A stretch of DNA of 45,063 bases from Patescibacteria group bacterium (GTDB taxonomy: Bacteria > Patescibacteriota > Minisyncoccia > UBA6257 > 2-01-FULL-56-20). Of the stretch, positions 1 to 45,063 are shown piece after piece. Each line of letters begins with the position of its first letter. The stretch's first letter is position 1. The notes beneath the pieces were generated by a model. It did not search any database and was not told the DNA's origin. It saw nothing but the letters and a program-made list of their open reading frames with translations. The stretch covers positions 1 through 45,063 of the forward strand of contig JBBUBW010000012.1 of NCBI GenBank assembly GCA_038058095.1. The letters run 5' to 3'. A program made the translations under genes and the position numbers.

Positions 1-9647: not shown

Positions 9648-10913
9648 TTAAGAAAAATACAGTACTTTTCGGGATTTTAGACAATCGGCGGCGTATAAAT
9701 ACGCTCCGGCGGACCAGGCTTGGTAGGGAGAGGATGAGCCCTCAAGCTTGCCGGTTTTGCCGTCGAGCCATTCGTGGAATTGCCATTCCCCTTTCACGCC
9801 GAGGCGTTCAAAAGTGCTTGAATGTTCGAGTTGATCGAGTGGTCGCCCGAGAGAATTTGCTTTGGCTAGGAGTTCGAGTTCTTTTTGGGCTTTGTCGAAT
9901 TTTTTCATTTTAACTAAAACAACTACATAGAAACCGCCGATCATCGGCCAGATGCCCGCGTTTAGATAGTGGTACGCCTCGCGGGCTTCACATGCGTCGA
10001 AATATGAGTGCCATTCTTTATCCCCTTTTCGTATGGGCGGATAGATGGCCTTGCAGGGATAAGGGCGGTTGATTTTGCTTTTGTCGATATAGTTTAGAAT
10101 TTTATTCGCGATTTTTGGCGTGGCGAGACCGGTTACAATGGCTAAAAGATTGCCGAGGGTGTCAAACCAACTTTCCTGTTCTTTTTCTTTGGGTCCGTGA
10201 GATTTCCAAGCCCAAGGGCGATAGTAGCCGAGTTTTGAATCATAAAGTGAAAGATATTTTTCAATTTCGCCATTGACCACCTTTTTTAGATGCTCGGCTT
10301 GTTTATTTTTGCCGTACATTTTCAGAACGCCGTAGTAGAGAGCTTCGGTGTTTATGACTCGGCCGTATTTGTGCGGGAAGGCGTCTTCCCAGTCCATCGT
10401 TGGTTGTTGGACTAATAAGCTATCTTCGTTTGGGTCTTGATATTCGAGCCAAGTGAAGGCCGATTCAATGTTGCGCTTGTATTTTTTCAGTAAGGATTTA
10501 TCTTTGTAGCTTTCGGCGAAGACTTGCTGGCCGACGAGATACCAAAGAGTGGAATCAATGGAATTAAAAGTGACGTCCGAGCGACGTTCGGTGTTATAGG
10601 AGCCCACGGCGTTTGGGATTTGGCCGTGTTTGGATTGGTTTTGGGATAAAAGCTGAATACTCTTTAAAAAAGCAGTCTTCAGCTTTTGACTTATAGCATC
10701 GAACTTACGACTTACAACACTTAACGAGGCGACTCCTAAGCCAGTAATCATGCTATCGCGTGCCCAAGTGGCTTCGTAGCCGCCGGGAAGGCCGGAGGCG
10801 TAAAAGCCGGTTTTTTTGGCGCAGTGCATGAGAACCTCAATTGCCTTTTGGCAAGCAATTTCGGTTACGTTCGATTTGTTCGAATGTTGGAGTGCTCGAG
10901 TATGTGACTTCAT
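9648..10913 (-). CDS. Six-hairpin glycosidase (GH100 neutral invertase / amylo-alpha-1,6-glucosidase-like)
   Basis: WARDS, DSTLWY, DWED, YHYLNAGIWP, FHEWLDG, QAWSAG motifs. Confidence 0.85.
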   Translation of the reverse strand: MKSHTRALQHSNKSNVTEIACQKAIEVLMHCAKKTGFYASGLPGGYEATWARDSMITGLGVASLSVVSRKFDAISQKLKTAFLKSIQLLSQNQSKHGQIPNAVGSYNTERRSDVTFNSIDSTLWYLVGQQVFAESYKDKSLLKKYKRNIESAFTWLEYQDPNEDSLLVQQPTMDWEDAFPHKYGRVINTEALYYGVLKMYGKNKQAEHLKKVVNGEIEKYLSLYDSKLGYYRPWAWKSHGPKEKEQESWFDTLGNLLAIVTGLATPKIANKILNYIDKSKINRPYPCKAIYPPIRKGDKEWHSYFDACEAREAYHYLNAGIWPMIGGFYVVVLVKMKKFDKAQKELELLAKANSLGRPLDQLEHSSTFERLGVKGEWQFHEWLDGKTGKLEGSSSPYQAWSAGAYLYAADCLKSRKVLYFS

Positions 10914-10939
10914 AGATAAATTATAACATTATTTCAACG

Positions 10940-10964
10940 AAAAACCGCCTAGGTTGGCGGTTTT
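10940..10964 (-). terminator. Intrinsic terminator overlapping the stop of the 91-aa gene
   Basis: AAAACCGCC-TAGGTT-GGCGGTTTT inverted repeat. Confidence 0.75.
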
Positions 10965-11224
10965 AAGTCGTTGTACGTGGGGATGATTTGCAGAAGTTGG
11001 TAGACGAAAGTGAGTCCCACGATTATAAGGAGAGGTGCCTTGAGTGGGTCAAGGCTCCCTTGAATGTACAACACCAATGCCGTAAGTGCGATACCCGCAA
11101 TTCCAATCGAGAAGGAAATTCCTGCGGCTACGAGCGTTGTACTGCTATTACTTTTGATAACCCTGCGATAAATCGCGCAAGATTCAGCAATTAGTGCGAC
11201 AGAAATCAAAATCGTGACTAGCAT
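10949..11224 (-). CDS. Small hypothetical membrane protein (3 TM)
   Basis: 91-aa hydrophobic ORF with AAGGAG SD before the ATG and its own terminator. Confidence 0.7.
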   Translation of the reverse strand: MLVTILISVALIAESCAIYRRVIKSNSSTTLVAAGISFSIGIAGIALTALVLYIQGSLDPLKAPLLIIVGLTFVYQLLQIIPTYNDLKPPT

Positions 11225-11295
11225 ATGCTCTCCTTTTCTGGAAAGACGGGGTTTGCTGATTTAATTTATATCAGTTTAATTTAATTTTTTCAAAT

Positions 11296-11328
11296 AAAGA
11301 AAACCGCCCGGTGCGAGGCACGGGCGGT
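11296..11328 (-). terminator. Intrinsic terminator
   Basis: ACCGCCCG(G)TGC-GAG-GCACGGGCGGT hairpin followed by TTTCTTT on the minus strand. Confidence 0.75.
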
Positions 11329-11358
11329 GATTGATTTCTTCAGCCGACTCCATAGGGG

Positions 11359-11514
11359 CTATGGTAGTAAAAACATACCTACTACCCCTACTGACGCAAG
11401 AATCGCGCCTATGATCAGCCATTTGTGACCTTCGAGGTCGTCCATTGAGTGGATGCAAAAGAAAAACCCCACAATAACGAGGACCCCTCCCCACCACGAC
11501 TGCGGTGTTAGCAT
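11359..11514 (-). CDS. Small hypothetical membrane protein, 51 aa (2 TM)
   Basis: Start moved to ATG 11514 (MLTPQSWW...) behind an AAAGGAG SD; two hydrophobic helices; terminator downstream. Confidence 0.65.
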   Translation of the reverse strand: MLTPQSWWGGVLVIVGFFFCIHSMDDLEGHKWLIIGAILASVGVVGMFLLP

Positions 11515-11580
11515 AAAACTCACTCTCCTTTCGTGAATTGTCACAAACACAATAGTCACGTGATTGCCTTTGTCTAGATT

Positions 11581-11652
11581 CTAAAAAGATTTTACCTCTT
11601 CGAGAGCTAAACGTGCAAGTAGATATGAAATAGTGGATTCGGTGCTTTGGTT
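11581..11652 (-). pseudogene. Orphaned duplicate of the glycosyltransferase 3' end
   Basis: Translates NQSTESTISYLLARLALEEVKSF* versus NQGAESTISYLLARLALEEIKQSS* at 11992-12066. Confidence 0.9.
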
Positions 11653-11953
11653 ATCTTTTGGATTTTTCAATAGCAATAAGCCTTTTTTCAAATGATTCAA
11701 GGCGGTTTTCAAATTTACTTATTACGTGTTCCATAATTGCCCTCACGGCATTTAAGATGTCGTGGTTGCTTTGTTTAATTTCATGTATTTCTTCCATTAT
11801 TCGCTCAAATCGTTCATCTATCAGAGCAAATCTTTCATCAATTTTGACGAACCTTTCATCGATTTTATCAAATCTTTTATTAACGCGCGAAAACTCCTGC
11901 TGGGTTATTTGAGCTAGTCTATCAAGAGTCATTTTTGATACCTTAGTTTTCAT
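11651..11953 (-). CDS. Hypothetical coiled-coil protein
   Basis: 100 aa with heptad repeats RFDKIDE-RFVKIDE-RFALIDE-RFERIME; TTGACA-16-TAAAAT promoter 7 nt before the ATG. Confidence 0.8.
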   Translation of the reverse strand: MKTKVSKMTLDRLAQITQQEFSRVNKRFDKIDERFVKIDERFALIDERFERIMEEIHEIKQSNHDILNAVRAIMEHVISKFENRLESFEKRLIAIEKSKR

Positions 11954-11991
11954 AAAGTTAATTTTATGCCCGAAACCTAGGTTGTCAATGG

Positions 11992-14208
11992 TTAGGATGA
12001 TTGTTTAATTTCCTCTAATGCCAACCTGGCGAGCAAATACGAAATAGTGGATTCGGCGCCTTGGTTTAGGTTAATGGCGTATTGGCCCACGCCGTCGTAG
12101 CAACCGCCGCTCACTTCATCGTAGACCATTTGGTTAAGGTGGTTTTTGCCGAGGAACCAGTTGAAGACGCGATAGGCGCCTTTTAGATATTTCTTATCCC
12201 CGGTGGTTTTATACGCCACAACTTTGGTTTCAACCATAGTGGCGGTTTCTTCTGGTTGCTGGTCAAAATAAGCGCGTTTGCGGTTACGGACATACCAGCC
12301 GTTTTGGCCGATGGGGGCGTAGTGTTCTTGCTCGAAGGTAATCTGCCGTAGGAATTCGAGAGTCTTTTTCGCGACTTCGAGATATTTTTCATCTTTTAGG
12401 AGGTCGTAGGCATAGAAAAGGCATTCTGGAAGTTTACTATTTGAATAAGTGAGCTGATCTTCAAACCAATTCCAATCTTCGGCGGCGAAATTTTTATACA
12501 GCTCGACTTGGCGGTCGGCCATTTTTTTGAAATTCTGGGTAAGTTTTTTATTAGGAAAACTTTTTAGGTAATGATAAATGCCAGTCATCGCGAAAGCTGT
12601 GGCTCGAGGTGATTTTATTTTCAGCAAAGGATTGAGCGCCTTCAAGAAAAGTTTTTGAGCTTGATTGCGAATTTTCTCTGGCAAAAGGTTCTCGGAGCTC
12701 GCAAAACCTAAAGCCCAAATGGCGCGGCCTTGGACATCTTCGTCGGTGGTGCCGTCTTTCACTTTTTGATAAGAAACAACGTTAGCAAAGGTGCCGGTGG
12801 GACGTTGGGCAAATTTTACGAAGTTTAAATAGGTTTGAATGATTTTTTCTAAATCTTCAGAGGGGGCGAGTTTGTAATTTTTAACCGCTACGATTATGGC
12901 GCGGGCGTTGTCGTCTAAACTGTAGCCGTAACGTCTTTCGGGTTTGGAATATTTGGCGAAGTGGAAGACGCCAAAGTTATCGGTTAAGCGTTTTAAGTGA
13001 TCGAGTTTAAGTTCGGGAAGTTTGTCTTCTTCGGCTTCGAGATCGGCGAAGTTTTTGTAAAGATTGAAGTAGGAGGTAGCAACGTTTGGCCACGTCATCG
13101 GGCGGGTGTGTTCGTAGGCCTCGCGCCCCATGCCTTTGATACGCTTTTCATCGGGAATGAGTTCGTTTAATGCTTTAGTGATGGCGGAGGCACTTCTTAC
13201 CGGAACTAGATAACCGGTTTGAGGGGCGACTAAAAATCGCGCGTATGAGGTTTCGGTCGCTATTACTGGCCGGCCGCAACCCATCGCGTATGACAAGGTT
13301 CCGCTGACCGATTGGCCTTCATCGACAGTGGGCGAAAGGTAGATGTCAGTCGCTTTAAGGTAAGATGTGAGCTCTCCGAGTTCGAGGTATTTATTGTAAA
13401 AACGAACGTGATTCTCGAGTCCAAGTTTTTGAATTTCTTGGATCAGGGCGTTTCGATAAACTTCCCCTTTTTCCTTTACGATATTCGGGTGAGTGGCGCC
13501 GATAACCAGATAAATAACATTCGGAAACTTGGCAACGATTTCAGGGAGGGCTCGAATGGCGTATTGGATACCTTTGTTTGGACTTAGGAGGCCGAAGGTG
13601 GAAAGAACTATTTTCCCTTCCAGCCCCAATTCGGTTTTGTATTTTTCACTAGGTTCCAGGGGAACCTGCGGAATGCCGTGGGGAATGATGGCTATTTTTG
13701 CTTGAGGAATTTGATATTCTGAAACTAAAACTTTTTCAGAAAGCGAATTCATGACGATGAGCGCTTTTGCTTTTTCGGCAATTAATTGGACGGTGTTTTT
13801 GAGTTCATCGTCGGGATTTTCTAGAACCGAATGGAAGGTGACAACAATAGGTTTTTCGATAACTTGAAGAAATGGAATGAGGTAGTCGCCCCAGCTTCCG
13901 CCAAAAAGACCGAACTCGTGCTGGATGTTTACGATTTTAATTTCAGGGCGGGAGTTAAGTTCTTTCGCTAGGTTAACATAGTAGCCGATTTCGTTTGAAT
14001 TAATCTCGTCGATGACTTTCTTGGTGTTGTAATTATAGAAGTTGGTCGGGTTTTCTTTAAGGGCGACGATTCGGGACTTGACCGCTGGGTTGAATTTGTG
14101 ATCGAAGGCGTTCGTAATATCTTGGGTAAAAGTGGCAATACCGCACTCTCTAGGCGGGTAGGAGCTTATATGAACAATATAATTCGTCTTTTTATCGAAC
14201 GGCTGCAT
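11992..14208 (-). CDS. GT4 glycosyltransferase fused to a C-terminal six-hairpin glycosidase-like domain
   Basis: SSYPPRECGIATF, QHEFGLFGG, SGTLSYAMGCGRPVI (GT4); GYSLDDNARA, FDQQPEE, NLNQGAEST (C-terminal domain); start placed just after the upstream stop, alternative start 14247. Confidence 0.9.
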   Translation of the reverse strand: MQPFDKKTNYIVHISSYPPRECGIATFTQDITNAFDHKFNPAVKSRIVALKENPTNFYNYNTKKVIDEINSNEIGYYVNLAKELNSRPEIKIVNIQHEFGLFGGSWGDYLIPFLQVIEKPIVVTFHSVLENPDDELKNTVQLIAEKAKALIVMNSLSEKVLVSEYQIPQAKIAIIPHGIPQVPLEPSEKYKTELGLEGKIVLSTFGLLSPNKGIQYAIRALPEIVAKFPNVIYLVIGATHPNIVKEKGEVYRNALIQEIQKLGLENHVRFYNKYLELGELTSYLKATDIYLSPTVDEGQSVSGTLSYAMGCGRPVIATETSYARFLVAPQTGYLVPVRSASAITKALNELIPDEKRIKGMGREAYEHTRPMTWPNVATSYFNLYKNFADLEAEEDKLPELKLDHLKRLTDNFGVFHFAKYSKPERRYGYSLDDNARAIIVAVKNYKLAPSEDLEKIIQTYLNFVKFAQRPTGTFANVVSYQKVKDGTTDEDVQGRAIWALGFASSENLLPEKIRNQAQKLFLKALNPLLKIKSPRATAFAMTGIYHYLKSFPNKKLTQNFKKMADRQVELYKNFAAEDWNWFEDQLTYSNSKLPECLFYAYDLLKDEKYLEVAKKTLEFLRQITFEQEHYAPIGQNGWYVRNRKRAYFDQQPEETATMVETKVVAYKTTGDKKYLKGAYRVFNWFLGKNHLNQMVYDEVSGGCYDGVGQYAINLNQGAESTISYLLARLALEEIKQSS

Positions 14209-14209
14209 G

Positions 14210-15259
14210 TTAAAATGTATGCGTTTTGGCCTTGGTGACGATTTCACTGACGAGCTCTTTTAAACTAACCTTAGCGACAGCGATGAATTTGTCGGCGGCG
14301 CCGTAGTAGATGTAGAGATCATCACCGAAGAGGGCGGTGCCGGTCGGGAAAGTTACGTTTGAAACCAGACCGCGACGTTCCCAATCTTGATCCGGAGAGA
14401 AGAGTGGATAGTGGAGGCGGCCTAAGTATTTCAGCGGATCTTTTTTGCTCACCAGCGCGGCTGCGGCGTGGTAGATGCGATCTTTGTTTAGCTCTTCGAC
14501 TCCATGATAAATTATAAGCCAACCGTGTTTAGTTTCAATAGGCGGAGCGCCGCCGCCGATGTTTCGCGACTCGAACCAGTATTTGTTCTCGAGCACGACG
14601 TATTTGGCTAGATTTTTTAGATACTTGAGCCAATATTCTTTTGATTGAAGCTGCTTAAAATTATCGAAGTAGATGAGCTGGATGTCGGGAAGGATGCGAT
14701 GAAGAAGGGCAAATTTACCATTTATTTTTTTCGGGAAGAGAATGCCGTCTTTTTCCCATAGATAAACGTCTTTGCCACCGTATTCTTCATAATATGACTC
14801 GAACATAAAGTAACGGTCTTTGAGTTTTTCATTGCGGAAGATGTGTCCGACACGATCGTAGGTGATTTTTGGAGTTATTAGTCCTTTTCGGTCGAAGGTT
14901 TTTAAATCTTTACTGGTAGCGTAGGCAGAAAGGGCGTTTTTGCCATCATGTGCCACATAGGTCATATAAAAGGTGTCTCCGATTTTAGAAATTCTAGGAT
15001 CCTCCATCCCCTTCTTCTCATAGGGATATTTGCCTTCTAAAATCGGTTTGTCCCATCGCTCAACAACTTTAGTTGGGCCTTTTAATTTGGCGTAGCCGAT
15101 TGACGAGTTCATACGTTTATCGACAGCTCGATAAAAGACGTGCACAAATTCCCCTTCTTGATAGACGCCGGGATTTAGAACCGAACGATTTTCGAACTGA
15201 TTTTCAGTTGGCGCCAAGACGATGCCAAGCTTTTCAACTTTAACTTTCCCTCGTTGCAT
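14210..15259 (-). CDS. Glycoside hydrolase family 130 protein (close paralog of 8613-9641)
   Basis: VLNPGVYQEGEFVH, GMEDPRI, LHRILPDIQ, GGGAPP, TFPTG, YYGAAD motifs. Confidence 0.93.
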   Translation of the reverse strand: MQRGKVKVEKLGIVLAPTENQFENRSVLNPGVYQEGEFVHVFYRAVDKRMNSSIGYAKLKGPTKVVERWDKPILEGKYPYEKKGMEDPRISKIGDTFYMTYVAHDGKNALSAYATSKDLKTFDRKGLITPKITYDRVGHIFRNEKLKDRYFMFESYYEEYGGKDVYLWEKDGILFPKKINGKFALLHRILPDIQLIYFDNFKQLQSKEYWLKYLKNLAKYVVLENKYWFESRNIGGGAPPIETKHGWLIIYHGVEELNKDRIYHAAAALVSKKDPLKYLGRLHYPLFSPDQDWERRGLVSNVTFPTGTALFGDDLYIYYGAADKFIAVAKVSLKELVSEIVTKAKTHTF

Positions 15260-15332
15260 ACGCGCAGGGTGTAAGTTAATTGTACTCTAGCTACGCTTAA
15301 ATGAAAGCGCTGGAGTGTTTATAAGTCGGTTG

Positions 15333-15406
15333 TGCGCCCACTAGGATTTGAACCTAGGACCATCTCCTTAAAAGGGAGCTGCTCTACCGGACTGAGCTAT
15401 GGGCGC
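15333..15406 (-). tRNA. tRNA-Lys (anticodon TTT), CCA not encoded
   Basis: GCGCCCA/TGGGCGC acceptor stem, GCTC/GAGC D arm, CTTTTAA anticodon loop, CTAGG-TTCAAAT-CCTAG T arm. Confidence 0.97.
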
Positions 15407-15433
15407 AAATCAATTAAAACGGTTCGAGGGTTA

Positions 15434-16510
15434 TTATAGCTCTTTTTCTAAATCTTCCAATAGCTTCTTGGCTTTGGCGCCCGGTTTCTTGGGAGCGCGA
15501 ACTAGAAACTTAATAAGAAGATCGCCGCGGCCGTAACTGCCGAAATGAGGCATACCTTCGCCCTTAACCCGCAGATCTTCTCTTAGATCGAAGTGAGCCG
15601 GAATATCCAAATTGATTTTCCCGCCTTGAATGGTGGTGATTTCAACTTTTTTTCCTAACAAAAGGTCGACTACGTTTAGTTCTTTTCTAGTGATCAAATC
15701 GTCTCCGTGCCTAAGGAAAATGCTATGCGATTTTATTCTGATTCGAAGATAAAGATCGCCTTCAGTAGCGCCTCTCTCCCCTGCTTCGCCCATTTTTTTG
15801 AGCTGGATGATTTGGTTATCCTGAATGCCGGGTAAAATTTCCACCGAAACTTCTCGCTCCGCTGACTTGCGTCCGCTTCCACGGCAAACGGAGCAAACTT
15901 TGTTTGGAATTTGGCCTTGGCCGTGGCAGTTTTGACACGGCTTAACTTGATAGAAGCTGCCAAAGAATGTCCGACTTTGTTCTTTTATTTCTCCTTGGCC
16001 GGCGCAGGTGTTACAGGTAGTAAAACCCGATGTAGCATCGGCTCCTTTTCCAGAACAAGCCTCACAACGAATATGGCTCGCGATTTTAAATTTTTTCACA
16101 CTACCCCTGAAGGCTTCTTCTAGACTAATTTCAAGACCAACTTCGATATCCGAACCGCGCTGATAGGTTTTTTTCTTTGGTTTCACCCCGAGCCCTTCGA
16201 AAAAACTGTCAAAAATCTCGCCAAGGTCGCCGAGGTCTGAATAGGAACCATCCCCGCTTTGAGCGCCGTAAGAGCTAAAGCCCTCAAAACCGCTGCTGTT
16301 AAACGGATTTGCCGAGCCAAAACGATCGTATTGCGAGCGTTTATTTTTATCCGAAAGAGTTTGATAGGCTTCATTTATCTCTTTGAATTTTTCGCTATTG
16401 CCGCTTTTTTTGTCAGGATGATGCTCGTGCGCAAGTTTGCGATAAGCTTTTTTAATTTCCTCATCAGTCGCGCTGCGGCCAACGCCGAGAATTTCGTAAT
16501 AGTCTCTCAT
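15434..16510 (-). CDS. dnaJ: Chaperone DnaJ
   Basis: Start [12 protein letters not shown] motif, four CxxCxGxG repeats. Confidence 0.97.
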
Positions 16511-16511
16511 T

Positions 16512-17510
16512 TTAGAGGGTGAGTGTCTCTTTGGTTCTGGTTTCGCCGGCAACAAAGATAAAATTTAGCGCTAGCATTAAATGAATAAGGACGTAAATAA
16601 TTATGGCGATTATAGGCACTAAAATGACGCCAAAGCTTCTTACGGCAAGAAAAAGCAGGATCGTCCAAACAAGCCGAAATTCAGCGCTATGTTCATTCTT
16701 TAATCTTTCGATATTGGAGGTGACAATACTATAAGCAACATCACTCACGCTTTCGCTTGGTTTGGCGTCGGTTTTTACTTTCGTGGAAATATTTTGCAAG
16801 ATGACTTTCGCCGCTTCTTTGGTGGTCTTTTCTTGAATTGGAACCGGCAAGGCTTCAAAGCCGGGGATTTTCTGCGTCTGAGAGAAGGCTAGGTCTTCCG
16901 CAAAATCCGTGATTGTGCCGCGGAGGTTGACACCGGGATAAATTTTTTCAACGACGCCGGCCGTCCAACTGAAAAACCCATCGAAGGTCGCTCGGGAAAT
17001 AAAGTTTTCGCGAACATTGAATTTAGGAAAGTAAATTATGATTACCATCAAGACAACGGCACTCACGAGCTTGGCGCCTCTGGCCCGAGCCACTTTGAAA
17101 TAATTCGGTTCCATCGTGTTGGCTATTTCGGTGCGGCTGTTGATTTCTCCCCAAACCGAAAAAAGCAAGGAAACTCCCATAGCGGTTACAAGCAAGCCGC
17201 TTGGCAGGGTATAGAAGAAAGCGAAAAGCGCGGCAATCTCCAAAACAACCACTAGAGTTCGGCGCTTAAGATTTTTTATAAGGATTGTTTCAAGAATCGA
17301 GAAGATTAAGAAGACTGCGAGCGCAATAGTAGGAAACCAAAAAGACGCTTTGCCAGCGAGATAGGCGTAGTAGCTATAACTAAAAACTCCAGCCGAAATA
17401 ACCGAAAGAGAGTCGAGGATGATGGCTTTATAAAACCCCCTCGGCATACTTTCCCTTTCCATCGGAATCTGCTTAATAAAATTTTCTGAAGGAGGGGCTC
17501 CTAGTATCAT
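16512..17510 (-). CDS. Hypothetical multi-pass membrane protein
   Basis: 332-aa ORF with about 6 hydrophobic segments filling the dnaK-dnaJ gap; start uncertain. Confidence 0.8.
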
Positions 17511-17536
17511 AGAGAAGACTTTGGTTTTTACTTCAA

Positions 17537-19435
17537 TTAGCTTTGGCTCGGTTCGCCTTGGGTTGGTTCCGGATTTTCTTCCAGGTTCTCAGGTTTTGGT
17601 TCTTCGCTTGGTTTATTATCTTGATTATACATTGTTTGCCCGATTTTTTGAATCTCAGCAGAAAGGTTCGCTAAGGCGCTTTTTATCTCTTCTAGATTAT
17701 CCCCTTCTTTAGCTTTCTTTAAGATCTCAATTTTTTCCGTGACTCCCTTTTTGACGTCTTCTGGAACTTTATCGCCAGCTTCGCGAAGTGATTTCTCCGA
17801 GAGATAGAGGGTGCTTTCGGCCTGATTTTTGGTTTCAATTAAGTCTTTTTTTTGCGCGTCTTCTACGGCGTGCTCCGCAGCTTCACGTTTTAATTTTTCA
17901 ATTTCGTCTTTTGAAAGGTTGGTTGAGGCCTCAATTTTGACCGACTGGGTTTTTCCGCTAGCTTTATCTTTCGCGGATACGCTAAGGATGCCGTTGGCGT
18001 CAATGTCGAAAGTGACTTCAACTTGCGGAACTCCGCGAGGCGACGGAGGAATGCCATCTAAAATAAATCGAGCTAAGGTTTTATTATCTTGCGCCATCGG
18101 CCGTTCGCCTTGAAGAACGTGGACTTCGACCGAAGTTTGATTGTCGGCGGCGGTTGAGAAGACCTGTGTTTTGGCGGTGGGAACAGTGGTATTTTTTTGA
18201 ATCATCGGGGTAGCGACGCTGCCTAAGGTTTCGATGCTTAAGGTGAGGGGTGTGACGTCTAAAAGCAGAATATCTTTTACGTCACCTTGAAGAATTCCGG
18301 CTTGAATGGCCGCGCCGATTGCCACCACTTCGTCTGGATTAACACCTTTATGCGGTTCTTTACCGAAAAGTTTTTTTACGGCATCAGAGATGGCCGGCAT
18401 GCGAGTTTGGCCTCCAACCAGAATAACTTCATTAATTTCGGAAAATTTAAAACCAGCGCCTTTGGGAGCAGGAGCGGTGACGGTTTCTTCGGTGAGTTTG
18501 ATGGAACGGTCAATATATTCTCGAACCAACTCTTCGAGTTTAGCCCGAGAGAGCTTCATACTAAAGTGTTTTGGCCCAGAAGCGTCTGAGGTGACATAGG
18601 GTAAATTGATTTCGGTTTCGATGGCGGTTGAAAGTTCGTGTTTGGCGCGTTCGGTGGCTTCTTTGAGCCGCTGAAGGGCGAGCGGATCTTTAGAGATATC
18701 AATCCCCTCTTGTTTTTTGTATTCCGCTACGAGATATTCGTTAATTTTTTTGTCGAAATCGTCTCCGCCGAGATGAGTGTCTCCGCCGGTGGCTTTGACT
18801 TCAACGATATTGTCCCCCACTTCCAAAACAGAAATATCAAAAGTGCCACCGCCAAAATCGTAGACGACAATTTTTTCGTTCTTTTGTTTATCAAGACCGT
18901 AAGCCAAAGCGGCCGCCGTGGGTTCATTAACAATTCTCGCGACTTTAAGGCCGGCTATTTCGCCGGCGTTTTTGGTGGCCTGCCTCTGCGAATCGTCGAA
19001 ATATGCAGGGACAGTAATCACTGCCTCGTCTATTTTTTCTCCAAGTTTCGTCTCGGCATCGCTTTTGAGTTTGGCTAGAACCATAGCTGAAATTTCCTCC
19101 GGCTTGTACCATTTATCACCCATCTTGATTTCAATACTGCCGGTAACCGATTTTTGAATATCGAACGGCAACCAAGCCTTATCGCGTGCCACTTCCAGAT
19201 CGTCAAATTTCCGGCCTATAAGACGCTTGATTGAGTAAATGGTGTTTTTAGGATTGGTAACAGATTGGCGTTTTGCGAGAAGACCGACAAGGCGCTCATT
19301 GGATTTACTCGTCGCGACGATTGAGGGCGTGGTGCGGTTGCCTTCCGTGCTTTCCAAGACCTCCGGACTACCGCCGCGCATAACAGCGACAGCAGAGTTT
19401 GTGGTTCCAAGATCGATTCCTATAATTTTACCCAT
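17537..19435 (-). CDS. dnaK: Chaperone DnaK
   Basis: [34 protein letters not shown] motifs. Confidence 0.99.
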
Positions 19436-19464
19436 ATGTTTATTTTGTTTTTATGATTTTTTAT

Positions 19465-19986
19465 TTAAGACGACTGGTTTTTTGAGATTCGGACCCGCGC
19501 GGGCCTTATGATTTTATCATAGAGTTTGTAGCCGATCTCAATTATATCAACAACTGTTCCGGGCGGTCTTTCTGATTCCATTTCACTTAAGGCTTCGGCT
19601 ATCTGGGGATTGAATTCATCTCCGGGCTTGATTTCGATTTTTTCAAGACCACGTTTTTTTAGAACATCGAAGATTTGTGAACGGATCATGTAAATTCCCC
19701 TTTCGACCGGACCAGGTTTTTCTAAAGCAGAGAGACTGAGATCAAAATTGTCCATAATATTGATGAGTTCATAAATTAGATCCTCAAGGCCATATTTGCC
19801 GATTTCCTCAAGGCGCCTAAGTTCTTCTTTTTTGTAATTGATGAAGTCGGCTTTAGCTCTTTGCCATCCAGAAAGATATTCATCTCTCATTTTTTCCGCT
19901 TGAGCTAGTTTTTCTTTTAATACTTCTGATTCATTATTATCACCCGCGACACCGTCTATTGAATTTTTATTTTCGTTTTCCTCCAT
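19465..19986 (-). CDS. grpE: Nucleotide exchange factor GrpE
   Basis: RAKADFINYKK, FNPQIAEA, GYKLYDKIIRPARV; between hrcA and dnaK. Confidence 0.96.
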   Translation of the reverse strand: MEENENKNSIDGVAGDNNESEVLKEKLAQAEKMRDEYLSGWQRAKADFINYKKEELRRLEEIGKYGLEDLIYELINIMDNFDLSLSALEKPGPVERGIYMIRSQIFDVLKKRGLEKIEIKPGDEFNPQIAEALSEMESERPPGTVVDIIEIGYKLYDKIIRPARVRISKNQSS

Positions 19987-20665
19987 TAGTTTCTTTTATG
20001 CTTTTGAATGTTTTGACGACTTTTTTGTAATTCATACGCTTAGGGCCGATAGCTAGAAGTAAAAGATTTCGGCCGTCGATGCTGCATTTTTTCGCAACAA
20101 CCGAAAGTTCTTCACTTGCAGTGAACGGACTTTTTTTCCCGATAAAAACCTGAATAGAATCTTCCGGAAACATTTTGCCGTTGAAATTCTCGATTTTTTT
20201 GTCGAGCTCTTCGAAGTCACGGATGATGCCTTTAATTTCTTTTTGGCTATCCCAACTTAAATTATCAATTAATGTCTCAAGGCCGGTTTTATAGACCCGT
20301 TCTCCGGTTTCCGGTTCGATGGCGCTTAATAAATTTAAATGGTTTGAGAAAAGGTCAACAAAATTAAGCCAGTCCTGATCGTGAAGGCATTTTTGAAATT
20401 CGTTATCAAGAGAGGTTTCGGTTTCATTCGATAAAATCTTGCTTACAAAAAACTCATAAGCGCTATCACTTGGAACGCGACCAGCTGAGTGGTACGGCTG
20501 TTCTAAATAACCGATGTCGGTTAAATTCTCAAGCTCATGGCGGATCATTGCCGGCCGAATGCCGAAGTCATATTTCTCATAAAGGGAGCCAGAAGAAACC
20601 GGAACTCCGTTTTTTATAAAGGATTCAATGACGGCGTTTAATATGTTTTCGGCGCGCTTTTCCAT
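19967..20665 (-). CDS. hrcA: Heat-inducible transcription repressor HrcA (short form)
   Basis: PVSS, YLEQPYHSAGRVPSD and IGPKRMNY motifs; 232 aa; CIRCE upstream. Confidence 0.92.
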   Translation of the reverse strand: MEKRAENILNAVIESFIKNGVPVSSGSLYEKYDFGIRPAMIRHELENLTDIGYLEQPYHSAGRVPSDSAYEFFVSKILSNETETSLDNEFQKCLHDQDWLNFVDLFSNHLNLLSAIEPETGERVYKTGLETLIDNLSWDSQKEIKGIIRDFEELDKKIENFNGKMFPEDSIQVFIGKKSPFTASEELSVVAKKCSIDGRNLLLLAIGPKRMNYKKVVKTFKSIKETNGGKRK

Positions 20666-20706
20666 AATTTAGCTACGGAATACGGATTTAGTACGAATAT
20701 ACAGAA
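20663..20706 (-). repeat. TACGAA-type repeat forming the hrcA 5' leader
   Basis: CATAATTTAGCTACGGAATACGGATTTAGTACGAATATACAGAA; near copy at 28201-28243. Confidence 0.75.
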
Positions 20707-20709
20707 ACC

Positions 20710-20737
20710 AGTATAGCCGTATTAGCAATCGTGTCAA
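20710..20737 (-). promoter_or_regulatory. Sigma70-type promoter of the hrcA operon
   Basis: TTGACA-16bp-TATACT on the minus strand; the -35 lies in the CIRCE spacer. Confidence 0.8.
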
Positions 20738-20748
20738 GGGATTGCTAA
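20722..20748. promoter_or_regulatory. CIRCE operator (variant)
   Basis: TTAGCAATC-N9-GATTGCTAA versus consensus TTAGCACTC-N9-GAGTGCTAA, upstream of hrcA. Confidence 0.92.
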
Positions 20749-20758
20749 TAGTCACTCC

Positions 20759-20890
20759 TGTTTTGTTTCCGGGAACCGGTTGTTCCCTTGCTCCTGCGGC
20801 AAGAGCCAACCTGCCTCTCGGCATTTTCGCTCCGTTAAAATTCGGAGGCCAAGCCGAAAATGCCTCCGAGAGCTTCCCGGAAACAAAACA
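20759..20890 (+). repeat. Structured dispersed repeat element, copy 2 (intergenic)
   Basis: Perfect 17-bp terminal inverted repeat TGTTTTGTTTCCGGGAA/TTCCCGGAAACAAAACA with nested stems. Confidence 0.88.
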
Positions 20891-20963
20891 CTCGCTTAGG
20901 GGCTGAAATTTGGGTTCTGGGGTGCCAATTTATTAGAGATAGCTTTTATGGTAGAATTGAGGT

Positions 20964-21869
20964 ATGGAAACCATAAAGGGCAAGGTGAGTTGGATAGATA
21001 TAGTTAAGCCGAGCGAAGGTGATATTAATTGGCTAAAAAAGACTTACCACTTTCACCACTTAATATTAGACGAGTTGCGATTGCCCTCGGCGAGATCGAA
21101 AGTTGATTTTCACAAGGATTATTTTTATTTTGTTTACTACTTTCCTGTTTATGATCCGGTAGAGAAAGTTTCAAGGCGGGGCGAGATAGACTTTATAGTC
21201 ACTAAAAAGGAGGTTATCACTGTTTCCTATGAGGAAGTTGAGGTTTTTAACGGCAAGCGAAAATCTCTAAAACCAGAAAGCCATATTTTGCTGGATTCGT
21301 TGACACTTGTGCATTACTTAATTGAAACCTTACTTAGTTTTCAGCAAAGGCAGCTTATCCACATTGGCCAGAAAGTGGAAGAAGTGAGCTTGGAATTGTT
21401 TAAGGAACGGGAAAAGCAAAGAGAACAGGAGCTGCTTCAGAAGATTTCTTATTTAAAAAGAGATATTTCTCAATATAGAATTATCATCAAACCACAGCGG
21501 CATATTCTGGAATCTTTTTTCCAAGGCGGATGTAATTTTTTAGGCACTCAATGTCAGATTTATTTAAATGATTTAATCGGCGAACATATGAAGATTGTGG
21601 ATCAACTAGAAGACTACCGACAAGCAGTTGAGGATTTTGAGTCCACGAATAATCAATTGATCGGTTTGAAAAACGCACAGGTGGTGCGGACTTTTACAAT
21701 TTTAGCTTTCGTGACATTCCCGATGATGCTTTTTTCCGCTATCTTCAGTATGAACACAAAGAACACTCCAATTGTTGAGAGCGAAAATGGTTTTTGGATT
21801 ATTCTAGCGATAATGGTGGCGGCGATGTTCGTGATGTTTGCTTATTTCAGAAAACGGGATTGGTTATAG
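20964..21869 (+). CDS. corA: CorA family divalent cation transporter
   Basis: WIDI..P, two C-terminal TM helices, FSMN (GMN variant), YFRKRDWL end. Confidence 0.92.
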   Translation: METIKGKVSWIDIVKPSEGDINWLKKTYHFHHLILDELRLPSARSKVDFHKDYFYFVYYFPVYDPVEKVSRRGEIDFIVTKKEVITVSYEEVEVFNGKRKSLKPESHILLDSLTLVHYLIETLLSFQQRQLIHIGQKVEEVSLELFKEREKQREQELLQKISYLKRDISQYRIIIKPQRHILESFFQGGCNFLGTQCQIYLNDLIGEHMKIVDQLEDYRQAVEDFESTNNQLIGLKNAQVVRTFTILAFVTFPMMLFSAIFSMNTKNTPIVESENGFWIILAIMVAAMFVMFAYFRKRDWL

Positions 21870-21899
21870 TTAAATTTTTTACTTGTGAATTGGAATTCG

Positions 21900-21926
21900 A
21901 AAGCCGGACTCACTTGTCCGGCTTTT
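21900..21926. terminator. Bidirectional intrinsic terminator
   Basis: AAAGCCGGAC-TCACTT-GTCCGGCTTTT between convergent genes. Confidence 0.8.
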
Positions 21927-21954
21927 ATTTAGTGCCGATTTGCACCGGATTTTA

Positions 21955-22503
21955 TCACGCGACCATCTGGCGAGCTCGCCCGAGTCTTTTGATTTCTCGA
22001 TCGAGAATTTTCTCGACTCTGCTCTTCTGGTAGTCAGTTCCCTGGCGGCGAATAAGACGAGCGATTTTCGTCGTTATTCTTTTTTCGCGGAGAAGAAAAC
22101 CACAGATTGCAACAGCGATTCTGGCGCTTTTGCAATCATCAAGTACTTCACACAGAATACTCGCTGTTGGCTTTCTGCTTCGCAGTATTCGCCAGGCGGC
22201 AACATCGAACATATTCTCAGTTGTCTCAGGGAGAGCTCTTACGAGATTTAGTAATTGCGGTGCTGAGATTTCAGACACGCAGAGTTTGTTCCATAAAACC
22301 AACTTCATCTCTGAGGGAATTGCGCTTTCGCCGGCGACGTGATAGATGAAATCTTCGAGCGTTATTTCCCTGCCTAAAAACCGTTGACTAAACTCGTTAA
22401 GAAGGTTCTGTATGGCGGGGGTTCTCTTGGTGGTTGACAGTTCGGATAGCCGAATGTATGCCTCGGTCAAACCGGCGACAATCGTTTTTGGAGGTTCGGG
22501 CAT
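21955..22503 (-). CDS. Hypothetical protein (orphan, helical)
   Basis: 182 aa, AGGAG SD, own promoter and terminator. Confidence 0.7.
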   Translation of the reverse strand: MPEPPKTIVAGLTEAYIRLSELSTTKRTPAIQNLLNEFSQRFLGREITLEDFIYHVAGESAIPSEMKLVLWNKLCVSEISAPQLLNLVRALPETTENMFDVAAWRILRSRKPTASILCEVLDDCKSARIAVAICGFLLREKRITTKIARLIRRQGTDYQKSRVEKILDREIKRLGRARQMVA

Positions 22504-22550
22504 CTTGATCTCTCCTATCTGGTCGTTAGGGTTTCAATTTATCTGTATTA

Positions 22551-22579
22551 ATTTTATTGCGAAATAAATGCTTTGTCAA
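22551..22579 (-). promoter_or_regulatory. Sigma70-type promoter
   Basis: TTGACA-17bp-TAAAAT upstream of the 21955-22503 gene. Confidence 0.75.
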
Positions 22580-22639
22580 TTTACTTTGGCGAGATTTTCC
22601 GCCCCGTGTTAGAATTTAACTATCTAATAAGGGTAAAAT

Positions 22640-24082
22640 ATGAATTTCATAAAAATCTATTTATTCGATACTTTAAGCGGGAAAAAGGAGCTAGTCGAGA
22701 AACCGAAAGGCAGGCCTTTGAGGTTTTTTATTTGCGGACCGACGGTTTATGACTATTCTCATATCGGACATGGGCGAACCTATGTAGCTTTTGATGCTTT
22801 AGGGAAATATTTAAGAAGTACGGGTCTTGAGGTTTTTTATTTGCAGAATATTACAAATATCGATGATAAGATTATCCGCCGCGCCGAAGAGGAAAAGACC
22901 GACTTTAAAACTGTAGCCAAAAAATTTACACAAGCTCATCTTAGGGATATGAAGTCTTTGGGAGTAACGGCGGTTAATAAATATGCTCTCGCCACCGACT
23001 ATATACCTGAAATTATTAAGCAAGTCCAAAAGCTGATTCAAAAAAAGCACGCCTACGTTATCGAGAAAGACGGAATTTATTTTGATGTTACGACTTTTAA
23101 GGACTATGGGAAGCTTTCGCGGCGAACAACTTTACAGGCGGAGGACGGAATAAGCCGGATTGATGAAAGCGTCGGTAAAAGAAATAAGGCAGATTTCGCG
23201 CTTTGGAAGTTTTCGAAATACGAAGAAAAACGAATGGAAAACGAAAGAACACTAAAAATTAACAACGAGAAGCCGAGTTGGCCATCCCCTTTCGGACTTG
23301 GACGGCCGGGATGGCACATTGAAGATACGGCGATAAGCGAAAAATTTTTTGGTCCACAATATGAAATTCATGGCGGGGCGGTAGATTTAAAATTTCCTCA
23401 CCACGAAGCCGAAATCGCCCAGCAGGAATCAGCGTCGGGAAAAAAGCCCTTCGTGAAAATTTGGCTTCATACCGGGTTTTTAACCACTCAAGGAGAGAAG
23501 ATGTCTAAAAGTTTAAGAAATTTTATTACTATCGATGATTTTTTGAAGAATTTTTCGGCGCAGGTATTTCGGCTCTTGGTTTTGAGCAGCCACTACCGAT
23601 CCCCTATTGATTACGTCCAGAAAATCGGAAATGAAAATCAAGCAAAGTGGATGGGAATTTTAGAATTTTTGGCGAAATTAAAATTAATCATTGCCAAAAC
23701 CGGGGGCGAGGGAATTGGCCGGCGAAATTTCGAAGAATTCCAAGCAAAGTTTAGTGAAAGCTTAGCGGATGATTTTAATACTCCAAAAGCTTTTGGGGCT
23801 CTTTTTACGCTGATGGCATTCGTTAATCCGAGAATATGGAAAGCTACAAAATCCGAAGCTAAGGAATTATATGCTTCTGTTTCGACGGCTTTGAAATCAC
23901 TTGGATTTAAGATAGGGTTTCCAGAAATTCCCAGGAAAATCGAGGTTTTACTTAAGGAAAGAGAGGAGTTAAGACGAAATCAACAGTTTACGCAATCCGA
24001 CCGCTTGAGAAAAAAAATTAATGATTTAGGATTTGGTATAGAAGATACTCCTTTAGGACCATTCGTTTGGCCTCTTAGATAG
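22640..24082 (+). CDS. cysS: Cysteine--tRNA ligase
   Basis: CGPTVY, HIGH, GRPGWHIE, FPHHEAE, KMSKS motifs. Confidence 0.98.
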   Translation: MNFIKIYLFDTLSGKKELVEKPKGRPLRFFICGPTVYDYSHIGHGRTYVAFDALGKYLRSTGLEVFYLQNITNIDDKIIRRAEEEKTDFKTVAKKFTQAHLRDMKSLGVTAVNKYALATDYIPEIIKQVQKLIQKKHAYVIEKDGIYFDVTTFKDYGKLSRRTTLQAEDGISRIDESVGKRNKADFALWKFSKYEEKRMENERTLKINNEKPSWPSPFGLGRPGWHIEDTAISEKFFGPQYEIHGGAVDLKFPHHEAEIAQQESASGKKPFVKIWLHTGFLTTQGEKMSKSLRNFITIDDFLKNFSAQVFRLLVLSSHYRSPIDYVQKIGNENQAKWMGILEFLAKLKLIIAKTGGEGIGRRNFEEFQAKFSESLADDFNTPKAFGALFTLMAFVNPRIWKATKSEAKELYASVSTALKSLGFKIGFPEIPRKIEVLLKEREELRRNQQFTQSDRLRKKINDLGFGIEDTPLGPFVWPLR

Positions 24083-24098
24083 TTGTCTTCGTTTTATT

Positions 24099-25475
24099 AT
24101 GGCTAAAAAAGATATCGCGGCGCGAGTGCCGCCAGCAAACCAGGAGGCGGAGCAATCTGTTTTGGGCGCGATTTTGATCGACAAAGATGCCATTATTAAA
24201 GTAGCGGATCTTTTAACGGCGGCTGATTTTTATCATCCTTCGAATGCGAAAATTTTCGAAATGATGATCGAGCTTTTCGAGAAGCACCAGCCAATTGATG
24301 TTTTGAGTGTTAGTAATCGGTTAAAAGAACGTGGAATTTTAAAAGAGGTCGGAGGTTCGAGTTATTTAGCGGATTTAACTAATGGAGTTCCGACATCGTC
24401 GCACATTGCCGGGTACGCAAAAATTGTGAAAGAGAAGAAGGTGCTACGCGATTTGATTCGTGTTTCGGCTGATATTACCGAAGATGTTTTTTCGCAGCCG
24501 GGAGAAGTGGAGGATCTTTTAGATGATGTGGAACAGAAGATTATGGCGATTTCGCAGAAATCAATGCCTCAAAATTTAGTTCATATTAAGGACGAACTTA
24601 AAACAGCTTACGAAAGAATTGAGAAATTGCATCGCGGAGAAGGAGCGATCAGGGGCGTGCCAACTGGTTTTGACGGATTAGATAATCTTCTTTCTGGCCT
24701 TCAGAAATCGGATTTGGTTGTTTTGGGGGCAAGGCCGTCTTTAGGCAAGACTTCATTGGCGCTCGATATCGCGCGGCACGCGGCGCTTAAAGCCGGCGCT
24801 TCGGTTGGAATTTTTTCACTTGAGATGTCGCGAGAACAAGTGATTGACCGGTTGATTTCGGCGGAGTCTCAAGTTCCCCTTTGGCGGCTTCGAACCGGAA
24901 GAATTTCGGACGATTCGGAATTTGAAATGATACAGTACGCCTTGGATCGATTATCGAATGTGCCAATTTATGTAGACGATAGCGCGTCGCCGAATGTTAT
25001 GCAGATTCGCTCGATGGCGCGCCGAATGCAGATGGAGCACGGCTTGGATCTTTTAGTAGTCGATTATCTGCAATTAATCCAGCCAAGAACTAACGCGGAC
25101 AATATGGTTCAGCAAGTAACAGAGATTTCACGTGGATTAAAGGCGCTCGCAAGAGAGCTTAAAATTCCGGTGCTGGCTTTGTCCCAACTTTCAAGAGGGG
25201 TGGAACAGCGCGACCATAAAGTGCCGAGATTGTCCGACTTGCGCGAGTCGGGAAGTATTGAGCAGGATAGCGATGTAGTGCTGTTTATTTACCGGAAAGA
25301 CCGAGAGAGAACCGACATTAGCCTCCCGCTCGAAGAGCAGAATGTGGCGCAAATTATTATTGCCAAACACAGAAACGGCCCACTGGGATCGGTGGAGCTT
25401 AAATTTGACCCTGAACGCGTAACTTTTAAAAACATAGAAACCCGGTACACCGAAGTAGCGGCGGAAGCAATATGA
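24099..25475 (+). CDS. dnaB: Replicative DNA helicase
   Basis: ARPSLGKT, FSLEMS, DYLQL, DLRESGSIEQD, KHRNGP motifs; no intein. Confidence 0.98.
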   Translation: MAKKDIAARVPPANQEAEQSVLGAILIDKDAIIKVADLLTAADFYHPSNAKIFEMMIELFEKHQPIDVLSVSNRLKERGILKEVGGSSYLADLTNGVPTSSHIAGYAKIVKEKKVLRDLIRVSADITEDVFSQPGEVEDLLDDVEQKIMAISQKSMPQNLVHIKDELKTAYERIEKLHRGEGAIRGVPTGFDGLDNLLSGLQKSDLVVLGARPSLGKTSLALDIARHAALKAGASVGIFSLEMSREQVIDRLISAESQVPLWRLRTGRISDDSEFEMIQYALDRLSNVPIYVDDSASPNVMQIRSMARRMQMEHGLDLLVVDYLQLIQPRTNADNMVQQVTEISRGLKALARELKIPVLALSQLSRGVEQRDHKVPRLSDLRESGSIEQDSDVVLFIYRKDRERTDISLPLEEQNVAQIIIAKHRNGPLGSVELKFDPERVTFKNIETRYTEVAAEAI

Positions 25476-26074
25476 ATTTACCGCAACCAATTCGAAAATT
25501 GGCCGACCATTTGGCGGATTTGCCATCAATTGGACCGAGGCAAGCCCTGCGGCTGGTTTTCTATTTTTTAAGTCAAGGGAAGAATGAGATGAACGAGTTG
25601 GCACGAAGCATCGACGACTTAAGCGGTTTAAAACTCTGCTCCAATTGTTTTTTTGTTCATCAGAACCAAGGCGGGCTTTGTGATATTTGCGGGGATAAAA
25701 ATCGCCGAAAGGATTTAATCGCTATTATAGAAAAGGAAACGGACCTGCTTTCGATTGAAAGTACGCGAAAATTCCACGGGCGGTATTTTATTTTGGGACC
25801 AATCCCTAAAACCGGCGTACTTGAAGATTGGCAGAAGTTAAGAGTTCAAGTATTGAAAGCTTTTATTAAAAATGAAATTTCCCAGCAGGCGGAAGAAATT
25901 ATTTTGGCGTTTAGCCCGACATCAAACGGAGACTTTAACTCTTCGCTTTTAATCAAGGAGCTATCCCCTTTTACTAAAAAGATCACTCGCTTAGGGCGAG
26001 GATTGCCGACGGGGGGCGAGATTGAATTTGCGGATGACGAAACTTTGGGAGAGGCGCTTGCTAAGAGGAGCTAG
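25472..26074 (+). CDS. recR: Recombination mediator RecR
   Basis: LPSIGPR HhH, C4 zinc finger, Toprim, GLPTGGEIEFAD; ATGA overlap with dnaB. Confidence 0.96.
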   Translation: MNLPQPIRKLADHLADLPSIGPRQALRLVFYFLSQGKNEMNELARSIDDLSGLKLCSNCFFVHQNQGGLCDICGDKNRRKDLIAIIEKETDLLSIESTRKFHGRYFILGPIPKTGVLEDWQKLRVQVLKAFIKNEISQQAEEIILAFSPTSNGDFNSSLLIKELSPFTKKITRLGRGLPTGGEIEFADDETLGEALAKRS

Positions 26075-26076
26075 GT

Positions 26077-26218
26077 TTAATTTCGATTTCGCACAAAAAC
26101 ACGCTATCAATTTTCCCAGCGAGAAAATTGCGCTCGCTCTCGGCCTTGCTCTCCCGTTGAAACGGGAACCATGCCCGCTCGGCCTGCGAGACGGTCTTCT
26201 TAGCGAAATCGAAATTAA
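26077..26218 (+). repeat. Structured dispersed repeat element, copy 3 (diverged)
   Basis: Perfect 16-bp terminal inverted repeat TTAATTTCGATTTCGC/GCGAAATCGAAATTAA; internal CAATTTTC-CCAGCGA-GAAAATTG and TCCCG-TTGAAA-CGGGA-ACCATGC. Confidence 0.8.
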
Positions 26219-26287
26219 TATGAGATAGGAAAAGAAGAGGTGGACTTTGGAAGAGGGAGTGGTAGTATGGAAGCAGAGGTTTTTTGG

Positions 26288-26302
26288 CGCTCTTTGAAAA
26301 CT
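26288..26302 (+). promoter_or_regulatory. boxA-like motif
   Basis: CGCTCTTTGAAAACT just upstream of an SD; identical 15-mer at 31711-31725 on the minus strand. Confidence 0.55.
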
Positions 26303-26318
26303 AACACTGGAGGATGTG

Positions 26319-26492
26319 ATGGATTCAAGCGGAGTTCAGAGTACTGTCGGCGTTTGGAATGCGATTGTGATTTTCTGTGCCGTTGCAGGAGTTGCTCTTT
26401 TCGGGAAGAGGATACTCGAGGAGGTGTCTTGGTGGCCATTTTACTTGATCATGTGGGCATCAGGTCTATTTAGCAAGGGAGATGATGACTAA
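26319..26492 (+). CDS. Small membrane protein, 57 aa (not in ORF track)
   Basis: GGAGG SD; MDSSGVQSTVGVWNAIVIFCAVAGVALFGKRILEEVSWWPFYLIMWASGLFSKGDDD. Confidence 0.65.
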   Translation: MDSSGVQSTVGVWNAIVIFCAVAGVALFGKRILEEVSWWPFYLIMWASGLFSKGDDD

Positions 26493-26567
26493 GTCGAGTA
26501 TCTCAGACTAACGAAGAAGGTTCTTTAGCTTATTGAATCGAGAGAAAATCCAATAGAGGAGGTCGCG

Positions 26568-26699
26568 ATGGCGTTTCTTGAAAAAGTTCTTCGATTCATC
26601 GCTTCTCGAGATCCGGGAATAAGCCAGATGTTCTTTCTCTGTATTCTCGGCTTGCTCGCCACTTTGGTTAATGAAAGGCAGTGCGGGGGTGGACGATGA
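26568..26699 (+). CDS. Small membrane protein, 43 aa (not in ORF track)
   Basis: AGGAGGT SD; MAFLEKVLRFIASRDPGISQMFFLCILGLLATLVNERQCGGGR; ATGA overlap with the next gene. Confidence 0.65.
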   Translation: MAFLEKVLRFIASRDPGISQMFFLCILGLLATLVNERQCGGGR

Positions 26700-26959
26700 G
26701 CGAAAATTGGATCCAGGCAGTCGTGAGAGTTCTCTTTCTAATGACTGTTTGTTGCACGGTGTTTTATTTAGCCGGCGCAACTACTGAGAAGAAGAGGGGT
26801 GGTAATCCGTTTCTAGTGATCGGGAAGAGAACTTATCTGGGTTTTCTGAATGTTGTCGGCCTAATACTCCTCGGGTGTTTTATAGTCGCTGACTGTGTGC
26901 GAGAAGTCAGTGAATTGGCTTCCTCGGGCATATTTTCAAAGGAAGGCGGTGTGAGCTGA
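26696..26959 (+). CDS. Small membrane protein, 87 aa (2 TM)
   Basis: Start MSENWIQ at the ATGA overlap; two hydrophobic helices. Confidence 0.7.
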   Translation: MSENWIQAVVRVLFLMTVCCTVFYLAGATTEKKRGGNPFLVIGKRTYLGFLNVVGLILLGCFIVADCVREVSELASSGIFSKEGGVS

Positions 26960-27123
26960 TGAGCCATGACCAACAAACAATGCGCACGCTCGTGGCATAT
27001 TTTCTTTTGATGCTGCTGAACTTCGGCATAATAAGTTGGGAAGAGTGGCAAAACAAGAATTGTAGGTGGCTAAGGCGCTACCTGCGGCGGGGTACACGAA
27101 GCCTAGATAATTTTCAAGCCTAG
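26959..27123 (+). CDS. Small membrane protein, 54 aa (not in ORF track)
   Basis: TGATG overlap; MSHDQQTMRTLVAYFLLMLLNFGIISWEEWQNKNCRWLRRYLRRGTRSLDNFQA. Confidence 0.6.
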   Translation: MSHDQQTMRTLVAYFLLMLLNFGIISWEEWQNKNCRWLRRYLRRGTRSLDNFQA

Positions 27124-27144
27124 GTGGACGAGTTTGAAACAATT

Positions 27145-27172
27145 GGGCGACATCCTCACGGGTGTCGCCTTT
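27145..27172 (+). terminator. Intrinsic terminator
   Basis: GGGCGACATCC-TCAC-GGGTGTCGCCT hairpin plus T-rich tail. Confidence 0.75.
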
Positions 27173-27198
27173 CCATTTTCTACTATTAGCTTTTACTA

Positions 27199-28203
27199 TT
27201 AACCATGCCTAACAACTAATGTATCTCCATCTTGGATGACGTATTCTTTGCCTTCAAGGCGGAGCAATCCTTTTTCGCGAGCTTTGGACCAAGAACCAAC
27301 TTCGAGGAGTTTTTGCCAATTTATCACTTCGGCGCGAATGAATTTTTTTTCAAAATCAGTATGAATAACTCCGGCAGCTTGGGGCGCTTTCATTCCTTTT
27401 TTAATAGTCCAAGCGCGAGTTTCGTCTTCGCCGGTAGTTAAGAAACTTATAAGATCTAGAATTTCGTAGGATTTTTTTATTAATTCATCCAGTTTTTCGG
27501 CTTTCGATAAATCCATATAAATGTAATCTCCGCCGACCTCTTTGATTTTTTTCTTTAGACTATCCCCTATCTGAGATTCTTCGCCGTTTATTAAATAGAG
27601 TTGTTTTTTAGCGGTTAGGAGCTGAAGTTCGGTGACGATTTCTTCGCCAGCGAATTCTATGGAGAGATGATCTTTTAAAAGTTTCTGTTTGAGTTTGAGT
27701 AAAATTTCTAAATTTTTAGCCGATTTTTTCCCTTCTGGCGTAGGAATACGGCTTTCTTTTTCTAAACTGCCGATTCTTTTTTCGACTGTTTCCAAATCTT
27801 TAATAATTAATTCAGTATTAATGATAGCCATATCGCGCTCGGGATTAACGGAATTTTCAACGTGGATAATTTCGGGATTTTCAAAAACCCTCAAAACCGT
27901 CACGATGGCTTGGGTTTCGCGAATATGCGAAAGAAATTTATTACCAAGGCCTTCTCCGGTTGAGGCGCCTTTTACGAGTCCGGCGATATCGTAAAACTCC
28001 ACGACGGCGGGGATTTTCTTTTTTGACTTGCTTAATTCGGCAAGCTTATCGATTCTTTCGTCCGGGACAGGAACAATACCAATGTTAGGGTCAATAGTGG
28101 CGAAAGGATAATTGGCAATTAAAATATCCTGCTTGGTTAGGATTTTGAAAAGGGTGGACTTCCCGACGTTGGGTAGCCCCACAATGGCGATGGATAGTTT
28201 CAT
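27199..28203 (-). CDS. ychF: Redox-regulated ATPase YchF (Obg family)
   Basis: Start MKLSIAIVGLPNVGKST; ANYPFATIDPN, DIAGLVKGAS, EGKEY motifs. Confidence 0.97.
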   Translation of the reverse strand: MKLSIAIVGLPNVGKSTLFKILTKQDILIANYPFATIDPNIGIVPVPDERIDKLAELSKSKKKIPAVVEFYDIAGLVKGASTGEGLGNKFLSHIRETQAIVTVLRVFENPEIIHVENSVNPERDMAIINTELIIKDLETVEKRIGSLEKESRIPTPEGKKSAKNLEILLKLKQKLLKDHLSIEFAGEEIVTELQLLTAKKQLYLINGEESQIGDSLKKKIKEVGGDYIYMDLSKAEKLDELIKKSYEILDLISFLTTGEDETRAWTIKKGMKAPQAAGVIHTDFEKKFIRAEVINWQKLLEVGSWSKAREKGLLRLEGKEYVIQDGDTLVVRHG

Positions 28204-28243
28204 AATTTTGCTACGAAATACGAATTGGTACGAATATACGAAT
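28201..28243 (-). repeat. TACGAA-type repeat forming the ychF 5' leader
   Basis: CATAATTTTGCTACGAAATACGAATTGGTACGAATATACGAAT; near copy at 20663-20706. Confidence 0.75.
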
Positions 28244-28264
28244 AATACTGATTTCAACGAAAAA

Positions 28265-28300
28265 GAAAAGACCTCAAGGCTTTTGGCGAAGAGGTCTTTC
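28265..28300 (-). terminator. Intrinsic terminator
   Basis: AAAGACCTC...GAGGTCTTT inverted repeat with T tract on the minus strand. Confidence 0.7.
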
Positions 28301-28340
28301 GTCTTGCGCGGATCGACTCCGCAATCTGGTTCGGTACTGT

Positions 28341-29225
28341 TCAGTAGCCTGCTGCTCGCGCTAGATCATGCAGGGCAGCGAGAGATGCCAAGAGGGTGAG
28401 CTGCTGCATAGGGTTGTCTACGTTGTGGGAGGAAAACCTGTACCCCCTTCCTCTTCCTATTGAGTTGATGTCTGGACAAATTCCAACTCCATGGCCAGGG
28501 CACATGATATTGAGTTGACCATTCTCGCCTTGAGTGTAGGCCTGGAAATAATAGCCGTCGGAGCTGGGTATTTCACCTTCGACCTGTTCCCACGCTGTAC
28601 GCATTGCCGTGATCATTTCGGGAATTGGACCTGGACCCCTCGACTCGAGGTAAGACACGAGTTTTCGGCTATAGTTCCCGCGGAGTTCTCCGCCGTGCGC
28701 TTCTTTTGATGTAGTAGTGGTTACAGTGAGTAGTTGTGGCATTACGGATATCGTTTCCCTATCTGGGAACTCTAGAAGTATAAATAATAGCGATAGGGTT
28801 GCGGACACCGCAAATACTTCTTGCCAGTCGTAGCAAACCTCCCAACCATCATCACAAGCAAAGCACTTATCGTTATTAAACTCCCTCCGTTTTCCAGTTC
28901 CCTTGCATCGAGGACAACGTTTGCCAGTCCGCTTGCGCACTCGCGGGATCGGAATAGCATGTTCGAGGAAGCCATTCGCCGTACCAAAGTATCTGAGAGA
29001 TCTTTCGAAACCAAAGTCTCCTCTCAGAATCCCACTAACTTCACTAAACCCAAAATCGCTTCTGAGGTTTTCAACTATGGGTGCGCTTGTTGACACTTCG
29101 CCATATTGATTTACAAAGTCGGAATGGATACGAAGGTAAAGTCCTGCCTGCCCGCTTCTCCCTTTAAGAGAGAGCTCGTACCAACATGGCATAGTACCAC
29201 GCATTAACATTTCTATACTTCCCAC
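28341..29225 (-). CDS. Hypothetical protein with a small zinc-finger insert
   Basis: 294 aa; CPRCKGTG...CFACDDG; TTGACA-17-TAGTTT upstream; start uncertain. Confidence 0.75.
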   Translation of the reverse strand: MGSIEMLMRGTMPCWYELSLKGRSGQAGLYLRIHSDFVNQYGEVSTSAPIVENLRSDFGFSEVSGILRGDFGFERSLRYFGTANGFLEHAIPIPRVRKRTGKRCPRCKGTGKRREFNNDKCFACDDGWEVCYDWQEVFAVSATLSLLFILLEFPDRETISVMPQLLTVTTTTSKEAHGGELRGNYSRKLVSYLESRGPGPIPEMITAMRTAWEQVEGEIPSSDGYYFQAYTQGENGQLNIMCPGHGVGICPDINSIGRGRGYRFSSHNVDNPMQQLTLLASLAALHDLARAAGY

Positions 29226-29353
29226 CTTCCACCTCGTTTCTATGTTGGGTTGCTGGAAATCAACTTTTAGTGACGCTCGAAGTAGCCGTTATTTCAAGCT
29301 TACTACAAATAAACTACCTCTTGGCTGACGTTGTGTCAATTTGTATTCAAACT

Positions 29354-29379
29354 AAAAACCACCTTTTGGGGTGGCTTTT
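29354..29379 (-). terminator. Intrinsic terminator
   Basis: AAAAACCACC-TTTTGG-GGTGGCTTTT. Confidence 0.7.
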
Positions 29380-29402
29380 AGGTTCTTTTCTTTGCTTACT
29401 TA

Positions 29403-31649
29403 TCAAGTCTGACTCGGTGTGGTTTCCGGCAAGATGATAACGTCGCTTGGCGGCGCATTCACTTCCGGTTCAAGGTTAAAATCCAAGGCTGCGTTAATCG
29501 CATCTAAACTCACTGCGGCCGTATTTTCTACCTCAGTTTTTTCTTTCGATCTTCGCTTGAAGAATAAAAAGTAGAAAACGGAAAGTAGAAGAGCTAGCAA
29601 AATTATCGCGAGAGCTAGCTTTAGGCCGGTGAATTGCGCTAGTAATCCTGCAAGCAGACCAGTGGACGGATTAGGTTCGCCGGACTGCGAATTATTCGAT
29701 GTGTTGTTGGTGATTGTTTCTGTTGAGGTCGAGACGCCTTTGTTTTCTTCGCCAGTGCTAGAAGGTTCGCTTCTAAGATTGACGTTTTCTCCAGTATTAA
29801 GTTGTAAAGGTACTTCGATAATCGGTGGATTACTAACGGTGATTTCGAAACTGGCAGTCGCTTTGGTTTTTCCATTCGAGACTTCCACGGTTACCAAGTA
29901 CGGATTTGCTCTTACTTGCCATAGGGTCGGTATCCAAGTGATGGTTCCGATGTAGTTGAAGATCTGCATGCCATCCGGTGCATCTATTAAACGAAAGATA
30001 AGCGGATTATTTCCAGGGTTGGCGGCTTTTACTGTGTAATAGTAAAGCCAAGTTGCGGTGGCGTTTTTAGGCGGGTTGAAATCGGTAAAAACGGGCGGTT
30101 GGGCCGGCGACACGTTCGGTACCGGAGCAGAGAAAGTAGCCGCGCCTCCCCCTATCGTGACACTTCCACCTCCTCCACCCGGAACTCCAACATTTCCACT
30201 AGTATTACCTCCTCCCGGATTATTGCCGGGCGGATTATCGGCTGGTGGAGTACTAGTTGAAACCGTTATAGAGTAAGCGGTGCTAGTGCTATTTACGCCA
30301 TCACTGACCTGAATTTTCACAACGTATGGAGTACTGGTCGCGTCGGCTACAGCCGGAGTCCATTCGATTAACCCAGTCGTCGACGAAATGACCATACCTG
30401 CAGGATTTTCAAGAAGAGAGAAATCTAATGGTTTGCCTTCGGGATCAACGGCATCAACGTCGTAGTTGTATTTTTTGGTAGCGGTGGCAATCGTCGGAGG
30501 GTTGAAGTTGCTGAAGTTGGGGGGAAGATTTGGTGATTCCACAATGCTACAAGTTGGAGCAGGGCCATCGGCGTTGATGAAATCAATAAGAAGAATTAAA
30601 TCAAAGACATCTGGAGCGCCATCGTTATTCAGGTCATAGTTTGTCCCTTCGATCGGTTTACCACCGCTGAAGATGTATTCAATATAGAGACTGATGTCGT
30701 TGGCGTTAAACTTGTTGTCCTGAGTGATGTCTCCGCAGGTGTAGCTCGCTCCATTTTTAGGCGCAGGTTTTACGGCTTCCAATTGAATTTCATAGGTACT
30801 GGTTGCTTTTCCATCAGTTGCGATAAATTTTGCCGTGCTAGTGCCTGCGATTAGTGGCTCCCACGTAAATATTCCAGTTGAAGTGGAATAAGTGGAACTG
30901 GCCGGCAATTCGTAGCTGATATTTAAAACATCTCCATCTGGATCGGCAATGGCAAGTGGGAAACTATAAACTTCTCCAAGTGTTCCGGCGGCATTACTAA
31001 TCCCAGTGAAAACCGGAGAACTGTTCGGCTTACAACCAGATATCTCGCCGTCTTTATAGACATAATCGATTAAGGTTATGACATCAAAAACGTCAGATGC
31101 CCCATCTTCATTAAAGTCTATAATCGTGCTAGTCGGCTCCGGAGCTCCGCTGAAAACATAGGCGATAAGCGAATCGATATCGGCGCGATCCACTTTTGAA
31201 TCTTTGTCGATGTCGCCACAGAGATAACCATTTTTGAATTCCGGCGAACGCGGAATAATTTCGGTACTCGACGCTTCGTCAATTTCTACTTCCAATGTTT
31301 GGAGGTTGCTGGGTGGCAAAGAGTTGGATGTTAGATTTAATCCTCCTCCTGACAGTTCACTACCAACACTCGAAGTTGAATTTATCGAGTTTTCAGTAGA
31401 AGTATCAGTTGACGTAGCATCTTCGAGGTTCTGTGGATTCGCGACTGAATCGGAGATTGTGGCGTTTTCGATCTGAGAGGTCGTAGTGGTTGCTGTGACG
31501 ATATCGTTTTGGCCTGTTTGAATTGCAAAGTCAGAGCTGGTCGTAGAACTACTGGCGCTGGTAGGCGCAACCCCTTCGTCGCCTAAAACACGACTGATAG
31601 GCAGTAAGAGTAAAGCAAAGGAAAAGAATATGATGAATATTCTTTTCAT
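29403..31649 (-). CDS. Membrane-anchored surface protein with two dockerin-like domains and three Ig/cadherin-like domains
   Basis: Signal peptide; S/T-rich linker; paired CGDIDKDSKVD/DFNEDGASDVFD and CGDITQD/DLNNDGAPDVFD Ca-binding repeats; DPDGD, DPEG, TGxxxWTP motifs; C-terminal TM. Confidence 0.85.
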   Translation of the reverse strand: MKRIFIIFFSFALLLLPISRVLGDEGVAPTSASSSTTSSDFAIQTGQNDIVTATTTTSQIENATISDSVANPQNLEDATSTDTSTENSINSTSSVGSELSGGGLNLTSNSLPPSNLQTLEVEIDEASSTEIIPRSPEFKNGYLCGDIDKDSKVDRADIDSLIAYVFSGAPEPTSTIIDFNEDGASDVFDVITLIDYVYKDGEISGCKPNSSPVFTGISNAAGTLGEVYSFPLAIADPDGDVLNISYELPASSTYSTSTGIFTWEPLIAGTSTAKFIATDGKATSTYEIQLEAVKPAPKNGASYTCGDITQDNKFNANDISLYIEYIFSGGKPIEGTNYDLNNDGAPDVFDLILLIDFINADGPAPTCSIVESPNLPPNFSNFNPPTIATATKKYNYDVDAVDPEGKPLDFSLLENPAGMVISSTTGLIEWTPAVADATSTPYVVKIQVSDGVNSTSTAYSITVSTSTPPADNPPGNNPGGGNTSGNVGVPGGGGGSVTIGGGAATFSAPVPNVSPAQPPVFTDFNPPKNATATWLYYYTVKAANPGNNPLIFRLIDAPDGMQIFNYIGTITWIPTLWQVRANPYLVTVEVSNGKTKATASFEITVSNPPIIEVPLQLNTGENVNLRSEPSSTGEENKGVSTSTETITNNTSNNSQSGEPNPSTGLLAGLLAQFTGLKLALAIILLALLLSVFYFLFFKRRSKEKTEVENTAAVSLDAINAALDFNLEPEVNAPPSDVIILPETTPSQT

Positions 31650-31710
31650 ATATTTATGCTTAGGTGACCTTTTAGTTTATTTTTTGGTTCAAGATCTCGG
31701 TCTCATTAAA

Positions 31711-31725
31711 AGTTTTCAAAGAGCG
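31711..31725 (-). promoter_or_regulatory. boxA-like motif
   Basis: CGCTCTTTGAAAACT in the leader of the dockerin gene. Confidence 0.55.
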
Positions 31726-31814
31726 TGAATTTTGCACAAGCGTTGTTGTACGATTGAACAGTACGAAAATAACGCAGGCGCGTCAACGAATTTTGGGGAA
31801 AAGAGGAGTAAAAC

Positions 31815-31843
31815 AAAAAACCCCAACTTAACCGGGGTTTTTT
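31815..31843 (-). terminator. Intrinsic terminator after the pilin gene
   Basis: AAAAAACCCC-N9-GGGGTTTTTT. Confidence 0.75.
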
Positions 31844-31863
31844 ATTAAAATTAATTCTTTAAT

Positions 31864-32337
31864 TTAGCGGGTGATGCTGATAGTGGCACTTTGTTCGGCA
31901 TCAGGGGCGCAGACGGTAATACGGCTATTAGTATTTTTGACAATGCTATAGCCAGCGCCATTAGTTGAAGCTCCACTTGGGTCAGTTGGGATAGCCACGA
32001 TATATTTTTCATTAAGCGTGGTTGAAGATAGGTCAACTAATACATCGGGAATTGTGCAGCTTGGTGCTCCAGTTCTGCAGATTTCACTAGTAGCTGACGC
32101 GCCACACGTTCCGAGTAGAATTGAAGACGGCAAAACGCCATTATTGTCGAGGGCGACTTGGTAGACGGCGTTTAAAATAGTATTTACATCCGCCCTTCTT
32201 TGAGCGTTACGGGTGTCGCCAAGCTGCTTACTGGGATTGATGGCGATAATAACAATGCCTGCCAAAATGGAAATGGCGGCTACGACCAAAAGGATTTCAA
32301 GTAACGTAAAACCACTTCTGTTTTTTTGGTTTTTCAT
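31864..32337 (-). CDS. Type IV pilin (probable major pilin)
   Basis: G|FTLLE class III signal, hydrophobic helix, RNAQRRAD and IPTDP motifs; own -10 and terminator. Confidence 0.93.
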   Translation of the reverse strand: MKNQKNRSGFTLLEILLVVAAISILAGIVIIAINPSKQLGDTRNAQRRADVNTILNAVYQVALDNNGVLPSSILLGTCGASATSEICRTGAPSCTIPDVLVDLSSTTLNEKYIVAIPTDPSGASTNGAGYSIVKNTNSRITVCAPDAEQSATISITR

Positions 32338-32412
32338 GATGTATTTATTATAGCACCTTATTTTTTGTAAGTTAATTTTACCTGTGGATTACTCAAATGA
32401 CCGAGTTTGGCC

Positions 32413-32829
32413 TCAAAATTCTTGCCAGGTATATCGGATTTTTGGGTTGATTTGAGTAACAGTGACATTTACTTTCCTTATGACAGTTGAAACAGTACCT
32501 GTGGCGTTGATCATTTTACTTTGAGGAGCGAGGTTGTTTGTTACGGAATACGAGCAATTACCTTGATTAATTGATAAATTACCCAGACCAGTGAAAGACG
32601 GGAGCTCCTTGATGCGCTCAAGCGCGTCTTCAGCGCAGGCAGTGGCAAGATTTTTGGCCTGGCTCGATTGCTCAACGACAATGCTGCTTTTGGCCGAGCC
32701 GACGCCCAAAAGCAGAATAGCGGAGGCGATGGCAATGCCAATAGCGCTAGTAATAATAACGCTCATAAGAGTGATAAACCCTCCTTTGCCAGGTTGTAGG
32801 TGATAGGTTTTAGTTTTTAGGGTTTTCAT
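32413..32829 (-). CDS. Minor pilin, PilX/GspK-like
   Basis: GG|FITLMS lacking Glu5; AKNLATACAEDAL motif. Confidence 0.8.
   Translation of the reverse strand: MKTLKTKTYHLQPGKGGFITLMSVIITSAIGIAIASAILLLGVGSAKSSIVVEQSSQAKNLATACAEDALERIKELPSFTGLGNLSINQGNCSYSVTNNLAPQSKMINATGTVSTVIRKVNVTVTQINPKIRYTWQEF
32790..32824. repeat. Heptamer tandem repeat (TAGGTNN) in the pilin leader
   Basis: CAGGTTG TAGGTGA TAGGTTT TAGTTTT TAGGGTT. Confidence 0.75.
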
Positions 32830-32832
32830 TTT

Positions 32833-33354
32833 TTATCTTAGACTAGCTGAGCTTATAAAGGTTTTGGAATAATCATATTCGTTGCGGTTTTGGGGATTAA
32901 GGTGAGTGAGTTTGAATTGGATCTGAATAGTGCCAGAGGTTCCGGCACGGGAAAGATTGTAAAAATTTAAACCGCTTGCGAGGACGCGGAGATTTGTTAA
33001 TGGGATAGGTTGACCTGTTGCTTCGGTAATTCGGATGGTGCCAGTTGCGAGATTGTAAATAACCGGGTTAATTGATGGCAAACTAAGGGAAAGCGTGGAA
33101 CTTACAGTGCCAAGACCAGGCGAATTTATGGCCTGGGCGTTGCGGATTGATTGAGTAATGATTTGCATCACCATCAACCCCTGCGAGTCGACTTCGGTTA
33201 TAGTTTGACTTTTAACTCTTGATTGCAGGGTCGTGGCGATTAAGGCAGAGATGCCCAAAAGAATCGTAGCGGTTAAGCCGACGTAAAGGATGATCTCGAC
33301 GAGCGAGGTGCCAGAGGTAGGTTTTAGGTGGTAGGTGATAGGTTTTAGAGGCAT
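32833..33354 (-). CDS. Minor pilin, PilW-like
   Basis: G|TSLVE prepilin site, hydrophobic helix, SIRNA motif. Confidence 0.82.
   Translation of the reverse strand: MPLKPITYHLKPTSGTSLVEIILYVGLTATILLGISALIATTLQSRVKSQTITEVDSQGLMVMQIITQSIRNAQAINSPGLGTVSSTLSLSLPSINPVIYNLATGTIRITEATGQPIPLTNLRVLASGLNFYNLSRAGTSGTIQIQFKLTHLNPQNRNEYDYSKTFISSASLR
33318..33348. repeat. Heptamer tandem repeat (TAGGTNN) in the pilin leader
   Basis: TAGGTTT TAGGTGG TAGGTGA TAGGTTT. Confidence 0.8.
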
Positions 33355-33357
33355 GAA

Positions 33358-35097
33358 TTAAAATTTGTTCCAGGAAAAATCGAACCAAAAATCTTCATCA
33401 AATGAGCCAAATAGGCCGTGCTCGATTTGCCCCCGGCCGCCAGTGGAGTAGAAAGTGTTAGCGGCGCCATTCCAAACTCTGGTCCAGATATCTTGGCTTG
33501 TGTCGGCGAGCAAAACTATAATGTCGTCGCTCGCTGGATCTGGAATTAACTTAACTGTTTCCAACGAGGCGGCTGCTCCGCCTAAGTCAGTTAAAGAATT
33601 TTCGGCGCTCATGGCGTTAGTGGTTGGATTAAAAGTCCGATATTTAGGAATGGCTTGCGCGGCGGCATTGGCGCCGTTTGAATAAACTACAAGCGCCGGA
33701 TTGCCGGACTGACTTTCATAAACCAGAGAAAAACTTCTTTGAACACCGGCGTCGGTTTTTACGCCGATTTCGCCATTAGCCAGGGCCGTCCAGGCCGGGG
33801 TGGTATCTGACTTCAGGCAATTGATGTCATTAACGCTGTCTTTAAAGCAGGCCAGAAATTCAGCGGCGGCCGGCCTAGCTCGAATCTGGGTGGCTCTAGG
33901 AACCGCCGCGATGCTGATATTTTCCACATTCGCGCTCCAAACAGTCCCGTTCCAAATTCGAATATTAGGAAAATTATCTGCCGCTTCATTGAAAGTAAGC
34001 GCTCCTGAACTTCCGTCATTTCTCCACGCGAAATCTACGTCCTCATACTGGGGACCGGCCATGGCCGTGCCGTGCTCGAGCAATCCACCCCAACTTGAAC
34101 CGTTCCAGTAAAAAGTGTTGGTATCGCTTGAGGCATCTAAAACCGCCACCATGGCCTCATTCGTCCCCGGCCGATTACGAACGACAATCCAGTCCGGATT
34201 GCCGCCCACGTTTACCGCAGGATTTTGCGCCGACCAATTTGAGCCGTCCCAGATACGATATTTCGGAATGTTTGTATTATCGTCATAGACCGCTAAAAAG
34301 TTTCCATTCGCCAGATAATCTCCATCGAAATTGCGAGTGTCGGGACGGGCAGCATTGGCATAACCAGAGAGGAGAATTGAATTCCCCCAAGCAGAACCGT
34401 TCCAAACTTGCGCAAAAATATATTGACTAGTGCTTAAAACACTATCGAAATGTTTGGTAATTAAAATTTTCTCGTTGCGTGAGGGCGAAGTATAAAGTTC
34501 TACTCGCCGAGTGGCGCGATTTCCAGGAACACCCAATGTCGGAATCGTTAATTCTGGTCCCCAATTGCCATCTGGATCCAGAATTTTATAACGAAGAACG
34601 TCGTCTAGGCCGGATAAGTCCGCATAAACCAACATCCCACCTCCTACCGCTCTTCTCCACTCAGTAAGATATGAAGTTAAAGTAATCTGGCCCGAACGAC
34701 CTTCTTTGGGTTGCCAGGTAACCGTGGTGGTGGCGATTTTTGTGTGGCTATTAATTGTTCCGATTTGAATTTGACGTGTGAAAATGTCGGTTACATCCGA
34801 AGTTCCTGATAAAACCCACTGGTTGCTTGAGGTGGCGAGCCCGTAGGTGCCGTCCACGAGGTTCGAAAATTTTTCATCGCGGAGATTACGAATGGCTTCC
34901 TGTCCTTCTTCGGCAATTAAAAGAGCTCGAGATCTGATTCCGGAAAGAGCAATGCTTTCTCGACCATAGACTATGGCGGAGATGAGAGCAAGAAGGACTA
35001 ATGAAAAAAGCGAGACAGCCAAGACGGCTTCAATGAGTGAAAATCCCCTCCTTGAATTTTTGCTTTTAGTAAATAATAGCGCTTTTAAGATTGACAT
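33358..35097 (-). CDS. Large minor pilin (PilV-like N-terminus) with Trp-rich repeat C-terminal domain
   Basis: G|FSLIE; AEEGQEAIRNLRD; repeated W(N/D)GxxW units. Confidence 0.85.
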   Translation of the reverse strand: MSILKALLFTKSKNSRRGFSLIEAVLAVSLFSLVLLALISAIVYGRESIALSGIRSRALLIAEEGQEAIRNLRDEKFSNLVDGTYGLATSSNQWVLSGTSDVTDIFTRQIQIGTINSHTKIATTTVTWQPKEGRSGQITLTSYLTEWRRAVGGGMLVYADLSGLDDVLRYKILDPDGNWGPELTIPTLGVPGNRATRRVELYTSPSRNEKILITKHFDSVLSTSQYIFAQVWNGSAWGNSILLSGYANAARPDTRNFDGDYLANGNFLAVYDDNTNIPKYRIWDGSNWSAQNPAVNVGGNPDWIVVRNRPGTNEAMVAVLDASSDTNTFYWNGSSWGGLLEHGTAMAGPQYEDVDFAWRNDGSSGALTFNEAADNFPNIRIWNGTVWSANVENISIAAVPRATQIRARPAAAEFLACFKDSVNDINCLKSDTTPAWTALANGEIGVKTDAGVQRSFSLVYESQSGNPALVVYSNGANAAAQAIPKYRTFNPTTNAMSAENSLTDLGGAAASLETVKLIPDPASDDIIVLLADTSQDIWTRVWNGAANTFYSTGGRGQIEHGLFGSFDEDFWFDFSWNKF

Positions 35098-35518
35098 GGA
35101 TTATGGCTGTTTCTCCGTTTGACGCACTGAATGTGGTAGTAGTTTCGGCAAGAGGCAGGCCAGAATATTTTTGAAAAACCACTTCGCTTGTATCGCTGAT
35201 TAAAATATTTGAGGAGATGTCGCTTTTTTCGTCAAAATTTGAGTCTCGCGACGCGAAATTATCTCCTTTAAATATAATTATGCTTGAGGTTACGAACTTA
35301 ACCCCCCATTTACTATCGCCGTCTGAGGCCATTGCCAACTCCGAGGCTCTGCGCAGAGCATTGGCGGAAAGAGTTACCCCGAGACTCAAATCATTTTTGT
35401 TTTTGAAGGACTCGTAGACCGGAAGTGAAAAAGCGGAAATTATAGCGATGACGCCCACGACTAGAAGAATTTCCAGAAGAGTTACTCCTGATTGAGAATT
35501 ATTTTTCGGGCTCATCAA
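35066..35518 (-). CDS. Minor pilin, FimU/GspH-like
   Basis: G|VTLLE prepilin site and hydrophobic helix. Confidence 0.85.
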   Translation of the reverse strand: MMSPKNNSQSGVTLLEILLVVGVIAIISAFSLPVYESFKNKNDLSLGVTLSANALRRASELAMASDGDSKWGVKFVTSSIIIFKGDNFASRDSNFDEKSDISSNILISDTSEVVFQKYSGLPLAETTTTFSASNGETAIIHVNLKSAIIY

Positions 35519-35520
35519 GG

Positions 35521-36654
35521 TTAATTTTGGTTTAGCCCGCCAATTAAGCTATAAATCGGCAGGATGACTGAGAGAGCGACAGCGACAACGCCAAGCCAAA
35601 CCAAAACCAAAAGAATCGGCTCGAGAATAACAGCCAAATTTTTAGTGGTGGTGTCGGCTCTTTTTTCGTAGATTTCTCCGATTTTTATCAGAGACTCAGA
35701 AAGTCTCCCAGATCCTTCGCCGGCGATTATCATTTGCTGGACCGGTAAAGAAAGGAGCTTGCGAGTTTCGGGGTAGGAGTCGAAGCTTTCCCTAAACGAC
35801 CCTCCATCTTCAAGACTATCCCTTAAATGGCGATAAAATCTTTGATATCGACGAAGGTTAGTAGCTTCATAAATTGAATCAAGCGAACGTGTTATTAGAA
35901 GACCCGAACCAAGCAGGGTGCCCAAAATATAACCAAATCTCGAAAGCTCAATGTCTTGAATTAGTCTTTTTATGCCAGGAATAACTAGAAGGATCGATTG
36001 ACCGATGAATTTGGTACGTTTGAAGATAAATAAGAAATAAAATATAGCTAACACAACTGCGATGGCGATTGGAACCACGAAAGACCCATAATTTCCGAGG
36101 AACGCGCCAATAGCGATTATACCTTTAGTAAGAAAAGGCAAAGAGATTTTGAGCTCGGCGAAGACTTTCGATAATCTTGGCAGAACAAACCAGGCAATAC
36201 CGAGTCCGATGGTGATGGTGAGGGAAAAAACTATGACGGGATAGATCATAGCTGATCTTACCTTAGAAAGAAGTTCGCGATCTTTTTGCTGTTGAATCGA
36301 AACGACGGCTAGGTTTTCGGAGAGTCGGCCGGTTTCTTCGCCAAGCTTAATGAGAAAAACAATATGCGATGGAAGAAGATTGGTATTTTCAAGAGCTCGC
36401 CAAAGATAAGATCCGCTTTCGATATCTTCAACGAGAGTATCGATAATCTTCAACATTCGCTTGGATTTTATCTCTCCTCGAATAGCTTTTATAGCCGTCA
36501 TGATATCCATCCCTGAGGTTAAAAGGACGGCAAGATTTTCAAGAAAATAATCTTTTTCTTTTCCAATTCCGATATTAGAAAACCAGCTACGTCTCTTCGG
36601 CAGATTTTTTTGCTGAGTGACTTCGGGAAGAGTTTTCCCCGGCACGTCTGGCAT
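35521..36654 (-). CDS. pilC: Type IV pilus platform protein PilC (T2SSF family)
   Basis: GEETGRL, AMIYP, GEGSGRL, LEP motifs; 3 TM. Confidence 0.93.
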   Translation of the reverse strand: MPDVPGKTLPEVTQQKNLPKRRSWFSNIGIGKEKDYFLENLAVLLTSGMDIMTAIKAIRGEIKSKRMLKIIDTLVEDIESGSYLWRALENTNLLPSHIVFLIKLGEETGRLSENLAVVSIQQQKDRELLSKVRSAMIYPVIVFSLTITIGLGIAWFVLPRLSKVFAELKISLPFLTKGIIAIGAFLGNYGSFVVPIAIAVVLAIFYFLFIFKRTKFIGQSILLVIPGIKRLIQDIELSRFGYILGTLLGSGLLITRSLDSIYEATNLRRYQRFYRHLRDSLEDGGSFRESFDSYPETRKLLSLPVQQMIIAGEGSGRLSESLIKIGEIYEKRADTTTKNLAVILEPILLVLVWLGVVAVALSVILPIYSLIGGLNQN

Positions 36655-36668
36655 AATTTGTAGAGTTT

Positions 36669-45063: not shown

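Follow-up and report, generated by a model that had tools for sequence, protein, structure and literature searches.

Described insertions at gene ends

In E. coli, prophage e14 and phage 21 integrate at the 3' end of icd and leave a displaced icd pseudo-end behind; e14 encodes its own integrase and uses a short, defined core. Displaced 'orphan' C-terminal modules behind rhs and cdiA toxin genes encode functionally different toxins with matching immunity genes, and the mobile endonuclease ORFs of fungal mitochondria are selfish genes located at a conserved gene, for which they carry a spare gene end. An earlier report on long target duplication of restriction-modification gene complexes is said to be that of Nobusato et al. 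in 2000. Furuta, Abe and Kobayashi (2010, PMC2853133) describe insertion of this type for restriction-modification genes, in most cases from naturally competent bacteria; there, an insert of <20 kb without any other mobile-element gene, a direct duplication of >30 bp and, in a related genome, an empty site with one repeat copy define a case. According to that account the direct repeats, which are single-copy in relatives, frequently include a start or stop codon, and the mechanism is given as unknown, with DNA cutting by the cargo proposed as the cause.

The window analysed here, a stretch of 45,063 nt, carries a 414-nt unit between two copies of the end of a glycosyltransferase gene. The closest described phenomenon is insertion with long target duplication, of which the window case may be read as a new variant. 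As far as the published account goes, the two have in common small addictive units without a mobility gene, direct repeats that measure tens to hundreds of bp and often include a start or stop codon, and a target gene that survives. With one ORF that belongs to no Pfam family the 414-nt unit lies well inside the published size limit, and its 72-nt copies exceed the 30 bp required of a duplication. The cargo is different, consisting of a coiled-coil gene here and of toxin-antitoxin, coiled-coil, NYN and LAGLIDADG genes in the sister cases instead of restriction-modification genes, so that DNA cutting by the cargo, as proposed in PMC2853133, cannot be the common cause. Compared with the cases in that account, the repeats here are also mainly coding ends, the old pairs are diverged to species level (pN/pS near 0.12), and the cassettes occur in arrays and at high density (11 loci in one 0.89-Mb genome).

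The likeness to e14 at icd lies in a duplicated gene end whose old version is stranded downstream, and in a copy, the element-side one in e14, that keeps the gene intact with mostly synonymous differences. It ends with the insert itself, which is 414 bp long and without integrase, and with the many targets, which have no common core. The claim of the first-pass annotation that this is an inserted single-gene unit lacking an integrase stands; the recombinase matches of the window's genome (G000) are on contigs C32 (PF00589, on this contig only) and C37 and C41 (PF00239). A 16-nt block identical in both copies could serve as a core, and is also the most conserved tail DNA of the genus. As in integron arrays, the cassettes are compact, promoter-poor or single-gene, often carry toxin-antitoxin genes, and each ORF is directly trailed by a repeat; unlike in integrons, there is no integron integrase or attI beside the arrays and no tyrosine recombinase on the window contig, the repeats copy the end of the neighbouring target gene instead of forming palindromic attC sites, and the window cassette has its own promoter. 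The rhs and cdiA loci likewise combine a new gene end and cargo behind a conserved core with older ends pushed downstream under retained homology, but here one housekeeping tail is equivalent to the other, and cargo and target are unrelated.

The glycosyltransferase locus and its relatives

The host is a tiny groundwater bacterium with a genome of 758 kb, and members of its genus, among them G004 and G006, are ~70% identical in DNA. The target gene (11992..14247, minus strand; ORF list and Pfam) encodes an intact GT4 glycosyltransferase (GT) of 751 aa (Glycos_transf_1, 69.7 bits against a cut-off of 26.4) with an (alpha/alpha)-barrel-like C-terminal domain; its orthologs in six same-genus genomes have 736-739 aa. 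The last 24 codons of GT, NQGAESTISYLLARLALEEIKQSS (11995..12066, minus strand, by sequence reading), are the proximal, functional copy of the repeat, and a stop codon at 11992-11994 closes this tail as NQGAESTISYLLARLALEEIKQSS. A distal copy, NQSTESTISYLLARLALEEVKSF, displaced and decaying, lies at 11581..11652 on the same strand (also by sequence reading), and was recovered at E = 4.7e-7 when the last 35 residues of GT were searched against the 758-kb genome with tblastn, a match beyond chance. Each copy is 72 nt long, with 46 of 63 aligned nt identical and starts 414 nt apart (12066 vs 11652). Of the codons for the 15 residues common to both, ESTISYLLARLALEE, 10 are different, in every case synonymously, while the 16-nt block CCGAATCCACTATTTC is identical (12041..12056 and its partner 11627..11642, minus strand) and is the best conserved DNA of the GT tail in all 9 sequences compared across the genus. 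The pN/pS of the two tails, 0.13, supports the earlier suggestion that they diverged separately under protein selection. In the distal copy NQGA has changed to NQST at residues otherwise kept in 140 of 141 homolog tails, which clearly marks it as the dead one: GT is completed by the upstream copy, the downstream one being a dead remnant.

In the proximal tail and the bases that follow its stop the resemblance is to G004 and G006, in the distal tail and the gene behind it to G005. With affinities running both ways, the unit may or may not have supplied a replacement C-terminus, and the distal tail may have been rebuilt when the downstream region was exchanged at a later time. The 43 nt behind the core match candidate donors at 21-34 of 43 positions, too noisily for donor assignment.

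The 414-nt unit holds one ORF, encoding a 100-aa coiled-coil protein (11651..11953, minus strand; ORF list; 33% G+C), whose TAA overlaps the first codon of the distal copy. At 33.4% G+C, against 43.0% for the genome, the cassette falls in the lowest 1.8% of 340-nt windows. It has a promoter, TTGACA-16 nt-TAAAAT (11961..11988, minus strand), that agrees with the consensus at 11 of 12 positions; only 7 nt separate the end of its -10 box from the cargo ATG, so that the predicted transcript would be nearly leaderless. The coiled-coil gene of G004:C36 is preceded by a promoter of the same layout. GT end, second tail copy, promoter and 100-aa gene thus agree in every detail with the first-pass description of the locus. 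No Pfam, NCBIfam or PADLOC family, toxin families included, reaches its cut-off with the cargo, a search for its function in these collections and in the ESM Atlas yielded coiled-coil noise alone, and as a single gene it lacks the two-gene layout of a toxin-antitoxin module. The proteins closest to it, three of 91 aa, are 52-54% identical; such proteins did not come up in 400 further genomes of the order (E <= 1e-8), nor did any relative in viral contigs. A search against Rfam found only a tRNA in the window and no match for the C1 repeat.

Directly after the distal stop, placed as the cassette promoter is after the proximal one, lies a promoter-like site, TAGACA-16 nt-TATTGT (11549..11576, minus strand), which is a consensus match only, at 9 of 12 positions. 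It is followed by a 51-aa membrane ORF (11359..11514, minus strand) with its ATG at 11514 and AAGGAG upstream, a terminator-like hairpin downstream of this ORF (11305-11320), and a gene for a 91-aa membrane protein (10949..11224, minus strand; ORF and homology search). The last has a homolog behind GT in cassette-free G005 (37% identity, E = 5e-15), and none behind GT in the other 5 of 6 relatives.

At the same site, G004 has a pair of 76-aa and 81-aa genes between the GT stop and a second tail, a ParE/YoeB-like toxin-antitoxin pair whose YoeB/ParE match is sub-threshold. The second-tail repeat starts at the same codon in G000 and G004, with left boundaries within 1-3 nt of each other, and the tail pairs have an identical block of 16 nt in G000 and 32 nt in G004, beyond which the tail is diverged. 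A single tail copy is found in G002, G003, G005, G006 and G017, which are other species (~70% DNA identity) with different downstream genes. No true second copy occurs at any of 96 genome loci or 45 metagenome loci with the GT tail motif, and the footprint is rare at the GT gene beyond G000 and G004.

The region from GT to the next conserved gene (GDE) differs in 7 of 7 genomes, with DNA homology in the tail only. G004 and G006 are sisters for GT (0.78 nt identity) but lose this relation in the gene beyond the variable region (0.72), which places a recombination breakpoint in between; the sliding identity of the GT gene against six relatives stays at ~0.70 for all, with no switch of nearest neighbour. 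At ~70% DNA identity within the genus, donors and crossover points cannot be placed. In one contig of a ~86%-identical relative, the 1210 letters that lead from the GT tail to the next gene are replaced by 581 different ones, and the single 96%-identical contig that a metagenome scan for closer relatives turned up stops short of the GT tail. Assembled contigs, which drop rare variants, contained no 414-nt joint, no circle, no tandem form and no empty-site allele of the same strain, a result uninformative either way.

Sixteen cassettes in three genomes

The first-pass annotation had treated the insert as a single oddity. It is instead one instance of a recurrent footprint: systematic scans of G000 and G004, in which end segments of 733 and 887 gene-like ORFs, respectively, were compared with their own genomes and the hits inspected, gave together with G006:C65 a set of 16 cassettes built to a common plan of end copy, cargo and end copy. 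Small, co-oriented cargo, for the most part toxin-antitoxin pairs, sits at the extreme end or start of conserved genes; the duplicated end is 57-184 nt long, and the target gene stays whole. The cargo gene adjoining the downstream copy has the orientation of the target in all 16, and its stop lies -2 to 32 nt from the start of that copy (median 6; 9 tail cases measured). Toxin-antitoxin genes that pass the Pfam cut-offs are present in nine cassettes (HicAB, Doc, AbiEii twice, MNT with HepT/HEPN-type three times, ParE and HigB-like); other cargo includes coiled-coil, NYN and LAGLIDADG genes. In G004:C36 a histidine-kinase (HK) tail occurs in three copies separated by HicBA and a coiled-coil gene, the left repeat boundaries of the two cassettes coinciding within ~5 nt. 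Of 29 loci from a family search for cargo homologs, a check that had been proposed, only this HK array has duplicated gene ends at its flanks.

Young repeat pairs are nearly identical (57 coding nt without difference in C15, 90 of 97 nt in C6, 93% of 74 nt in C43), whereas old pairs differ almost only synonymously, with pS of 0.52-0.83 and pN/pS of 0.11-0.13; the native HK tail and copy 3, for example, are separated by 31 synonymous and 11 non-synonymous differences over 53 codons. The TrmB-like target of contig C16 has no ortholog in six same-genus genomes. Fusion of the downstream copy to the cargo by frameshift was also considered and rejected, since the copy is in the +1 frame relative to the cargo in 6 of 10 cases, which is not significant.

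Possible routes of insertion

The unit is a compact accessory cassette directly behind GT, consisting of a promoter and a single coiled-coil gene. It probably entered by insertion with long target duplication through the cell's own recombination, without an element-encoded or site-specific recombinase. DNA taken up from relatives would enter a gene end by insertion-duplication, the repeats being identical at the outset; Saccharibacteria are reported to be naturally competent (PMC10187176). One copy, or part of it, would later be swapped through homologous exchange with diverged lineages, the conserved end block serving as anchor; this would explain the species-level, mainly synonymous divergence of old pairs, and repeat divergence and addictive cargo would then guard the insert against loop-out. 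The 'homology-anchored capture' offered as an alternative in the first-pass annotation fits better than a site-specific element.

We also entertain, tentatively, a wider cassette system of Patescibacteria in which conserved gene-end codons act through homology as attachment sites, amounting to an integron without integrase. Promoter-bearing cassettes (toxin-antitoxin, coiled-coil, NYN) would enter by insertion-duplication during natural transformation and leave as circles by recombination between end copies, and arrays would build up, held by addictive cargo and repeat divergence. Such a system, if real, would be a main route by which accessory genes come and go in these tiny genomes.

It is rather unlikely that the units were placed by site-specific integration, as a cargo-only element moved in trans or as the stump of a larger integrative element, with a crossover at the 16-32-nt identical block and a replacement GT tail carried as by e14 at icd. 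Coinciding left boundaries and a tight cargo end would come naturally to a dedicated element with defined ends, and under plain recombination they need shared slot ancestry or junctions at the island of highest DNA identity. The sharp left boundary common to G000 and G004, the identical block with a diverged tail beyond it and the existence of cassette arrays are all compatible with such an element, and large serine recombinases are encoded elsewhere in the genomes (one and a fragment in G000, six in G004, the genome with more cassettes), so that action in trans could be invoked. Against this, none of the 16 cassettes has a recombinase gene in or beside it, and no common motif stands at the start of the 9 repeats measured, which lie in 7 target genes. 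The only tyrosine recombinase, one each in G000 and G004, is conserved in 4 of 4 genomes searched, as a Xer protein would be. The HK copies have no long block identical to the native tail (longest 11 nt), and the block in GT coincides with its most conserved tail DNA. Sites of serine recombinases, moreover, do not look like the young repeats, which at 86-97 nt extend past the stop codon.

Less probable still is a one-off scar, in which a single uptake event with one homologous and one illegitimate end joined two versions of the GT-to-GDE region that was never mobile. Homology-facilitated illegitimate recombination is described for competent bacteria (PMC3240628), the region is different in every genome compared, and the two tails derive from different lineages. 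Random fragment ends would not be expected to give the plan common to 16 cassettes, the co-orientation of all their cargo, a cargo stop within 32 nt of the downstream copy in 9 of 9 tail cases, or a boundary that recurs at the same target in two species.

That the distal copy is what a deletion left of a second GT gene in tandem is very improbable: beyond the existence of a second GT-like tail nothing points to it, a second GT was found at none of 10 other orthologous loci (fetched from 61 relatives), the supposed remnant has the same boundary in two species, and end copies of 18-55 codons are also found at unrelated genes. The first-pass judgement that this is neither a recent tandem duplication nor the remnant of a paralog was borne out. 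Hardly credible are the template and variable repeats of a diversity-generating retroelement, several of which the genome does hold, with repeats also at gene 3' ends, given mismatches that are not adenine-specific (T>C, C>T, A>C, G>T and A>T occur too) and no reverse transcriptase ORF in 9000-15000, and equally an assembly chimera, a worry raised at the outset, given that in 4 of 4 runs (one of them not flagged as a possible source, yet from one of the same two studies) contigs that match the window at 100% reach across the entire structure, which excludes an artefact of assembly.

In ultra-small Patescibacteria classical mobile elements are few, and yet the turnover of accessory genes is fast. 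Recombinase-free addition of cassettes at gene ends, with the target unharmed, would, if true, explain part of this flux, as well as the toxin-antitoxin pairs found directly behind or before housekeeping genes. It would also widen a 25-year-old, unexplained observation on target duplication by restriction-modification genes to other addiction modules, a spread that would put the cause in host recombination and in selection that disfavours loss rather than in cutting of DNA by the cargo. Now that Saccharibacteria are open to transformation, the idea can be tested directly. It also carries a warning for annotation, namely that short orphan 'gene-end' ORFs behind small genes would be scars, not genes. 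The window cargo and most of the others are not DNA endonucleases, in contrast to the mobile endonuclease ORFs of fungal mitochondria, but the cassette at the metG head of G004, with its LAGLIDADG cargo, may by analogy be a case of such an ORF with a spare gene end.

The duplicated glycosyltransferase end

All features of the unit lie on the minus strand of the window. The gene of a GT4 glycosyltransferase (GT, 14247-11992), for which family profiles also indicate a C-terminal barrel-like domain, ends in NQGAESTISYLLARLALEEIKQSS and a stop codon; a displaced second copy of its tail (distal copy, 11652-11581) reads NQSTESTISYLLARLALEEVKSF, also followed by a stop. Relative to GT's own last 24 codons (proximal copy, 11995-12066), 10 of the 15 codons for ESTISYLLARLALEE differ in the distal copy, all synonymously, and identity is unbroken for at most 16 nt (CCGAATCCACTATTTC). 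From start to start the copies are 414 nt apart; they enclose a promoter-like TTGACA-16 nt-TAAAAT (11988-11961, 11 of 12 consensus positions) and a 100-aa cargo ORF (11953-11651), the TAA of which runs into the first codon of the distal copy. The first-pass annotation had described each of these elements, and its description was exact. A genome-wide tblastn search with the last 35 residues of GT recovered the distal copy at E = 4.7e-7. Identical contigs span the unit in the 4 sequencing runs compared, out of 8 runs from two studies that contain this stretch, which answers the concern that the assembly might be chimeric; an empty-site joint of 414 nt was absent from the assembled contigs of the 4 runs, which cannot show rare forms. 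The unit is real and belongs to a recurrent class of 'end-duplication cassettes' without a recombinase, in which cargo is enclosed by two copies of a target gene's 3' end (tail) or 5' end (head).

The window is an entire contig of a 758 kb, 96%-complete genome (G000). GT is flanked by GH130 phosphorylase genes on one side and by an amylo-glucosidase-like gene (GDE) on the other; on either side of the GT-GDE cluster are GH130-like paralogs, three in all (7612-9641 and 14210-15259), and a tRNA lies at 15333-15406.

Bacteria and archaea alike conserve the GT tail motif, NLNQGAESTISYLLARL. Of 96 tail-bearing genome loci, 94 retain NQGAES (the remaining two being an NQGSES and a chance match); among 45 metagenome loci 42 retain it, the other three reading NEGAES. 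The GA-to-ST change at these conserved residues marks the distal copy of the window as the non-functional one. A full-length GT ortholog occurs in 12 of the 61 genomes searched. The GT-GDE stretch measures 348-1640 nt; across the 7 genomes compared its small genes differ from one to the next, and the tail is its only DNA homology. G004, a genome of the same genus, has a second GT tail 616 nt downstream (NQGAESTISYLLARLALEEVKVE and a stop), beginning at the same codon of the tail as the window's; its two copies are identical over the first 32 nt and diverged over the remainder, and its cargo consists of an ORF of 76 aa and a protein of 81 aa that matches YoeB and ParE over its full length but below threshold. 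Five relatives (G002, G003, G005, G006, G017) have a single tail. The GT contig of G001, of the same genus (L044, G001:C32, 8740-8767), stops inside the 16-nt tail block, as at an assembly branch; this genome may have a duplicated tail or represent a mixed population. Elsewhere, no true second tail was found at the 96 motif-bearing genome loci, in a search that also returned 24 pattern matches without the motif and covered flanks of 2 kb at 80 loci and 300 nt at 40, nor at the 45 metagenome loci; second regex matches at L079, L202, L233, L237 and L240 were unrelated peptides by eye.

Cassettes at other genes

A check of whether cargo homologs elsewhere are flanked by duplicated gene ends gave one such arrangement among 29 loci with weak homologs of the 100-aa cargo, at a histidine kinase (HK) gene of G004 (G004:C36, L194, 1-2917). 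The kinase gene ends at 924 and its tail is present three times, the gene being followed by HicB and HicA, tail copy 2 (~54 codons, beginning from HicA's stop codon), a 104-aa minus-strand ORF, a 113-aa coiled-coil gene preceded by TTGACA-16 nt-TAAAAT-6 nt-ATG, and tail copy 3. The end-duplication cassettes at this locus form an array. Behind the same kinase in the sister genome G006 lie a HigB-like toxin pair, whose toxin is 35% identical to that at the G004 GT site, and then an 8-codon tail remnant.

We also took 35-residue segments from the start, middle and end of every gene-like ORF in G000 (733) and G004 (887), compared them with the ORF's own genome and inspected part of the hits. Raw counts, which include paralogs and retroelement repeats, were 9 and 15 downstream matches of C-terminal segments and 8 and 11 upstream matches of N-terminal segments, in G000 and G004 respectively, against 1 and 5 same-strand one-part matches of middle segments. 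In G000, a TrmB-family regulator gene (G000:C16, L247, 362-4780) has its final 19 codons repeated 3.6 kb downstream (57 nt, 82% identical), beyond an island of a HepT/MNT pair and three other genes, with a ParE pair directly before the downstream copy; the head of a 277-aa gene (G000:C43, L341, 881-954 and 1643-1716; 74 nt, 93% identical) is duplicated around an NYN-domain gene that ends in an ATGA overlap with the true start of the 277-aa gene. In G004, duplicated tails enclose the sub-threshold YoeB/ParE pair at GT, two cassettes (HicBA; coiled-coil gene) at the histidine kinase, Doc at a Mg-chelatase-like ATPase, AbiEii at a SpoU-domain protein, a coiled-coil gene at a 334-aa gene, and MNT with HepT at SerRS. 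Duplicated heads in G004, for which some target labels were assigned by eye, enclose MNT with HepT (rpiB-like), MNT with a HEPN-type gene (gap-like), three small ORFs without family (334-aa isomerase-like), DUF6922 with AbiEii (268-aa gene) and a gene for a 273-aa LAGLIDADG-domain endonuclease (metG; L302, G004:C45, 508-3194), the last of which resembles the insertion of a homing endonuclease that carries a spare gene start. Separately, a 361-nt non-coding direct repeat without an Rfam match (G000:C1, L196, 3157-3516 and 4176-4529; 90.6% identical) flanks another NYN-domain gene just 3' of a gene with Fic-like motifs, recognized by eye.

The 16 cassettes examined all share one layout (end copy, promoter-like spacer, cargo, end copy), and in all 16 the cargo gene adjoining the downstream copy is co-oriented with the target. 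The repeats span 57-184 nt. For the 9 tail cases measured, the distance from the cargo stop to the start of the downstream copy is -2, 29, 9, -1, 6, 32, 12, 3 and 0 nt, and the repeat starts have no motif in common. Toxin-antitoxin genes above Pfam cut-offs occupy 9 of the 16 cassettes; the others hold coiled-coil genes (3) or NYN, LAGLIDADG, unknown small ORFs and the sub-threshold YoeB/ParE pair (1 each). None of the 16 contains a recombinase gene.

Age and origin of the copies

The pairs fall into young and old. Among the young, that on G004 C15 is identical over 57 coding nt with homology running 28-29 nt beyond the stop, that on G004 C6 matches at 90 of 97 nt and also extends beyond the stop, and that on G000 C43 is the 93% identical pair of heads. 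In old pairs, synonymous sites are saturated and the protein is conserved: pN/pS is 0.13 for the window GT pair (pS 0.81, pN 0.10), 0.12 for the G004 GT pair, 0.11 for native HK versus copy 3 (31 synonymous and 11 non-synonymous in 53 codons), 0.13 for native HK versus copy 2, and 0.21 for copy 2 versus copy 3. A downstream copy drifting freely after duplication in place would be expected to reach approximately 0.5; the lower ratios of the old pairs therefore mean that, until recently, each copy terminated a working gene in its own lineage. Decay has since set in, with the GA-to-ST change in the window, an indel of 1 nt in G004 C3 and an insertion of 27 nt in HK copy 2.

The affinities of the tails, short sequences from species only ~70% identical, run both ways. 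The first-pass annotation held that the unit supplied a recoded replacement C-terminus, so that the insert would have brought the proximal tail; this may be so. The window proximal tail and ~15 nt after its stop (CCATT...) resemble G004 (31/43 nt) and G006 (29/43), and the distal tail is nearest to G005 (33/43 nt), the only one of 6 relatives with a homolog of the 91-aa membrane gene that follows it. The proximal tail of G004 matches its sister G006 (31/43 nt), and its distal tail matches G005 and G002 (40/41 nt at its start). For GT, G004 and G006 are nearest neighbours (0.78 nt identity, rising to 0.87 toward the 3' end), but for GDE, ~1.6 kb away, they are not (0.72), indicating a recombination breakpoint in the variable region between.

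One reading would fit all of these affinities. Repeat copies would arise identical, and the downstream variable region would later be swapped by homologous recombination with its left crossover within the downstream copy, which would retain its matching left part and gain a foreign right part. Were the crossover to fall in the upstream copy instead, the cassette would be lost, an outcome selected against when the cargo is addictive.

Alternatively, a recombinase encoded elsewhere may act on the cassettes in trans. A PF00589 protein of about 300 aa is present in 4 of 4 genomes searched (one each in G000 and G004), and large serine recombinases number one plus a fragment in G000, six in G004, one in G006 and none in G005; none of the latter adjoins a cassette, that on G004:C36 lying 6.5 kb from the HK array beyond an rRNA-like stretch. 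A single site-specific enzyme is disfavoured because seven target genes share no motif. Diversity-generating retroelements are rejected, since the GT mismatches are not adenine-specific and the genome's retroelement repeats are thus a different phenomenon. G000 has four asparagine-rich template/variable repeat pairs of such elements at gene 3' ends (C9 34742-38568; C29 2414-4986; C44 40953-43434; C28 7476-8592), with reverse-transcriptase-like ORFs, identified by eye, after those on C9 and C29.

Known systems and the coiled-coil cargo

Restriction-modification units inserted 'with long target duplication' are the subject of Furuta, Abe and Kobayashi (PMC2853133); such units lack mobility genes, are bounded by repeats >30 bp (46-423 bp in tables) that in many cases cross a start or stop codon, and come mostly from naturally competent species. 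Saccharibacteria are naturally competent according to PMC10187176. The present cassettes resemble those units in structure but carry no restriction genes. Those authors suggest DNA breakage by the cargo as the common cause, and a cycle of insertion, amplification and release with experimental support for amplification alone; since our cassettes are without restriction genes, their cause must be other than breakage by such cargo. The window's unit is a variant of this known type of insertion, whose mechanism is unexplained. A search of mainly open-access literature yielded no description of this footprint around toxin-antitoxin genes or in Patescibacteria.

The 100-aa cargo is predicted to be a helical coiled coil (ESM Atlas model, pLDDT 0.89) and matches no family at cut-off in Pfam, NCBIfam or PADLOC. 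Its nearest relatives are three 91-aa proteins (52-54% identity); within the family, 43 of 125 genomes contain weaker relatives (E <= 0.01), often several each, and coiled-coil composition may contribute to these matches. With a 91-aa relative as query, a search of 400 additional genomes from the order gave nothing at E <= 1e-8, and viral contigs yielded none. Recurrence beside toxin-antitoxin pairs suggests that the coiled-coil cargo may be selfish or conflict-related. In the coiled-coil genes of the window and of the HK array the TTGACA-16 nt-TAAAAT ends 6-7 nt before the ATG (window 11961-11988; L194 2360-2404), which predicts leaderless or nearly leaderless mRNAs. At 33% G+C, the window cargo ranks among the lowest 1.8% of 340-nt windows across the genome.
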